Part shown: piece by piece, positions 1 to 64,000 of the stretch | Layout of the letters: each line of letters begins with the position of its first letter | Position numbering within the stretch: the stretch's first letter is position 1 | Assembly (NCBI GenBank): GCA_965232515.1 | Contig: CBDDPY010000002.1 | Coordinates: 2,752,001-2,816,000 of the forward strand | Direction: 5' to 3' | DNA: 64,000 nucleotides | Source of the DNA: Alphaproteobacteria bacterium | GTDB taxonomy: Bacteria; Pseudomonadota; Alphaproteobacteria; GCA-2731375 | The notes under the pieces: generated by a model | What the model was told of the DNA's origin: nothing | The model's database searches: none | The model's input: only the letters and a program-made list of their open reading frames with translations | Made by a program: the position numbers and the translations under genes

Positions 1-242
1 TGTGTGCCGGCTTCGGGCAGCGAGTCGACCTGGGCCATCAATTGCCGCAACAGCTCCTTCGTACGGGCCGGCCCGAAGCTGTTCGACAGAAAGCCGATGC
101 TGGTGACGCAGAAAGCGACATGCATCAGATCGGGGCTGTAGCCGTCATCGGTGCCGCGGCGAACAATTTCTTCGAGCGCCTTCGCGGCAAATTCGTGCGT
201 CGCGAGCATCTGCTCTTCCGGTGTCTGGGTATCGTCGGTCAT
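1..242 (-). CDS. small hypothetical protein, 3' end runs off the window (MTDDTQTPEEQMLATHEFAAKALEEIVRRG...)
   Basis: Manually translated open frame from ATG at 242 to the window edge with GC3-rich codons. It is not in the ORF track because it has no stop in the window, and it lies downstream of the MFS gene on the same strand. Confidence 0.6.
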   Translation of the reverse strand, partial: MTDDTQTPEEQMLATHEFAAKALEEIVRRGTDDGYSPDLMHVAFCVTSIGFLSNSFGPARTKELLRQLMAQVDSLPEAGT

Positions 243-334
243 GTCGTCGCCCCGTCTCGCCGGTCGATACGTAACCGGCCCCGCATGGCTCGCACATTGC
301 GGGCCGCGCCACAAGCGCGGGCAGGGTTCGCGCG

Positions 335-1852
335 TCAGGAATCCCGCCGCGGCAGCCGGGCCAACCAGATGAACGGCAGGGCAATGACGCCGGTAATCGC
401 GAAGGCGTAGAAGGCGTTGACGTAGCCGATCATCGCCGCCTGCCGCTCGATCTCGCCGCTGAGCACGGCGAGCCCGGCCGCGCCGTCGGCCGACCACAGC
501 CCGCTGACCCAGGGCATCGAAAGCAATTCGTTGAACGGCGAGACATGCTCGGTCATGCCGGCGTAGGTCGTCTTTGTCGAACGGATCACCAGCGCCACCG
601 AAAGCGATATGAAGATGCTGCTGCCGATGTTGCGCAGCAGGTGGAAGACGGCCGTGCCTTCCGGCACGAACCGTGGATTGAGCGTCGCGAAGGCGATAAT
701 GGTGAGCGGCACCCAGGTCATGCCGACGCCGAAGCCCTGCAGCATGCTGGTCCAGGCCACGCCCCAGGTCGTGAGGTTGATGTCGAAGCCCGCCATGGCA
801 AACCCGGAGGCCGCCTGCGCACCGAAACCGATCGCCAAGGCCAGGCGCGGCGACATCCGGGTCAGCGGGATGACGACCAGGAAGCTCAACATGTTGCCGA
901 GGCCGCGGGTCGCCAGCAGCAGGCCGATCACCGAATCGGGGTAGCCCCGCAATTCCTGCAGCAAGGCCGGGAACAGCACCATCGGCGTGAAGTTCAGCAT
1001 CCCGAACAGCAGCACCAGGAACAGGCCGACCGCGAAGTTCCTGTCCGCCAGCAGCCGTGGGCTGAGGAACGGCTGCGCCGCGGTCAGGCTGTGCACCACG
1101 AACAGATAGAAGGCGGCCAGCGCGACGCCGGCGCCGATGACGATCTCGCCCGACTCGAACCAGTCGAGGCGCTCGCCTCGGTCGAGCATGATCTGAAAGG
1201 CGGCGATCGCCACCGACAGCGTCAGAAAACCGGTCCAGTCGAGGCGCACCGGATCGATCCGCCGGCGGTCGGTGATGAACAGCCAGACGCCCATCAACGC
1301 GATGACGCCGAACGGCACGATCATGAAGAAGACCCAGCGCCAGTTCTGCAGCTCCGCGACATAGCCGCCCAGCGTCGGGCCGATGATCGGTCCGACGACG
1401 ACGCCCATGCCCCAGACGGCGGTGGCAACGCTGTGCTGACGCTTCGGAAAGGTGTCGAGAATGATCGCCTGCGACAGCGGTACCAGCGGCGCGCCGAAGG
1501 CGCCCTGGGCGACGCGGTAGATCACGAGCTGCTCCAGCGAGTCCGCCAGGCCGCACAGGATCGAGGCCAGCGTGAAGCCCAGCACCGCGTAGAACATCAG
1601 GTTGAAGCGGCCGAACCGCCCGGCCGCCCAGCCGGTCAAGGGCGTCGCCACGGCGGTGGCGACGATGTTGAAGGTCACGACCCAGGCGATCTCTTCCTGC
1701 GTGACCGACAGCGCGCCCCGCATCTGCGGCAGCACCACATTGGCGATGGTGATGGTCATCGCATAGAGCAGCGTGCACAGCGACACTGTGGCCAGCACCA
1801 GGGCCCGGCCCAGCCCGGTCGTCGTTTCGGCTGTCGTTTCGGTTATGGACAT
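335..1852 (-). CDS. DHA2 (EmrB/QacA) family MFS efflux transporter
   Basis: 505 aa with many hydrophobic segments; 'GWAAGRFGR', 'RVAQG' and 'GPIIGPTLGG' MFS motifs and 'LDRGERLDWFES' typical of EmrB. Confidence 0.92.
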   Translation of the reverse strand: MSITETTAETTTGLGRALVLATVSLCTLLYAMTITIANVVLPQMRGALSVTQEEIAWVVTFNIVATAVATPLTGWAAGRFGRFNLMFYAVLGFTLASILCGLADSLEQLVIYRVAQGAFGAPLVPLSQAIILDTFPKRQHSVATAVWGMGVVVGPIIGPTLGGYVAELQNWRWVFFMIVPFGVIALMGVWLFITDRRRIDPVRLDWTGFLTLSVAIAAFQIMLDRGERLDWFESGEIVIGAGVALAAFYLFVVHSLTAAQPFLSPRLLADRNFAVGLFLVLLFGMLNFTPMVLFPALLQELRGYPDSVIGLLLATRGLGNMLSFLVVIPLTRMSPRLALAIGFGAQAASGFAMAGFDINLTTWGVAWTSMLQGFGVGMTWVPLTIIAFATLNPRFVPEGTAVFHLLRNIGSSIFISLSVALVIRSTKTTYAGMTEHVSPFNELLSMPWVSGLWSADGAAGLAVLSGEIERQAAMIGYVNAFYAFAITGVIALPFIWLARLPRRDS

Positions 1853-1965
1853 CGGTCAGGTTCTGGCCGGCGCACCGGTGATCGTGGCGCCGTCGACCAT
1901 GGTACACGGTCGGGACCGTGCCGCGGCCGGTGAAGTGCCGGATCTGCGCGACCCAGCCGCCTGCT

Positions 1966-2547
1966 TCAGCCGCCGAATCGAATCAGATGGCGCATCGCGG
2001 CCACGACGTATTTGTTGAACTCCATGGCGGTGACGCGCGACATCACGGCCCGGCGTTGTCCCGGTGGCACGTAGCGCGAGAGCGGCCACGGCAGGATGAC
2101 GATGTTCTCGAGCCGGGCCGACAGCTCGACCTCGGCACGGGGCAGATGTACGTCGTCGGTGACCAGCCAGATGCGGCGGCAACCCGTTCGCAGCGCCCAG
2201 GCCGCTGTTTCGATGCCGTTCTGCTCGGTGCTGCGGGCCTCGTCGCTGATTTCGACGCAGCAACCAAACACTTCCGGCAGCTCCAACCGCAGGCCGTCGA
2301 TGTAACCCGGGTCGGTGCCATGCTTGGCGCCGGAGACGAACATTCGGGCGGGGCCGCCGGCGGTCAGCAACAGGGCACCGGCCCGCACACGTTCGTTGCG
2401 GCCGGTGAAGACCGCGACGCAGTCGCCCTCGTCCGCCGGCAGCTGCACGGCTTCGGCCGGAACGCTGCCGAGAAACCAAAGATAGCCCACCGACCAGATG
2501 CCGGTGGCGGCCAAAAGCATCGCGAAGCCGACGATCACAATCCGCAT
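1966..2547 (-). CDS. YdcF/DUF218 family envelope protein
   Basis: N-terminal TM; 'VAVFTG..ERV', 'ARSTEQN' and 'LVTDDVHLPRA' DUF218 motifs. Start trimmed to ATG 2547. Confidence 0.75.
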   Translation of the reverse strand: MRIVIVGFAMLLAATGIWSVGYLWFLGSVPAEAVQLPADEGDCVAVFTGRNERVRAGALLLTAGGPARMFVSGAKHGTDPGYIDGLRLELPEVFGCCVEISDEARSTEQNGIETAAWALRTGCRRIWLVTDDVHLPRAEVELSARLENIVILPWPLSRYVPPGQRRAVMSRVTAMEFNKYVVAAMRHLIRFGG

Positions 2548-2626
2548 GGACGCCAAACTAGGTATCGTGCGGCACGAGCGCAATCGTCTACACTCGTCGG
2601 AAAGGAGGTCCGCTGGGGAAACTGCC

Positions 2627-3418
2627 ATGCTGCGCGTGGGCGTCATCGGCCATGGCGCGATCGGTCGCGATTTCGTGACCGCGATTGCCGAGGGAAAAGC
2701 CGGCAACTGCGTTTGCCCGGCCGTGCTGGTTCGGCGGCGTTCGACCGACGCGCCGTTCGCGCTGACCGTGCATGTGGACGAGTTCCTCAGTCACGGCCTT
2801 GACCTTGTCGTCGAATGCGCGGGCCACAACGCGGTCGTCGAGCATGGCGAGACGGTGCTGATGGCGGGCGCCGATCTGATGGTGACGTCGATCGGCGCGC
2901 TGGTGGACGATGACTTGCGCGAACGCCTGTTGAAGACGGCCGCCGATGGGGGACGCCGGCTCATCTTACCGGCCGCCGGCATCGGCGCGCTCGACATGCT
3001 GTCGGCCGCGGCCGTCGGCGATCTCGACCATGTCGCCATCACCGTGCGCAAGGACCCCTCGGCCTGGTTCGGCACGCCGGCGGAACGGCAATGCGACCTG
3101 GCGTCGCTGAGCGAGCCGTTGACGATCTACGAGGGACCGGTACGGGAGGGCGCCCGGCTCTACCCGGCGAACGTCAATATTTCGGCGGCGGCGGCGCTGG
3201 CGAGCGTCGGCCTCGACCGGGCGCAGCTGCGGATCGTCGCCGACCCCGGCATCGAGACGCATGTGGTCGAGATCGAGGCTTCCGGCGAGTTCGGCAGTCT
3301 GCATTTCGTCGAGGACGTCGCCGTCTCGGCGGCCAACCGGAAGACCGGCAAGATCGTAAGCATGGCGCTGGTCAAGGCCTTGCGGCAGATGACCTCGACG
3401 CTGGTCGTCGGCGTCTAG
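2627..3418 (+). CDS. nadX: L-aspartate dehydrogenase-like protein (NadX/DUF108 family)
   Basis: Rossmann 'VGVIGHGAIG', 'VVECAGH', 'SIGAL', 'RKDP' and 'YPANVNISAA'. Confidence 0.8.
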   Translation: MLRVGVIGHGAIGRDFVTAIAEGKAGNCVCPAVLVRRRSTDAPFALTVHVDEFLSHGLDLVVECAGHNAVVEHGETVLMAGADLMVTSIGALVDDDLRERLLKTAADGGRRLILPAAGIGALDMLSAAAVGDLDHVAITVRKDPSAWFGTPAERQCDLASLSEPLTIYEGPVREGARLYPANVNISAAAALASVGLDRAQLRIVADPGIETHVVEIEASGEFGSLHFVEDVAVSAANRKTGKIVSMALVKALRQMTSTLVVGV

Positions 3419-3469
3419 ACCGCAGTTTCCGACCGGCAACAGTTTCCACACATCATCGGGAGGCATCGT

Positions 3470-4465
3470 ATGGCGCGGCTTGGCATTGGGTTTTCCGGCG
3501 GTCTCAAGGCATCGGAGATCGTCGATTGCGTGCGGCTGGCCGAGTCGCTGGGCTATGAGTCGGCCTGGGTGGCGGAAGGTCATGGCGGCGATCAGTTCGC
3601 GGTGCTCGCCGGCTGCGCCATGCAGACATCGACCATCGGACTCGGCACGGCCATCACCAGCCTGTTCGTGCGCTCGATCCCGACCATCGCCATGGCGGCG
3701 GCGACGGTCGATGAATTGTCGGACGGCCGCTTCACACTGGGCATCGGATCGAGCCACAAGGTGCAGGTCGAGCCCGAACATGGCGTCGAATACGGCAAGC
3801 CGCTCGCCCGCGTGCGCGACGCCGTCGCGATCGTCCGCACGCTGCTGCGCGAAGGACAGGTCCAATACGACGGCGAAACGGTGCAGATCGAGAACTTCGA
3901 TCTCTGGTTCATGCCGCGGCGCAGCGAGATCCCGATCTATGTCGCGGCGCTGTTTCCGAAGATGCTCGGTGTCTGTGGCGAGCTCGCGGACGGCGTCATC
4001 CTGACCCGCAGCACGTTACGGACCGGCGCCGAGGCGATGGCGCATCTCGCCGACGGCGCCCGACAGGCCGGCCGCGACGCCAACGCGATCGACGTGACGT
4101 CGCTGCTGCCGACGGCGGTCGCCGAAACGCGGGCCGAAGCCCTCGACGTGATGCGGCCCGGCCTCGCCTTCTATGCCGGATTCTTTCCGCGCTACAACCG
4201 GCTGATCGCCTCGCACGGGTTCGAGGACGAGGCCGCGGCCATTGCCGAGGCCTGGGCGGACGACGATCGGGCGGCGGCGATCGCCGCCGTCAGCGACGAG
4301 ATGATCGACGCCACCAGCATCGCCGGCACGGCGGAACACTGTCGCGAGCGGATCGAGGCCTATCGCCAGTCCGGTATCGATCTGCCGATCATCAGCCCGT
4401 TCTGGCAGGGCAACCACCCGAAAGCCGATTTCGAAGCCGTCATTCGTGCCTGCGCGCCGGGCTGA
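3470..4465 (+). CDS. LLM class (luciferase-like) flavin-dependent oxidoreductase
   Basis: 'AESLGYESAWVAE', 'DELSDGRFTLGIG' and 'GELADGV'; GGAGG RBS upstream. Confidence 0.88.
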   Translation: MARLGIGFSGGLKASEIVDCVRLAESLGYESAWVAEGHGGDQFAVLAGCAMQTSTIGLGTAITSLFVRSIPTIAMAAATVDELSDGRFTLGIGSSHKVQVEPEHGVEYGKPLARVRDAVAIVRTLLREGQVQYDGETVQIENFDLWFMPRRSEIPIYVAALFPKMLGVCGELADGVILTRSTLRTGAEAMAHLADGARQAGRDANAIDVTSLLPTAVAETRAEALDVMRPGLAFYAGFFPRYNRLIASHGFEDEAAAIAEAWADDDRAAAIAAVSDEMIDATSIAGTAEHCRERIEAYRQSGIDLPIISPFWQGNHPKADFEAVIRACAPG

Positions 4466-4474
4466 CGGACGGGA

Positions 4475-6103
4475 TCAATCATCGTCGGTCGGCGCGCCCC
4501 AGCCCCCGCCGGCGGCGGTTTCCAGCCACAGTTCGTCGCCTTTGTTGAGGATGGCCGCCGGCGTTTTCGACGACAGCACTTCCTCGCGGCCGTCGGCGCG
4601 GCGGACGGCATAGCGGGATGGCCGGCCCGAGCCGCCGCCGGCGATGCCGGGCGCCGGCCGGAAACTGCGTTCGCTGAGCAGCGAAAACTCGATGCCGTCG
4701 ATCAGCGCCCGCATCACGCGGCGCGAGCCCATGCCGCCGGCGTGCCGGCCGGCGCCGCCGGAATGGTCTATGAGCGCGTATTCGCGGATCTCGACCGGGA
4801 GCGCGTTCTCCAGCGCCTCGACCGGCAGGTTCATGGTGTTGCCCATGTGCACGCGGAAGCCGCCGAGGCCCGGCCCCGCGGCCGACGCGCCCATGCCGCC
4901 GCCGATGGTCTCGTAGTTGACGAAGGGCCGGCCGCGCAAGCTGTCGAACCCACCGATGGTCAACACGTTCGCCGAGCCGCAGGTGCCGGCGACGGCACAT
5001 TCGGGCACGGCGGCGGCCAGGGCCTGGAACAGCAGATCGACGAGGCGGGTCGAGGTCTCGGTATTGGCGGAGACCACGGGCGACGGATAGGTCGCGTTTA
5101 CCAGCGTGCCGGGCGGCGCGATCAGGCGCAGTGGCCGGTAGGCGCCCGAGTTCGGCGGCACCTCGCCGCCGGCGAGCGTCAGCAGCGTGTAGTAGCAGGC
5201 CGACGCCGTCACCGCGAGCGGGGCGTTGGCCGGCCCGCGCACCGCGGGCGCCGTGCCGGTGAAGTCGCACGTCATGGCGGCGTCGCGCTTTTCAACCGCG
5301 ACCCGCACCAGGAATTCGTCGCCCGAACGGCAATCGCTGTAGCCGTCGCCGTCGATGTGGTCCTCGGCCCGATAGACGCCGTCGGGGATCTCGCGCAGGG
5401 CCGCTTCGACCTGAAGCTGACTGTAGGCTTGAGATTCGCGGAAGGCCTGGATCACGACATCGGCGCCATAGCGGGCCGCGAGCCCGCCGACCCGCTCGGC
5501 GCCGCGCAGATTGCAGGCGTATTGCGCCTTGAAGTCGCCCATGCGATCGTCCGGCACCCGCACGTTGGCGAGCAGCAGATCCAGCACGCCGTCGTCGAAC
5601 CGGCCGCCGTGCACGACCTTGACCGGCGGCACGCGGATGCCCTCTTTCAGGGCGTGATCGGTAACGGACGAGCTGCCGGCGGCGATCCCGCCGATATCGG
5701 GCCAATGCACCCGGCTGGCGGAGAAGCCGAGCAAGGTATCGCCGTCGAAGATCGCCGACATCAGGGTCATGTCGGGCAGATGGTTGCCGCCGAGATAGGG
5801 ATCGTTGGTGAGCACGGCGTCGCCCGGCCGCCAGCGCTCGGCCGGGAACACCGACAGCACACCGCGGCCGGTGAACGGCATGCTGCCGAGATGCACGGGA
5901 ATGTCGTTGCCCTGGGCCACGACCTCGCCGTCCCGGTCCAGGAGCGCGCAGGACAGGTCGGACGACAGGCTGAGCAGCGGCGAGAAGGCGGCGCGGGTCA
6001 TCACGCTCTTCATCTCCTCGCAGATTGCATAGAGGCCGCCGCGGATGACCTCGAAGGTCACGGGATCGCTGTGACGCAGCATGTTGTCGCCAGACCGGTT
6101 CAT
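4475..6103 (-). CDS. hydantoinase B / 5-oxoprolinase family protein
   Basis: 'DPVTFEVI', 'PVHLGSM', 'NDPYLGGNHLPD', 'GGAGRHAGG' and 'GGGWG'. Start at ATG 6103 or 6082. Confidence 0.9.
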   Translation of the reverse strand: MNRSGDNMLRHSDPVTFEVIRGGLYAICEEMKSVMTRAAFSPLLSLSSDLSCALLDRDGEVVAQGNDIPVHLGSMPFTGRGVLSVFPAERWRPGDAVLTNDPYLGGNHLPDMTLMSAIFDGDTLLGFSASRVHWPDIGGIAAGSSSVTDHALKEGIRVPPVKVVHGGRFDDGVLDLLLANVRVPDDRMGDFKAQYACNLRGAERVGGLAARYGADVVIQAFRESQAYSQLQVEAALREIPDGVYRAEDHIDGDGYSDCRSGDEFLVRVAVEKRDAAMTCDFTGTAPAVRGPANAPLAVTASACYYTLLTLAGGEVPPNSGAYRPLRLIAPPGTLVNATYPSPVVSANTETSTRLVDLLFQALAAAVPECAVAGTCGSANVLTIGGFDSLRGRPFVNYETIGGGMGASAAGPGLGGFRVHMGNTMNLPVEALENALPVEIREYALIDHSGGAGRHAGGMGSRRVMRALIDGIEFSLLSERSFRPAPGIAGGGSGRPSRYAVRRADGREEVLSSKTPAAILNKGDELWLETAAGGGWGAPTDDD

Positions 6104-6107
6104 CGGC

Positions 6108-8165
6108 TCAACCCTCCGCATCAACGATTTGCAGGACGCCAGACGGCAGCGCCTTAACCCGCTGGCCGGCCAGCACGCGGACCGTGGTGCTGTCATCGTG
6201 CACGAGCATCGGGCCATCGACGGGTTCGTCGGGTGGAATTGTGCCGCGTGGCCAGACCGGCAGCTCGGTCGCCCTACCAGCGGCATCGACCACCCGGCGT
6301 GTCGTGGTAGTCGCATCGGTCGGCGCGGCGGCGGCCGGCAGGCCGTGCGGCCAGAGCGGCAGGCTCGCCGACAGACGGGCGTTGACGACCTCGACGCCGA
6401 CCGCCGGCAGGTCGTAGCCGTAGGTGTGCCGGTAGAGGTCCCGGAACGCGCGCTCGATCGCCGCCATGTCGTCCGCGTCATCGGTCAGGGGCAGGTTGAG
6501 CTCGAAGAGCTGGCCCTTGAAACGCAGGTCGAGCGAACGCGTGAGGCGCGGCGTGGCGCCGGCGGTCAATTCGGCCTCGGCCGCGACGGCGTCATCCGCC
6601 CTTATCCGCAACGCGGCGAAGGCATCCGGGATCGCCTTCGGATCGATATCGGCAAGGTCGCGCATTACGGTCTGCACCAGGTCGTGCCGGATGCCGCCCA
6701 GCAGCGTGCCGGTGGCGCTGAACAGACCGGGATAAGGCGGCACCAACACGGTCGCGACGCCGACCTCGCGGGCGATCTCGGCGGCATGCAGCGGCCCGGC
6801 GCCGCCATAGGCCAGCAGCGCGAAGTCGCGCGGGTCGAGGCCGCGGCGCAATGTCGCCAGGCGCACCATCTCGGCCATGTTGGCGGTGGCGAGCCGCAGG
6901 ATCGCGTGCGCCGCCCGCTCGACCCGCCAGCCCAGCGGTGCGGCGATGTCGCGCTCGATGGCCTCGCGGGCTAGATCGACGTCGAGCGTCAGACCGTCGC
7001 CGCCGAAGGATTCAGCGGCCAGCGTGCCGGCGACGAGATGCGCATCGGTGACGGTCGGCCGTTCGCCGCCACGGCCGTAGCAGGCCGGACCGGGATCGGC
7101 GCCGGCGCTTTCCGGCCCGACCTTGATCACGCCGGCCTGGTCGAGCCGGGCGATGCTGCCGCCGCCGGCGCCGATCTCGATCATGTCGATCACCGGGCTC
7201 TTGATCGGATAGCCGCCGTGGTCGCGGCCCTCGACGAAGCGGTCGGCCGCGAACTCGGTCGTCAGGCGCGGCGCGCCGTCCTGGATGACGCCGACCTTGG
7301 CCGTCGTACCGCCCATGTCGAAGGCGATCAGGTTGCCGATGCCCTCGTCGCCAGCGAGCGCGACGGCCGCCATGATGCCGGCGGCCGGCCCCGACTCGAT
7401 CAGGTGCACGGGATAGCGCATGGCGTTCGCCGCCGAGGTGACGCCGCCGTTCGACTTGACGATGGCGAGCGGTCCGGTCTCGCGCGCTGTCAGACGGTTT
7501 TGCAGGTCGGCGACATAGCCGCCGACGACAGGGCCGAGATAGGCGTTCACGACCGTGGTGCTGACGCGCTCGAACTCGCGGAACTCGCGGCAGACCTCGC
7601 TGCCGAGCGTCACGTAGATGCCGGGCAGCCGGTCGGCGATGGCCGCGGCGACCGCCCGTTCGTGCGCGTCGTTGGCGTAGGCGTGCAGCAGGTCGACGGC
7701 GACCGCCTCGACATCCGCCGCGGCCAGGGCCTCGACCACGCCATGCAGGCTCTCTTTATCCAGCGGCGTGAGCACGGCGCCGTCGTAGGCCATGCGCTCG
7801 TCTACCTCGAAGCGGCGCTCGCGTGGCGCCAGCGGCGGCGAAACGACGAGCCGCAGGTCATAGAGCCGCGGCCGCGCCTGACGGCGCAGCTCCAGCACGT
7901 CGCGAAAGCCGGTCGTGGTGACGAGCGCCATTCGCGCGCCGCGCTTCTGGATCAGCGCGTTGGTGCCGACGGTCGTGCCGTGAAAGACCCGCGCCGGCGG
8001 CGCGCCGCTCAGACGGTCGAGGCCCGTAAGGATGGCCACGGCCGGGTTGTTGGGTGTTGACGGCAGCTTGAACGCCTCGCGCACCTGGCCGTTCGCCGGG
8101 TCCACGACGTAGATGTCGGTGAAGGTGCCGCCGACGTCGACACCGATGTAGGGCGCGCTGACCAT
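6108..8165 (-). CDS. hydantoinase A / 5-oxoprolinase family protein
   Basis: 'GVDVGGTFTD', 'HGTTVGTNAL', 'DMGGTT' and 'GPESAGADPGPACYGRGG'. Confidence 0.92.
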   Translation of the reverse strand: MVSAPYIGVDVGGTFTDIYVVDPANGQVREAFKLPSTPNNPAVAILTGLDRLSGAPPARVFHGTTVGTNALIQKRGARMALVTTTGFRDVLELRRQARPRLYDLRLVVSPPLAPRERRFEVDERMAYDGAVLTPLDKESLHGVVEALAAADVEAVAVDLLHAYANDAHERAVAAAIADRLPGIYVTLGSEVCREFREFERVSTTVVNAYLGPVVGGYVADLQNRLTARETGPLAIVKSNGGVTSAANAMRYPVHLIESGPAAGIMAAVALAGDEGIGNLIAFDMGGTTAKVGVIQDGAPRLTTEFAADRFVEGRDHGGYPIKSPVIDMIEIGAGGGSIARLDQAGVIKVGPESAGADPGPACYGRGGERPTVTDAHLVAGTLAAESFGGDGLTLDVDLAREAIERDIAAPLGWRVERAAHAILRLATANMAEMVRLATLRRGLDPRDFALLAYGGAGPLHAAEIAREVGVATVLVPPYPGLFSATGTLLGGIRHDLVQTVMRDLADIDPKAIPDAFAALRIRADDAVAAEAELTAGATPRLTRSLDLRFKGQLFELNLPLTDDADDMAAIERAFRDLYRHTYGYDLPAVGVEVVNARLSASLPLWPHGLPAAAAPTDATTTTRRVVDAAGRATELPVWPRGTIPPDEPVDGPMLVHDDSTTVRVLAGQRVKALPSGVLQIVDAEG

Positions 8166-8272
8166 CGAACCTGTCCTTTTACGCGGACCCGTAGCGCGGG
8201 TACCGGCGATGCCGGTAAAGTGTATGATGATCCAACCGATCCTCGCCAAAGCAAATCATCGAAAGCGATGCC

Positions 8273-9658
8273 ATGACCGCCTTGCCAGACGCGCTATCCA
8301 CGAATTCGCAAATCGTCGCCGACTACTGCGCCAAGACGCCCGCCTCCGCGAAGCTCGCCGCAGAGGCGCACGAGCTGTTTCCGAGCGGCGTCACGCATGA
8401 CGGCCGCTATCTGGAGCCCTACGGCATCTACGTGACGCGGGGCGAAGGCGCCTACAAGTGGGACGTCGACGGCAATCGCTACATCGATTTCTTCGGCGGC
8501 CACGGCGCATTGCTGCTGGGGCACAACCGGCCGGAGGTGGTCGCCGCGGTGCAGGCGGCGCTGCAGGACGGCACGCATTTCGGCGCCAACCAGGAACGCG
8601 AAGTGCGCTGGGCGCAGCTGGTCAAGCAGCTGATCCCGAGCGCCGAGCGGGTCCGCTTCACTTCATCCGGCACCGAGGCAACCCACATGGCGCTGCGGCT
8701 CGCGCGCGCCTTCACCGGCCGGCGTCAGGTGATCCGTCTGAAGACCCACTTCCACGGCTGGCACGACCATATGACGTCCGGCTACAACAGCCACTTCAGC
8801 GGCGAGCCGACGGTCGGCGTGCTGCCCGGCGTCGCCGAAGGCGTGGTGTTGTTGCCGCCGAACGATCTCGACGCGGTGGCCGCGGCGCTGGAAGCGAACA
8901 GCGACATCGCGGCGATGATCCTGGAGCCGACCGGCGGCAGCTTCGGCATGGTGCCGGTCAGCGGCGAATACCTGCAGGGCCTGCGCGAGCTGACGCAGAC
9001 GCATGGCGTGCTGCTGATCTTCGACGAGGTGGTGACGGGCTTCCGGGTGTCGCGCGGCGGGGCGCAGGCGCACTACGGCGTGACACCCGATATGACCACG
9101 CTGGCAAAGATCCTGGCCGGCGGGCTGCCGGGCGGGGCCGTCGTCGGCCGCAAGGACATTCTGGATACGCTCGACTTCGCGGCCACCCGGGAACAGGGAC
9201 GCGAGAAGATCGCCCACCCCGGCACCTTCAACGCCAACCCGGTCTCGGCCGCGGCCGGCATCGCCGCGCTGCAGATCATCGCCGATACCGATGCCTGCGA
9301 GCGGGCGAACGCGCTCGCCGCGTCGCTGCGGCGCAAGCTGAACGCGGTGCTGGAGGAAGAGAAGGTCGGCTGGGCCGTCTACGGCACCTTCTCCGGCTTC
9401 CACATCTTCACCAATCCGAAGGGCGGCGCGGTCTCGCCGGCGACCTTCGATCCTTCCGATTATTCATTCGACGAGCTGAAAACGAACCCGCCCGGACTCG
9501 TGAATAAATTCCGGATCGCGATGTTGCTCAATGGCGCCGATTTCAGCGCCTGGCCGGGCGGTCTGCTGTCCGCCGCCCATACCGAGGAGGACCTGGACGA
9601 GGCGGCGGAGGGCTTTCGCCAAGTGTTGCGAATGCTTCGCAAGGAAGATGAAATCTGA
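8273..9658 (+). CDS. class III aminotransferase (glutamate-1-semialdehyde aminomutase-like)
   Basis: 'WDVDGNRYID', 'SGTEAT', 'FDEVVTGFR', PLP lysine in 'TLAKILAGG' and 'GTFNANP'. Confidence 0.88.
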   Translation: MTALPDALSTNSQIVADYCAKTPASAKLAAEAHELFPSGVTHDGRYLEPYGIYVTRGEGAYKWDVDGNRYIDFFGGHGALLLGHNRPEVVAAVQAALQDGTHFGANQEREVRWAQLVKQLIPSAERVRFTSSGTEATHMALRLARAFTGRRQVIRLKTHFHGWHDHMTSGYNSHFSGEPTVGVLPGVAEGVVLLPPNDLDAVAAALEANSDIAAMILEPTGGSFGMVPVSGEYLQGLRELTQTHGVLLIFDEVVTGFRVSRGGAQAHYGVTPDMTTLAKILAGGLPGGAVVGRKDILDTLDFAATREQGREKIAHPGTFNANPVSAAAGIAALQIIADTDACERANALAASLRRKLNAVLEEEKVGWAVYGTFSGFHIFTNPKGGAVSPATFDPSDYSFDELKTNPPGLVNKFRIAMLLNGADFSAWPGGLLSAAHTEEDLDEAAEGFRQVLRMLRKEDEI

Positions 9659-9766
9659 CGTCGGACCAAATTCTCGCAAGACGCCAAAGATCAACGCGAA
9701 CACGCCAAGGGCAATCTAGGGATTTTTCCCTTTTTTGACTTCGCTTCGACATGGGAAACCACCGGC

Positions 9767-9782
9767 GTTATCTGTTAATTAA
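9767..9782. promoter_or_regulatory. putative CtrA box (TTAA-N7-ATAAC on the minus strand, one mismatch)
   Basis: gttatctgttaattaa in an AT-rich intergenic stretch upstream of the PAS kinase; consensus TTAA-N7-TTAAC. Confidence 0.35.
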
Positions 9783-9927
9783 TCGGCGTCAGAGACAGTC
9801 AAACCGGGGGCATTCTCGGTTTTAACCTGAGATCTCCGGCCGACTGTCCGGTCCCCGGCGATCGATCGGGAACGGTGGGCATTTGGTGAAGCTCGGCAAG
9901 CTGGAGGCACTGGGTCAAGGTCCGTCG

Positions 9928-12177
<2,250 letters not shown>

Positions 12178-12184
12178 TAACGGT

Positions 12185-12208
12185 CGCGGCGGGCGATCGC
12201 CCGCCGCG
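12185..12208. terminator. perfect 24-bp GC palindrome after the kinase (possible terminator/stabilising hairpin)
   Basis: CGCGGCGGGCGA|TCGCCCGCCGCG; no U-tract. Confidence 0.4.
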
Positions 12209-12225
12209 GACGCGCGAGGCATCAA

Positions 12226-13389
12226 ATGCGGCGTAGCGAAGAACGTATCCTGACCACGCACGCCGGCAGCCTGCCGCGACCACCGGCCCTTGTACGCCTG
12301 TATGCCCGCCGCGCCCACGGCGAGCCGATCGACTCCGACGAGCTGGATACGGCCGGACGGGCGGCGACCGCCTGGGTGGTGCCGAAGCAGATCGAGGCCG
12401 GCATCGATATCGGCAACAACGGCGAGCAGCAGCGCGAGGGCTTCTTCCTCTATGTGCAGCACCGTATGACCGGCTTCGCCGGCCAATGGCGCCGCCGCGT
12501 GCTGCAGGACGTCGCCCGCTATCCGGTCTATCGGGCGCAGCGCGAGCGCCAAGCCGCGGATCTCACTGCCGTCAGCAACTTCGATCCGCCGACCGCCGTC
12601 GGCGCCGTTGAATACGTCGACCCGGCCGCGGTGCAGGCCGAATGCGACGACTTCGCCCGCGTGCTGACCGAGATCGATGGCTGCTTTGCCGAAGCCTTCC
12701 TGACGGCGCCCTCGCCCGGGATCGTCGCGGCCGCCATGCGCAACGACTATTACGACAGCGAGACGGCCTATCTCGACGCGCTGGCCGATGCCTTGCAGGT
12801 CGAGTACCGGGCGATCGTCGAGCGTGGCTTCGTGCTGCAGCTCGACTGTCCCGACCTGGCGCTGGAGCGGCATCTCTCCTATCAGGACCGGCCGCTCGCC
12901 GATTTCATCGGCTTCATCGAACGCGTGGTAACGTCGATCAATCGGGCCATCGCCGGCCTGCCACGCGACCGCATCCGACTGCATGTCTGCTGGGGCAACT
13001 ACGAAGGCCCGCACGACAACGACGTGCCGCTGGCGGAGATCCTGCCGGCAATCCGGCAGGCCGATGTCGGCGGCTTCGTGCTGCCGTTCGCCAATCCGCG
13101 GCATGCCCACGAATACCGCTGCTTTGCCGACGCGCGGCTTGACGACGATCAGGTGCTGGTCGCCGGCGTGATCGATACGTTGACGAACTTCGTCGAGCAT
13201 CCGCAAGTGGTGGCCGACCGGATCGAGCGCATCGCCCGGTCGGTCGGCGATCCGACCCGCGTCATCGCCGGCACGGATTGCGGCTTCGACACCTCGGCCG
13301 GCATGGGCCGCGTCGCCGAGGACGTGGTCTGGGCAAAGCTACGAAGCCTGCGTGACGGCGCCGCCATCGCCAGCCAACGCCTGTTCTGA
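12226..13389 (+). CDS. cobalamin-independent methionine synthase II family protein (single-barrel MetE-like)
   Basis: 'TTHAGSLPRP'; Zn ligands in 'LHVCWGNYEGPH' and 'GTDCGF'. Confidence 0.88.
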   Translation: MRRSEERILTTHAGSLPRPPALVRLYARRAHGEPIDSDELDTAGRAATAWVVPKQIEAGIDIGNNGEQQREGFFLYVQHRMTGFAGQWRRRVLQDVARYPVYRAQRERQAADLTAVSNFDPPTAVGAVEYVDPAAVQAECDDFARVLTEIDGCFAEAFLTAPSPGIVAAAMRNDYYDSETAYLDALADALQVEYRAIVERGFVLQLDCPDLALERHLSYQDRPLADFIGFIERVVTSINRAIAGLPRDRIRLHVCWGNYEGPHDNDVPLAEILPAIRQADVGGFVLPFANPRHAHEYRCFADARLDDDQVLVAGVIDTLTNFVEHPQVVADRIERIARSVGDPTRVIAGTDCGFDTSAGMGRVAEDVVWAKLRSLRDGAAIASQRLF

Positions 13390-14307
13390 GCCCGACGGCG
13401 GCCGGGCCGCCCAGCACGGGTGCTCGCCCAAGCGGTGGGCCAGGAAATCAACGAACGCCCGGACCTTGGCCGACAGGTGCCGGTTGTGGGGATACAGCGC
13501 GTAGATGCCTGGCGCGGCATCGCGGAACTCGCCCAACACCTGTTTCAGAGCACCGGACCGAAGGTCCTGCCAGACGATGAACATGGGCAGGCGCGCCAGC
13601 CCGACTCCGCCGAGCGCGGCGTGGCGCAGGATATCGCCATTGTTCGCGCGGACGCTGCCTTTCGGCCGGAACGTGCGCGGGCCGTCGGGACCCTGGAACC
13701 GCCACTCCACCACCGGCCCGGCCTGGCTGTAGGCCAGGCAGTTGAAGCGCGAGAGATCGTCGATGCTGGCCGGCACGCCATGCGCCTCGAGGTAGGACGG
13801 GGCGCCGCAGACCACCAGCTCGGCCGAGCCGAGGCGCCGCGCCACCAGGCTCGAATCCGCCAGCCTGCCGATGCGGATGACGACGTCATAGCCCTCGTCG
13901 ATGACGTCCACGAAGCGGTCGTTGACGGTGATGTCGACATCGAGGTCGGGATAGCAGGCGAGGAATTCGGGGATCATGGGCGCCAGCTGGAGAAAGCCGA
14001 AGGAGACCGGCGCGTTGACTTTCAGGCCGCCGCGCGGCTCGGCGTGCAGGCGGCTGACGGAAAGCTCGGCCTCGTGCACCTGCTCGGTGATCTGCCGACA
14101 CCAGGCGTAGTAACCCTCGCCCACTTCCGTGACGCTGAGCCGCCGCGTCGTCCGGTTCAACAGCCGCGCGCCCAGCCGGTCCTCGAGCGCGCTGACCTGC
14201 TTGCTGACGGCGGATTTCGAAAGTCCGAGCTGCCGTGCCGCCTCGGAAAAACTGCCGGTTTCGACGACGCGCGAGAACACTTCCATACCGCCGAGGCGAT
14301 CCATCAT
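13339..14307 (-). CDS. LysR family transcriptional regulator (CrgA-like)
   Basis: HTH 'GSFSEAARQLGLSKSAVSKQVSALEDRLGARLLNRTTR'; divergent from pirin. Confidence 0.95.
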   Translation of the reverse strand: MMDRLGGMEVFSRVVETGSFSEAARQLGLSKSAVSKQVSALEDRLGARLLNRTTRRLSVTEVGEGYYAWCRQITEQVHEAELSVSRLHAEPRGGLKVNAPVSFGFLQLAPMIPEFLACYPDLDVDITVNDRFVDVIDEGYDVVIRIGRLADSSLVARRLGSAELVVCGAPSYLEAHGVPASIDDLSRFNCLAYSQAGPVVEWRFQGPDGPRTFRPKGSVRANNGDILRHAALGGVGLARLPMFIVWQDLRSGALKQVLGEFRDAAPGIYALYPHNRHLSAKVRAFVDFLAHRLGEHPCWAARPPSGSEQALAGDGGAVTQAS

Positions 14308-14436
14308 CCCACTCCGATCGTTTCCAATTGAGCGACAGTATTGTGATTTTCGAGCCTATTGGCAACCAATCGATGACCGCCCATCTTTCGGTTAACGAAG
14401 CAACCCCCAGATACCACCAGACATGGAGCAAAGGAG

Positions 14437-15135
14437 ATGTTGCGTATCCGTCCTGGCGCCGAGCGCGGCGTCGCGCGGCTGGACTGGCTCGACAGCCGGC
14501 ACAGCTTCTCGTTCGGCCACTATTACGACCCTCGGCATATGGGCTTCCGCGACCTGCGGGTGATCAACGACGACCGGGTCGCGCCGCAAACCGGCTTCGG
14601 CACGCACGGCCACAGGGATATGGAGATCGTGACCTATGTGCTGGACGGCAAGGTGGCGCACCGGGATACGCTCGGCAACGAGGGCGTGATCCGTGCCGGC
14701 GAGGTGCAGCGCATGAGCGCCGGCACCGGGGTCGAGCATAGCGAGCTGAACCCGTCGGCGGATGAGACCGCCCGCTTCCTGCAGATCTGGATCCTGCCGA
14801 ACGCGGCCGGACTGAGACCGGGCTACGACCAGATCGCCGTGCCGGCGGCCGAGAAGCGGAACCGCCTGCGCCGGATCGTCTCGCCCAATGGCGGCGACGG
14901 GGCGCTGTCGATCAATCAGGACGTCAGCATCTATGCCGGCACGCTCGATGCGGGCGCAGGCCTGACGCATGACCTGTCGCCCGACCGGCATGCCTGGCTG
15001 CAAGTCGCCAAGGGCAGCCTGCGGCTCAACGACCAATTGCTGAGCGAAGGCGACGGCGTCGCCATCAGCGAAACGGACAGCCTGACTCTTGTCGGCGAGA
15101 CGCCGGCCGAGTTCCTGCTGTTCGACCTCAACTAG
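14437..15135 (+). CDS. pirin family protein (YhhW-like)
   Basis: 'SRHSFSFG', 'LRVINDD', '[12 protein letters not shown]', 'HSE' and 'LQIWI'. Confidence 0.93.
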
Positions 15136-15164
15136 CCCAACCGATCCCGTCAAAGGAGTGTGTG

Positions 15165-15761
15165 ATGACCAAGGTACTGGTGCTGTACTACAGCATGTAT
15201 GGCCATATCGAGACGATGGCGAACGCCGTGGCCGAGGGCGCCCGCGAGGCCGGCGCCGAGGTAACCGTCAAGCGTGTGCCGGAGCTGATGACCGAGGACC
15301 GGGCGCGCGCCGCCGGCGCCAAGCTGGATCAGGCGGCGGAGATCGCCGAACCGTCCGAGCTTGGCGACTATGACGCCGTGATCTTCGGGACGCCGACCCG
15401 GTTCGGCAACATGGCGGCGCAGATGCGCAACTTCCTGGATCAGACCGGCAAGCTGTGGATGGACGGCAAACTGGTCGGCAAGGTCGGCAGCGTGTTCGCT
15501 TCGACCGGCACCGGCGGCGGCAACGAGACCACGGTCAGTTCGTTCCACACGACGCTGTTCCATCACGGCATGGTCGTGGTCGGCCTGCCCTACGCGGCGC
15601 CGGAGCTGACCGACATTTCCGAGACCCGGGGCGGATCGCCGCTGGGCGCCGCCACCATCGCCGGCGCCGACGGCAGCCGACAGCCGAGCGAGAAGGAGCT
15701 GTCGCTCGCCCGCTTCCAGGGCCGGCACGTGGCGCAGATCGCCGCGAAGCTCGCGGCCTGA
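15165..15761 (+). CDS. wrbA: NAD(P)H:quinone oxidoreductase WrbA
   Basis: '[11 protein letters not shown]', '[10 protein letters not shown]' and 'GADGSRQPS'; AAGGAG RBS. Confidence 0.95.
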
Positions 15762-15784
15762 CCGCGAACGCCAAACACGTGACG

Positions 15785-15816
15785 ACGGGGGCGCCGCAGA
15801 ACGGCGCCCCCGTTTC
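15785..15816 (+). terminator. probable intrinsic terminator after wrbA
   Basis: ACGGGGGCGCCG-cagaa-CGGCGCCCCCGT stem followed by a short T run. Confidence 0.65.
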
Positions 15817-15855
15817 GTGTTAGTCTTGCCGCCGCCGATCTTCGGGAGGAATGCC

Positions 15856-16839
15856 ATGCACATCTGCATCGTCGGCGGCGGCGGCATGGGCTCGCTCTAT
15901 GGCGGCCTGCTGGCGCGCAGCGGGGTCGAGGTGACGCTGCTCGACACCTGGGCCGAGCATATGGCGGCGATCAAGACGGATAGCCTGCACCTCGACGGCA
16001 TTACCGGCGATCTTCGCATCACGCTCAACACCGCGACGACGGCGGCCGATGTGTCACCGGCCGACATCGCCTTCATTCAGGTCAATACCTACGCGACGCG
16101 CGACGCCGCCGAGAGCGCGAAGGCCGTGCTGAAGGACGACGGCTATGCCATCACCCTGCAGAACGGCATCGGCAACCTGGAGCAGATGCGCGACGTCCTG
16201 GGCGATGCGCGCGTGCTGGGCGGCCTGAGCTATCACAGCGCCGCGGTCCTTGGGCCCGGCCGTGTCAGCCATACGCATGCCGGCCCAACCTGGCTCGGCG
16301 AGCTCGACGGCAGCCGGACGCCGCGCCTGACGGCGCTGGACGAGACGCTCAAAGCGGCCGGTTTCGCGCCAGTCATCGTCGGCGACATCGTCGCCTATAT
16401 CTGGAACAAGTTCATCCACAACAGCGCCATCAACCCGATCTGCGCCGTGACCGGCCTGCGCGTCGGCGAGATTCCGCTGACCCCGTCGGCCGACGCGCTG
16501 CAGACCAAGATCGTCGAGGAGGCGCTGGCGGTGGTCGCGGCCAAGGGCGTGACGCTGCCCGACGACGACCCCATGCAGACCATCAAGGACTTCTGCAAGC
16601 CGAAGTTCAACAAGCCGTCGATGCTGCAGCACATCGAGCAAGGCAAGCGCACCGAGGTCGAGGCCCTGAATGGCGCCATCGTGCGCGAGGGTGAGGCGCT
16701 GGGCATTCCGACGCCCTACAACCAGGCGCTCGCCTGGATGGTGCAGGCGATCGAGACCCAAAGCCGGCCCGAACGGTTGGGCGCGCCGGTGGACTATGAC
16801 GCGCTCGAAGCCGAACTGCGCGCCGCCGCCTTGCAATAG
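15856..16839 (+). CDS. ketopantoate reductase family protein (PanE/ApbA)
   Basis: 'IVGGGGMG', 'TLQNGIGN', 'WNK..NSAINP', 'PSMLQ' and 'RTEVEALNG'. Confidence 0.88.
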   Translation: MHICIVGGGGMGSLYGGLLARSGVEVTLLDTWAEHMAAIKTDSLHLDGITGDLRITLNTATTAADVSPADIAFIQVNTYATRDAAESAKAVLKDDGYAITLQNGIGNLEQMRDVLGDARVLGGLSYHSAAVLGPGRVSHTHAGPTWLGELDGSRTPRLTALDETLKAAGFAPVIVGDIVAYIWNKFIHNSAINPICAVTGLRVGEIPLTPSADALQTKIVEEALAVVAAKGVTLPDDDPMQTIKDFCKPKFNKPSMLQHIEQGKRTEVEALNGAIVREGEALGIPTPYNQALAWMVQAIETQSRPERLGAPVDYDALEAELRAAALQ

Positions 16840-16903
16840 CATCAGGGCTGCCTAGGTTAGCCATGCCGACAGGCGAACCGTTCGGACAGATGGGCAGACA
16901 CAC

Positions 16904-17521
16904 TTGAGCGCCAATCCCAAGCCGGCCCCCACGGCGCATTTTCTGGAAATGTATCCCGACACCTTCAGCCGGGATTTCTGCGAGTCGCTGATCGCCCGCT
17001 TCGAGGCCGATCCGCGCAAGGAAGCGAGCCGGACGGCGGTGCGGGTCAATCCCAAGGTACGCACGGGGACCATGCTGAGCCCGCAGCACATCTCGGAATG
17101 GAAGGACGTGATCGAGGAAGTCGAACGCGCGACCTACAGGAACATCGAGGCCTATGCCGAGAAGTATCCGAGCCTGATGTTTCTGATCAAGCCGGAGAAC
17201 TCCTATGTCACGGCGCCCCTGATGGAACGCATCGGCCCGGGACAGGGCTATTCGTTCCATATCGACGCCGGCCCCTGGGGCTCGCACGACCGGCTGCTGT
17301 CGACGATCACCTATCTCCGCGACGTCGAGGACGGCGGCTATACGGAGTTCGCCTTCCAGAATGCCCGTGTGAAGCCGCGGGCGGGCGCCATGCTGATCTT
17401 CCCGCCGTTCTGGACCCACCTGCACCGCGGCGCGCCGCCGGTCCGCGAGGTGAAATACAATCTCACCAACTACCTGGTGCTGTGGCCGAAGGACGATCCG
17501 GACCAGACCACCGTTAGCTGA
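16904..17521 (+). CDS. 2OG-Fe(II) oxygenase (prolyl-4-hydroxylase-like)
   Basis: HxD in 'FHID', 'YLRDVEDGGYTEF' and 'FPPFWTHLHRG...K'. Confidence 0.8.
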   Translation: MSANPKPAPTAHFLEMYPDTFSRDFCESLIARFEADPRKEASRTAVRVNPKVRTGTMLSPQHISEWKDVIEEVERATYRNIEAYAEKYPSLMFLIKPENSYVTAPLMERIGPGQGYSFHIDAGPWGSHDRLLSTITYLRDVEDGGYTEFAFQNARVKPRAGAMLIFPPFWTHLHRGAPPVREVKYNLTNYLVLWPKDDPDQTTVS

Positions 17522-18452
17522 AGGCCTGCTTCAGCGCGTCGGCGGCTCTGGCCTGGGCGGTGATGGAATCGTCCAGCATCGGCGCCCACGAGAAGAAACC
17601 GTGGATCATGCCGGGATAGTTCACATGCTCGACGGCATTGCCCGCCTCCCTTAGCCGTTCGGCATAGGCGATGCCGTCGTCGTGCAGCACGTCGCACTCG
17701 GCGGTGACGAGATGCGTCGGCGGCAGACCGTCAAAGCGCGCGGCCTTAATCGGCGAGGCGCGCCAGTCCCCGGCGTCTTCGGGTCCATTGAGGTAATGGT
17801 CGCGGAACCAGTACATGCCCTCGGCGTCCAGCGGTCCGTAGCCCTCGGCATAGCGGGCGTAGGACGGCGTGTCACAGGCGTAGTCGGCGATCGGGTAGAC
17901 CAGCAGCTGCAGGGCGAGCGCCGGGCCGCCGGAGTCGCGCGCGATGAGGGCGACGACGGCGGCAAGATTGGCGCCGGCGCTGTCGCCCCCGACAGCGACC
18001 CGGCTGCCGTCGGCGCCAATGGTGGCGGCATGCGCGGCCAACCAAGCGGTCGCGGCGTAGGAGTCCTCCGCGGCGGCCGGAAACTTGGCCTCAGGCGCCA
18101 TGCGGTAGTCGACGGACGCGACCATGCAGTGCGCGCCTATGCACAGATTGCGGGCGACGGAATCGTGCGTGTCCAGGCTGCCGATGACATGGCCGCCGCC
18201 GTGGAAATAGACCAGCAGCGGCAGCAACCGGTCGCTGTCCTCCGGCCGGTAGAGGCGGACGCGAATGGGACCCGCGGGCCCCGGCACCTCGCGCTGCCAG
18301 ATCCGCGGCACTGGCGTCGGGTCGAGCCCCCGCGCCTTCACGGTCTCCTCCATCTGCACGCGCGCCGCTTCCGGCGACAGCGTGTGCACGGCCGGCAGGT
18401 TCGCCGCCGCCATCTTGTCCAACATGGCCTGTACCTGGGGATGTACCGTCAC
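17514..18452 (-). CDS. HSL-family alpha/beta hydrolase (esterase/lipase)
   Basis: 'HGGG' oxyanion hole, 'GDSAG' nucleophile, 'DVLHD' and 'HGF'. Confidence 0.93.
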   Translation of the reverse strand: MTVHPQVQAMLDKMAAANLPAVHTLSPEAARVQMEETVKARGLDPTPVPRIWQREVPGPAGPIRVRLYRPEDSDRLLPLLVYFHGGGHVIGSLDTHDSVARNLCIGAHCMVASVDYRMAPEAKFPAAAEDSYAATAWLAAHAATIGADGSRVAVGGDSAGANLAAVVALIARDSGGPALALQLLVYPIADYACDTPSYARYAEGYGPLDAEGMYWFRDHYLNGPEDAGDWRASPIKAARFDGLPPTHLVTAECDVLHDDGIAYAERLREAGNAVEHVNYPGMIHGFFSWAPMLDDSITAQARAADALKQAFS

Positions 18453-18527
18453 GCCCGATCCTCCGACTAGATTCGATGGCGGATCATAGCAACCCGGACG
18501 GAAATGCCATACGGCCGTAGATGGACG

Positions 18528-19877
18528 TCAGACCGCGCGGCTGTGCCGGGCGGCGTCCGGCGCCAGATGGGCATCGAAGACCGACGCGATGGCGCGCGCC
18601 AGCGGCCGGCCGGCGGCGGTGATGCGGAGGTCATTGCCGTCCGTGGCGACGAGACCGTCGGCTCGGAAGGCGTCGAGCCGCATGGTGTCGAAGTCGAGTT
18701 CGCTCGGCGACACGCCATGGGTTCGGCAAACCTCGGTCAGATCGACCTCGAAGTCGCACATCAGCCGTTCGATCACCTCGCCGCGCAGCCGGTCGTCGGC
18801 CGAGCGGACAACGCCCCGGACGGTGGCCAGGCGGCCTTGCTTGATATGTTCGCGATAGTCGCGGGCGGCTGTTGCGTTCTGCACGAAGCCGTCGGGCAGG
18901 CCGCCGATCGCCGACGCACCAAAGCCCAGAACCGTTTCGCAGGCGTCGCTGGTGTAGCCCTGGAAGTTGCGCCGCAGCCGGCCTTGCCGCGCCGCGGCGG
19001 CGAGCTCGCTGTCGCGGCGGGCGAAGTGGTCGATGCCGATCTTGTCGTAGCCAAGGTCCAGCAGCATGTCCTCGGCCAGCGCGAACAACCGCAGCCGCGC
19101 GGCGGCATCGGGCAAACGGTCGGCGTCGATCAGACGCTGGTGCCGCTTCATCCAGGGCACATGGGCATAGCCGAACAGCGCGATCCGGTCGGGCGCCAGG
19201 CGGTGCGCCTGCGCGATGGTGCGCGCGAAGCCGGCCTCGGTCTGGCCCGGCAGGCCGTAGATCAGATCGAAGTTGATGTCGCGCACGCCGATGTCGCGCA
19301 GCAGGGCGACGGCGCGCAGGGTCGTCTCGACGCTCTGGACGCGGTTGATGGCGCGCTGCACGTCCGGATCGAAGTCCTGCACACCGATGCTGGCATGGGT
19401 CAGCCCGATCGGCCGCAGATCCGAGATGTCGGCCGGCCGGGCGATGCGGGGATCGACCTCCAGCGCCAGCACCGCATCGCGACCGACATCGAACCGCGCC
19501 CGCAGACGGTCGACGATGGCAATCAGCCGGTCGGCGCCCAAGGTCATCGGCGTACCGCCGCCCCAATGGATCTGGCCGACGGGCAGCCGGGCCGGCAGAT
19601 GCTCCGCGACCAGATCGATCTCGCGCAGCAGCAGATCGGCATAGGCGTCGGTCGACTGCCGGCGGCGAACCACCTGCATGTTGCAGCCGCAATACCAGCA
19701 GAGCGAATGGCAGAAGGGCACGTGCGCATAGAGCGAAACCGGCGCGTCGGCCGCGAGCCGCGCCAGCCAGTCGGCATAGGCGGCGGGGCCGGTTTCGGCG
19801 GTGAACTGGGCGGCCGTGGGGTAGCTCGTGTACCGCGGCGCCCGGCAGTCGTGCTTCAGGAGCGTCTCGACATCCAT
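18528..19877 (-). CDS. hemN: oxygen-independent coproporphyrinogen III oxidase (radical SAM)
   Basis: 'PRYTSYPTA', CxxxCxxC 'CHSLCWYCGC', 'GGGTP' and 'RRNFQGY'. Start trimmed to ATG 19877. Confidence 0.93.
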   Translation of the reverse strand: MDVETLLKHDCRAPRYTSYPTAAQFTAETGPAAYADWLARLAADAPVSLYAHVPFCHSLCWYCGCNMQVVRRRQSTDAYADLLLREIDLVAEHLPARLPVGQIHWGGGTPMTLGADRLIAIVDRLRARFDVGRDAVLALEVDPRIARPADISDLRPIGLTHASIGVQDFDPDVQRAINRVQSVETTLRAVALLRDIGVRDINFDLIYGLPGQTEAGFARTIAQAHRLAPDRIALFGYAHVPWMKRHQRLIDADRLPDAAARLRLFALAEDMLLDLGYDKIGIDHFARRDSELAAAARQGRLRRNFQGYTSDACETVLGFGASAIGGLPDGFVQNATAARDYREHIKQGRLATVRGVVRSADDRLRGEVIERLMCDFEVDLTEVCRTHGVSPSELDFDTMRLDAFRADGLVATDGNDLRITAAGRPLARAIASVFDAHLAPDAARHSRAV

Positions 19878-19914
19878 GATCCCGGCAAAATCGGCCAAAA
19901 ACCAGCCGAACGCC

Positions 19915-19928
19915 TTGATCGCAATCAA
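19915..19928. promoter_or_regulatory. FNR/FnrL/FixK box
   Basis: TTGAT-CGCA-ATCAA, an exact match to TTGAT-N4-ATCAA, between divergent hemN and hemerythrin genes. Confidence 0.85.
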
Positions 19929-20000
19929 GGGCAGGCACGGTTCGGGGTCCCAGTATGGCCGAGCTGATATGGGCGGATCCGTGCCATTGGGACAGACGAT

Positions 20001-20600
20001 ATGGAACAGGCCATCGAGATCATCCGGAGCGAGCACCGGCGCTTCGCCACCGTCTTGTTCTGCCTGGAAGGACTTCTGAAGGACCAGCAGCGCACGGGCG
20101 CCACGCCGGATGTCGTGCTGCTGGAAACGATCATCGACTATATCGACGGCTTCCTCGACCGCTACCATCACCCGAAGGAGGACGAATATCTGTTTCCGGC
20201 GCTGCAGCAGCGCCATCCGGCCGCCGGCGCGCTTCTGGACCGGCTGCAAGCGCAGCACCGGGAGGGCGAACGCCTGCTTGCCGGCCTGAAGCGGAGCCTG
20301 GCAGATCTGGCAACCGACGGCGCGACAGCGATGTCGCCGCTGCAGGATGCGGCGGCGACCTATATCGCCTTCGAGCGCGACCATGTGCGGATCGAGGAAA
20401 CCGAGTTGATCCCACTGACGGAAAGGCATCTGCTGGCGCGCGACTGGGAATTCATCGAAGCGGCTTTCGCCCGCAATCAGGACCCGCTATTCGGCGACGA
20501 CCGCAAGCGCCGGTTCGACCGGCTGTTCACGAAGATCGTGACCATGGCGCCGGCGCCGCACGGCCTCGGCACCACGCGCGCGGCCGGCAACGGCCGCTGA
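20001..20600 (+). CDS. hemerythrin-like (HHE) domain protein
   Basis: 'RSEH', 'YHHPKEDEYLF', 'LQAQH' and 'DHVRIEE' metal ligand pattern. Confidence 0.88.
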   Translation: MEQAIEIIRSEHRRFATVLFCLEGLLKDQQRTGATPDVVLLETIIDYIDGFLDRYHHPKEDEYLFPALQQRHPAAGALLDRLQAQHREGERLLAGLKRSLADLATDGATAMSPLQDAAATYIAFERDHVRIEETELIPLTERHLLARDWEFIEAAFARNQDPLFGDDRKRRFDRLFTKIVTMAPAPHGLGTTRAAGNGR

Positions 20601-20655
20601 GATCGGGACCGATAGCCCATTCGAGATGTTTGGAGTGGTGGGCCCAGTGGGAAAA

Positions 20656-20753
20656 GGGCGAACCAGCCCTCCTACGCTAAGGCTTCGGAGGGCACTCCTT
20701 CGCCCAAGGTGCGTTTTCGGGTGGCTTGCCACCCGAAGCCCGCAGGGCGAAGG
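20656..20753. repeat. palindromic (REP/RPE-like) structured element abutting the tRNA 3' end
   Basis: Nested inverted repeats: GCCCTCC/GGAGGGC (20666-20693), TTCGGGTGGC-tt-GCCACCCGAA (20716-20737) and CCTTCGCCC/GGGCGAAGG (20697-20753). Confidence 0.55.
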
Positions 20754-20754
20754 G

Positions 20755-20829
20755 TGGTGGGCGCGGCTAGGATTGAACTAGCGACCCCTGCGATGTCAAC
20801 ACAGTGCTCTACCACTGAGCTACGCGCCC
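20755..20829 (-). tRNA. tRNA-Val (anticodon GAC)
   Basis: Reverse complement GGGCGCGTAGCTCAGTGGTAGAGCACTGTGTT-GAC-ATCGCAGGGGTCGCTAGTTCAATCCTAGCCGCGCCCA-CCA; cloverleaf with encoded CCA. Confidence 0.97.
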
Positions 20830-21023
20830 GGGGGTGAGCCGACACCGTTCCTTGCCGGCATCGTCTCGAAAACTCAAGCGATATAGGCCAAAGCCCCGAG
20901 GCTTGCAAGTCCCGCCATTGCCGCCAATTTTCACTATGCGGATGGCCGAGGATCTGGAAACATGCCCGGTCAACGGGACCGGGGTCGTCTTGCCGCTGAC
21001 GGAGTATCGATAAGAGGACCAAC

Positions 21024-21638
21024 ATGACGCCAGGATTTTTCACGTTCCGCCCAGTTCTCGCGGCCCTGATGCTGGCCGGCTGGTCCGCCGCGGCCATCGC
21101 GGCCGACGTCCACAAACTGACGCCGGCCAACCCGCAACCGGATGCCGGCGCGCTGAAACCCGGCGCTTATGTCGAGTACATCTATCGGGAAGCGAAATCG
21201 CTGCACGAAGCCAAATCCTGGCTCGGCTACGGCGATCTGAAGAAACCCGGCAAGCCGCTGCAGGGCTTCACCTACGAGGACTCGAAGCTGGGCGAGAACG
21301 TGCTGACATCAGATGCGGACGAGCTGGTCATCGCGTTCATCAACGGTTATCTGAATTTCCCCGAGCCCGGCACCTACAAGCTGACATTCTGGTCGAATGA
21401 CGGCCTCAGGGTTTCGATCGGCGGCGTCGAGGTCTACGAGCATGACGGCCGGCATCCCTGCGAAACGCTGGATCCGGCAACCGTTCAGGTGCCCGAGGCC
21501 GGCTGGTATGCCGTCGAGGCGCTGTTCTTCCAGCGGCTGAACACGGCCTGTCTGGTGATGGAGTGGCAAAAACCTGGCGAATCCGCCGATACCTGGACCG
21601 TGGTCCCGGCCGAGGCCTATGCCCACAAGCCGAAGTGA
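21024..21638 (+). CDS. secreted PA14-domain protein
   Basis: Sec signal peptide ending 'AIA'; PA14-like 'GYLNFPEPGTYKLTFWSNDGLRVSIGG...HDG...GWY'. Confidence 0.75.
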   Translation: MTPGFFTFRPVLAALMLAGWSAAAIAADVHKLTPANPQPDAGALKPGAYVEYIYREAKSLHEAKSWLGYGDLKKPGKPLQGFTYEDSKLGENVLTSDADELVIAFINGYLNFPEPGTYKLTFWSNDGLRVSIGGVEVYEHDGRHPCETLDPATVQVPEAGWYAVEALFFQRLNTACLVMEWQKPGESADTWTVVPAEAYAHKPK

Positions 21639-21665
21639 GGCGCCGGTGCCGGAATTGAGAGCCGC

Positions 21666-22025
21666 CTAGGCGGCGAGCGTCCGTTCGATCTCGTCGACCA
21701 GGTCCCGCAGATGGAACGGTTTGGACAGCACCTTGGCGTCGACCCGGGCGGCGTCTCGGTTACGCAGGGCCACGGCGGCGAAGCCGGTGATGAACATGAC
21801 CCGGACCCGGGGATCGATCGCCACGGTCTGGCGGGCGAGCTCGATGCCGTCCATTTCCGGCATCACGATATCCGCCAGCAGCAGGTCGAAGCGGCCTTCC
21901 GCCAAGACCGGCAGCGCATCGGCGCCATCGGCCACGGCGAAGACCTCGTGACCGGCCCGTTCCAGCGCACGCTGCAGAAACATGCGCATGGAATCGTCGT
22001 CTTCGGCCAACAGAATCTTCGCCAT
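21666..22025 (-). CDS. cpdR: single-domain response regulator CpdR
   Basis: 'MAKILLAEDDDSMR', 'DIVMPEMDGIELAR', 'FITGFAAVAL' and 'KVLSKPFHLRDLV'. Confidence 0.92.
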   Translation of the reverse strand: MAKILLAEDDDSMRMFLQRALERAGHEVFAVADGADALPVLAEGRFDLLLADIVMPEMDGIELARQTVAIDPRVRVMFITGFAAVALRNRDAARVDAKVLSKPFHLRDLVDEIERTLAA

Positions 22026-22283
22026 CTTGAACCCGTACTGAGCGCTGAGCGTCCCTGCCAATCGGCTTACGCTAGTCGACTATCCCTAGCAAAGCGTAAA
22101 GGCCGGCGAGCGACTGTGACGGCCATCATTGGGGCCGCAACCGAACGGACCAATCGATTGCGCCCGAGAGGCATGATAAGATCTGCCGCTGATGGGCGGG
22201 CCGGCCATGCAGGTCGGCGGCGTTTCGCGGTCGGCGGGACGGCAGGATGTGCCGGCAAACGAGCAGCGGGCGATTGAGTGGGA

Positions 22284-23180
22284 ATGAGGGCGCGAAAAGA
22301 TATCTCGAGCGATGAGGCGACACCACCGTTCGACGTTCTGTCGCCGGCCGAGATCACCTCACCGGTGCTGTATGCATCCCCCCACAGCGGGACGGTCTAT
22401 CCGGATTCCTTCGTCCGGGCCTCAGCGCTGGATGCCCGGACCCTGCGCCGGTCCGAGGACAGCTTCGTCGATGACCTGTTCGGCGCCGCGCCCAGCTACG
22501 GCTCGCCGCTGCTGCGGGCGCTCTATGCCCGGGTCTACCTCGACGTCAACCGCGAGCCGTTCGAGCTGGACCCGGCCATGTTCGAGGACGAGCTGCCACC
22601 GCATATCAACACGACCTCGCTCAGGGTCGCGGGCGGTCTGGGCACCATCGCCCGGGTCGTCGCCGACGGCGCCGAGGTGTATCGCGACAAGCTGCCCTAC
22701 GCCGAGGCGGAGCGCCGGGTCCGCAAGATCTACTACCCCTACCACCGGGCCCTGCAGGACCTGATCGAGCGCACCCGCGAGCTGTTCGGCTGCGCCATCC
22801 TGATCGATTGCCATTCCATGCCGTCGATGGGAAGCCCCAGCGAGCGCGACGGCGGCCGGCGGCGGCCAGACGTGGTTCTGGGCGATCGTTTCGGGACCAC
22901 CTGCGGCGCTGCCGTCATCGACCTGATCCACAGCACGCTGGCCGGCTTCGGCTATCTGGTCGGCCGCAACAATCCCTATGCCGGCGGCTTCACGACCTAT
23001 CATTACGGTCGGCCGGCGCAGGGCGTGCACGTCGTGCAGATCGAGATCAATCGCGGCATCTATATGGACGAGGAGCATATCGGCAAGCTGCCGGGCTTCG
23101 ACGCGGTGGTCGGCCACGTCACGTCCCTGATCCGCACCCTCGCCGGAATCGATACGAACCCGCTCGCCGCTCTCAGGTAA
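22284..23180 (+). CDS. N-formylglutamate amidohydrolase
   Basis: 'ASPHSG', 'SEDSFVD', 'DVNREP', 'DCHSMP' and 'QIEINR'; divergent from cpdR. Confidence 0.9.
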   Translation: MRARKDISSDEATPPFDVLSPAEITSPVLYASPHSGTVYPDSFVRASALDARTLRRSEDSFVDDLFGAAPSYGSPLLRALYARVYLDVNREPFELDPAMFEDELPPHINTTSLRVAGGLGTIARVVADGAEVYRDKLPYAEAERRVRKIYYPYHRALQDLIERTRELFGCAILIDCHSMPSMGSPSERDGGRRRPDVVLGDRFGTTCGAAVIDLIHSTLAGFGYLVGRNNPYAGGFTTYHYGRPAQGVHVVQIEINRGIYMDEEHIGKLPGFDAVVGHVTSLIRTLAGIDTNPLAALR

Positions 23181-23195
23181 CCGGCCGAACCGCGC

Positions 23196-25820
<2,625 letters not shown>

Positions 25821-25985
25821 GCGCAGTCGTCGCTCAAGCGAACGCCTCCCGACTCCAGTGAGATCGGAAGCGATGAATCATCGGCGGACTTTCGCACAAA
25901 TCTCAAGCAGCGCCAATTCGGGACTTTACGGATCGATCCCAGCGCGATCGGCAGATCGACTAATCCGGTGGTTCCGGCAACAAAC

Positions 25986-26852
25986 TCAGAGCTGGTAGCG
26001 GAGCCCCGCCTGCACGGTGTTCGACTGGATATCGTCGTCCGAGGTGCCGAAATAGCGGTAGTCGAGCGTCAGCGCCAGACCGTCCCAGACCGGATAGGAC
26101 AGGCCGACGATGCCTTGGAAGGCGAACTCGGTGCTGTCGTCGCCCGAGGTGGTCACGCCGCCGACCGTGACCTCGTCGACCTCGGCGAAGGCGACGCCGA
26201 TGCCGGCGCCGATGTACGGCCGGACGAACCATTCGAAGGGAATGTCGTAGTAGCCGTTCAACATGACGGCGATGTTCGTATAGTCACCGTCGGCCTCGGC
26301 CGTGTTGCCGCCGGACTTGGCCTCGTCCAGATCCGCCGACCGATAGGCGAAGGCCAGCTCGGTCCGGATATTGGGCGTCACGTTGGTGCCCACGGCCAGA
26401 TCGGCGACGAAACCGCTGTCGACATCGATGTCGACATCCGTGCCGCCGACCGTCTCCTCCTGGTCCTCCGGCCAATCGAGGCCGCCGCCGGCGGAGACGT
26501 AGATCCCGTCGAACCAGCCGCCGAACCAGCCATCGTCCTGCGCCGGCGCGCCGGCGGCGGGCTGGACCTGCGCGACGTTGGTGGCCAGTGTCTGTGGCGG
26601 CGGGGTGTAGCGCAAAGTCGGCGGCGGCGGCGCCACCTGGACCGGCGGCACGTAGCTCGGCGCGCCGTAGCCGGCCGGCAGCGGGGCGGGCAGGCCCGAC
26701 GCCGGACCGGGAAACGGTCCGGCGTCAAACGGGTGCCGCTCGGCGAAAAAGGCGTTGAAGTCGTAGATACCGCCTCTGGTGCCGGCCTGCGCCGACAGCG
26801 CGGCGGAGATCGACAGGGCCGTCACCAGCCCCAACGAAAATCGACAGATCAT
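25986..26852 (-). CDS. outer-membrane 8-stranded beta-barrel (OmpA/Opa-like) protein with Pro-rich N-terminal extension
   Basis: Signal peptide ending 'AQA'; 'MLNGYYD', 'PYIGAGIG', 'FAFQ..GLSY', 'YRYF' and C-terminal 'GLRYQL'. Confidence 0.82.
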   Translation of the reverse strand: MICRFSLGLVTALSISAALSAQAGTRGGIYDFNAFFAERHPFDAGPFPGPASGLPAPLPAGYGAPSYVPPVQVAPPPPTLRYTPPPQTLATNVAQVQPAAGAPAQDDGWFGGWFDGIYVSAGGGLDWPEDQEETVGGTDVDIDVDSGFVADLAVGTNVTPNIRTELAFAYRSADLDEAKSGGNTAEADGDYTNIAVMLNGYYDIPFEWFVRPYIGAGIGVAFAEVDEVTVGGVTTSGDDSTEFAFQGIVGLSYPVWDGLALTLDYRYFGTSDDDIQSNTVQAGLRYQL

Positions 26853-26942
26853 CCCCCAGCCTCTTCCATACCCTGAGCTCAATGCGGCTCAGCATAGCGT
26901 CAACCGGGGGCGCGGCCAACGTAAAGCGTTGAGGACGTTTGC

Positions 26943-27845
26943 TTAATCGCCGCTCCCCTGGGCTTGGGTTTTCTCCAGGTCGATCAGCGCCCGCTTGCGC
27001 GGGATGCCCCAGCGATAGCCGCCGAGACTGCCGTCGCCGCGGGTCACGCGGTGACAGGGAATGGCGAGCGGCACCGGGTTGGTGGCGCAGGCCCGGGCGA
27101 CGGCCCGCCGCCCCGCCGCCTTGCCGAGTACGATTTCGGCGACATCCGAATAGGTCCGGGTGACGCCCACCGGAATCCGCATCAGTTCCTCCCAGACCCG
27201 GCGCTGGAACGCCGTCGCCTGGACGTCGAGCGGCAGGTCGAGATGCGGCAGCCGGCCGTCGAGGTAGGCGACGGTCTTCTCCAGCCAGTCCGCCAGGATG
27301 TCTTCATCATGATGAACGTCGGCCTCGGGAAACTCGTCATGCAGGTTCTCGACCAGCTCGGCCTCGCTGTCGCCTAGGCAGATAAAACAGACGCCCGTGC
27401 GCGTGGCGGAGACCAGAACATGGCCCAGCGGTGTCGAGGCCACGGCATAGGCAATGGTCGCGCCCTTGCCGCCCTTGGCGTAAGTCGCGGGCGTCATGCC
27501 GAGCTGACCCGGCGCCCGCTCGTAGAGCCGGCTGGACGCGCCGTAACCGGCCTCGTAGAGCGCACCGGTGACGTCGTCGCCCTCCTTCAGGCGTTGCTTC
27601 AACCGCTCCAGCCGCCGGGCGTCACCGTATTGCGCCGGGCTGATGCCCATGATGCGCTTGAAGGTGCGCTGCAGATGATGCGGGCTGCCGCCGACATGGG
27701 CGGCGATCTGCTCCAGCGTGGGCGGACCGCCCTCGCCCTCGTCGATGGTCTGGTCGATGAAGCGCCGCGCGGCCTCGACCCTGTCGATCCGCTGATCGGA
27801 CCCGCGGCTCTGGGCGGCGGCGCGGGGCATGGCTTCGGTCAACAT
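26943..27845 (-). CDS. ada: Ada-like AraC-HTH / methylated-DNA-protein-cysteine methyltransferase lacking the N-terminal Zn domain
   Basis: 'SPHHLQRTFK' HTH, 'TAFQRRVW' and 'IPCHRV' active site; AAGGAG RBS before ATG 27845. Confidence 0.85.
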   Translation of the reverse strand: MLTEAMPRAAAQSRGSDQRIDRVEAARRFIDQTIDEGEGGPPTLEQIAAHVGGSPHHLQRTFKRIMGISPAQYGDARRLERLKQRLKEGDDVTGALYEAGYGASSRLYERAPGQLGMTPATYAKGGKGATIAYAVASTPLGHVLVSATRTGVCFICLGDSEAELVENLHDEFPEADVHHDEDILADWLEKTVAYLDGRLPHLDLPLDVQATAFQRRVWEELMRIPVGVTRTYSDVAEIVLGKAAGRRAVARACATNPVPLAIPCHRVTRGDGSLGGYRWGIPRKRALIDLEKTQAQGSGD

Positions 27846-27990
27846 CTTTGGCTTCTCCTTAGACATCAGCATCTGCCCATCGTTCTACCGCCATACGGTA
27901 AGCCGCCACTATCCGATGCTTGCGCAGCGAAAAATATCATTTTTACAATGGGTTAACCATAATACGCCGCGGCACGGACGGAAATGCGGG

Positions 27991-28656
27991 CTAGGTCGGT
28001 GATTTGAACGCCACGATCGCCTCCGACGTCACCGTCCAGGCCCGCACCAATTCGCGATGGTCGATGGTCCAGCCAGCGGCAACCAGCCGGTCCTTCAGTT
28101 CCAGCGGCCGACAGCCGCCGACCAGCGTCGGCCGCAGCCAGTGCGCGAAGGCCCAGAAGCCGCTGGTGAAGCGTGCGAGACCCGACTGGCCGCGCGATAC
28201 GCTGGCGAGCAGCAGCAGCCCCTCCGGCGTCAGCACGCGGCGGCTCTCGTTCAGAAAGGCGTCGATATCGGCGTCGCTCAATAGATCGAGCACGTAGGTG
28301 CAGATCACGCGATCGACCGATCCGTCCGAAATCGGAAAAACGATCGCCCCGTCGGTTTGCCGGAATTCGACATGCTGCGTCGTGTCCCGCAGCCGGTCGC
28401 GCGCGAGACCGATCATGGTCGCGCTGACGTCCAGGCCGAGGTAGGCGGCGTTCGACGGCAAGTGATGCCGTATCAGCGACTCGGCAAACCGTCCCGTACC
28501 GCAGCCGAATTCCAGTACCGACCAGGCCCGCCGCAATCGGCCGCGATCGGTCAGCACCTTCAGGCCGGCATCCTCATACCAGCCCTCGCCGTCCTGTCGC
28601 TTGCCGAAGCGGTCGTAGTAACGCTGCGCCTCGGTATGGCTCAGCGTGCGGGGCAT
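27991..28656 (-). CDS. class I SAM-dependent methyltransferase
   Basis: 'VLEFGCGTG' and 'GLDVS'; start overlaps the AtuA-family stop. Confidence 0.85.
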   Translation of the reverse strand: MPRTLSHTEAQRYYDRFGKRQDGEGWYEDAGLKVLTDRGRLRRAWSVLEFGCGTGRFAESLIRHHLPSNAAYLGLDVSATMIGLARDRLRDTTQHVEFRQTDGAIVFPISDGSVDRVICTYVLDLLSDADIDAFLNESRRVLTPEGLLLLASVSRGQSGLARFTSGFWAFAHWLRPTLVGGCRPLELKDRLVAAGWTIDHRELVRAWTVTSEAIVAFKSPT

Positions 28657-30449
28657 CAGGCGGCGTCGAGCGTTGCCGCCAGCGCGTGCGGCACCTCGAT
28701 GGGCATGTCCAGCAAGACCTGGGCGTAGGCCTTGGCCAGATTGTCGGTGTGCAGGGAGGCCGTGCCCCCGCCGCCGAGCGTGTCGTGCAGCAGGAAGTTC
28801 ATGGCATGCAGGCCGGGCAGATCGAAACGCTCGACCCTGCCTTCCAGGTTGTGCGCGAAGTAGTCCGCCACGCGCTGTTCCGTCAGCGCCCAGCGCAGCA
28901 GCGGCAAATACTCGGGCCTGCGGGCGATGACACCGATATTGGCATTGTTGCCTTTGTCCCCGCTGCGGCCGTAGGCGAGCCGGACCAGCGGCACCGTGAC
29001 GGTCTCGCCGTTCGGCGCCTCGGCCGGGACCGCCTCGACGGCTTCGCTGGCGCTGGCCGTGAAGCCGCCCGCGGTGCGGACCGCTACCGTTTCCGACGCG
29101 CCGTCGATATCGAGCCGGACTGGCACGTCGGTCTTGTCGATCAGGAAGGAAAACAGCCGCACCACGGGCACTGGCGCCGGCCGGCCGCCGGAAAACCCCG
29201 TCGTGCCCGGCGCCATCGAGGTGCCGGGCGCCGCGTATTCGCGGGCGAAGATCTCCAGCGCCGCCTTCTCGTCGTGCTTCACGGCCATCTTCAGGACGAC
29301 CTCGCGCGGCGGCGTCGGCGTGGCCTGCGCGCCATACATCTCCTCGGCGCCGACGACCTCGATGCGGGTTTCGCTGTAGTCGCCAAGATTGCGGTCGGCG
29401 AACATCTTGCGGGTGCGGGCGACGATGGTCTCGCCGGTGCGCCGGGCCTTGGCCGCCGCGTCGATGCCGCCGATCACCATCAGCGCCTGGCTGCGGTAGC
29501 CGTCGCGGTAGGTGGCGCTGACCTTGTAGGTCGACGTCGGCGGCAGGCCGCGCACGCCGCTGACGCGCACCAGATTGTCACCGATCTCGTTCATCTCGAC
29601 GCCGGTGAAGTCGCAGACGACATCAGGCACCATGTAAGCGCCGGGATCGCCGATCTCGTAAAGCAGCTGCTCGGCGACCGAGCCAAAGCAAATCAGCCCG
29701 TCGGTCCCGGGCGGCTTGGAGATAGTGAAGCTGCCGTCGGCCGAGACCTCGGCGACGGGGTAGCCGATGTTCTCCCAGCTCTCGACCCGCCGCCAGTCGG
29801 TGAACAGGCCGCCCGTGCATTGGGCGCCGCATTCGATGATATGGCCGGCGAGCGTGCCGGCGGCCAGGCGGTCGAAATCGTCGTCGGTCCAACCGAATTC
29901 ATGCATGCAGGCGCCGAGCGTCACGGCGCTATCGACGCAGCGGCCAGTGATGACGATATCGCAGCCCCGGGCCAGCGCCGCGGCGATCGGCCGGGCGCCG
30001 AGATAGGCGTTGACCGACATCACCTGGTCCGGAAAAGCCGCGCCGGCATACATCTCGCGCGTGTCGGCGTCACGGAATTCCGCCTCGCGCGCCAACAGGT
30101 CGTCGCCCAGCACGACGCCGATCTTGACCTCGATGCCGGCCTCCTCGGCCACCCGCAGCAGCGCGTCGCGGCAGGCCAGGGGATTGGTGCCGCCCGCGTT
30201 GGAGATCACCTTGATGCCGCGTTCGACGATGTCGCGCAGCAGCGCCTTCATGGTCACCGAGACGAAATCCGTGGCATAGCCGAGCTCGGCCGACTTGGCC
30301 CGCTGTCGCGCCAGGATCGACATGGTGACCTCGGCCAGATAGTCGAACACCAGATAATCGATCCCGCCGCCATAGACCAATTGCGGCGCGGCGATGGAGG
30401 TGTCGCCCCAGAACGCGCTGGCGCCGCCGATGCGTATGGATTTCGTCAT
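28656..30449 (-). CDS. acyclic terpene utilization AtuA family protein (DUF1446)
   Basis: 'IRIGGASAFWGD', 'DYLAEVTM', 'GHIIECGAQCTGG' and 'RSGDKGN'. Confidence 0.9.
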   Translation of the reverse strand: MTKSIRIGGASAFWGDTSIAAPQLVYGGGIDYLVFDYLAEVTMSILARQRAKSAELGYATDFVSVTMKALLRDIVERGIKVISNAGGTNPLACRDALLRVAEEAGIEVKIGVVLGDDLLAREAEFRDADTREMYAGAAFPDQVMSVNAYLGARPIAAALARGCDIVITGRCVDSAVTLGACMHEFGWTDDDFDRLAAGTLAGHIIECGAQCTGGLFTDWRRVESWENIGYPVAEVSADGSFTISKPPGTDGLICFGSVAEQLLYEIGDPGAYMVPDVVCDFTGVEMNEIGDNLVRVSGVRGLPPTSTYKVSATYRDGYRSQALMVIGGIDAAAKARRTGETIVARTRKMFADRNLGDYSETRIEVVGAEEMYGAQATPTPPREVVLKMAVKHDEKAALEIFAREYAAPGTSMAPGTTGFSGGRPAPVPVVRLFSFLIDKTDVPVRLDIDGASETVAVRTAGGFTASASEAVEAVPAEAPNGETVTVPLVRLAYGRSGDKGNNANIGVIARRPEYLPLLRWALTEQRVADYFAHNLEGRVERFDLPGLHAMNFLLHDTLGGGGTASLHTDNLAKAYAQVLLDMPIEVPHALAATLDAA

Positions 30450-30501
30450 GACCCAATAATCCGTTGCCTGTCGACGTCGGCAACATAATCCGCGACCGAC
30501 G

Positions 30502-31779
30502 TCAGTCAAACAATTGCGGCAGCCAGAGGACGAAGGCGGGCCAGACCGAGACCACGACGATCACGAACAGGTGGCTGAGATAGAACGGCAGCGCGGCGAC
30601 GATCGCGCGTTCATAGGATACGCCGGCGATCTGCGCCGCCGTCATCAAGGTCATGCCCACGGGCGGCGTGATGTTGGCGACGTTCAACGTCAGGATCATG
30701 ACGATGGCGAAATGCAGCGGATCGAAGCCCAGCTGAAGCATTGCCGGCACCAGCACCGGGGCCACCACGACAAGCGCCGGCAGAACGTCCAGCACCGTGC
30801 CGATCAGGATCAACAGCAGATTGACCAGCATAATCTGGACGATGGGATCGCCGCTGGCGGTGGCGATCAACTCGGCCGCGTCGCGGGCGATGCCGGACCG
30901 GGTGACGAACCAGCCGAGCACGGTGGACGTCGCCAGCAGAAAGAACACAACGCCGCTGAACCGCACGGTGGTGATCAGCGCCTGCAGAATCTTGGCCGGC
31001 GTCAGCTGGCGATAGACCAGGAAGCCGATGCCGACGGTATAGACGGCGGCGAAGGCGGAGGCTTCGGTGATCGTGGTCAGACCGCTCAGGATGCCGCCCA
31101 GAATGATGACCGGCACCAGCAGCGCCGGCACGGTGCTGAGGAACGCCCGCAGCGCCACGGCGAGGCTGGCGCCGCCATGTTTGGGATAGCCGCGCCGCCA
31201 GGCGATGATGCCGCTGACCACAAGCAAAGCCGCCGCCATCAGCAGGCCCGGCAGGATGCCGGCCGCGAACAGGTCGATCACGGAGATGTCGCGCAGGATC
31301 GAAGCGTAGACCACCATCACCACGCTGGGCGGGATGATCGGTCCGATGATCGACGAGCAGGCCGTGACCGCGGCGCTGTAGTCGGCGTCGTAGCCTTCGT
31401 CCTTCATGGCCGGAATCAGGACCTTGCCGATGGCCACGGTGTCGGTGATCGCCGCCCCCGTGAGGCCGGCGAAAAACACACTGACCGTGATGTTGACGTG
31501 GCTGAGCGCACCGCGGACGCGGCCCAGCATGGCGTTGTTGAAGGTGATCAGCCGCTCGGTCAGGCCGGCATAGTTCATCAGCTCGGCGGTGAAGATGAAA
31601 TAGGGCACGGCCATCAGCACATAGCCGGCGACGCCGGAAAACATCCGGTCGGCGATGATGCTGAGAAAGTCGACGCCGCCGAGCGACGCCGCGCCGGCAA
31701 GCCCCGACATCGCCATCACCAGCGCGACGGGCGCGCCGATGACCAGCAGCACGACGAAGACCAGCAGCGCCGCCGTCAT
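30502..31779 (-). CDS. dctM: TRAP transporter large permease
   Basis: Highly hydrophobic; 'GPIIPPS' and 'ITPPVG'. Confidence 0.93.
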   Translation of the reverse strand: MTAALLVFVVLLVIGAPVALVMAMSGLAGAASLGGVDFLSIIADRMFSGVAGYVLMAVPYFIFTAELMNYAGLTERLITFNNAMLGRVRGALSHVNITVSVFFAGLTGAAITDTVAIGKVLIPAMKDEGYDADYSAAVTACSSIIGPIIPPSVVMVVYASILRDISVIDLFAAGILPGLLMAAALLVVSGIIAWRRGYPKHGGASLAVALRAFLSTVPALLVPVIILGGILSGLTTITEASAFAAVYTVGIGFLVYRQLTPAKILQALITTVRFSGVVFFLLATSTVLGWFVTRSGIARDAAELIATASGDPIVQIMLVNLLLILIGTVLDVLPALVVVAPVLVPAMLQLGFDPLHFAIVMILTLNVANITPPVGMTLMTAAQIAGVSYERAIVAALPFYLSHLFVIVVVSVWPAFVLWLPQLFD

Positions 31780-32282
31780 CGCGCGTCTCCGCTATCGGCG
31801 ATGCGGGGGCTCAGCAGATCGATACCGCTGACAAGATGGATCAAAAGGATCAGGCCCGTCACCGGCACGCAGGCGACGACCCAGCGGTGATGCACCTGCA
31901 GCTGGTCCGAGACCATGTAGTACTGCGTCGAGTTGACGACGAAGTCCCAGCCGAACCAGACCAGCAGCAGGCTGAACAGCGCCAGCACGGCCAGTACGAT
32001 GTAGCGCAGTCCGGCCGCCAGCGCCGCCGGCAACCGTTCAAGCAGCACCGCCATGGCGACATGCTCGCCGCTCTTGAAGGCGACGGTGATGCTGAGCATA
32101 CCGATCCAGGGGATGAACAGACGCGCCAGCGAATAGGTCCAGCTGAGCGCCGCGCCGGTCACCACCATGTAGAAAAAGCCGATGAACGAGATCGACAGCA
32201 TCGCCAGGACGAAGGCGACGCAAACGGCAATGACGCCGCGGTTCAACCCATCGCTGACGGCGCGGGCACGACTGGACAACAT
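31776..32282 (-). CDS. dctQ: TRAP transporter small permease
   Basis: Four TM segments, 'W...LAR' and 'EHV'; lies between dctP and dctM. Confidence 0.88.
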   Translation of the reverse strand: MLSSRARAVSDGLNRGVIAVCVAFVLAMLSISFIGFFYMVVTGAALSWTYSLARLFIPWIGMLSITVAFKSGEHVAMAVLLERLPAALAAGLRYIVLAVLALFSLLLVWFGWDFVVNSTQYYMVSDQLQVHHRWVVACVPVTGLILLIHLVSGIDLLSPRIADSGDAR

Positions 32283-32310
32283 CTCTAAGGGCAGGTTCCG
32301 GCGGTTCGCC

Positions 32311-32352
32311 TCGGACGCCGGGCCGTACGAACGATTGCGGCCCGGCGTCCGA
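32311..32352 (-). other. intercistronic stem-loop between dctP and dctQ
   Basis: TCGGACGCCGGGCCG...CGGCCCGGCGTCCGA 15-bp inverted repeat; typical position for differential mRNA stabilisation of the binding-protein gene. Confidence 0.6.
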
Positions 32353-32357
32353 AGGGT

Positions 32358-33476
32358 CTAGTTGCTGCCGTAACGAGCCATGTTCATTTTGTCGACCTCG
32401 GCGCTGATGCCGTCGACCTCGGCCCACAAGTCATCGACCAGCTTGCCGTCGATGCCGAAGTCCGTGGTGATCCATTGCTTCCAGGCCGGGCGGGCCAGCG
32501 CCGCCATCTTCTCCTTCTCGGCCGCGGCGAGGATGTGGCATTCCTTGAATTCCTTGCAGGACGCGTTCCAGCCCTGAACCGCGGCGAGCGCGGCGATACC
32601 GTGCGAGATCTGCACCGCCTCGCGGGCCGAATTGACAATCACCTGCTGGTAGTTCTCGGGCAGCGACTGATACCAGTTCTCGCTGACCATCCAGGAGATC
32701 GAATTGTAAACGTGGCCGCTCCAGGTGGTGTAGTCGTTGACCTCCCAAAGCTTGAAGGCGCGGCTGACGCCGGGCGCGTTGAACTGACCGTCGGCAAGAC
32801 CGGTGCCAAGCGCGGTGACCACTTCGCCCCAGGGTAACGGCGTCGCCGAGGCGCCGAGCGCCTTCATGGTGGCGACATGGGCCGGGTTCTCCTCGACGCG
32901 GATCTTCAATCCCTTGATGTCGTCGACGGTCTTGATCAGCCGCTTGTTGTTCGTGAACGCGACGAAGCCGCCGCCGTCATCGAAGGTGCCGAGAAAGCGC
33001 AGCTTGCTGGAGGCGATGGCGCCCTTCATGAACTCGGCGTGCCAGGGGCCGTCGAAATAGGCCCGGGCCACGGCGTAGTTCGGAAACAGGAACGGCGTCG
33101 TGATGATCTGGTACTCGCGATAGAAGGACGACATGGCGCCGGACGACATCACGGCCGACTGCAGGGTCTTACCGACCTGCGCCTCCTTGCCGTTCTCGAC
33201 CTCGGAGCCGAGCGCGCCGCCGCCGAATATCTGCACATCGATGTCGCCGTCGGTCGCGGCCTCGACCAGCGCTTCGAAATGCACCAGCGCCGGATGAACC
33301 TCGTTGTTGGTCAGATCTTCCGGCAGCAGGTGCGCGATGACCATCTTGTATTCGGCGGCCTGCGCCGCCGGTACGGCGGGCCCGACCGTCAGCATCGCCG
33401 TCAAACCAAGGCCGATCGCGACCGCCGTCGCGCGAACGCCTTTGCGTGTCACTTGTCTGTCGAACGCCAACGTCAT
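32358..33476 (-). CDS. dctP: TRAP transporter substrate-binding protein
   Basis: Signal peptide; 'GGALGSE', 'IKGLKIRV', 'GASATPLPWGEV' and 'DGQFN'. Confidence 0.92.
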   Translation of the reverse strand: MTLAFDRQVTRKGVRATAVAIGLGLTAMLTVGPAVPAAQAAEYKMVIAHLLPEDLTNNEVHPALVHFEALVEAATDGDIDVQIFGGGALGSEVENGKEAQVGKTLQSAVMSSGAMSSFYREYQIITTPFLFPNYAVARAYFDGPWHAEFMKGAIASSKLRFLGTFDDGGGFVAFTNNKRLIKTVDDIKGLKIRVEENPAHVATMKALGASATPLPWGEVVTALGTGLADGQFNAPGVSRAFKLWEVNDYTTWSGHVYNSISWMVSENWYQSLPENYQQVIVNSAREAVQISHGIAALAAVQGWNASCKEFKECHILAAAEKEKMAALARPAWKQWITTDFGIDGKLVDDLWAEVDGISAEVDKMNMARYGSN

Positions 33477-33510
33477 AACGACCTCCCAACCCGTTCAGTT
33501 TTTCCAATAA

Positions 33511-33566
33511 AATTCGATTTATCTGATGAAAGTATGCGCAAGGCGGCCCTCGCGGTAAATCGAATT
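33511..33566. promoter_or_regulatory. inverted 11-bp repeat upstream of dctP (possible operator pair)
   Basis: AATTCGATTTA (33511-33521) and TAAATCGAATT (33556-33566). Confidence 0.4.
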
Positions 33567-33606
33567 CGTTGCCGCGGTCCGACGTCGGCGTGTCGCCGGC
33601 GGTTTC

Positions 33607-34200
33607 CTAGTGCAGCAAACGCCGCAAGGTCTGCTGATCCGGCGCGCCCGTGGCGGTCAGCGAATTGTCCCGCTGGAAGCTCTGCAACGCGGCCTTGGTG
33701 GCAGGGCCGAAGGCGCCGTCGACGCTGCCCTGATAGTAGTTTCGTTCTTTCAGCGCCTGTTGCGTGCGCCGCAGGGTCTCGGCGTAGAGGTAGGTTCTGC
33801 CCTGCTCGCCCGGCAGCTCGAGCAGCTTCGAGCGGACGGCGATGCGCTCGTCTTTCAGCTTGCCGACCAGCGCCACCACCACATCGGCGAACCGGTCATC
33901 AGGGTTGTTGCTGCAGTGACTGCCGATCATTCTGGCCAAGAGGTCCGGGCTCTCGAAGGACAGCACGTCGAACGTGTCCGGTGAGAGGTGGTTGTAGGCC
34001 GAGACATAGCCCTCCAGCCACCCGCCGAACTGATAGAGCCGGTTCGTGCCGTTCTTGGCGGCATCGACGAACTGCGCGCAGTTCAATCGTCCGATGCCTT
34101 TCAGGGCGAAGGCGCCGTCCTTGTCGGCGGCGGACGCTATGGGCATCGCCAGCCAAAGAAACGCGGTTGCAAGGATCAATCTATGCGCGGTGGCGATCAT
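33607..34200 (-). CDS. periplasmic protein: two-Cys helical (HdeA/Rap1a-like) domain plus C-terminal peptidoglycan-binding domain
   Basis: Signal peptide ending 'ASA'; 'CAQF...GWLEGYVSAYN...CSNNP'; PG_binding_1 'QQALKERNYYQGSVDGAFGPATKAALQSFQ'. GGAGAG RBS before ATG 34200. Confidence 0.75.
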   Translation of the reverse strand: MIATAHRLILATAFLWLAMPIASAADKDGAFALKGIGRLNCAQFVDAAKNGTNRLYQFGGWLEGYVSAYNHLSPDTFDVLSFESPDLLARMIGSHCSNNPDDRFADVVVALVGKLKDERIAVRSKLLELPGEQGRTYLYAETLRRTQQALKERNYYQGSVDGAFGPATKAALQSFQRDNSLTATGAPDQQTLRRLLH

Positions 34201-34254
34201 CTCTCCACGAAGCTCCCGAATTGTCATTCTTCCCGCACGGCCCGGCGCCGGTGG

Positions 34255-35529
34255 TCACCAGAGTCGGATCGGAAACGCCAGGGTCGCATCCAGGTCGGGC
34301 GCGTCCGACGTCAGGCCGACGCCGAGGCTGAAGTCGACCGAGGTCTGGTCCGTCAGGATGTAGGAAAAGCCGAACTGGAACTTGCCGACGGTGCCGGACG
34401 AGCCGGGCACGTCGAAGCCGTCGACGGTGCTCTTGCTCTGGAAATCCTGGCTCCAGCCGAAGTTGATCGACAGATCCGTGCTGAGCGCCACGGCCGACGC
34501 GATGCTGATGCCGACGATGTCGCCGGGGTCGACGTCGCCCACGGGCTTGTCGTCTTCGAGATTGAAGGTATAGCTGAGCGAGGCGATCAGCACGGCCGGG
34601 TCGACCGCCTTGACGAAGGTCACGGTCGGACGGATGGAGTGAAAGCCGGTGCCGAGCGCCAGATCGGCGTCGTTCTCGAACGGATCTTCCGCGGTCGGCG
34701 GTTTCCATTCGATGCGTGCCAATATGTCGGGCCAAGGTCCGCGGGCGAAGAAGACCTGATTGCTGAGGCCGATCTGGATGTCGCCGATGCCGTCGTTCTC
34801 GTCGTCGATCTCCTCGGCCGGCTGCGAGGCCGTAATGCGCTCCGAGCTGACGTAGCGGTAGGGGATGCTGATGTCGGCCTGGCTGTCGAAGGGCAGGCCG
34901 ACCCGGGCGCTGAACTCGCCGATCAGCGTGTCGCGCCGGACGCGCTCGGAAACGATGTCGCCGATCACCAGCACCGGCAGCAGCGCGAAGCCCTCGATGC
35001 TGATCGCGTCGAACGAGGAGTGCGAGTAGGTATAGCTGGTCTCGACCTCGAGGCCGCCCGGCGGCAGCAACAGGAGGTTGCGCCGCTGCAGCGCCGCCTC
35101 CAGGCCCCGGAGGTCTTCGCGGTGGATCACGGCGCCGGTTGAATCGTCCTGCGCGTCGGGCTCGGCCTGCGCGGCGGGCTCGGCCTGCGCCTGCGCGAGC
35201 GGCGGTTTCGGGCGCGGCGCATAGCGCGGCCCACCGAGCGATCCGTCCGGTGTCCGCACGCGCCCGATGCCGTTGATGACGTTGCCGAGATAGCTCGGCG
35301 CAACCGCCGGCGTCAGCGACAGGTTGATCTCGGGCTCGTCATCGCGTTGCGCGCGCTCGCGTTCGAGCTCCCGCGTCAGCGTGCCAACCTGGCCTTCAAG
35401 CCGCTCGATCCGGTCGAGCAGTTCCAGGATCAGCGTGTCGCGCGTGTCGTCGCTTAACGCCTGACCGAAGGCCGGCCCCGCGGCCAAGCCGATACCCGTC
35501 AGCAACGCCGCGAACGCCCGGTGCATCAT
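34255..35529 (-). CDS. fapF: FapF-like outer-membrane beta-barrel transporter with N-terminal coiled coil
   Basis: Signal peptide; coiled coil 'LILELLDRIERLEGQVGTLTRELE'; barrel motifs 'LLPPGGLEVETSYTY', 'GIGDIQIG', 'LGTGFHS', 'DPAVL' and 'GLTSDAPD'; ATGA overlap with the C39 peptidase gene. Confidence 0.78.
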   Translation of the reverse strand: MMHRAFAALLTGIGLAAGPAFGQALSDDTRDTLILELLDRIERLEGQVGTLTRELERERAQRDDEPEINLSLTPAVAPSYLGNVINGIGRVRTPDGSLGGPRYAPRPKPPLAQAQAEPAAQAEPDAQDDSTGAVIHREDLRGLEAALQRRNLLLLPPGGLEVETSYTYSHSSFDAISIEGFALLPVLVIGDIVSERVRRDTLIGEFSARVGLPFDSQADISIPYRYVSSERITASQPAEEIDDENDGIGDIQIGLSNQVFFARGPWPDILARIEWKPPTAEDPFENDADLALGTGFHSIRPTVTFVKAVDPAVLIASLSYTFNLEDDKPVGDVDPGDIVGISIASAVALSTDLSINFGWSQDFQSKSTVDGFDVPGSSGTVGKFQFGFSYILTDQTSVDFSLGVGLTSDAPDLDATLAFPIRLW

Positions 35530-36344
35530 TGCCCGGCGGCATCGAGCCCGCTGCCCGATAGCGATACGGATTGATTGACGATGGAGGTGGTGAAATCGGT
35601 GCCGAAGCCTTCCAGCACCGAGGTAATGCGGCCCGAAAGGGAGCGGCGGGTGCGCAGCTCGAGCCGCCGGCTCATCAACGCGATGTTCCGGCGCTTGTCC
35701 GGAAACAGCAGCTCGACCCGCTCGAGTTCCAGCTCATGCCGGTCGGCACTTTCGGCGCCGCCCGAGCCGTCGAGGATGAAGAAGCCGATGCCGTCCTGCC
35801 AGGCATCGAGGAACTTGTCCCTGCGGATCACCGCATTGCCGACGGCGGGATCGGCGACAAAGACCCGGTCGCCCTTGACGTCCCGGAAGATGACGAAGTG
35901 ATTGAAGCCGAACAGGAACACCGGCACGATCGCCGGCATGTTGAACTCCTGCAGATCCTCGAGCGTCAGCTCGGCATAGCCTTTGGCGTCAAGGCCACGG
36001 GCGACGGCATACCGTTTCAGATCGAGCAGTGAGAAGCCGTCCCGCAGGATCGCGTTCAGCGACCGGCCGGACACCGGCACCAGCGTCTCAACGATCTCGC
36101 GTTCCTCGACCTCCAGGCCGTGCTGATAGCGCAGGATGGTCGCCAACGCGGCGGCACCGCAGGTGAAGTCCCAGTTCTGCCGAACCACCTGATTCTGGCG
36201 GATCTCCTGCAGCGACACGACCGACTTCGTGAAGCGTTGGCCGTTGATGCGAAAATCGGCAGCGTCAGCCGCCGGCGCCGCCGCGGCAACGATGCCGCAG
36301 AACACCAGGACTGACGCCGCTACAAGTCCACATGCAGATCTCAT
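35526..36344 (-). CDS. fapD: stand-alone periplasmic C39 family cysteine peptidase (FapD-like)
   Basis: Signal peptide; 'VRQNWDFTCGAAALATIL' (Cys), 'GFSLLDLKRYA', 'NHFVI' (His) and 'VADPAVGN' (Asp); no ABC domain. Confidence 0.88.
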   Translation of the reverse strand: MRSACGLVAASVLVFCGIVAAAAPAADAADFRINGQRFTKSVVSLQEIRQNQVVRQNWDFTCGAAALATILRYQHGLEVEEREIVETLVPVSGRSLNAILRDGFSLLDLKRYAVARGLDAKGYAELTLEDLQEFNMPAIVPVFLFGFNHFVIFRDVKGDRVFVADPAVGNAVIRRDKFLDAWQDGIGFFILDGSGGAESADRHELELERVELLFPDKRRNIALMSRRLELRTRRSLSGRITSVLEGFGTDFTTSIVNQSVSLSGSGLDAAGQ

Positions 36345-36351
36345 CCCGATT

Positions 36352-36789
36352 TTACTGAAACCCTCCGAGATTGGTCTGCGTCAGATTGTTGACCGTCGAA
36401 TCGACATTGATGTTCAGGTTCATGAGAACCTGGATCACCGCGTTGGCGGCATTGAGATTGACCAGGGCGCTGAGGTTCTGCTGCGCGCTGTCTGACACGT
36501 TGACGCTGCTGGTGACCGTGTTGGTCACGAAGGTCTGCGTCGGTTCCACCACTCCGATCGGAATGGCGCTCAATGTCACGTCCCCGGTGCCATCGACGGT
36601 GAACCGATTCCCCCCGACATCGTCGATCGCAAAGCTGAGTTGATTGGGCGCCGTGCTGGCCACTTCAAACGCGCCGGCCTTCACGGCGTCCAGTTCGTCG
36701 TCTGTCATCTCGCGGCCGCCGGCCTGGCTGACGCCGGCGGCCAACGAGAGACAAGCAACGAGTCCGACTAGCAGTCTTCCATGCGACAT
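36352..36789 (-). CDS. secreted small Asn/Val-rich repeat protein (putative FapE/nucleator-like subunit)
   Basis: Signal peptide ending 'SQA', leader 'EMTDDELDAVKAG' and one repeat 'VNVSDSAQQNLSALVNLNAANAVIQVLMNL'; GGAG RBS. Confidence 0.7.
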   Translation of the reverse strand: MSHGRLLVGLVACLSLAAGVSQAGGREMTDDELDAVKAGAFEVASTAPNQLSFAIDDVGGNRFTVDGTGDVTLSAIPIGVVEPTQTFVTNTVTSSVNVSDSAQQNLSALVNLNAANAVIQVLMNLNINVDSTVNNLTQTNLGGFQ

Positions 36790-36841
36790 GGAGGTATCTC
36801 CCGTCGTTCGAAGCTCGCTAAACCCCCGGAACGGCCGTTGC

Positions 36842-37828
36842 CTAGAACCGTCCCGTAATCACGTTGCTTTGACGCACTGTCCGCGATGAGGTCGTGAACG
36901 ACCCGCCGCAGCACCGGTTGACCCAAAGGTTCGAGCCCGTGCCGACGGCGCTGGAAGCCGCGTTGACGATCTTCAGGCCGGTGGCGTTGCTCTGCGCGGC
37001 GCCCGACAGCGTGACGTCGTCATCGGCGACCTTGGTGATGTCGCCGTTGCCGAGCGAGATCACTTCACCGGTCAGGCCCGTGCCTTCGGCTTCAAGCACG
37101 CTCGCGGCCGCGACGGCGGGCGTCGACGACGTGCCGATGTTGCGATCCGCCGTACAACCGCCACCAAAACAGAAGGCGGCATCGACCGGATCACCTTCCG
37201 ACCCGACTTCGAGGCCTGGACCGGAGAACTCGAACGGCCCAACTTCGATGCCGCCGGCATTGAGGTCTATAAAGGCCTCGCCAGCGACCGCGATATCGGT
37301 GTTGTTGGGCACCGACACCTCGATGACGCCAAGCACGTCGATTTCGAACTGCGCCTGGCTGGCCGAAACCGAACTGGTCGTCTGGTCGGTGTCGAGCGTG
37401 CCGGCCGCGGTCACGGTCGTGAAGTTGTTGAGCGCACCGGCGCCGGCATTCTGCGTCCGACTGGCGACGATCTCGTTGACCTGACTTGTGTCCGCGATCG
37501 TGTTCGAGAAGCTGGAGCTCCCCACCGCGCCTTCTTCGCCATTCTGAATGACGCTGATATTGACGGCGCTACCGATCGCGCTGTCAGCGCTGTTGAACAG
37601 CTCGAGGCCCGTTGCACCCTCCTGGGCATTGCCGTCCAGGTTAATTTCGCCGCGTGCGGAGATATTCACATCTCCGTCGCCCGCCTGGATCACGCCGCCA
37701 CTGAAGTCGGTCTCGCCACCGACAACCTGGGCGAGGCTGTTGTCGGTCATCTCGACCGGACCGGCAAACGCCGGCGTCGCCAGCAGGGCAATCACGCCGA
37801 CCCCTGCCGCTAGTTTTGCTAAAGTCAT
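36842..37828 (-). CDS. secreted Gly/Ser/Thr/Asn-rich two-repeat protein (putative fibre/amyloid subunit 2)
   Basis: GAGGAG RBS; signal peptide ending 'AFA'; 'EMTDNSLAQVVGG'; two ~32-aa repeats; 'NRCC'; C-terminal 'GRF'. Confidence 0.72.
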   Translation of the reverse strand: MTLAKLAAGVGVIALLATPAFAGPVEMTDNSLAQVVGGETDFSGGVIQAGDGDVNISARGEINLDGNAQEGATGLELFNSADSAIGSAVNISVIQNGEEGAVGSSSFSNTIADTSQVNEIVASRTQNAGAGALNNFTTVTAAGTLDTDQTTSSVSASQAQFEIDVLGVIEVSVPNNTDIAVAGEAFIDLNAGGIEVGPFEFSGPGLEVGSEGDPVDAAFCFGGGCTADRNIGTSSTPAVAAASVLEAEGTGLTGEVISLGNGDITKVADDDVTLSGAAQSNATGLKIVNAASSAVGTGSNLWVNRCCGGSFTTSSRTVRQSNVITGRF

Positions 37829-37933
37829 CACCGTCTCCTCAAGAGCATTACCGCGCGGTCCCTGCTCGACCGTGTTTGTGTCGTGCCGACCGCGCTGTCT
37901 CATTACGTTCCCGTTCGTCTAGCGCCGCCGGTC

Positions 37934-38959
37934 CTAGAACCGGACATGCACGCTGTTGAACTGGTTGAGGTTGTTGGCGCCGCCGCTGAACGACCGCGAG
38001 CAGCAACGGTTGACCGACAGGTTCACACCGCTGCCCACGACGCTCGACGCGGCATTGACGACCTTCAGACCGGTGACGCCCTGCTGCGCGTTGTCGGTCA
38101 GGGAAACGACATCCTCGGTCGAGACCTCGATGCCGCCGCCGATGCCGTCTTCGCCTTCGCCGTTGCCGAGGCTGATTACTTCGCCGTGCAGGCCCTGGCC
38201 ACTGGCTTCGACAACCGACGCCGCGGCAACGGCCGGTCCTGACGTCGTGTCGTTTTCGCGACTGGCGTTACAGTTGCCGCCGGTCACGTAGCAGCCGGCG
38301 CCTTCGATGCCGGCATTGAGACTCGGTCCGTTGAGCGAGAAGACATCGACGTCGACGGAGAACGTCTCGATGTTGACCGTGGCGTCGCCTGCCATGGCGA
38401 AGCCCGTGCCTGTCGGCGCCGACACTTCAACGAGTCCGAGCACGTCCACGTCGATGGCGCCGGTGCTGACCGATGAGCTGTTCGTCGTGTTGTCCGTGGT
38501 CGCGATGCCGCTCGTGGTTGCGGTGGTGTAGTTGATGAGCGATTCCGCACTGGCGCTGTGGGCCGAGCTGAGCGTGATGATGTTTTCCTGGATCAAGTCC
38601 AGCGTCGAGTCGCTGGCCGAGCTGGTCGCGCCGGACAATGCCTCGAGACCGTTCTGCTCGACCGCGAGGTTGATACCGCTACCGATGTTGGAATGCGCCG
38701 TGTTGAACACTTCCAGCCCGGTCGCCATGCTCTGGGCGTCGCCCGAGAGATCGACGTCGCCGTTTTCGGTAAGCGTCACATTGCCGTCGCCGGCCGCGAT
38801 GATGCCGCCGGTGGGCGCGAGCGGGGTTTCGACGCTGAGCTCGCCCCCGACAACGCGCGCCAACGCGTCATCGCCCATTTCCTTCGGCGATCCAGCAAAC
38901 GCCGTTGCCGCGCCGAGGCACAGCACGCCGACCGCTGGCGTGAGGTATTTGAATGCCAT
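37934..38959 (-). CDS. secreted Gly/Ser/Thr/Asn-rich two-repeat protein (putative fibre/amyloid subunit 1), paralog of 36842-37828
   Basis: GAGGAG RBS; signal peptide ending 'AFA'; 'EMGDDALARVVGG'; two repeats; 'NRCC'; C-terminal 'VRF'. Confidence 0.72.
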   Translation of the reverse strand: MAFKYLTPAVGVLCLGAATAFAGSPKEMGDDALARVVGGELSVETPLAPTGGIIAAGDGNVTLTENGDVDLSGDAQSMATGLEVFNTAHSNIGSGINLAVEQNGLEALSGATSSASDSTLDLIQENIITLSSAHSASAESLINYTTATTSGIATTDNTTNSSSVSTGAIDVDVLGLVEVSAPTGTGFAMAGDATVNIETFSVDVDVFSLNGPSLNAGIEGAGCYVTGGNCNASRENDTTSGPAVAAASVVEASGQGLHGEVISLGNGEGEDGIGGGIEVSTEDVVSLTDNAQQGVTGLKVVNAASSVVGSGVNLSVNRCCSRSFSGGANNLNQFNSVHVRF

Positions 38960-39330
38960 GGATTCTCTCCTCAACTACCGTGGTTGCAATCGATTCCAGT
39001 CACACCCTGGCGTCAGGGTGCACGATCCGATGCGCTGAAGAGGGCTTCAGACGTGATATGTCGCCACAAGGGCTTAGTATGGAATTTATTCGAGTATTGG
39101 TTTAGTCATGTCGCCCCCTACCGCGCCCGGAGTATCTGTTCCTATGACTTGATACCGTCATGTACCCTTAAGGCGACTACTTTCTTAATATTAACAAAGC
39201 CGAATTTCATTTGTGTGACCAAGAAGTGACATTTCCGAATATTTGGCCATTGACACACCTCAGCGGCATGCGGGGAGGTCATGGCAGCGCTGCGGATTAA
39301 TCGTTTTGCCAAGAGTGGCGCGCATACTAA

Positions 39331-40302
39331 GTGGATGATCCTGAGGCGTTGAAACGCCGAACCGGAGAACGACCCATTACATCCGCCGTTGAGCGTACCG
39401 CCCCGTCGCAGGTGGCGGCATTGCGCGAGCCCGATAGCCGCGACGTGCTGATCGGCATCGGCTTCATGTGCCTGGCGGTCTGCGCACTGCCGGTCTTGAA
39501 CGCGTCCGCCAAGGTGCTGGTGCTGAGCTATCCGGTGGTGCAGGTGATCTGGGCCCGGTTCGCGGGCCACCTGCTTTACGTGCTGATCGCCTTTCTTCCG
39601 CGGCACGGCTGGCGCGTGTTCAAATCGCGCAGTCCGATCCGCCAGCTCGTGCGCTCGACGCTGTTGCTGGCCTCGACCGTGCTGTTCGTCAACGCCCTGC
39701 CCCATCTGCCGCTGGCGACGCTGTCGGCGATTACCTTCACGGCGCCCTTCATCGTCACCGCGCTGTCCGTGCCGATGCTGGGCGAACGCGTCGGCATCCG
39801 GCGCTGGTCGGCCGTTGCCGTCGGCTTTATCGGCGCGCTGATCATCATCCGGCCCGGCACCGAGTCGGCGCATTGGGCGATGCTGCTGGTGATCGGCAGC
39901 GCCAGTTGCTACGCCGTCTACCAGATCCTGACGCGACAGCTCGCCGCCGTCGACCGACCGGAGACCACCATGGTCTATACCGCAATCGTCGGCACCATCG
40001 GCATGAGCTTCGTCCTGCCGGCCCACCTGACCTGGCCGACGGAGACATCGCATTGGCTGCTGTTCGCCGGGCTTGGGCTGTTCGGCGGTCTCGGCCACAT
40101 CTTCGTGGTGAAGGCACTGCAATACGGGCCGGCGTCGGTGATCGCGCCGCTGGTCTATGCCGAGCTGCTGGGGGCAACGTTGCTGGGTTATGCGATCTTC
40201 GGCGATTTCCCTGATGCCATGACCCTGCTGGGCGCCGCCATTATCATCGCCTGCGGACTCTACATCGCCTATCGGGAAGGCGTCCGCCGCCGCGAAGGCT
40301 AA
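39331..40302 (+). CDS. DMT/EamA family transporter
   Basis: About 10 TM segments; 'FTAPFIV', 'LGERVG..RW' and 'IFGDFPD'. Start uncertain. Confidence 0.88.
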   Translation: MDDPEALKRRTGERPITSAVERTAPSQVAALREPDSRDVLIGIGFMCLAVCALPVLNASAKVLVLSYPVVQVIWARFAGHLLYVLIAFLPRHGWRVFKSRSPIRQLVRSTLLLASTVLFVNALPHLPLATLSAITFTAPFIVTALSVPMLGERVGIRRWSAVAVGFIGALIIIRPGTESAHWAMLLVIGSASCYAVYQILTRQLAAVDRPETTMVYTAIVGTIGMSFVLPAHLTWPTETSHWLLFAGLGLFGGLGHIFVVKALQYGPASVIAPLVYAELLGATLLGYAIFGDFPDAMTLLGAAIIIACGLYIAYREGVRRREG

Positions 40303-40796
40303 CCGTCGGCGTCCGGCGCCACCTGCTTGCCGTTCGCCGCGCCGAACAGCGCATCGATGGTCCGGCCGTTGCCGCTGAGCGGCAGGACGATGCTGCGGTA
40401 GCAGATCGTCGTCTTCCGCCGGCTGAGGTAGCGGCCGCCCCAGGACAGCGGCGCGCCGCTGTCCAGCACCTGTCGGCAATGGCTAAGACCGACACCCAAC
40501 AGGCAGTCGTCGGGAACGTCCGAGACCGAACGCCCGACGATATCGACGGCGCAATCGCCGATGACCGACGGGCCGACATCGGCGATCCGCAACTCGTTGC
40601 CGTCCATCGCATGCAGGACGAACCGGTGCGGCCAGGATCCGGGCAGGCTGTCGGGACTCATGTCGGTCAGTGCCGGGTAAGGCCGACTACCGCGCGCGCG
40701 CTGCCAATACCGGTAGAGCCGCGAGACCATGCGGTGCTCGCGCGGCACATGGGCGTCGGCGTCGAGATCGTATAATTGCGTCTGTTGGTCCATCAA
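40299..40796 (-). CDS. PAS_5 (DUF1457-like) single-domain protein
   Basis: 'LYRYWQRARGSRPYP' and 'VLPLS.NG..ID'. Confidence 0.72.
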   Translation of the reverse strand: MMDQQTQLYDLDADAHVPREHRMVSRLYRYWQRARGSRPYPALTDMSPDSLPGSWPHRFVLHAMDGNELRIADVGPSVIGDCAVDIVGRSVSDVPDDCLLGVGLSHCRQVLDSGAPLSWGGRYLSRRKTTICYRSIVLPLSGNGRTIDALFGAANGKQVAPDADG

Positions 40797-40853
40797 CGGA
40801 GCCGCAAGGCGGTTGCGCGGGCGGTGCTGGACCTGAACTTCGGCGCATTATGG

Positions 40854-40869
40854 CTAAGAACCGGTTAAC
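40854..40869. promoter_or_regulatory. putative CtrA box (CTAA-N7-TTAAC, one mismatch)
   Basis: ctaa-gaaccgg-ttaac about 60 bp upstream of the PAS_5 start at 40796. Confidence 0.4.
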
Positions 40870-40911
40870 GCGAGAAAACCCGGCATCATCACACACGCCG
40901 GCGGCTGGCCG

Positions 40912-42591
40912 TCAAAACAGCCCCTCGACCCGTCCTTCCGCGTCGATATGGATCGCTTCCGCCGCCGGCACGCGCGGCAGGCCGGGCATGGTCATGATCT
41001 CGCCGCAGATCACCACCAGGAACTCGGCACCGGCCGACAATCGCACCTCGCGGACCGGCACGACATGGTTCGTCGGCGCGCCCTTGAGGTTGGGGTCGGT
41101 CGAAAAGCTGTACTGCGTCTTGGCGATGCAGACCGGGAAATGGCCGAAGCCCTGCGCCTGCAGGTCGCGGAACTGATTGCGCACTTTCTGGTCGGCGATG
41201 ATATCGTCGGCGCCGTAGATGTTGCGCGCAATGGTGCGGGTCTTGTCCCACAGGCTCATATCGTCGGCATAGAGCGTGCGGAATTGCGACGTGCCGCTCT
41301 CGGCCAACTCGGCCACCCGGGTCGCCATGTCGGTGATGCCGGCGCCGCCACTGGCCCAGTGGTTGCACTCGAACGCCTCGACGCCGAATTCGGCGCAGTA
41401 GCGGCGCACGGCCTCCAGCTCGGCGTCGGTGTCGGCGGTAAAGCGGTTGATGGCGACGACGGCCGGGACGCCATACTGGCCGACGTTGCGCAGGTGCCGG
41501 CCGAGATTGTCGAGCCCGGCCTCGACCGCCGCGACATCCTCCTCGCCCAGCGCGTCGCGGGCGACGCCGCCATGCATCTTGAGCGCCCGAATGGTCGCCA
41601 CGACGACCGCGGCGTCCGGCGCCAGACCGGCCTTGCGGCACTTGATGTCGAAGAACTTCTCGGCGCCGAGGTCGGCCCCGAAACCGGCCTCGGTGACGAC
41701 GAAGTCGGCGAGCTTCAGCGCCGCCTTCGTGGCCATGACCGAGTTGCAGCCGTGCGCGATGTTGGCGAACGGGCCGCCATGGATAAAGGCGGGGCTGTTC
41801 TCCAGCGTCTGCACCAGGTTGGGCATCATCGCGTCCTTCAGCAGCACCGACATGGGACCGTCGGCCTTCAGGTCGCGGGCGTAGACCGGTTCGCGCTCGC
41901 GGGTGTAGCCGACGACGATGTTGCCCAGACGCCGGCGCAGGTCGGCGAGATCGGTCGCCAGGCAGAAGATCGCCATGACCTCGGAGGCGACGGTGATGTC
42001 GAAGCCGGATTCGCGTGGAAAGCCGTTCGCCACGCCGCCGAGATTGATCACAGATTGACGCAGCGCCCGGTCGTTCATGTCGACCACTCGCCGCCAGCTT
42101 ATCCGACGGGCGTCGATCTGCAGGCCGTTACCCCAATAGATGTGGTTGTCGAGCAGCGCGGCGAGCAGGTTGTGCGCGGCGCCGATGGCGTGGAAGTCGC
42201 CGGTGAAGTGCAGATTGATGTCTTCCATCGGCACGACCTGGGCGTAGCCGCCGCCGGCCGCGCCACCCTTCACGCCGAAGCACGGTCCCAGGCTGGGCTC
42301 GCGCAGGCAGATCGCCGCCGCCTTGCCGATCTTGTTCAAACCGTCGCCCAGACCGACCGTCGTGGTGGTCTTGCCTTCGCCCGCCGGCGTCGGCGTGATC
42401 GCGGTGACCAGGATCAGCTTGCCGTCGGGCCGGTCGTTGAGCGCGGCGATATAATCGAGATCGACCTTGGCCTTGTGGGGGCCGTAGCGGAACAGATGTC
42501 CGCCCGGAATGTCGAGGCGCCCGGCAACCTGCTCGATGGGCTGCATTTCGGCTTCGCGGGCAATTTCGATATCTGTCTTTACGTCCGCCAT
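40912..42591 (-). CDS. fhs: formate--tetrahydrofolate ligase
   Basis: '[11 protein letters not shown]', '[11 protein letters not shown]', '[11 protein letters not shown]' and 'MTMPGLP'. Confidence 0.97.
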
Positions 42592-42619
42592 GGCGTGCTC
42601 CCGTCTTTTGTCTGGAGGC

Positions 42620-43321
42620 CTAGGTTGTAACCAGGTCGAGGACGGCGTTTCGGCCGATTGGCCCGCCGCCGAACTCATTGGCCGCGTCCATCAGGCAGCC
42701 CCAGAGATAATCGGCCGACGCCCAATCGAACAGCAGGTGAAAGCCAGGCACGTCGCCGAGATCGGCGCGAATCACGATTCCGTTGATCCGCGCGACCGAG
42801 GTCTGGGCGACCGCGTCTTCGGCAAACTTGTGCGCGCGCAGATCGACGGCGCAAAGCTTGGCAAACATCTCCACGGCACGCGCGCCGGTAATCAACAGCC
42901 AGGCATGACTGTCGCTGCGGGGCAGCGAATAAACGCCATCGGCCGTATCCATCGACCAGGCCGACATCAGGCGGGCGCAGAGATCGCCGGCAGCCGGCAA
43001 ATCGGACAGCAGCAGATGCTCTTCCACGCTGAGCCGCGCCAGGACCGCGCCGTCGTCCAACCGTCGGGCCAGGTTCGGCGCCGACGGCAGCGTCAGGCCC
43101 TGCAGCTCAAGCCACCCCGGCGCTTCGCGCCCCTTGAATCCGATACGCGGCAGGACGCTCAGATCCGCCAGTCCGAGCGTTCTCGCCCGGGATGTCTCGT
43201 CGGCGCCGTCGAACGACATCGGGATGCAGCCGCCGGCGACGGCCGTCCATTCCGCGCCGGCCGAGGTCAGTACGCGGTGCAGCGGCGACCGCCGGGCGAA
43301 ATCGGCCGGATTGCTCGCCAT
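42620..43321 (-). CDS. mgdD: N-methylglutamate dehydrogenase / sarcosine oxidase gamma-type subunit
   Basis: '[13 protein letters not shown]', 'KLCAVDL', 'AQTSVAR' and 'ADYLW..L.DA'; fourth gene of the operon. Confidence 0.72.
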
Positions 43322-43323
43322 GG

Positions 43324-46227
43324 TCAAAGCGCTTGCCGATTGTTGTCGGGGTCGTAGAACGGCAACGGCACGACCTCGGCCTCGAACATGCGGCCGCCGG
43401 GGCCCTTGATCTGAAAGCGGGATCCGTTTTCGGTCTGGTCCGGCGCCACATAGGCGAGGCCGATGACCCGCCCCAGCATCGCCGACCGGGCGATGGAGGT
43501 GACCCGCCCGACGATGTCGCCGTCGCGGATCACCAAATGGCATTCGCTCGGCAACGGCTCGGCCGTATCGTCCAACGTAAAGCCGACCAGAGACCGGGCC
43601 AGGCCCTTGGCCTCGTGGATCTCGATCGCCCGCTTGCCGACAAAGTAAGGTTTCTTGCGGCTGATCGCCCAGGCCATCGCCGCCTCCGGCGGCGTCGTCA
43701 GGCCGTCGGTGTCCTGGCCAACGATGATGTGTCCCTTCTCCAGCCGCAGCACCCGCTGCGCCTCGACGCCGAACGGCACGATGCCGAAGCCCTTGCCGGC
43801 GGCCCGCAACGCGTCCCACAAGGCCTCGCCCAGACTGGCGCCGACATGGATCTCATAGCCGAGCTCGCCGACGAAACCGACCCGCAGGATGCGCGCCGGC
43901 AGACCGGCGACGATACCCTGCCGGACACCCATATACGGAAACGCCTCGGCCGACAGATCGACGTCGTCGCAAATCGTCTGCAGGACCCGGCGGGCATTGG
44001 GACCCGCGATATTGACGCCGGCATAGGCGGCGGTGACGTTCGCGACGTCGACGTCAAGCCGCCATTGCGCGTTGTGCCAAAGCATCTGGCGGTAGACGCC
44101 GTCGACGCCGCCGGTGGTCGCCGTGACATAGAAATGCCGGTCGTGGAAGCGGCAGGCGACGCCGTCATCGACCACGACACCGGTTCGGTCGGTCATCAGA
44201 ACATAACGCGCGCGGCCGACCGGCTGTTTCAGATAGCCGAAGGTGTACATGCGGTTCAGGAACTCGGCCGCGTCGGGCCCGCGCACGTCGAGGCCGCCGA
44301 GCGTCGAGACATCGATCAGGCCGACATTCTCGCGCACGTTCGCGACCTCGCGGTCGATGCAGGCCGGCCCGTCCTGCCTGGCCCCGTACCAGGCCGGACG
44401 CAGCCAGGCGCCGGCGACCATCATGTGGGCACCGGCGTCGACATGCCGGTGGTGCATGGCCGTGTGGCGTACGGGATGGAAGCCCCGGCCGGCCAGATGG
44501 CCGAATTTTTCGGCCGCGAAGGGTGGTCGCGCCGTGGTGACGCCGATCTCGGACATCGGCCGGCCGGTTTCCTCGGCGACCAGGCGCGCCGTGTTCAGCG
44601 CCGCCGTGCGACCCTGGCTGGGCCCCATGCCGACGGTCGAATAGCGCTTCAACAGCTCGATATGCTCGAAACCGTCAGCCACGCCGTTGCGCAGATCGGC
44701 GACGGTCAGGTCTTCATCGAAGTCGACGAAGTCCTTGCCCTTGCGGTGGCGGAAGATCGGAAAGTCGAAACAGACGTCAGGTGACGCGGCGGGTTCGAGC
44801 GCCGGCGGTACTTCGGCGGCGAAGCCGGCATCCACCGCCGCCTGAGCGCCGGCGCGACGGCCGTCGGCCAGCACCACATCGAGGTCGTAACAGCCGTTGA
44901 CCGAACCGGCCGCGCAGAGATGCGCCGGCACGTCCTCGATCCGGAAGGTATCGGCCTCGGCGTCGAAGCCGGCCCGCGCGCCCGCGTGCAGCAGCAGTTG
45001 CGCCGTCGGCGCGTAGCCGACGCTGAGGCAGAGCAGATCGCAGCGGATAACTTCCTTGGTCTCGGCCCACTCGCCGCGTCCGACGATCGCCGCCAGCTTG
45101 ACGCCGGCCAGGTGATTGCGGTCGGGCCGGGTGCCGGCCTCGCAAACCGTGAGGCCATCGCCGATCCGGATCAGACGATCCCGAACCTCGGCACGCAGCG
45201 GGCACTCCGGTGGCTCCGGCCGCAAATCGAGAACGCCGGACAACTCGACGCCGGCGTCGTCCAGGTCAAGCGCGACGCCGTAGCCATCGCTGTTCGCCGT
45301 AACGACCAGCGCGCGGTTGCCGGGCTTGACGCCATAGAGCCGGATCAGGCGCTGCGCCGCCGATCCCATGACGATGCCGGGCAGGTCGTTGTTGCGGAAC
45401 ACCATCGGCTGCTCGATCGAGCCGGTGGCGGCGACCACCGACGTCGCCCGCAGCTTGGTCATGCGGTTGCCGTGGATCAAAGGCAGCCAGTTGTCGGCGA
45501 ACCAGCCATTCGCCGTCGTCGATGTCATCACGCGGATGTTGCGTTCGGACGCGACGGCGTGGCTCAGTTCCGCGCATTGCTTGCCGGCGCGGCTGCCGTC
45601 GACGTCGAACCGGGCATAGCCGAGACTGCCGCCGAGCGTCGCGTTCTCGTCGATCAGGACGACTTCGGCGCCGGCCCGCGCGGCGTCCAGCGCGGCGCTC
45701 ATGCCGGCGGGGCCGCCGCCAATCACGGCGACATCGGCGAAGGCATAGGCCTTGTCGTAGTAGCCCGCCGGCGCCGCCGGATTGATGCGCCCCAGGCCAG
45801 CGGCGCGGCGGATCAGCTTTTCCCAATGGCGCCAGGCGCCCTTGGGCCGGAAAAATGCCTTGTAGTAGAAGCCGACCGGCAGGAAGCGCGCGACGCTTTC
45901 GATCATCCGGCCACGGTCGCGGGTCAGGCTGCCGAGATAATTTTGCCCGCGGGCTTCGAGGCCCTCATAGATCGGTTGGCGGTCGGCGAGCACGCTGGCC
46001 TCGTCGCCGATCTGCACCAGCGTGTTGGCGTCCTGGCCCGCCATCGTCAGCGGCCCGCGCGGCCGGTGGTACTTGAACGACCGCGACAGCAGCCAGACCC
46101 CGTTCGCCGCCAGGGCCGAGGCCAGAGTGTCGCCCGCGAAGCCCTCGTAGCTCTTGCCCTCGAAGCGGAACGAGATTGGCTCGGTCCGGTCGATGGCCGT
46201 GCCGTAGGCGTCGCCCAGTCGGCTCAT
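43324..46227 (-). CDS. mgdC: N-methylglutamate dehydrogenase / sarcosine oxidase alpha-type subunit
   Basis: 'GDTLASAL', 'SRSFKYHRPRG', 'GGGPAG', 'KRYSTVGMGPSQG' and C-terminal GcvT-like domain. Confidence 0.8.
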   Translation of the reverse strand: MSRLGDAYGTAIDRTEPISFRFEGKSYEGFAGDTLASALAANGVWLLSRSFKYHRPRGPLTMAGQDANTLVQIGDEASVLADRQPIYEGLEARGQNYLGSLTRDRGRMIESVARFLPVGFYYKAFFRPKGAWRHWEKLIRRAAGLGRINPAAPAGYYDKAYAFADVAVIGGGPAGMSAALDAARAGAEVVLIDENATLGGSLGYARFDVDGSRAGKQCAELSHAVASERNIRVMTSTTANGWFADNWLPLIHGNRMTKLRATSVVAATGSIEQPMVFRNNDLPGIVMGSAAQRLIRLYGVKPGNRALVVTANSDGYGVALDLDDAGVELSGVLDLRPEPPECPLRAEVRDRLIRIGDGLTVCEAGTRPDRNHLAGVKLAAIVGRGEWAETKEVIRCDLLCLSVGYAPTAQLLLHAGARAGFDAEADTFRIEDVPAHLCAAGSVNGCYDLDVVLADGRRAGAQAAVDAGFAAEVPPALEPAASPDVCFDFPIFRHRKGKDFVDFDEDLTVADLRNGVADGFEHIELLKRYSTVGMGPSQGRTAALNTARLVAEETGRPMSEIGVTTARPPFAAEKFGHLAGRGFHPVRHTAMHHRHVDAGAHMMVAGAWLRPAWYGARQDGPACIDREVANVRENVGLIDVSTLGGLDVRGPDAAEFLNRMYTFGYLKQPVGRARYVLMTDRTGVVVDDGVACRFHDRHFYVTATTGGVDGVYRQMLWHNAQWRLDVDVANVTAAYAGVNIAGPNARRVLQTICDDVDLSAEAFPYMGVRQGIVAGLPARILRVGFVGELGYEIHVGASLGEALWDALRAAGKGFGIVPFGVEAQRVLRLEKGHIIVGQDTDGLTTPPEAAMAWAISRKKPYFVGKRAIEIHEAKGLARSLVGFTLDDTAEPLPSECHLVIRDGDIVGRVTSIARSAMLGRVIGLAYVAPDQTENGSRFQIKGPGGRMFEAEVVPLPFYDPDNNRQAL

Positions 46228-46505
46228 TCGCCATAGTCCTTGCGGCCGACGAAGAACTCGCTCGAGGGATAGGTGCGCAGGATCTCGTCCGTGCGGGTAT
46301 CGCGCTCGGCGATGAACCAGAAGGACGTCGGCACGTGGAACCACCATTCGCGGACGACGCCGGCGGCGTTGTCGTGCAGGAACAGATAGTCCGCCCACGC
46401 GCCCTCATCGGCGGTCGCGGGATCCGGTTCGTGGACCACTTCGCCGCCGCAGACGAACTCCGAGATGTTTCGGGGGCCGTTCAATGGGCAGCGCATGGTC
46501 TTCAT
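46224..46505 (-). CDS. mgdB: N-methylglutamate dehydrogenase / sarcosine oxidase delta-type subunit
   Basis: 'MKTMRCPLNGPRNISEF', 'EWWFH' and 'ERDT'; C-terminal part of the 46224..47300 ORF. Confidence 0.78.
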   Translation of the reverse strand: MKTMRCPLNGPRNISEFVCGGEVVHEPDPATADEGAWADYLFLHDNAAGVVREWWFHVPTSFWFIAERDTRTDEILRTYPSSEFFVGRKDYGE

Positions 46506-46516
46506 CGCGACCGCCT

Positions 46517-47758
46517 TTAATGCCCGACCGACGCCGCGCCCTTTTCGCCCAACTGGACGAAATCCTGAAAGCGCGTCAGACGGAAGGGTTCGAGCATCTC
46601 CGGCACGTTGCCGTTGGCGACGGTCTCGGCCATACGCTTGCCGCAGACCGGCGTCGCCTTGAAACCCCAGGTGCCCCAGCCGGCGTCGATGAAATAGTTC
46701 TCGACCGGCGTCAGGCCCATGACCGGCGCGAAGTCGGGCGTCATGTCCGCCATGCCTGCCCATTGCCGCAGCACTTTGGCCTCGGACAGGAACGGGAACA
46801 GCTCCAGCATGTCGGCCATCAGGGTTTCCTTGAACTCCAGCGTCGACCGGGTGCTGTAGAGCGAATAGGGGTCGGTGGCGCCGCCCATGACAAGCTCTCC
46901 GCGCGGAGTCTGCGAGACGTAGACATGCAGGCTGCCGGAAACGATGACCGGATCGAGAAACGGCTTCAGTGGCTGCGACACGCAGGCCTGGAGCGGGATC
47001 GTCCGGATCGGCAGCTTGAAGCCCGCCATCGCCGCCAACAGGGAACTGGAACCGGCCACGGCCTGCACGACACGGTCGGCGGCCACCGGACCGCGCGTGG
47101 TCTCGACGCCCGTCACGCGCCCATTGCTTTGCCGGATGCCCGTCACTTCGGTGCGCTGGTGGATCTCGACGCCCTGGTTCGCGGCTTCCCGGGCATAGGC
47201 CCAGGCGACCGCGTCGTGGCGGGCGATCGCGCCCGGCGCGTGATAGAGCGCGCCCAGGATCGGATAGCGCACGTCGTCCGACAGGTTCAGCGGCAGGCAA
47301 AGCCGGGCGATGTCGTCCGGGAAGATCAACTCGGAATCGACGCCCAGATGCTTGTTGACCTCGGCCCGCCAGCGCATGGTCCGGAGCGCCGCGTCGGTGT
47401 GCGCGAGCGTCAGATGCCCGCGCTCCGAATAAAGGATGTTGTAGTCGAGGTCATTCGAGAAGGTCTGGAACAGCCGGACCGATTCGTCATAGAAGCGGAC
47501 GCCCTCGGGCGTCAGATAATTCGACCGGATAATCGCGGTGTTGCGCGCCGTGTTGCCGCCGGCCAGGTAACCCTTGTCGAGCACGCAGACATCGGTGATG
47601 CCCCAGTCCCGAGCCAGATAGTAGGCCGTCGCCAGGCCATGGCCGCCGGCGCCGATCACGACGACGTCGTAGGCGGATTTCAGGTCCTTTTCGGCCGGAA
47701 ACTGCCGCCGGGCCGGGTAGCGCGGCAGAAATCCGTATTTCAGCAGGCCGAAGGGCAT
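46517..47758 (-). CDS. mgdA: N-methylglutamate dehydrogenase / sarcosine oxidase beta-type FAD subunit
   Basis: 'MPFGLLKYG', 'GAGGHGLA', 'GGNTARNT' and 'GWGTWGFKATP'. Confidence 0.8.
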   Translation of the reverse strand: MPFGLLKYGFLPRYPARRQFPAEKDLKSAYDVVVIGAGGHGLATAYYLARDWGITDVCVLDKGYLAGGNTARNTAIIRSNYLTPEGVRFYDESVRLFQTFSNDLDYNILYSERGHLTLAHTDAALRTMRWRAEVNKHLGVDSELIFPDDIARLCLPLNLSDDVRYPILGALYHAPGAIARHDAVAWAYAREAANQGVEIHQRTEVTGIRQSNGRVTGVETTRGPVAADRVVQAVAGSSSLLAAMAGFKLPIRTIPLQACVSQPLKPFLDPVIVSGSLHVYVSQTPRGELVMGGATDPYSLYSTRSTLEFKETLMADMLELFPFLSEAKVLRQWAGMADMTPDFAPVMGLTPVENYFIDAGWGTWGFKATPVCGKRMAETVANGNVPEMLEPFRLTRFQDFVQLGEKGAASVGH

Positions 47759-48052
47759 GGGCGGGGACCGTCGTGTGACGTCATGGTGACAACATATCCA
47801 GCGACTATCACGGCAGAAAACTGCATTTCTGTCGATAGAGCGTCGCATTCTTGCGATTTTGCGCCGCAAGTCATTGACAAAGAAGGCATTTGCGAAATCG
47901 AGCGTGCGCATCAAGGTAAAAGAACAAATCAGGAAAACCGTCGCGATTCAGAGTGTATTAGGATTGGCATGCGATGGTTGAGTTACTGCGGCAATCGCCC
48001 CGGCATACGTGATAATCAACTTTTTGTTGTATTTATCGCGGTTTTTACGAAC

Positions 48053-48583
48053 ATGACTTTTTACGACGACAGCATCTCGCAGGGCACCGAGGACGAACGC
48101 CTGCCGCTCTCGGCGTTGAAGGACGAGAGCATGCAGGCCGTGCTCGCCTATTGGGAAGCGAAGCGCGGCGACAGCGTCATGCCGCCCCGCGCCGCGATCA
48201 GACCCGAGGAAATCGGCGGGGCGCTCGGCCGCGTGAATCTGATCGAAGTGACGCATGAGCCGCTCCGCTTCCGGTTCCGGCTGATCGGCACGCACGTGGT
48301 GCAATCGTTCGGCCTTGACCCGACGGGTCTGACCGTCGAAGAGCTGTCACCGCCCGATTATGCCGAACTGCTGATCCGCCACTTTACCGAGGCCGTGGCG
48401 GCGCGGGAGCCGCTGCTGCACGTCATGCGATTTCTGGAAATTCGCCAGGCCCACGAAATGCACCGGCTGAGCCTGCCGTTGTCGGACGATGGCGGCAACG
48501 TCGACATGCTGATGACGGTGTCAGGCTTCGGTCCCGAACTGCAGCGCTTCCGCGAGCGGCAACGCGCGGCCGGCGAAATTTGA
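48053..48583 (+). CDS. PAS_5 (DUF1457-like) single-domain protein
   Basis: 'LAYWEAKRG..MPPRAAI.P', 'FRFRLIGT' and 'LPLSDDG..VDM'. Confidence 0.8.
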   Translation: MTFYDDSISQGTEDERLPLSALKDESMQAVLAYWEAKRGDSVMPPRAAIRPEEIGGALGRVNLIEVTHEPLRFRFRLIGTHVVQSFGLDPTGLTVEELSPPDYAELLIRHFTEAVAAREPLLHVMRFLEIRQAHEMHRLSLPLSDDGGNVDMLMTVSGFGPELQRFRERQRAAGEI

Positions 48584-48624
48584 GACCATCGGCCATAAAG
48601 GCCGTATCCCGAGCGTTGGGATAA

Positions 48625-49866
48625 TCAGCTTTGATCGCGCCCGGTGATCAACCGGGCCCCCCGTTCAAACTTCAGATAGGCCCAGAACCAGTTGATCGCG
48701 ACGATCAATCGGCTGCGCATGCCGATCAGAAAATAGATGTGGGCAAAGCCCCACAGCCACCAGGCCAGCCAGCCCCGCAACCGCAGGAACCGGTAGTGGA
48801 TGACAGCGGATGTCCGGCCGATGGTGGCGAGGCTGCCGCGGTCGCGATACCGGAACGGCGGCGACGCGGGCCGCCCGGCCACGCGGGCGGCGATCAGGCG
48901 GCCGACATAACTGCCCTGCTGTTTCGCCACCGGCGCGATACCCGGCAACGCGTCGCCCGAGGCGAGCGCCGCCGTGTCGCCGATGACAAAGATCTCGTCG
49001 TGCGACGGTACCGACAGATCTGGCCGGACCAGCACGCGGCCGACCCGATCGGCGTCGGCGTGCAACCAGGCCGCCGCCGGCGAGGCCGCGACGCCAGCGG
49101 CCCAGAGCACGGTTTCGGCCGGAATCCGCTCACCGTCGACTTCCACGCCGAACTCGTCGCACAAACCGACGGGCGCGCCGAAGCGGAGCTCGACGCCGAG
49201 CCGCTCGAGCGATCTGGCGGCGAAGGCCGACAGCGATCCCGGAAACGCGGCCAGAACGCGGTCGCCGGCCTCCACCAGGACAACGCGCGCCTGGCGCGGA
49301 TCGATGTTGCGGAAATCGGCGGCCAACGCCTTGTTGGCCAGTTCGGCGATCGCGCCGGCAAGCTCGACGCCGGTCGGCCCGGCGCCGACGATGACGAAGG
49401 TCAATAGCCGTTGCCGTTCGGCCTCGTCCGCCGTCGTCTCCGCCCGCTCGAACGCCAGCAAAATGCGGCGCCGAATGGCGGTGGCGTCCTCGATGCGTTT
49501 CAGACCCGGCGCGAACGCGGCCCATTCATCATGTCCGAAATAGGCATGCTGGGCGCCGGTGGCGAGGACGAGAAAATCGTAGGGCTCGCGCCGCCCGTCG
49601 AACAGGACGTCGCGGGCCGCCGTGTCGACGCCGTCGACCTCGCCCAGCAGGACCCGGCAGTTCCGTTGCCCCCTGACCAGCCGCCGGATCGGCCAGGCGA
49701 TGTCGGCGGGCGACAGACCGGCCGTCGCGACCTGGTAGAGCAACGGCTGAAACAGATGATAGTTGCGACGATCGATGATGGTCAGCTCGACATCGGCGCG
49801 CGCCAGCGCGGCGGCAACCGACAGGCCGCCAAACCCGGCGCCGACCACGACCACCTTCGCCGTCAT
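48625..49866 (-). CDS. ndh: type II NADH dehydrogenase-like FAD oxidoreductase
   Basis: 'GAGFGG', 'HLFQPLLYQVAT', 'GAGPTGVELAG' and 'WAAGV'. Confidence 0.88.
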   Translation of the reverse strand: MTAKVVVVGAGFGGLSVAAALARADVELTIIDRRNYHLFQPLLYQVATAGLSPADIAWPIRRLVRGQRNCRVLLGEVDGVDTAARDVLFDGRREPYDFLVLATGAQHAYFGHDEWAAFAPGLKRIEDATAIRRRILLAFERAETTADEAERQRLLTFVIVGAGPTGVELAGAIAELANKALAADFRNIDPRQARVVLVEAGDRVLAAFPGSLSAFAARSLERLGVELRFGAPVGLCDEFGVEVDGERIPAETVLWAAGVAASPAAAWLHADADRVGRVLVRPDLSVPSHDEIFVIGDTAALASGDALPGIAPVAKQQGSYVGRLIAARVAGRPASPPFRYRDRGSLATIGRTSAVIHYRFLRLRGWLAWWLWGFAHIYFLIGMRSRLIVAINWFWAYLKFERGARLITGRDQS

Positions 49867-49920
49867 CCGACACCCACAGGCAGCTTCACCCGGTTCCGCC
49901 CCCGGCGCGCCGCCTGCCCG

Positions 49921-50721
49921 TCAGCTGCCCTTGAATTCCGGCTTGCGCTTCTCAAAGAAAGCTTCGACGGCCTCGGCGTGGTCGGCGGTGTGGTGCGCCA
50001 GCGCCTGGTAGGCGGCCGACATCTGCAGCACGGTGTCGAGGCGCGCATGCTGGCTCTCGCGCATCAGCCGCTTGGCCATGCGCAGCGCGTGCGGCGGATT
50101 GGCGGCGATGCGTCCTGCCAGCGCGCGGGCTTCCGGCATCAGCTCATCCGGCGCCACGACCTTCGAGACCAGACCGCAGGCCAACGCCTCCTGGGCATCG
50201 ATCTGATCGCCGGTGAAGGTCATCTCGGCGGCTTTCGAAACGCCGACAACCTTCTGCAGCAGGAAGGCGCCGCCATCGCCCGGTATGATTCCGAGCCGGA
50301 CGAAGCTCTCGGCAAAGCGGGCCTTCTCGGAGGCGATCCTGATGTCGCACATGCAGGTCAGGTCGCAGCCGGCGCCGATGGCGGGGCCGTTGACGGCCGC
50401 GATCGTCGGCACTTCCAGCTCGTAGAGCGCGAGCGGGATGTGCTGGATGCCGTTGCGGTAGAACTCGCGCGCCTGGAACGGGGTCCAGTGGCCGCCGCTC
50501 GCCCGTTCGCGCATGCCCTTGACGTTGCCGCCGGCACAGAAGGCCGGCCCGGCGCCGGTCAGCACCACGGCGCGCACGCTCATGTCGGCGTTGATCCGCT
50601 GGCAGACCTCGACGAACTCGGCATACTGGCCGTCGTAGGACAGCGCGTTCCGGCTTTCCGGCGCGTTCATGGTCAGCGTGACGACATGCTCGTCCTGCTC
50701 GTAAATCAGAAAATCACCCAA
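49921..50721 (-). CDS. enoyl-CoA hydratase/isomerase (crotonase) family protein
   Basis: 'AFCAGG', 'AAVNGPAIGAG' and 'DIRIAS'; TTG start with GGAGG RBS. Confidence 0.9.
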   Translation of the reverse strand: MGDFLIYEQDEHVVTLTMNAPESRNALSYDGQYAEFVEVCQRINADMSVRAVVLTGAGPAFCAGGNVKGMRERASGGHWTPFQAREFYRNGIQHIPLALYELEVPTIAAVNGPAIGAGCDLTCMCDIRIASEKARFAESFVRLGIIPGDGGAFLLQKVVGVSKAAEMTFTGDQIDAQEALACGLVSKVVAPDELMPEARALAGRIAANPPHALRMAKRLMRESQHARLDTVLQMSAAYQALAHHTADHAEAVEAFFEKRKPEFKGS

Positions 50722-50746
50722 GATTCAGCTCCTCCCAAACCGCCGT

Positions 50747-51247
50747 CTATCCGTCGTCCAGGCTGAACGAGGCCAGCAGCAGCATATTGACGGTTGCGCC
50801 GTCCTCCGACAACGGACAGCAAATGCGGATGTAGCGATAGGCGCCGTCGGCGCTCTGCGAGCGCACCTCATGCACCACAGGCGCGCGTTCGGCCACGGCC
50901 TCGCTATAATGCGCGATCAAGATATCCCGCTGGGCCTCCGGCTCGATCTCGTCGACCCATTGTCCGGTATTGTCGTGCCCGACGACGCGCGCGACGCCCG
51001 TCCCGACCAGTCGGAACCGGTAGCGCAGGGGATCGTGCGACACGTCCACAAGCGATATGCGGTCGAGATTGCCGCGCAGCGCCGTCGGCTCGATGTCGGC
51101 GCGGCGCGGCATCTCGGCGCCATGCCGCTGTTCCCGCCAATAAGATACGACGGCCAGAATACGGCCGTCCGCAACGTCATCCAACGGCACTCGCGTCGCG
51201 CCTGTGATCTCGGCCAGCGGCGCGTGTTTGTTGTCACCGCCGATCAT
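50747..51247 (-). CDS. PAS_5 (DUF1457-like) single-domain protein
   Basis: 'YWREQRHGAEMPRRADIEP', 'YRFRLVGT' and 'PLSEDG..VNM'. Confidence 0.8.
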   Translation of the reverse strand: MIGGDNKHAPLAEITGATRVPLDDVADGRILAVVSYWREQRHGAEMPRRADIEPTALRGNLDRISLVDVSHDPLRYRFRLVGTGVARVVGHDNTGQWVDEIEPEAQRDILIAHYSEAVAERAPVVHEVRSQSADGAYRYIRICCPLSEDGATVNMLLLASFSLDDG

Positions 51248-51274
51248 CGGTATGGACCCCTTTATGGAGCCGGC

Positions 51275-52810
51275 CTAAATCGTGCGGCCGGCGTCGCGCC
51301 AGTACGGCTCGCGCAGCTTGCGTTTGAAGATCTTGCCCGAGTCCTCCCGCGGCAGCGCGGCGCTGAACTCGATCAGCTTCGGCAGCTTGTAGTTGGCAAG
51401 CCGTTCTCGCAGGAATGCCCGCACCGCGGCCTCATCCAGCGTCACGCCCGACTCGGTTTCGACATGCGCGCACAGGCTCTCGCCGAACTCGTCGTCGGGG
51501 ATGCCGAACACGGCGCAGTCGTGCACACCGGGCATGGCGATCAGCTCGGCCTCGATCTCGGCCGGATAGATGTTCACGCCGCCCGAGATCACCATGTCGC
51601 GCTTGCGATCACACAGAAACAGATAGCCGTCGTCGTCCAGATAGCCGACATCGCCGACCGTCACCAAACCGTCCCGCTCGACCTCCTGCCGCTTGCCGTC
51701 AAGACCGTGATAGGTGAAGGCGGGATAGGCGTCGAGCTGCAGGTAGACCTCGCCGATCTCGCCCGCCGGCAACGCCTTGCCGTCGTCGTCGTAGATCCTG
51801 ACCTCGCCGCCCTCGATCACGCGGCCGACGGTGCCGGGCTTGGCCAGCGCCTCGTGGCTGTCGTGGAAGACGACGGCGCCGGTCTCGGTCGCGCCGTAAT
51901 ACTCGACGATGACCGGCCCCCACCATTCGATCATCGCCCGCTTGACCTCGGCCGGACACGGCGCGGCCGCATGCACAACCCATTTCAGCGACGACAGGTC
52001 GTACTTCCGCTTGACCGCGTCCGGCAGCTTCAGCAGACGCACGAACATGGTCGGCACCATGTGCAAGTGCGTGATCCTGTGGCGCTCGATCAACGCCAGA
52101 AGCTGCTCGGCGTCGAAGCGCGGCTGCAGCACGACGAAGCCGCCGTCGCGGGCCGCGGCGAGGCCATAGGCATTGGGCGCGGAGTGGTACATCGGGCCGG
52201 TGATGACGGTGCGCATCTTGCCGCCGGGCCGGATGTCGAAGACGCGGCCGACCATGCGGCCGATGGCATCGATGTTCGCTTGCGTCGGCGGCGCCCGGCG
52301 CACGCCCTTCGGCCGGCCGGTCGTGCCGGAGGTATAGATCATGCTGGTCCGGGCCAGCTTTGGCGGCTCGGCGCGCGGCGCCTGCGCCTCGACCCACCCG
52401 TCCCAGGCTTTCGCGTCAGGCGGCAGCGTCACATCGGTGTCGCCGATGCCGTAGGCATTCCGGATTTCCGGCGGCGTCTCGACGACGAAGACATGAGTCC
52501 CGGCAGGAATGCCGTCGGCCACGCCAGGCAACAGATCGGCGTGAACGACCAGCGCTTTCGCGCCGCAGTCGCGCAGGATGTAGCCGGCCTCGTCGGCCTT
52601 GAAGTGCCAGTTGACGGGCACCGCGTAGGCGCCGACCGCCGCCGCCGCCATCGAGGCCTCGAAAAAGGCGATATCGTTGCGCAGTATCAGCGCCACGGCA
52701 TCGTTGTCGCCAATCCCCAGCGCCTCGAACCCGCCCGCCGCCAGAGCGATCCGCCGCTCCAGCGCCGCCTGCTTCTCCTCGCGCTCACCACTGATAATCA
52801 CGCCGTCCAT
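51275..52810 (-). CDS. acyl-CoA synthetase (AMP-binding)
   Basis: 'YTSGTTGRPKG', 'YYGATE', 'GDVGYLD' and 'SGKIFKR'. Confidence 0.93.
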   Translation of the reverse strand: MDGVIISGEREEKQAALERRIALAAGGFEALGIGDNDAVALILRNDIAFFEASMAAAAVGAYAVPVNWHFKADEAGYILRDCGAKALVVHADLLPGVADGIPAGTHVFVVETPPEIRNAYGIGDTDVTLPPDAKAWDGWVEAQAPRAEPPKLARTSMIYTSGTTGRPKGVRRAPPTQANIDAIGRMVGRVFDIRPGGKMRTVITGPMYHSAPNAYGLAAARDGGFVVLQPRFDAEQLLALIERHRITHLHMVPTMFVRLLKLPDAVKRKYDLSSLKWVVHAAAPCPAEVKRAMIEWWGPVIVEYYGATETGAVVFHDSHEALAKPGTVGRVIEGGEVRIYDDDGKALPAGEIGEVYLQLDAYPAFTYHGLDGKRQEVERDGLVTVGDVGYLDDDGYLFLCDRKRDMVISGGVNIYPAEIEAELIAMPGVHDCAVFGIPDDEFGESLCAHVETESGVTLDEAAVRAFLRERLANYKLPKLIEFSAALPREDSGKIFKRKLREPYWRDAGRTI

Positions 52811-52990
52811 ACGTTTCGTCCCACAAAACTGACCATTGTCCCGTTATCGCGATGGTAGCGCAGGCCCGCGCGCGGCTCCACACGCCATATCCCTTGCAAG
52901 CCGCACAGATTAGCGATTCGCCGGGCGATTAATCACGGCTACCATGCCGGCTGACCGCTATCGACCGGACCCGAACAAAGGAGCGACATC

Positions 52991-53284
52991 ATGCCCGCTG
53001 CGTATCTCATCGCCCAGATCGACATCACCGATGAAGAAACCTACGCCAGGTATCGCGAGCAGGTGCCGGCGACGGTCGCACAATACGGCGGCGAATACCT
53101 GACGCGCGGCGGCCGCTTCGATAGCCTGGAAGGCGCCGCGCCGCCCCCACGCACGGTGATCCTGAAGTTCCCGAGCTTCGAGCAGGCCAAGGCCTGGTAC
53201 GACTCGGACGAATATGCCGGTCCGAAAGCCGTCAGGCAGTCGGCGTCGACGGGCAACGTGATCCTGGTCGAAGGCGTGGACTGA
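52991..53284 (+). CDS. DUF1330 domain protein
   Basis: 'YGGEYLTRGG', 'FPSFEQAKAWYDSDEY' and 'LVEG'; AAGGAG RBS. Confidence 0.88.
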   Translation: MPAAYLIAQIDITDEETYARYREQVPATVAQYGGEYLTRGGRFDSLEGAAPPPRTVILKFPSFEQAKAWYDSDEYAGPKAVRQSASTGNVILVEGVD

Positions 53285-53293
53285 GCCGGACGG

Positions 53294-53671
53294 CTATTTT
53301 TGTCGCCAGTTGCCGGCTTCGTCGAGGAACCAGGTGCCGGCGGGGGCCTGCTGCATAATCTGCTGGGCGTAGACGCGGCCGACCTGATCGGGCGACACGC
53401 CCTGTTGCTTGGCGCGGTCGGCGTAGATCTTGCCGCGCTTGGCGTTGACCTCGTTGATGACGCCCTGCGGCGCACCGCCCTGCCGCGCCACCAGGAGGCC
53501 GTCGAACCGCTCGCCGACGACGCCCGACGCGCGCAGCTGATCCAGCGACTGCGCCAGCGCGCCGCCAATCGACAAGGGCGCCAGCATCACGCCGGCCGCG
53601 AGCAGCAGCGCGCCCAGCCAACGTCGGCGCGCGGCGACCAAGTTCCGTCTGTCAGTTCGTAAACCTGTCAT
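53294..53671 (-). CDS. ydbL: YdbL (DUF1318) family protein
   Basis: Signal peptide; 'GVVGERFDG', 'VNAKR..IY' and 'G.W..K'; follows ynbE. Confidence 0.8.
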   Translation of the reverse strand: MTGLRTDRRNLVAARRRWLGALLLAAGVMLAPLSIGGALAQSLDQLRASGVVGERFDGLLVARQGGAPQGVINEVNAKRGKIYADRAKQQGVSPDQVGRVYAQQIMQQAPAGTWFLDEAGNWRQK

Positions 53672-53889
53672 CAGAAGATATCCGGATTCTCTTCGATGTC
53701 TTCCTTGGCGGTCTCTTCCAGCTTCACGCGGACCTCCGCGTCGAGCTTGATGTTCAGGTTGATGGTGATCGGCTCCTTCGGCGCCTCGACGCGCACGGCC
53801 GGCGTGCAGGCCGCGATCCCGAACGCCAACAGGGCAACGGCCGCGAGCCGCGCACGGTTGGAAACGTGCCTGCAAAAAACATCGATCAT
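53671..53889 (-). CDS. ynbE: YnbE family lipoprotein
   Basis: Lipobox 'IAAC'; 'APKEPITINLNIKLD'. Confidence 0.85.
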   Translation of the reverse strand: MIDVFCRHVSNRARLAAVALLAFGIAACTPAVRVEAPKEPITINLNIKLDAEVRVKLEETAKEDIEENPDIF

Positions 53890-53912
53890 ACCGTCAACCC
53901 GAACCGGCAAGG

Positions 53913-56900
53913 TCAGCGGACGATAGCGCGCAGAGCGGAATCGGACAAGCGGAAGCCCTCCAGCACGGAGGCAAGGATTTGGTCGGCGTTGCCGCTGAGA
54001 TTGATGTTGATGGCGAAGGGATAGCCGTCCAGCACGTCGGGATTGCTGCCGGTGGTCTGCAGGCGGAGTTCCGTTTCGCCGTCGAGACGCTTGTCGACCG
54101 AGAAGGACAGGGTGTCGTACTGGAAGTTCTCGAGCGCCTGCAGCAGCAGGTCAACCGACTCGCCGCCGGATTCGAGCGCCTGACGCGCCGTCGGCGACCG
54201 GTAACGCAGCACGCCGCTGCCGGCCGTCCGCAGCGCACCGTCGACAACCGCGATCCGGTTGTCGCGGATCACGACCGGCAGCGATCCGTTCAGCACACCG
54301 GTGCCGGACAGGCCCTCGAGCTGAACGAGCTTGAGCAGCTCGGCGAGATCCACCCGATCAAACTGCAGGGTGAGACGATTTTCCGCCTGGCCGGTATCGA
54401 GCCCGGCATCGGCAAGCGATATCCGGCCACCGGCGAAAGCGACCGTGGCCGCGGGCAGATCCAGTCGGGCATTGCCGGCGTCGTCCAGGGCAAAACCGAG
54501 GCGCGCCGACAGATCGCGGAGCGGCACGCCCGCATCGATGGTCCGGATCGTCAGCGGCTGCGCGGGCCGGCTCGCCAACGGCAGCAGCGACGTGAAGTTC
54601 AACGTGGTCGAAAGTCCGGCAATGTTCACGCCCGCCGCCGTGAAGGACATGTCGGTGGCCCCCACCTCGGCCGTGCCGTCGACGCCATCCGCACCCCAGT
54701 CGACGGTCGCAACGGCATCGACGGCGCCGGATACGTCCGTGAGGTCCGACAGAAAGGCCGTCAGATCCTCGGGCTGCAGCGCGCCCGACGAGAAGGTGAG
54801 CGTCGGCACCTCGATGCGGGCGCGTCCTTCGGCGGCCGCAAGGTCATGGCTCCCTCGGATATCGATCTCGATGTCGGTGTCGGCGGTTTTCGGCCGCAGC
54901 GCGAACGTCACCGCGTCACCGTCGAGCACGGCGTCGCCGGCAAGCATCAACGGCGGCGCCGAGGGGTGCGCGACCTCGGCGACCGTGAACGCAGCCTCGA
55001 TTCGTGCCCCGGTCCCTACGGTGACGTCGATGCCGCCCGCCGTCAGGTCGTAGGCCGGCGCCTGCACGGTCTGTGTCGAAATGCGCGCGCGTCCTCTATG
55101 AGTGGCGCCATCGACCAGCGCGCCAGCGAGATCGATTGTCAGGGGCGTGATCCGGACCAGCGGCCTGTCGTCGCCGGCAACGACACGCATCTCGATATCG
55201 TTGCTGGTCAGGACCAGATCGTGCGGGACTTGCAGGGAATCGACGTCATCGAACGGCACGACAACGGACGTGTCGCCACGCGGGGTCAGCACCAGTTCGA
55301 GCGGCTGCAGCAGCTGTAAGGCCTCGGCGACGGCGACATCACCGAGTCTGACATTTGCCGGGCCCGTCTGCCTGGCGACGACGCGCGCGGGCGTCAGCTC
55401 GATCTCGAGTGGCAACTCGGCCGCGATATCGCGCGCCGCGATATTGCCCTGCGCCAGCGACGGCATGGCGGACGACAGCAAACCGCTTGCCGTCACCCGT
55501 TCGTCGACGAGGGTTCCGCTGGCCGAAAGTTGGATACGGGAGAAGCGTTGGTCCGCGGCCGACAGATCGCGCAGCTCGGCGTCGAGCCGGTCGAACGCCA
55601 GGCGGGCGAGCCGAGGTATCGGGGTCAGGCGTACGGTTCCGTCCAGGGCCGACGAAACCGATACCCGCGCCTTGCTCTCGCTCCAGACCGAAGCGATGGC
55701 GCTGAACGACGCCGTGTCCTCGGCGAAGGCGATCCGGGCCTGCGCGGCATCGGCGTGCCGGGCGCCGATGCTGGCCGAGAACGCGCCGGCGAACTGGCGC
55801 GCGAATTCCGGCGGCAGGCCCGCACGTTGCAACGCAGCCGCGTCGATTTCGGCGGCGTCGAGCAGGATCGGCGCCGGCAGGGTCAACATCAGCACATCGT
55901 CGACCGCGGCGAGATCCAAACCGGCCGTGGCCGACAGCCCGGCAACCAGTTGATCGTGCGCGACGTCTGTCAAATCGGCGGCGACGCTGGCGCGCCACGA
56001 ACCGGCCGTCAGGTACTGCACGATCGCGGCCGGCGCCGACGGTAGCGGGGCAGCGAAATCCGCACGGCCATCGGCGACAACCGATACAGTTGCCCGGCCG
56101 GCGCGGGGCGCCTCGGCGCCGACGAGCGACAGCAGGCTGGAGGCCGCGTCCACTTCGGCGTCGAGCCCAATTGCCATCCGGGGACGCAAGGGATCGTCGG
56201 TCTCCTCGGCCGACAGGCGGAGCTCGGCCTTGTGGTGCGGCGACGACACGGTGAGTTCGGCCGATCCGATGCCGTCCTGAAACCGCGTCGCGAACCGGCC
56301 CGTGCCGATCCGAATATCCCCCAGATCCAATGCCTGGAACGAAACTTTACCGTCCAAGGTTGGCACACGGTCCCGGGTGATAGCGCCTTCGATCCGTCCG
56401 GCGATGCCGACAGCGGTCAGGTCGGCCATGACGAAGCGCTCGGACGCCAGCGTGATTTCGCCGCTGATGTTACCCAGCAGCGACGCCGTTCCGCGTAGCT
56501 CGGCGTCCAATTGACCGAAGGCCGATGTGGCCAGCACCTTGGCTTCGACCGGGATCGCGTCCGGGTCTATTGGTCCCGCAGCGCCATCGATCCGAAGCGT
56601 CGCGTCGCCCCAGGGTGTCGGCGCCGACACCATCGCATCGTGCAATCGGATGGGACCGATGCGGATCGGCAGCGACAGAGGTGCACCGCCGTCGGTATCC
56701 GCGTCCGTCCGCATTTCCCGAAAACGCGCAATTGGTCCGCGGTCCAGCGCGCCGGCGTCGACGACCAGTCCCTCTATGTCGATGGAGTCGATCCGAGGCG
56801 GCTGAAGATCCAGCAGGTGGCGGAGGTCGTAGCTGATGACGATCCGCGCGGCTTGCACGGCTTCGCCCGCGGTGACGCCGGACAGGACGGCGTGCGAGAT

Positions 56901-57080
56901 CTCGACCTCGCCGACCTCGACCGTCACATCGGACAGACCGAGCGCGCCAAGGCGGTTATCGATCAGCGCCTGCAGCGCGCGCTTGCGCTCGACCGCGAGC
57001 AGGCCGAGGCCGAGGGCGGCGATCAGCAGGAAGACAATGAGTCCAATGGCAACGCGCCGAAGCACGCGAGGTCGCCTCAA
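53913..57080 (-). CDS. ydbH: YdbH (AsmA-like) intermembrane bridge protein
   Basis: N-terminal TM, long beta-rich body and C-terminal 'ALENFQY...GSNPD...NINL'; operon with ynbE-ydbL. Start uncertain (TTGA overlap with the SDR stop). Confidence 0.85.
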   Translation of the reverse strand: MRRPRVLRRVAIGLIVFLLIAALGLGLLAVERKRALQALIDNRLGALGLSDVTVEVGEVEISHAVLSGVTAGEAVQAARIVISYDLRHLLDLQPPRIDSIDIEGLVVDAGALDRGPIARFREMRTDADTDGGAPLSLPIRIGPIRLHDAMVSAPTPWGDATLRIDGAAGPIDPDAIPVEAKVLATSAFGQLDAELRGTASLLGNISGEITLASERFVMADLTAVGIAGRIEGAITRDRVPTLDGKVSFQALDLGDIRIGTGRFATRFQDGIGSAELTVSSPHHKAELRLSAEETDDPLRPRMAIGLDAEVDAASSLLSLVGAEAPRAGRATVSVVADGRADFAAPLPSAPAAIVQYLTAGSWRASVAADLTDVAHDQLVAGLSATAGLDLAAVDDVLMLTLPAPILLDAAEIDAAALQRAGLPPEFARQFAGAFSASIGARHADAAQARIAFAEDTASFSAIASVWSESKARVSVSSALDGTVRLTPIPRLARLAFDRLDAELRDLSAADQRFSRIQLSASGTLVDERVTASGLLSSAMPSLAQGNIAARDIAAELPLEIELTPARVVARQTGPANVRLGDVAVAEALQLLQPLELVLTPRGDTSVVVPFDDVDSLQVPHDLVLTSNDIEMRVVAGDDRPLVRITPLTIDLAGALVDGATHRGRARISTQTVQAPAYDLTAGGIDVTVGTGARIEAAFTVAEVAHPSAPPLMLAGDAVLDGDAVTFALRPKTADTDIEIDIRGSHDLAAAEGRARIEVPTLTFSSGALQPEDLTAFLSDLTDVSGAVDAVATVDWGADGVDGTAEVGATDMSFTAAGVNIAGLSTTLNFTSLLPLASRPAQPLTIRTIDAGVPLRDLSARLGFALDDAGNARLDLPAATVAFAGGRISLADAGLDTGQAENRLTLQFDRVDLAELLKLVQLEGLSGTGVLNGSLPVVIRDNRIAVVDGALRTAGSGVLRYRSPTARQALESGGESVDLLLQALENFQYDTLSFSVDKRLDGETELRLQTTGSNPDVLDGYPFAININLSGNADQILASVLEGFRLSDSALRAIVR

Positions 57081-57952
57081 TCGGGAATGTTGTAGTAGTC
57101 CGGCTTCGCGTAGGCCCAGTTGTCGCCCCACATCTGCTGACCGCCGTCAACGGTGATGCACTCGCCGGTGAGAAACTTGCCGGACGGGGCAGCGATATAG
57201 ACGCAGGCCTCGGCGACATCCATGACATCGCCGGTTCGCAGCATCGGATTGGCGTATTTGAACCGGGCCGATGCTTCCTTCGGATAGACGTTGAAACCCT
57301 CGGTCTCGACCACGCCCGGCGCGATGCAATTCACGCGGATGCGCAGCGGCGCCCATTCCACGGCCAGCGACCGGGAGAGGTAGGTGACGGCCGCCCGCGC
57401 AGCACCCGTATGCGCAATGTCCGGCATGCCGCGCCAGAAATTGGCGACGATATTGACGATGGATCCGGGATGTTCGGCGTCGCGCCAATGGCGGGCGGCC
57501 GCCTGCATCATGTACCAGGAACCGTTCAGGTTGGTGTCGATCACCGCGTTCCAGCCCTTGACCGAAAAGTCGATGGCAGGCTGCGGGAACTGGCCGCCGG
57601 CATTGTTGATCAGAACGTCGAGGCGGCCGAACCTGTCCCAGGCGGCCGCGAACATGGCGTCGACCTGCTCGGGATCGCGGATCGTCATGGCGTGCACGTC
57701 GACACCGGCGCCGAGGGCGCGTAGCCGCTCGGCCGTAACGTCGAGCTTGTCGCGGTTCCGGCCGCAGATCACCAGATCGGCGCCGAGGCGCGCGAACAGG
57801 AACGCGATCGCCTTGCCGAGGCCGCTGCCGGCGCCCGAGACCAGGACCGCCTGACCGTCGAACAGGCCGTCGCGGAACACTGTCGGATAGGCGGCCAGTT
57901 CGTCATCCGGCATCCCGAACGGCTTGTCGTCGGTCTCGGATTCGTTCGACAT
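57077..57952 (-). CDS. SDR family oxidoreductase (citronellol dehydrogenase / trans-2-enoyl-CoA reductase-like)
   Basis: 'SGAGSGLG', 'NNAGGQF' and 'HTGAARA'. Confidence 0.88.
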   Translation of the reverse strand: MSNESETDDKPFGMPDDELAAYPTVFRDGLFDGQAVLVSGAGSGLGKAIAFLFARLGADLVICGRNRDKLDVTAERLRALGAGVDVHAMTIRDPEQVDAMFAAAWDRFGRLDVLINNAGGQFPQPAIDFSVKGWNAVIDTNLNGSWYMMQAAARHWRDAEHPGSIVNIVANFWRGMPDIAHTGAARAAVTYLSRSLAVEWAPLRIRVNCIAPGVVETEGFNVYPKEASARFKYANPMLRTGDVMDVAEACVYIAAPSGKFLTGECITVDGGQQMWGDNWAYAKPDYYNIPD

Positions 57953-58033
57953 CTCACTCCCACCCCTGTCGCCGGTTCGTTATCCCACGCGTCGTCAGCG
58001 CGCCGGCAAGCATAACCGAACCGCGACGGCGGC

Positions 58034-59194
58034 TCAGCTTGATACGGCGGCGTCGAGGCTGTCGCAAATCCGGTCGATATCCGCCGGAGTCAGATAGGGA
58101 TGGATCGGCAGATTCAGAATCTCCCGGCTCACCGTTTCGGCCACGGGCAGCGGGCCGTCCGCATACGACCGATAGGCCGGCTGCGAATGCAGCGGATACG
58201 GATAGTAGACCGCTGTCGGGATGCCCGCAGCCTTGAGCGCCGCCGCGACGTGATCGCGCCGCGGCACCCGCACGGCGTAGCTGGCCCAGGCGCTTAGCGC
58301 CGCCGGATGCCGCGGTGCGACCGCCTGCACCACGTTCGCCAGCCGCGCATCGTAGCGCTGCGCCACCTGTTCCCGCGCCTCGAGCTCGGAATCGAAGATC
58401 CCCAGCTTGGCGAGCAGGACGGCGGCTTGCAGGGAATCGAGGCGCGCGTTCAGGCCGACCCGCTCGGACAGCATCATGTCCTCGCCTACGCCGTGATGGC
58501 GCAGGCTGCGCCACTGTGACGCCCGCTCGGCATCGTCGGTGAAGAGCGCGCCACCGTCGCCGTAACAGCCAAGCGGCTTGGAGGGAAAGAAGCTCGCCGC
58601 CGTCGCGTCGCCGAAACTACCGACAGCGCGGTCGTTGAGGCGGGCGCCGAAGCTCTGCGCCGCATCGACCAGCATGAAAAGATCATGCCGATGGGCGATC
58701 TCGTCGAGGGCATCGTAATCCGCCGGCAGGCCGAACAGGTCGACCGGCATCACGGCGCGTGGTGTCAAGGCGCCGTTCCGCCGCACCTGCGCCAGGCGGC
58801 GTTCCAGGTCGGCCGGATCGACCGTCAGCCGGGCCGGATCGATGTCGACGAAGACCGGCGTCGCCCCGGCCAGAACAACGGCGTTGGCGGAGGCCATATA
58901 GGTGAAGGCCGGCACGAAGACCGCGTCGCCGGCGCCGACGCCTTGGGCCAGCATCGCCACCAGCAGGGCGTCCGTGCCGCTGCCGACGGCGACGCAATGG
59001 CCGGCGCCGGCCCGAAGGGCGAGCTCGGTCTCAAGCTCGGCGATTTCCGGTCCGTTGATAAAGCGCCGATGCGCCAGCACGCCGGCAATCCGCGCGGCGA
59101 CGTCGGATTCGATCCGGGCGTGCTGCGCCTCAAGATCGACGAACGCGACGGCGGCGGCGGGCGCCGTCGTGACAGGTGCGGCAGATTGGCTCAA
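58034..59194 (-). CDS. DegT/DnrJ/EryC1/StrS sugar aminotransferase (GnnB/WlbC-like)
   Basis: 'FVDL..Q', 'SGTDAL', 'DAAQSFGA' and PLP lysine in 'SFFPSKPLGCYGDGG'; TTG start overlapping the upstream stop. Confidence 0.88.
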   Translation of the reverse strand: MSQSAAPVTTAPAAAVAFVDLEAQHARIESDVAARIAGVLAHRRFINGPEIAELETELALRAGAGHCVAVGSGTDALLVAMLAQGVGAGDAVFVPAFTYMASANAVVLAGATPVFVDIDPARLTVDPADLERRLAQVRRNGALTPRAVMPVDLFGLPADYDALDEIAHRHDLFMLVDAAQSFGARLNDRAVGSFGDATAASFFPSKPLGCYGDGGALFTDDAERASQWRSLRHHGVGEDMMLSERVGLNARLDSLQAAVLLAKLGIFDSELEAREQVAQRYDARLANVVQAVAPRHPAALSAWASYAVRVPRRDHVAAALKAAGIPTAVYYPYPLHSQPAYRSYADGPLPVAETVSREILNLPIHPYLTPADIDRICDSLDAAVSS

Positions 59195-60171
59195 GACGCG
59201 GCGCGCGTTTCCGCCACCTCGGGCGCGGCCGCCGAAATGGCGTCGTTCACCATCAGCGCCAGGGCCAGCGCGTTGCGACCATCCTGGCCGCTGACCAAGG
59301 GCCGACGGCCGGTCCGGATCGAATGCAGAAACGCCCCTACTTCCAGCGCCACGACGTCGGTCTGGGGAAATCCGTTGATGCCGCCGGTCAGATCGTGCCG
59401 CGCCGACGTCGAGATATCGCCGTGCCGGGCGTGGCGGCAGGTCCGGTTCAGGAAATCGACATCGACGTCGCCGTCGGCCTGGCCGATGCGGACCGTGCGC
59501 TCGGCGCGCTCGGCCGAGCGACTGGCATAGAGGTGCACCTCGCAGCCGCCGACGAAATCGACCCGCGCCTCGGCCTCGTCTTCCGAGCCGGAGTAGATGC
59601 TGATGCCGCTGGCGCTCAGACCCTCGATCTCGGTGCCGAGCAGAGATTGCGCAATATCGATGTCGTGGATCATCAGATCCAACACCACATTGCAATCGAG
59701 GCTGCGTCCCGTCGGCGGCGCCGTGCGGCGACAGACGATGGATCGTGGGCCGACCGTCAGCGCCGGCAGGTCGAGCTGGGCGGCGAACAGCCGTTCCTGA
59801 TGCCCCACCTGCAGGACGGTTTCCTGGCGCGCGGCCAAGGCAATCAGCTCGTCGGCATCGGTCAGCGTCGTGGTGATCGGCTTCTCGACCAGGACGTGAA
59901 CGCCGCGATCGAGGAAAAACTTCGCGATCTCGAAATGGGTAACGGTCGGCGTCGCGATGCTGACCGCGTCGACCAGGCCATCGAGCTGCCGATAATCGGT
60001 GAAAGCCGGCACACCGAAGCGCCGACCCGCCATATCGCCACGCGGCTGGTCGATATCAACGACGGCAACCAGTCGCACGCCCGGCAAATGAGCATACTTG
60101 TCGAGGTGGTACTGCCCAAAATGCCCGACACCGACAACAGCGGTGCGGAGGTCATTTGGTCCTAACGCCAA
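59191..60171 (-). CDS. Gfo/Idh/MocA oxidoreductase (GnnA/WlbA-like)
   Basis: 'VVGVGHFG', 'HVLVEKP', 'VGHQER' and 'DLMIHDID'; GGAGG RBS before TTG 60171. Confidence 0.85.
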   Translation of the reverse strand: MALGPNDLRTAVVGVGHFGQYHLDKYAHLPGVRLVAVVDIDQPRGDMAGRRFGVPAFTDYRQLDGLVDAVSIATPTVTHFEIAKFFLDRGVHVLVEKPITTTLTDADELIALAARQETVLQVGHQERLFAAQLDLPALTVGPRSIVCRRTAPPTGRSLDCNVVLDLMIHDIDIAQSLLGTEIEGLSASGISIYSGSEDEAEARVDFVGGCEVHLYASRSAERAERTVRIGQADGDVDVDFLNRTCRHARHGDISTSARHDLTGGINGFPQTDVVALEVGAFLHSIRTGRRPLVSGQDGRNALALALMVNDAISAAAPEVAETRAAS

Positions 60172-60252
60172 TGCCCCATCCTCCACGAATCGCCCAGAAG
60201 CATACACAACATGAGTCACCCGTCACCCTATAAGTGAGATCGGCTGCATTTG

Positions 60253-60269
60253 CGCAACAGCAGCGCCGA
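60253..60269 (-). promoter_or_regulatory. possible sigma-54 (-24/-12) promoter of the Gfo/DegT pair
   Basis: Minus strand TCGGCGCTGCTGTTGCG = GG-N10-GC with TTGC; AT-rich DNA upstream. Confidence 0.35.
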
Positions 60270-60464
60270 TCCCAATTCGGCAAGTCGGATATGGGCGTCG
60301 AGGCGAGATTTACCTGCGACAAACCTGAGTCTGCACTCGCGCCAATGCACGACAAAAAGCAAATAGCACAGATTTATCTAGGCGAATCGGTCTGATTTCA
60401 GTGAGAGATCAAATATTGCTTCAATTTGTAACACCGGTTTTGCGGGTATTCCCTCGGCATCAGC

Positions 60465-61343
60465 TCACGACAGACCGGCATACCAGTCCGCCACCGCTTT
60501 GCCGATCTCGTCGGGCGAGTCCTCCTGGATGAAATGGCTGCCGCGAACCGTGACTTCCGTTTGATTTGGCCAAGTGCGGCAGAACTCCCGCTGTTTGCCG
60601 ATCAGAATGGCGCCGGGATCGGCATTGATGAAGAGCTTCGGCACATGGCTGCCCTTCAGCCAATCGGCGTAGTTCCGGACGATCTCGACAACGTCCGCCG
60701 GCTTGCCCTCGATCGGAATCTGCCGCGGCCAGGTCAGTGTCGGCCGCCGGTCCTCGCCCGCTTCCTCAAAGGGGCGTCGGTAGACCGCCATCTCGTCGTC
60801 GGTCAACCCCCGCAGCACAGAGCCGGGCAGGACCCGCTCGACGAAAATATTCTTCTCCAGAACCATGGCCTCGCCAGCCTCCGACCGGAAACCCTGGAAA
60901 ACCGGCGTCGCCTCCTTGCTCCAGTCGTCCCAGGTGACCGGCTGCACCAGCGCCTCCATATAGGCGATGCCCTTGACCGCCTCGCGGTGCCGGTTCGCCC
61001 AGTCGAATCCCAGCGCCGAACCCCAATCGTGAATCACGAAGGTGACGTTTCCGGTGACGCCCAACGCCTCGAGGATGCCGTCGAAATACTGCCGGTGCTC
61101 GACAAATCGGTAGCTGTCAGGTCCGGCATTATCGAGCTTGTCGGAGTCCCCCATGCCGATCAGATCCGGCGCGATGCAGCGGCCCAGATGCTTCATGTGC
61201 GGCATCACGTTGCGCCAGAGGTATGAGGAGGTCGGATTGCCGTGCTGGAAGACGATCGGGTCGCCCTCGCCCATCTCGACATAGGCCATGGTCTTGCCCA
61301 GGACCTGGACCGCCTTCTTCGGATGTTCGGCCGCGGAGATCAT
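60465..61343 (-). CDS. haloalkane dehalogenase (LinB/DhaA-like)
   Basis: '[12 protein letters not shown]', nucleophile 'HDWGS', 'YMEA', 'WPRQIP' and 'HFIQED'. Confidence 0.9.
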
Positions 61344-61386
61344 CTGCTGTCCTTTCCCGTGATTGCCTGTTGCGCGCCAGGCGACG

Positions 61387-62175
61387 TCATGCGCCGTTGA
61401 ACGACGGCTTCTGCTTGGCGACAAACGCGGCGATGCCGCCGCTGCCGTCGGCCGTCTTCGTCATCTCGACGATGGCTTGAGCCTCCCGCTCCATCTGTCC
61501 CTCGAGCGTGTCGTTGAAGCTTTCGTGCAGCAGCTTCTTGACGGCGCCGTAGGCGCGGGTCGGGCCGGTCGCCAGTTCGTGGGCGAGCTTGCCGGCCTCG
61601 GCCATCAAGTCGTCGTCCGGCACGATGCGGTCGATCATGGCGATCCCGGCCGCCTCGTCCGCCGTCAGGACCCGGTTGGTCAGCATCAGCTCGCGCGCCC
61701 GCCGCAGGCCGATCAGGCGGGGCAGCATGTAGGTCGAGCTGCCGTCCGGCGACAGCCCGGCCGCCGTGTAGGCGAGCGTGAACTTGGCCGAGACACCGGC
61801 CAGCACGAGATCGGCGGCGACCGCCAGACTGAGACCGCCACCGGCGGCCATGCCGTTGACGGCGGCGATGACCGGTGCGTCCATGCGGGCGAAACGCGTA
61901 ACCGCGGCATGCAGATAGGTCGTCATCTCCTTCAGCAGCGCCGGCAGCCCGTCACCGGCGGCGGCAAATCCCTTGAGATCACCGCCGGCGCAGAACATAC
62001 GGCCGGCCCCGGTCAGCAGCACGGCCCGGATCTTCGGATCCTCGTCGCAGCGGATCGCCGCGTGCAGCAGTTCGCGGGTCATCTGAAGGTCGAGGGCGTT
62101 CGCGGCATCCGGCCGGTTCAGGGTGATCCGGGCGACGTGTGCGTCCCGCTCGAAGGTCAGCAATTCATAATCCAC
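61387..62175 (-). CDS. enoyl-CoA hydratase/isomerase (PaaG-like)
   Basis: 'FCAGGDL', '[10 protein letters not shown]' and 'GLSPDG'; GTG start. Confidence 0.88.
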
Positions 62176-62200
62176 GTGTCCCTCCCCGGGCCATCGCCCG

Positions 62201-62812
62201 TCAATCCTTGTCGGCCGCCCGTTCGGCCAGATGCCGGCTGGCGCGCAGAATGCGCTTCGATACGGTTTCGCTTTCAACCGCCCGCGCCAGCATCAAGCCG
62301 CCAACGCACAGCGCGAGAACCGCATAGGACTTGTCTTGCGCGCCCAGATCGGCGCCGTCGCTCAAGCAGGCCGCCATGCGATCGGCCGACTTACGCAACT
62401 CGGTCTCGAAGACACGGCGCGCGTCGGGCCCGTCGCGGGCGATTTCCGGCGACAGCGGCGGAAACGGGCAGCCGTCGCCCGGATCGTCGCGATGCCGGAC
62501 ATTCAGATACCGCCGGGCGATCCAGGCCAGCCAAGCCGCCTCGTCCAGGTCGGGGCGCGGCTCGATCCAGCGCTCGCGGTGGTTCGTCGCCGCCGACAGG
62601 GCTTCCGCGACCAGCGCCTCTTTGTCTTCGAAATGACTGTAGAAGCCGCCATGCGTGAGCCCGGCCGCCGACATCACGTCCGCGACCGAGGCGCCGTCTA
62701 TGCCGCGTTCACGGAACAGCCGTGCGGCCGCGGCGACGATGGTGTCGTGCGACGCCTGCTTTTGAGCCTGCCGCGACGTTGTCGACGCGCCGTTCATACC
62801 TTCGCCATGCAT
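62201..62812 (-). CDS. TetR/AcrR family transcriptional regulator
   Basis: HTH 'AARLFRERG...VMSAAGLTHGGFYSHFEDKEAL'. Confidence 0.93.
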   Translation of the reverse strand: MHGEGMNGASTTSRQAQKQASHDTIVAAAARLFRERGIDGASVADVMSAAGLTHGGFYSHFEDKEALVAEALSAATNHRERWIEPRPDLDEAAWLAWIARRYLNVRHRDDPGDGCPFPPLSPEIARDGPDARRVFETELRKSADRMAACLSDGADLGAQDKSYAVLALCVGGLMLARAVESETVSKRILRASRHLAERAADKD

Positions 62813-62865
62813 TTCATATGATGAACATCATATGAAATGATCAGCGTATTCCGCATTGCAGTCAA
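62810..62865 (-). promoter_or_regulatory. sigma-70-like promoter and perfect palindromic operator of the TetR operon
   Basis: TTGACT (62865-62860)-N17-GATCAT, overlapping CATTTCATATGATG-AA-CATCATATGAAATG (62810-62839). Confidence 0.75.
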
Positions 62866-62897
62866 CCGTTGATCGCGACCGGGTACGCTTTGGTTCG

Positions 62898-64000
62898 TCA
62901 GTTCGCGCGGACGACGTCGAAGGCCACGCTGACACGCAGGGTATTGTCGCTGAACGGCACCGTACGGTGATAGAAATAGGATGGGAACATGACGATCATG
63001 CCCTCGTACGGCGACACCAGGCGGGTCAACGGTTCGGCACGGCAAAGGAAGTCGGCGCCGGGCCGGCCGAACTCGATCCAGCCGGCTTCCGGCTCGGCCG
63101 ACGGATCGGCGACATCAGGCAATCGGGCGTAGTAGACCCCGCTCATCCAGCCGAACGGGTGAATGTGCGGCGCCTGATGGCCGCCGCCGGCAAGCAACGT
63201 GCCCCAGACGTTCAGCCGCCAGCGCGCCGGCGGATCGGCCAGGAACGGGTGTTCCGGATCGCGTTCGATCGCCTGTATGCGCTCGGCGACCGCCCGCTCG
63301 ATCATCGCCAGCAGATCGCCGATAGGACCTGTGTGCTGCTGCTTCATCAGGTCGGCGGTCTGGTGACCGTGTCGCGTCGTCGAATGGTTCGGTTCGAAGC
63401 GCAGGCTGGGATGCGCCTGCAGCGCGTCGATCAACGCCGCGTGAAATGCCGCCCTATCGGCGTAGCCAGGCGGCGGATCGAGGGTTCTGACGGCAAGAAA
63501 CCGGTCGAAATCCAGCAGACGGTCGGCCGCTTCCCGGTCGCCGACCTCGTTCAGCAGCATGGCCTCGTTGGCGAGCGCTCGCATGCCTCCGGGATCGACT
63601 TGCCGATGCCTGCGACAGGCCTGCATGGCGCCGTCGACATCGCCCTTTTGCATCAGCGCATTGGTCAGGCCGTTGTAGCTTTCGCCCAGATCCGGCCGGC
63701 CGGCGATCGACTGCCGATACATGGCGATCGCGTCATCGAGCGCGCCGAGTTCCTGCAGCACGTTCGCCAGGTTCTTCATGATTTCCGGATCGGGTCTGGC
63801 AGCCAGCGCCTCGCGGTAGGTCGCCGCGGCTTCGGCCAGCGCTCCCTGTTCGAGCAACAGGTTCGCCAGATTTGCGCGCGCCTCGACGTAGTTCGGGGCC
63901 AGCGCCAGGATACGCCGGTAGAGATTAACCGCTTCGTCCATCTGCTCACGCATGCGCAGCAGGTTGGCGAGCGTGAACAGCGCCGTGAGATTGTTGGGAT
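62898..64000 (-). CDS. TPR-repeat protein with C-terminal putative 2OG-Fe(II) oxygenase domain (5' end outside window)
   Basis: TPR helices 'EARANLANLL..G...EA' followed by 'PHIHP.GW.SGVYY' and 'FPSYFYHRT...RVSVAFD'. Confidence 0.82.
   Translation of the reverse strand, partial: PNNLTALFTLANLLRMREQMDEAVNLYRRILALAPNYVEARANLANLLLEQGALAEAAATYREALAARPDPEIMKNLANVLQELGALDDAIAMYRQSIAGRPDLGESYNGLTNALMQKGDVDGAMQACRRHRQVDPGGMRALANEAMLLNEVGDREAADRLLDFDRFLAVRTLDPPPGYADRAAFHAALIDALQAHPSLRFEPNHSTTRHGHQTADLMKQQHTGPIGDLLAMIERAVAERIQAIERDPEHPFLADPPARWRLNVWGTLLAGGGHQAPHIHPFGWMSGVYYARLPDVADPSAEPEAGWIEFGRPGADFLCRAEPLTRLVSPYEGMIVMFPSYFYHRTVPFSDNTLRVSVAFDVVRAN

Follow-up and report, generated by a model that had tools for sequence, protein, structure and literature searches.

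Introduction

Secretion of Fap fibres requires the activity of the C39 peptidase FapD, and in Pseudomonas UK4 the FapD C38A substitution abolishes secretion (PMC5557850). The target of this enzyme was called 'unclear' in 2017 (PMC5557850) and 'yet to be determined' in 2018 (PMC6173800), and in 2025 it was only 'thought' to be FapE/FapF (PMC12822426). The 2017 study by Rouse (PMC5557850) reports the Fap proteins to be without canonical C39 sequences, yet suggests processing of FapE at GG/GA motifs. Canonical C39 sites are GG, GA or GS (PMC10885120), and PMC3223724 treats C39 only as the leader peptidase of T1SS; further related literature comprises PMC3684753 and bioRxiv 10.64898/2026.10.01.755530. 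References by PMC or bioRxiv number, here and below, are to portions of the works named. In the open-access literature, no report came to light of a C39 leader that lies behind a Sec signal, and a supplementary FapE-motif figure of Rouse 2017 may bear on priority.

Here, we describe an operon in which three putative cargo proteins carry a leader-like tag directly behind their Sec signal peptides, upstream of genes for an exported C39 peptidase and an outer-membrane barrel. What is new, in our view, is a subtype of tags with Ala at P2, a change to Lys at groove position 110 of the peptidase, a contact-level model of the tag on the enzyme and the finding that leader-like helices of FapA and FapB are recovered uncut.

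Results

Three cargo genes precede genes for a stand-alone C39 peptidase and a FapF-like barrel

The operon is located on the minus strand of the window, by which we mean the whole 64-kb stretch of DNA that was analysed, and consists of the following features:

37934..38959, minus strand: large cargo A (P0001, 341 aa), with a signal peptide, the tag, two low-complexity repeats and a Cys-containing middle
38843..38893, minus strand: putative pro-peptide of cargo A, residues 23-39, with M(-12), L(-7), V(-4), G(-2) and G(-1); predicted cut between G39 and E40
36842..37828, minus strand: large cargo B (P0002, 328 aa), a paralogue of cargo A with 46% identity
37715..37762, minus strand: putative pro-peptide of cargo B, residues 23-38; predicted cut between G38 and E39
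36352..36789, minus strand: small cargo (P0003, 145 aa), from a family of ~130-aa proteins encoded directly upstream of the C39 gene
36673..36720, minus strand: putative pro-peptide of the small cargo, residues 24-39, ending in A(-2)G(-1); predicted cut between G39 and A40
35526..36344, minus strand: stand-alone C39 cysteine peptidase (P0004, 272 aa; PF03412) with its own signal-like N-terminus
34255..35529, minus strand: FapF/FilC-like outer-membrane barrel (P0005; PF13557) with an N-terminal coiled coil
33607..34227, minus strand: exported peptidoglycan-binding protein (P0006; PF01471)

The three cargo genes are co-directional, with the genes for the C39 peptidase, the barrel and the peptidoglycan-binding protein downstream of them, and the cargo starts at 38959, 37828 and 36789 are each preceded by a ribosome-binding-like GGAG/GAGG sequence. 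No sigma-70-like promoter was found within 33400-39400, and the operon contains no ABC transporter. Homologues of P0006 also occur inside other fap-like operons (loci L002, L056 and L060). Besides the operon in the window, the same genome contains two more loci with a C39 gene and a barrel gene.

For cargo A, neither Pfam nor NCBIfam gave a family that exceeded its cut-off. The small cargo and the large cargos are related (hhalign 91.8%). In the structure model of the small cargo, residues 30-35 form a helix and the beta body begins at residue 40, which is the +1 position (mean pLDDT 73). When this model was used for a fold search, generic beta-sheets only were returned (best Z 6.0). PDB sequence searches with queries A1, A3, A7 and A9 yielded nothing significant and no FapC structure, and an ESM Atlas search was uninformative (best 0.76). 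A structure model of cargo B, built from a 6-row alignment, was discarded at a pLDDT of 27.8.

The cargos share a leader-like tag behind the signal peptide

The signal peptides, which we read by hand, end at A22 in cargo A, A22 in cargo B and A23 in the small cargo, so that the putative pro-peptides comprise 17, 16 and 16 residues, respectively, and in all three cargos a 13-residue motif begins 3-4 residues past the signal-peptide site. A preliminary description of this DNA had placed these motifs at 38881-38843, 37753-37715 and 36711-36673, followed by E, E and A, and just behind Sec signal peptides; translation of the minus strand reproduced all three exactly and our reading of the signal peptides agrees with the position assigned to them. 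The same description had classed the motifs as bacteriocin-type double-glycine leaders, and of this claim a part stands. All three tags have M, L and V at the hydrophobic positions -12, -7 and -4, and cargos A and B carry G-G at -2/-1, which places them within the GG/GA/GS definition of double-glycine leaders; the small cargo carries A-G and falls outside it. Glu(-8) is found in the third motif, that of the small cargo, only; for LahT, positions -12, -7 and -4 are required, whereas Glu(-8) is dispensable (PMC6363468). In Pfam, the two G-G tags gave ComC leader matches below cut-off (E=0.19 for cargo A, E=0.26 for cargo B), and in NCBIfam nothing leader-like was found on the cargos at E up to 1. 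Of the three copies none counts as independent, because cargos A and B are paralogues and the small cargo is also related to them.

A pattern fitted to the three motifs had just 3 matches in a six-frame translation of the 7.4-Mb genome, which shows rarity only, since the pattern was made from these motifs. A looser pattern matched the genome at 181 places, of which 8 follow a signal-like stretch; the cargos described here account for three of the 8, and the remaining five look like membrane or enzyme sequence. We also used a scoring matrix, which was trained on this same family and leaves P3-P1 unscored. Neither pattern nor matrix scans revealed orphan tagged proteins elsewhere in the genome, and the search for additional tagged proteins that the preliminary description had proposed thus came back empty; the top match (score 17.3) lies within an ABC ATPase. 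The barrel P0005 has no tag above threshold (best score 6.2 vs threshold 9), and the tag was detected neither on the barrel and peptidase of this operon nor on such ORFs in the 80 loci of the same subtype that are described below.

The tag is conserved in loci that were not selected on it

The 80 metagenome loci were chosen by DNA patterns from the C-terminus of the small cargo and confirmed by tblastn with the whole protein, and therefore were not selected on the tag. Four truncated loci were left out, and in the remaining 76 small-cargo orthologues, whose N-terminus lies inside the contig, the tag was present in 74, which shows conservation in orthologues, a point on which the preliminary description had made its reading depend; one of the two misses has the tag further upstream. 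The upstream large cargos of these loci are tagged as well. A C39 gene was found in 61/80 loci, and among the 48 loci with at least 1.5 kb of downstream sequence, 45 encode both C39 and a FapF-like barrel.

With the small cargo as query we obtained 144 hits. Once one long repeat protein is set aside, a loosely defined tag is seen in 113/143 (Ala at P2 in 92, Gly in 14), with a few of the tag matches being spurious and most of the misses being fragments. The small cargo was detected in 3/401 class-level genomes, its own genome included, and a search with the C39 peptidase alone in genome contigs returned 1 locus.

The G-G tag is kept in 3/3 close homologues of cargo B. Across 129 tags of this subtype, the P2-P1 pairs were AG (77), AA (36), AQ (8), GG (4), AK (3) and GL (1), which makes the G-G of the window the less common form. 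Orthologues in one and the same gene position may carry either G-G or A-G, and within a locus a bulky P1 can be common to small and large cargo, namely A-L in L020 and A-Q in L158, L160 and L162.

FapE-like and Fil-type proteins carry the same tag

From 46/401 phylum-wide genomes with a match, together with relatives, we assembled 60 regions, which with L001 gave 61 C39 loci. The matrix detected 35 tags in 31 of these loci; the other 30 were without a match at threshold, and several of them are tagged when judged by alignment. P2 was Gly or Ala in 33/35 tags near C39 genes vs 11/40 background matches, P3-P1 being unscored in both, where the background consists of the 40 matches obtained from 3418 signal-like ORFs in the rest of this genome. 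Fisher's test gave p of about 1e-9 for this enrichment, a value that is overstated because many of the loci are kin.

Of the FapE-like proteins, 22/22 combine Gly at P2 with Arg/Lys at P1, and in the canonical fap locus of this genome the FapE tag ends G-R; the six FapC-like paralogues of that locus are, among the matches listed, without a post-signal tag. In DUF6160 (Fil-type) subunits the tag ends G-Q. Since Ala occupies P2 in 124/129 tags of the window's subtype, FapE tags end G-R/K and Fil tags G-Q, the label 'double-glycine' is inexact, and it is this part of the earlier classification that has to be given up.

A structural counterpart exists for the Fil type. PDB 9XFV, a native environmental pilus with a 173-residue chain, is related to DUF6160 proteins (E 7.5e-7), and its first residue is the Asp directly after the G-Q tag of that family, i.e. 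+1. The sequence of 9XFV was read from density with EModelX (PMC12956863), so this start is the first modelled residue and not a sequenced N-terminus. 9XFV belongs to another subtype (Fil type) than the cargos in the window. One DUF6160 query (L055) missed it and another found it.

These comparisons bear on whether the helix might simply be a structural part of the mature subunit that is common to paralogues, with the likeness to bacteriocin leaders arising by chance. The three cargos are indeed homologous, and short acidic helices of this pattern do arise by chance, one example being the ABC ATPase among the background matches. Against this, the same tag heads FapE and DUF6160 proteins, families without detected body homology: only the 16 tag columns align between FapE and the small cargo, and none was detected between DUF6160 proteins and the cargos outside the tag. 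In addition, the predicted fold of the small cargo starts after the tag, and the tag is missing from the 9XFV model. We therefore regard a purely structural helix as highly improbable.

The tag is predicted to dock in the leader groove of the C39 peptidase

P0004 matches PF03412 with 68.5 bits vs a cut-off of 22 and its catalytic set, Q56, C62, H149 and D165, is complete; in 55 C39 enzymes of the subtype, these residues are conserved in 55/55, 55/55, 54/55 and 52/55, respectively. Alignment to LahT and PCAT1 places the leader groove of P0004 at L106, L107 and K110, with L106 and K110 corresponding to PCAT1 A55 and I59, which accommodate L(-7) and L(-12) in the groove. Position 110 is Lys or Arg in 50/53 aligned enzymes (P0004 and 52/60 listed ORFs, with 5 near-duplicates omitted along with 3 ORFs that are partial or divergent) and Lys in 55/55 enzymes of the window's subtype.

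We co-folded the leader helix with the C39 domain, as the preliminary description had suggested. For C39(28-225) and residues 24-58 of the small cargo, whose alignment comprised the small cargo and 110 of its 143 hits, the co-fold scored 0.85, vs 0.00 for the best control. Of solved complexes 116/157, and of mismatched pairs 2/215, reach the mark. Contact agreement between runs was at least 76% and the pLDDT of the partner at least 58. In the model, L33 packs on L106/L107/K110, M28 on G122/Y123, and D30 lies near K110, and the interface takes in C39 residues 59-63 and 147-150 with peptide residues 32-41, so that the tag is predicted to dock in both the canonical leader groove and the active site of the peptidase. 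Like complexes have been solved (6MPZ, 6V9Z), and the co-fold is for this reason to be read as likeness and not as proof of binding or cutting; it may reflect memory of the LahT and PCAT1 complexes, and such a model would not tell a substrate from a decoy.

Evidence bearing on cleavage

Observations in other systems point in more than one direction. Tryptic peptides of Pseudomonas FapA span its leader-like helix uncut (Ser at P2, 14 counts), and the same holds for the leader-like helix of FapB (no Gly, 4 counts), which is conserved. FapE peptides start only at residue 72 (supplementary table), a gap of residues 1-71 that a reviewer called possibly stochastic (review file) and that is wider than a predicted cut at about residue 40. 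The preliminary description had proposed Sec export followed by periplasmic C39 cleavage of every subunit. As a general rule the last point does not hold, given that the FapC-like proteins listed for the canonical locus of this genome are untagged and the FapA and FapB helices are spanned uncut. For the tagged cargos, conservation, linkage to C39 and FapF-like genes, the intact catalytic set, the small P2, the bulky P1 common to cargos of one locus, the modelled docking, a small-cargo beta body predicted from +1 and a Fil-type filament that is modelled from +1 all favour the proposed sequence of export and cleavage, the second step being deduced. The effect of FapD C38A and the late start of the FapE peptides in Pseudomonas count on the same side.

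Known specificities of C39 domains speak against cleavage. An acidic P1' blocked one PCAT, MrsT (PMC10885120), and the cleft of PCAT1 is described as very narrow. P1' is Glu, an acidic residue, in both large cargos of the window. The GG/GA/GS rule does not accommodate Ala at P2, nor Arg, Lys or Gln at P1.

Could the helix then serve in docking or hand-over, with the C39 protein chaperoning cargo to the barrel and cutting few or none of them, possibly just those with G-G, or else the barrel? The dominance of Ala at P2 in the subtype would fit such a role, as would the intact FapA and FapB helices, the existence of non-catalytic C39-like chaperone domains (PMC5557850) and a co-fold that shows docking only. 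Conversely, the catalytic residues are essentially invariant and are required in FapD, P2 stays small even though it was unscored, G-G replaces A-G at the same gene position in orthologues, and the 9XFV model begins at +1. On balance we consider a docking tag of this kind unlikely, although it is the strongest of the alternatives discussed here.

A different possibility is that some other protease, in the periplasm or outside the cell, removes the pro-peptide, or that the subunit processes itself in assembly, while the C39 peptidase has another target. The very variable P1 (G, A, R, K, Q, L) is compatible with this, and FapF has been proposed as a target of FapD (PMC5557850). The -12/-7/-4 pattern and the modelled groove contacts are specific to C39 domains, however, and tagged genes are tightly linked to C39 genes, which leaves the involvement of another protease little probability, scarcely above that of a structural helix.

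A proposed two-step secretion route

The window encodes a conserved tag with a small residue at P2, linked to an intact exported C39 peptidase and a barrel. The best explanation of the tag is that it represents a periplasmic variant of the bacteriocin leader; it acts like a double-glycine leader, yet is not one by that family's definition. Our favoured reading is that the operon encodes a two-step secretion system of the Fap/Fil type that serves a fibre made of an uncharacterised repeat-protein family, and that its C39 peptidase probably cleaves the cargos.

Judging from the sequences, Sec would export each cargo and signal peptidase I would remove about 22 residues. This would expose an acidic pro-peptide of 16-17 residues, the short helix of which is modelled to seat M(-12), L(-7) and V(-4) in the groove of the periplasmic C39 peptidase. 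Recognition would rest on the helix, with the contact between Asp(-10) and Lys110 taking the place of one hydrophobic groove residue of PCAT1. Cys62 would then cut after P1, at G39/E40, G38/E39 and G39/A40, where P2 would have to be small (Ala or Gly) and P1 would be loosely specified (G, A, R, K, Q or L). The cut would free a beta-strand N-terminus and, by analogy with Fap, the mature subunit would cross the FapF-like barrel and then polymerise. Binding is the better supported of these steps and we consider it very likely. Cleavage of the two G-G cargos is likely too, if less so, and for the A-G cargo the balance tips in favour of cleavage by a smaller amount.

A broader and distinctly more speculative reading would make FapD/FilB-type peptidases maturation enzymes for Sec-exported fibres, comparable to prepilin peptidases, with one shared helix code whose P2 decides what becomes of the protein: Gly or Ala at P2 (FapE, Fil subunits and the cargos in the window) would lead to cutting and release, and Ser, Gln or Phe to binding without a cut. 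On this view FapA, the FapB linker and the C-terminal tail of FapD might control when fibres assemble, either as decoys or as autoinhibitors. The fibres covered by that reading are Fap amyloid, Fil pili and the undescribed repeat family of the window. We hold this tentatively, as a possibility that is less probable than not.

For fibre-secretion proteases without a pinned-down target, the tag provides a testable recognition and cut site. It lets the cut be predicted to the residue, provides a model of the groove and points to single mutants for the locus in the window, for FapE and for Fil subunits, suggests that there are C39 enzymes with a specificity beyond double glycine, and can serve as a signature for finding the cargo of Fap/Fil-like systems.

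Comparison with known systems

The tags resemble the double-glycine leaders of PCAT/AMS systems (LahT150, PCAT1-CtA, ComA-ComC) in having a hydrophobic -12/-7/-4 helix and a small P2, and the C39 domains share the same catalytic residues and, as modelled, the same groove. PCAT leaders are N-terminal and Sec-independent, whereas the tags of the window lie behind a Sec signal-like stretch, and while the C39 domain of PCATs is fused to an ABC transporter, that of the window is stand-alone and exported. Compared with PCAT leaders, tags of the window type frequently have Ala at P2 and a large residue at P1, and the PCAT1 groove residue I59 is replaced by Lys/Arg in nearly all of the aligned stand-alone exported C39 enzymes.

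With Pseudomonas Fap (FapA-F; PMC5557850), the locus has in common secreted cargos, a periplasmic C39 peptidase (FapD) and a coiled coil joined to a barrel (FapF), and FapE-like proteins bear the same tag as the cargos in the window. Scores of 118 vs 330 bits for FapD and 111 vs 700 bits for FapF indicate homologues and not equivalogs. All three cargos of the window are tagged at the N-terminus, in contrast to the untagged FapC-like proteins. Against FapB and FapC profiles, repeat-like segments of the cargos align at 0.4-4% probability (hhalign), which is not significant; one cargo-FapB profile comparison weakly aligns the tag to an internal helix of FapB (2%).

The Fil system (FilB C39, FilC barrel, DUF6160 subunits) likewise has tagged subunits upstream of the C39 and barrel genes, in the same gene order. 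The cargos of the window differ in having no DUF6160 match, and the peptidase and barrel score 118.8 vs 475 bits for FilB and 51 vs 630 bits for FilC. Taken together, these sequence comparisons suggest that the locus works like Fap and Fil and that its cargos constitute a separate family.

The window operon and its cargo family

The tagged cargos of the window operon, each carrying the 13-residue C39-leader-like motif (tag) behind its predicted Sec signal peptide, are preceded by an AT-rich intergenic stretch (38980-39330, upstream of cargo A) that is likely to be a control region and in which no sigma-70-like site was found. Cargos A and B (36842-38959) have in common a central two-Cys segment, which is conserved in the family consensus, and a Cys-Cys pair close to the C-terminus, which was seen in close relatives only. 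Members of the large-cargo family are between about 207 and 670 aa long, and their middle part is variable. In the compared loci L158, L160 and L162, several multi-repeat cargos of 560-630 aa are accompanied by a small cargo, and every one has a tag ending in A-Q at P2/P1; the C39 gene was not found within the fetched DNA of these three loci. In L031 and L073, the C39 gene and flanking tagged genes are duplicated in tandem.

Related loci in the same genome

The genome holding the window (G000) contains two other loci with a C39 gene and a barrel gene:

G000:C2:7104000-7123000 (L002), second, canonical fap-like locus
G000:C2:6170000-6189000 (L003), third C39 and barrel locus

L002, whose gene labels rest partly on our own assignment, comprises six FapC-like paralogues and an upstream sigma-54-type activator gene; its FapE and FapF genes are separated by a gene for a peptidoglycan-binding protein. 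In L003, the barrel gene lies on the opposite strand, the operon includes an ABC-type binding protein and the gene after C39 holds an internal tag ending in G-A. The peptidoglycan-binding protein of the window has three further paralogues in G000, none near any C39 gene:

G000:C2:3552508
G000:C2:3556263
G000:C2:5477883

One of these adjoins an 815-aa secreted protein.

Leader-like sequences outside the cargos

Canonical FapD-like peptidases carry a leader-like C-terminal tail, [VILM]xDxEL[MLVI][DE]FGF, in 16 of the 53 C39 enzymes aligned (alignment A2), with Phe at the P2 position:

L002:11576-12301, FapD-like peptidase with leader-like tail

By tag score, these tails fall mostly under the threshold of 9. 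The tail is a candidate autoinhibitory pseudo-substrate.

Internal leader-like helices ending in S-G were found in FapA-like proteins of two loci:

L065:6968-7420, FapA-like protein
L074:7267-7716, FapA-like protein

FapB-like proteins (alignment A6) have a leader-like helix without Gly in the linker preceding the last repeat. The FapA-like and FapB-like helices may be decoys; in published peptides from Pseudomonas sp. UK4, the leader-like helices of FapA and FapB are both uncut.
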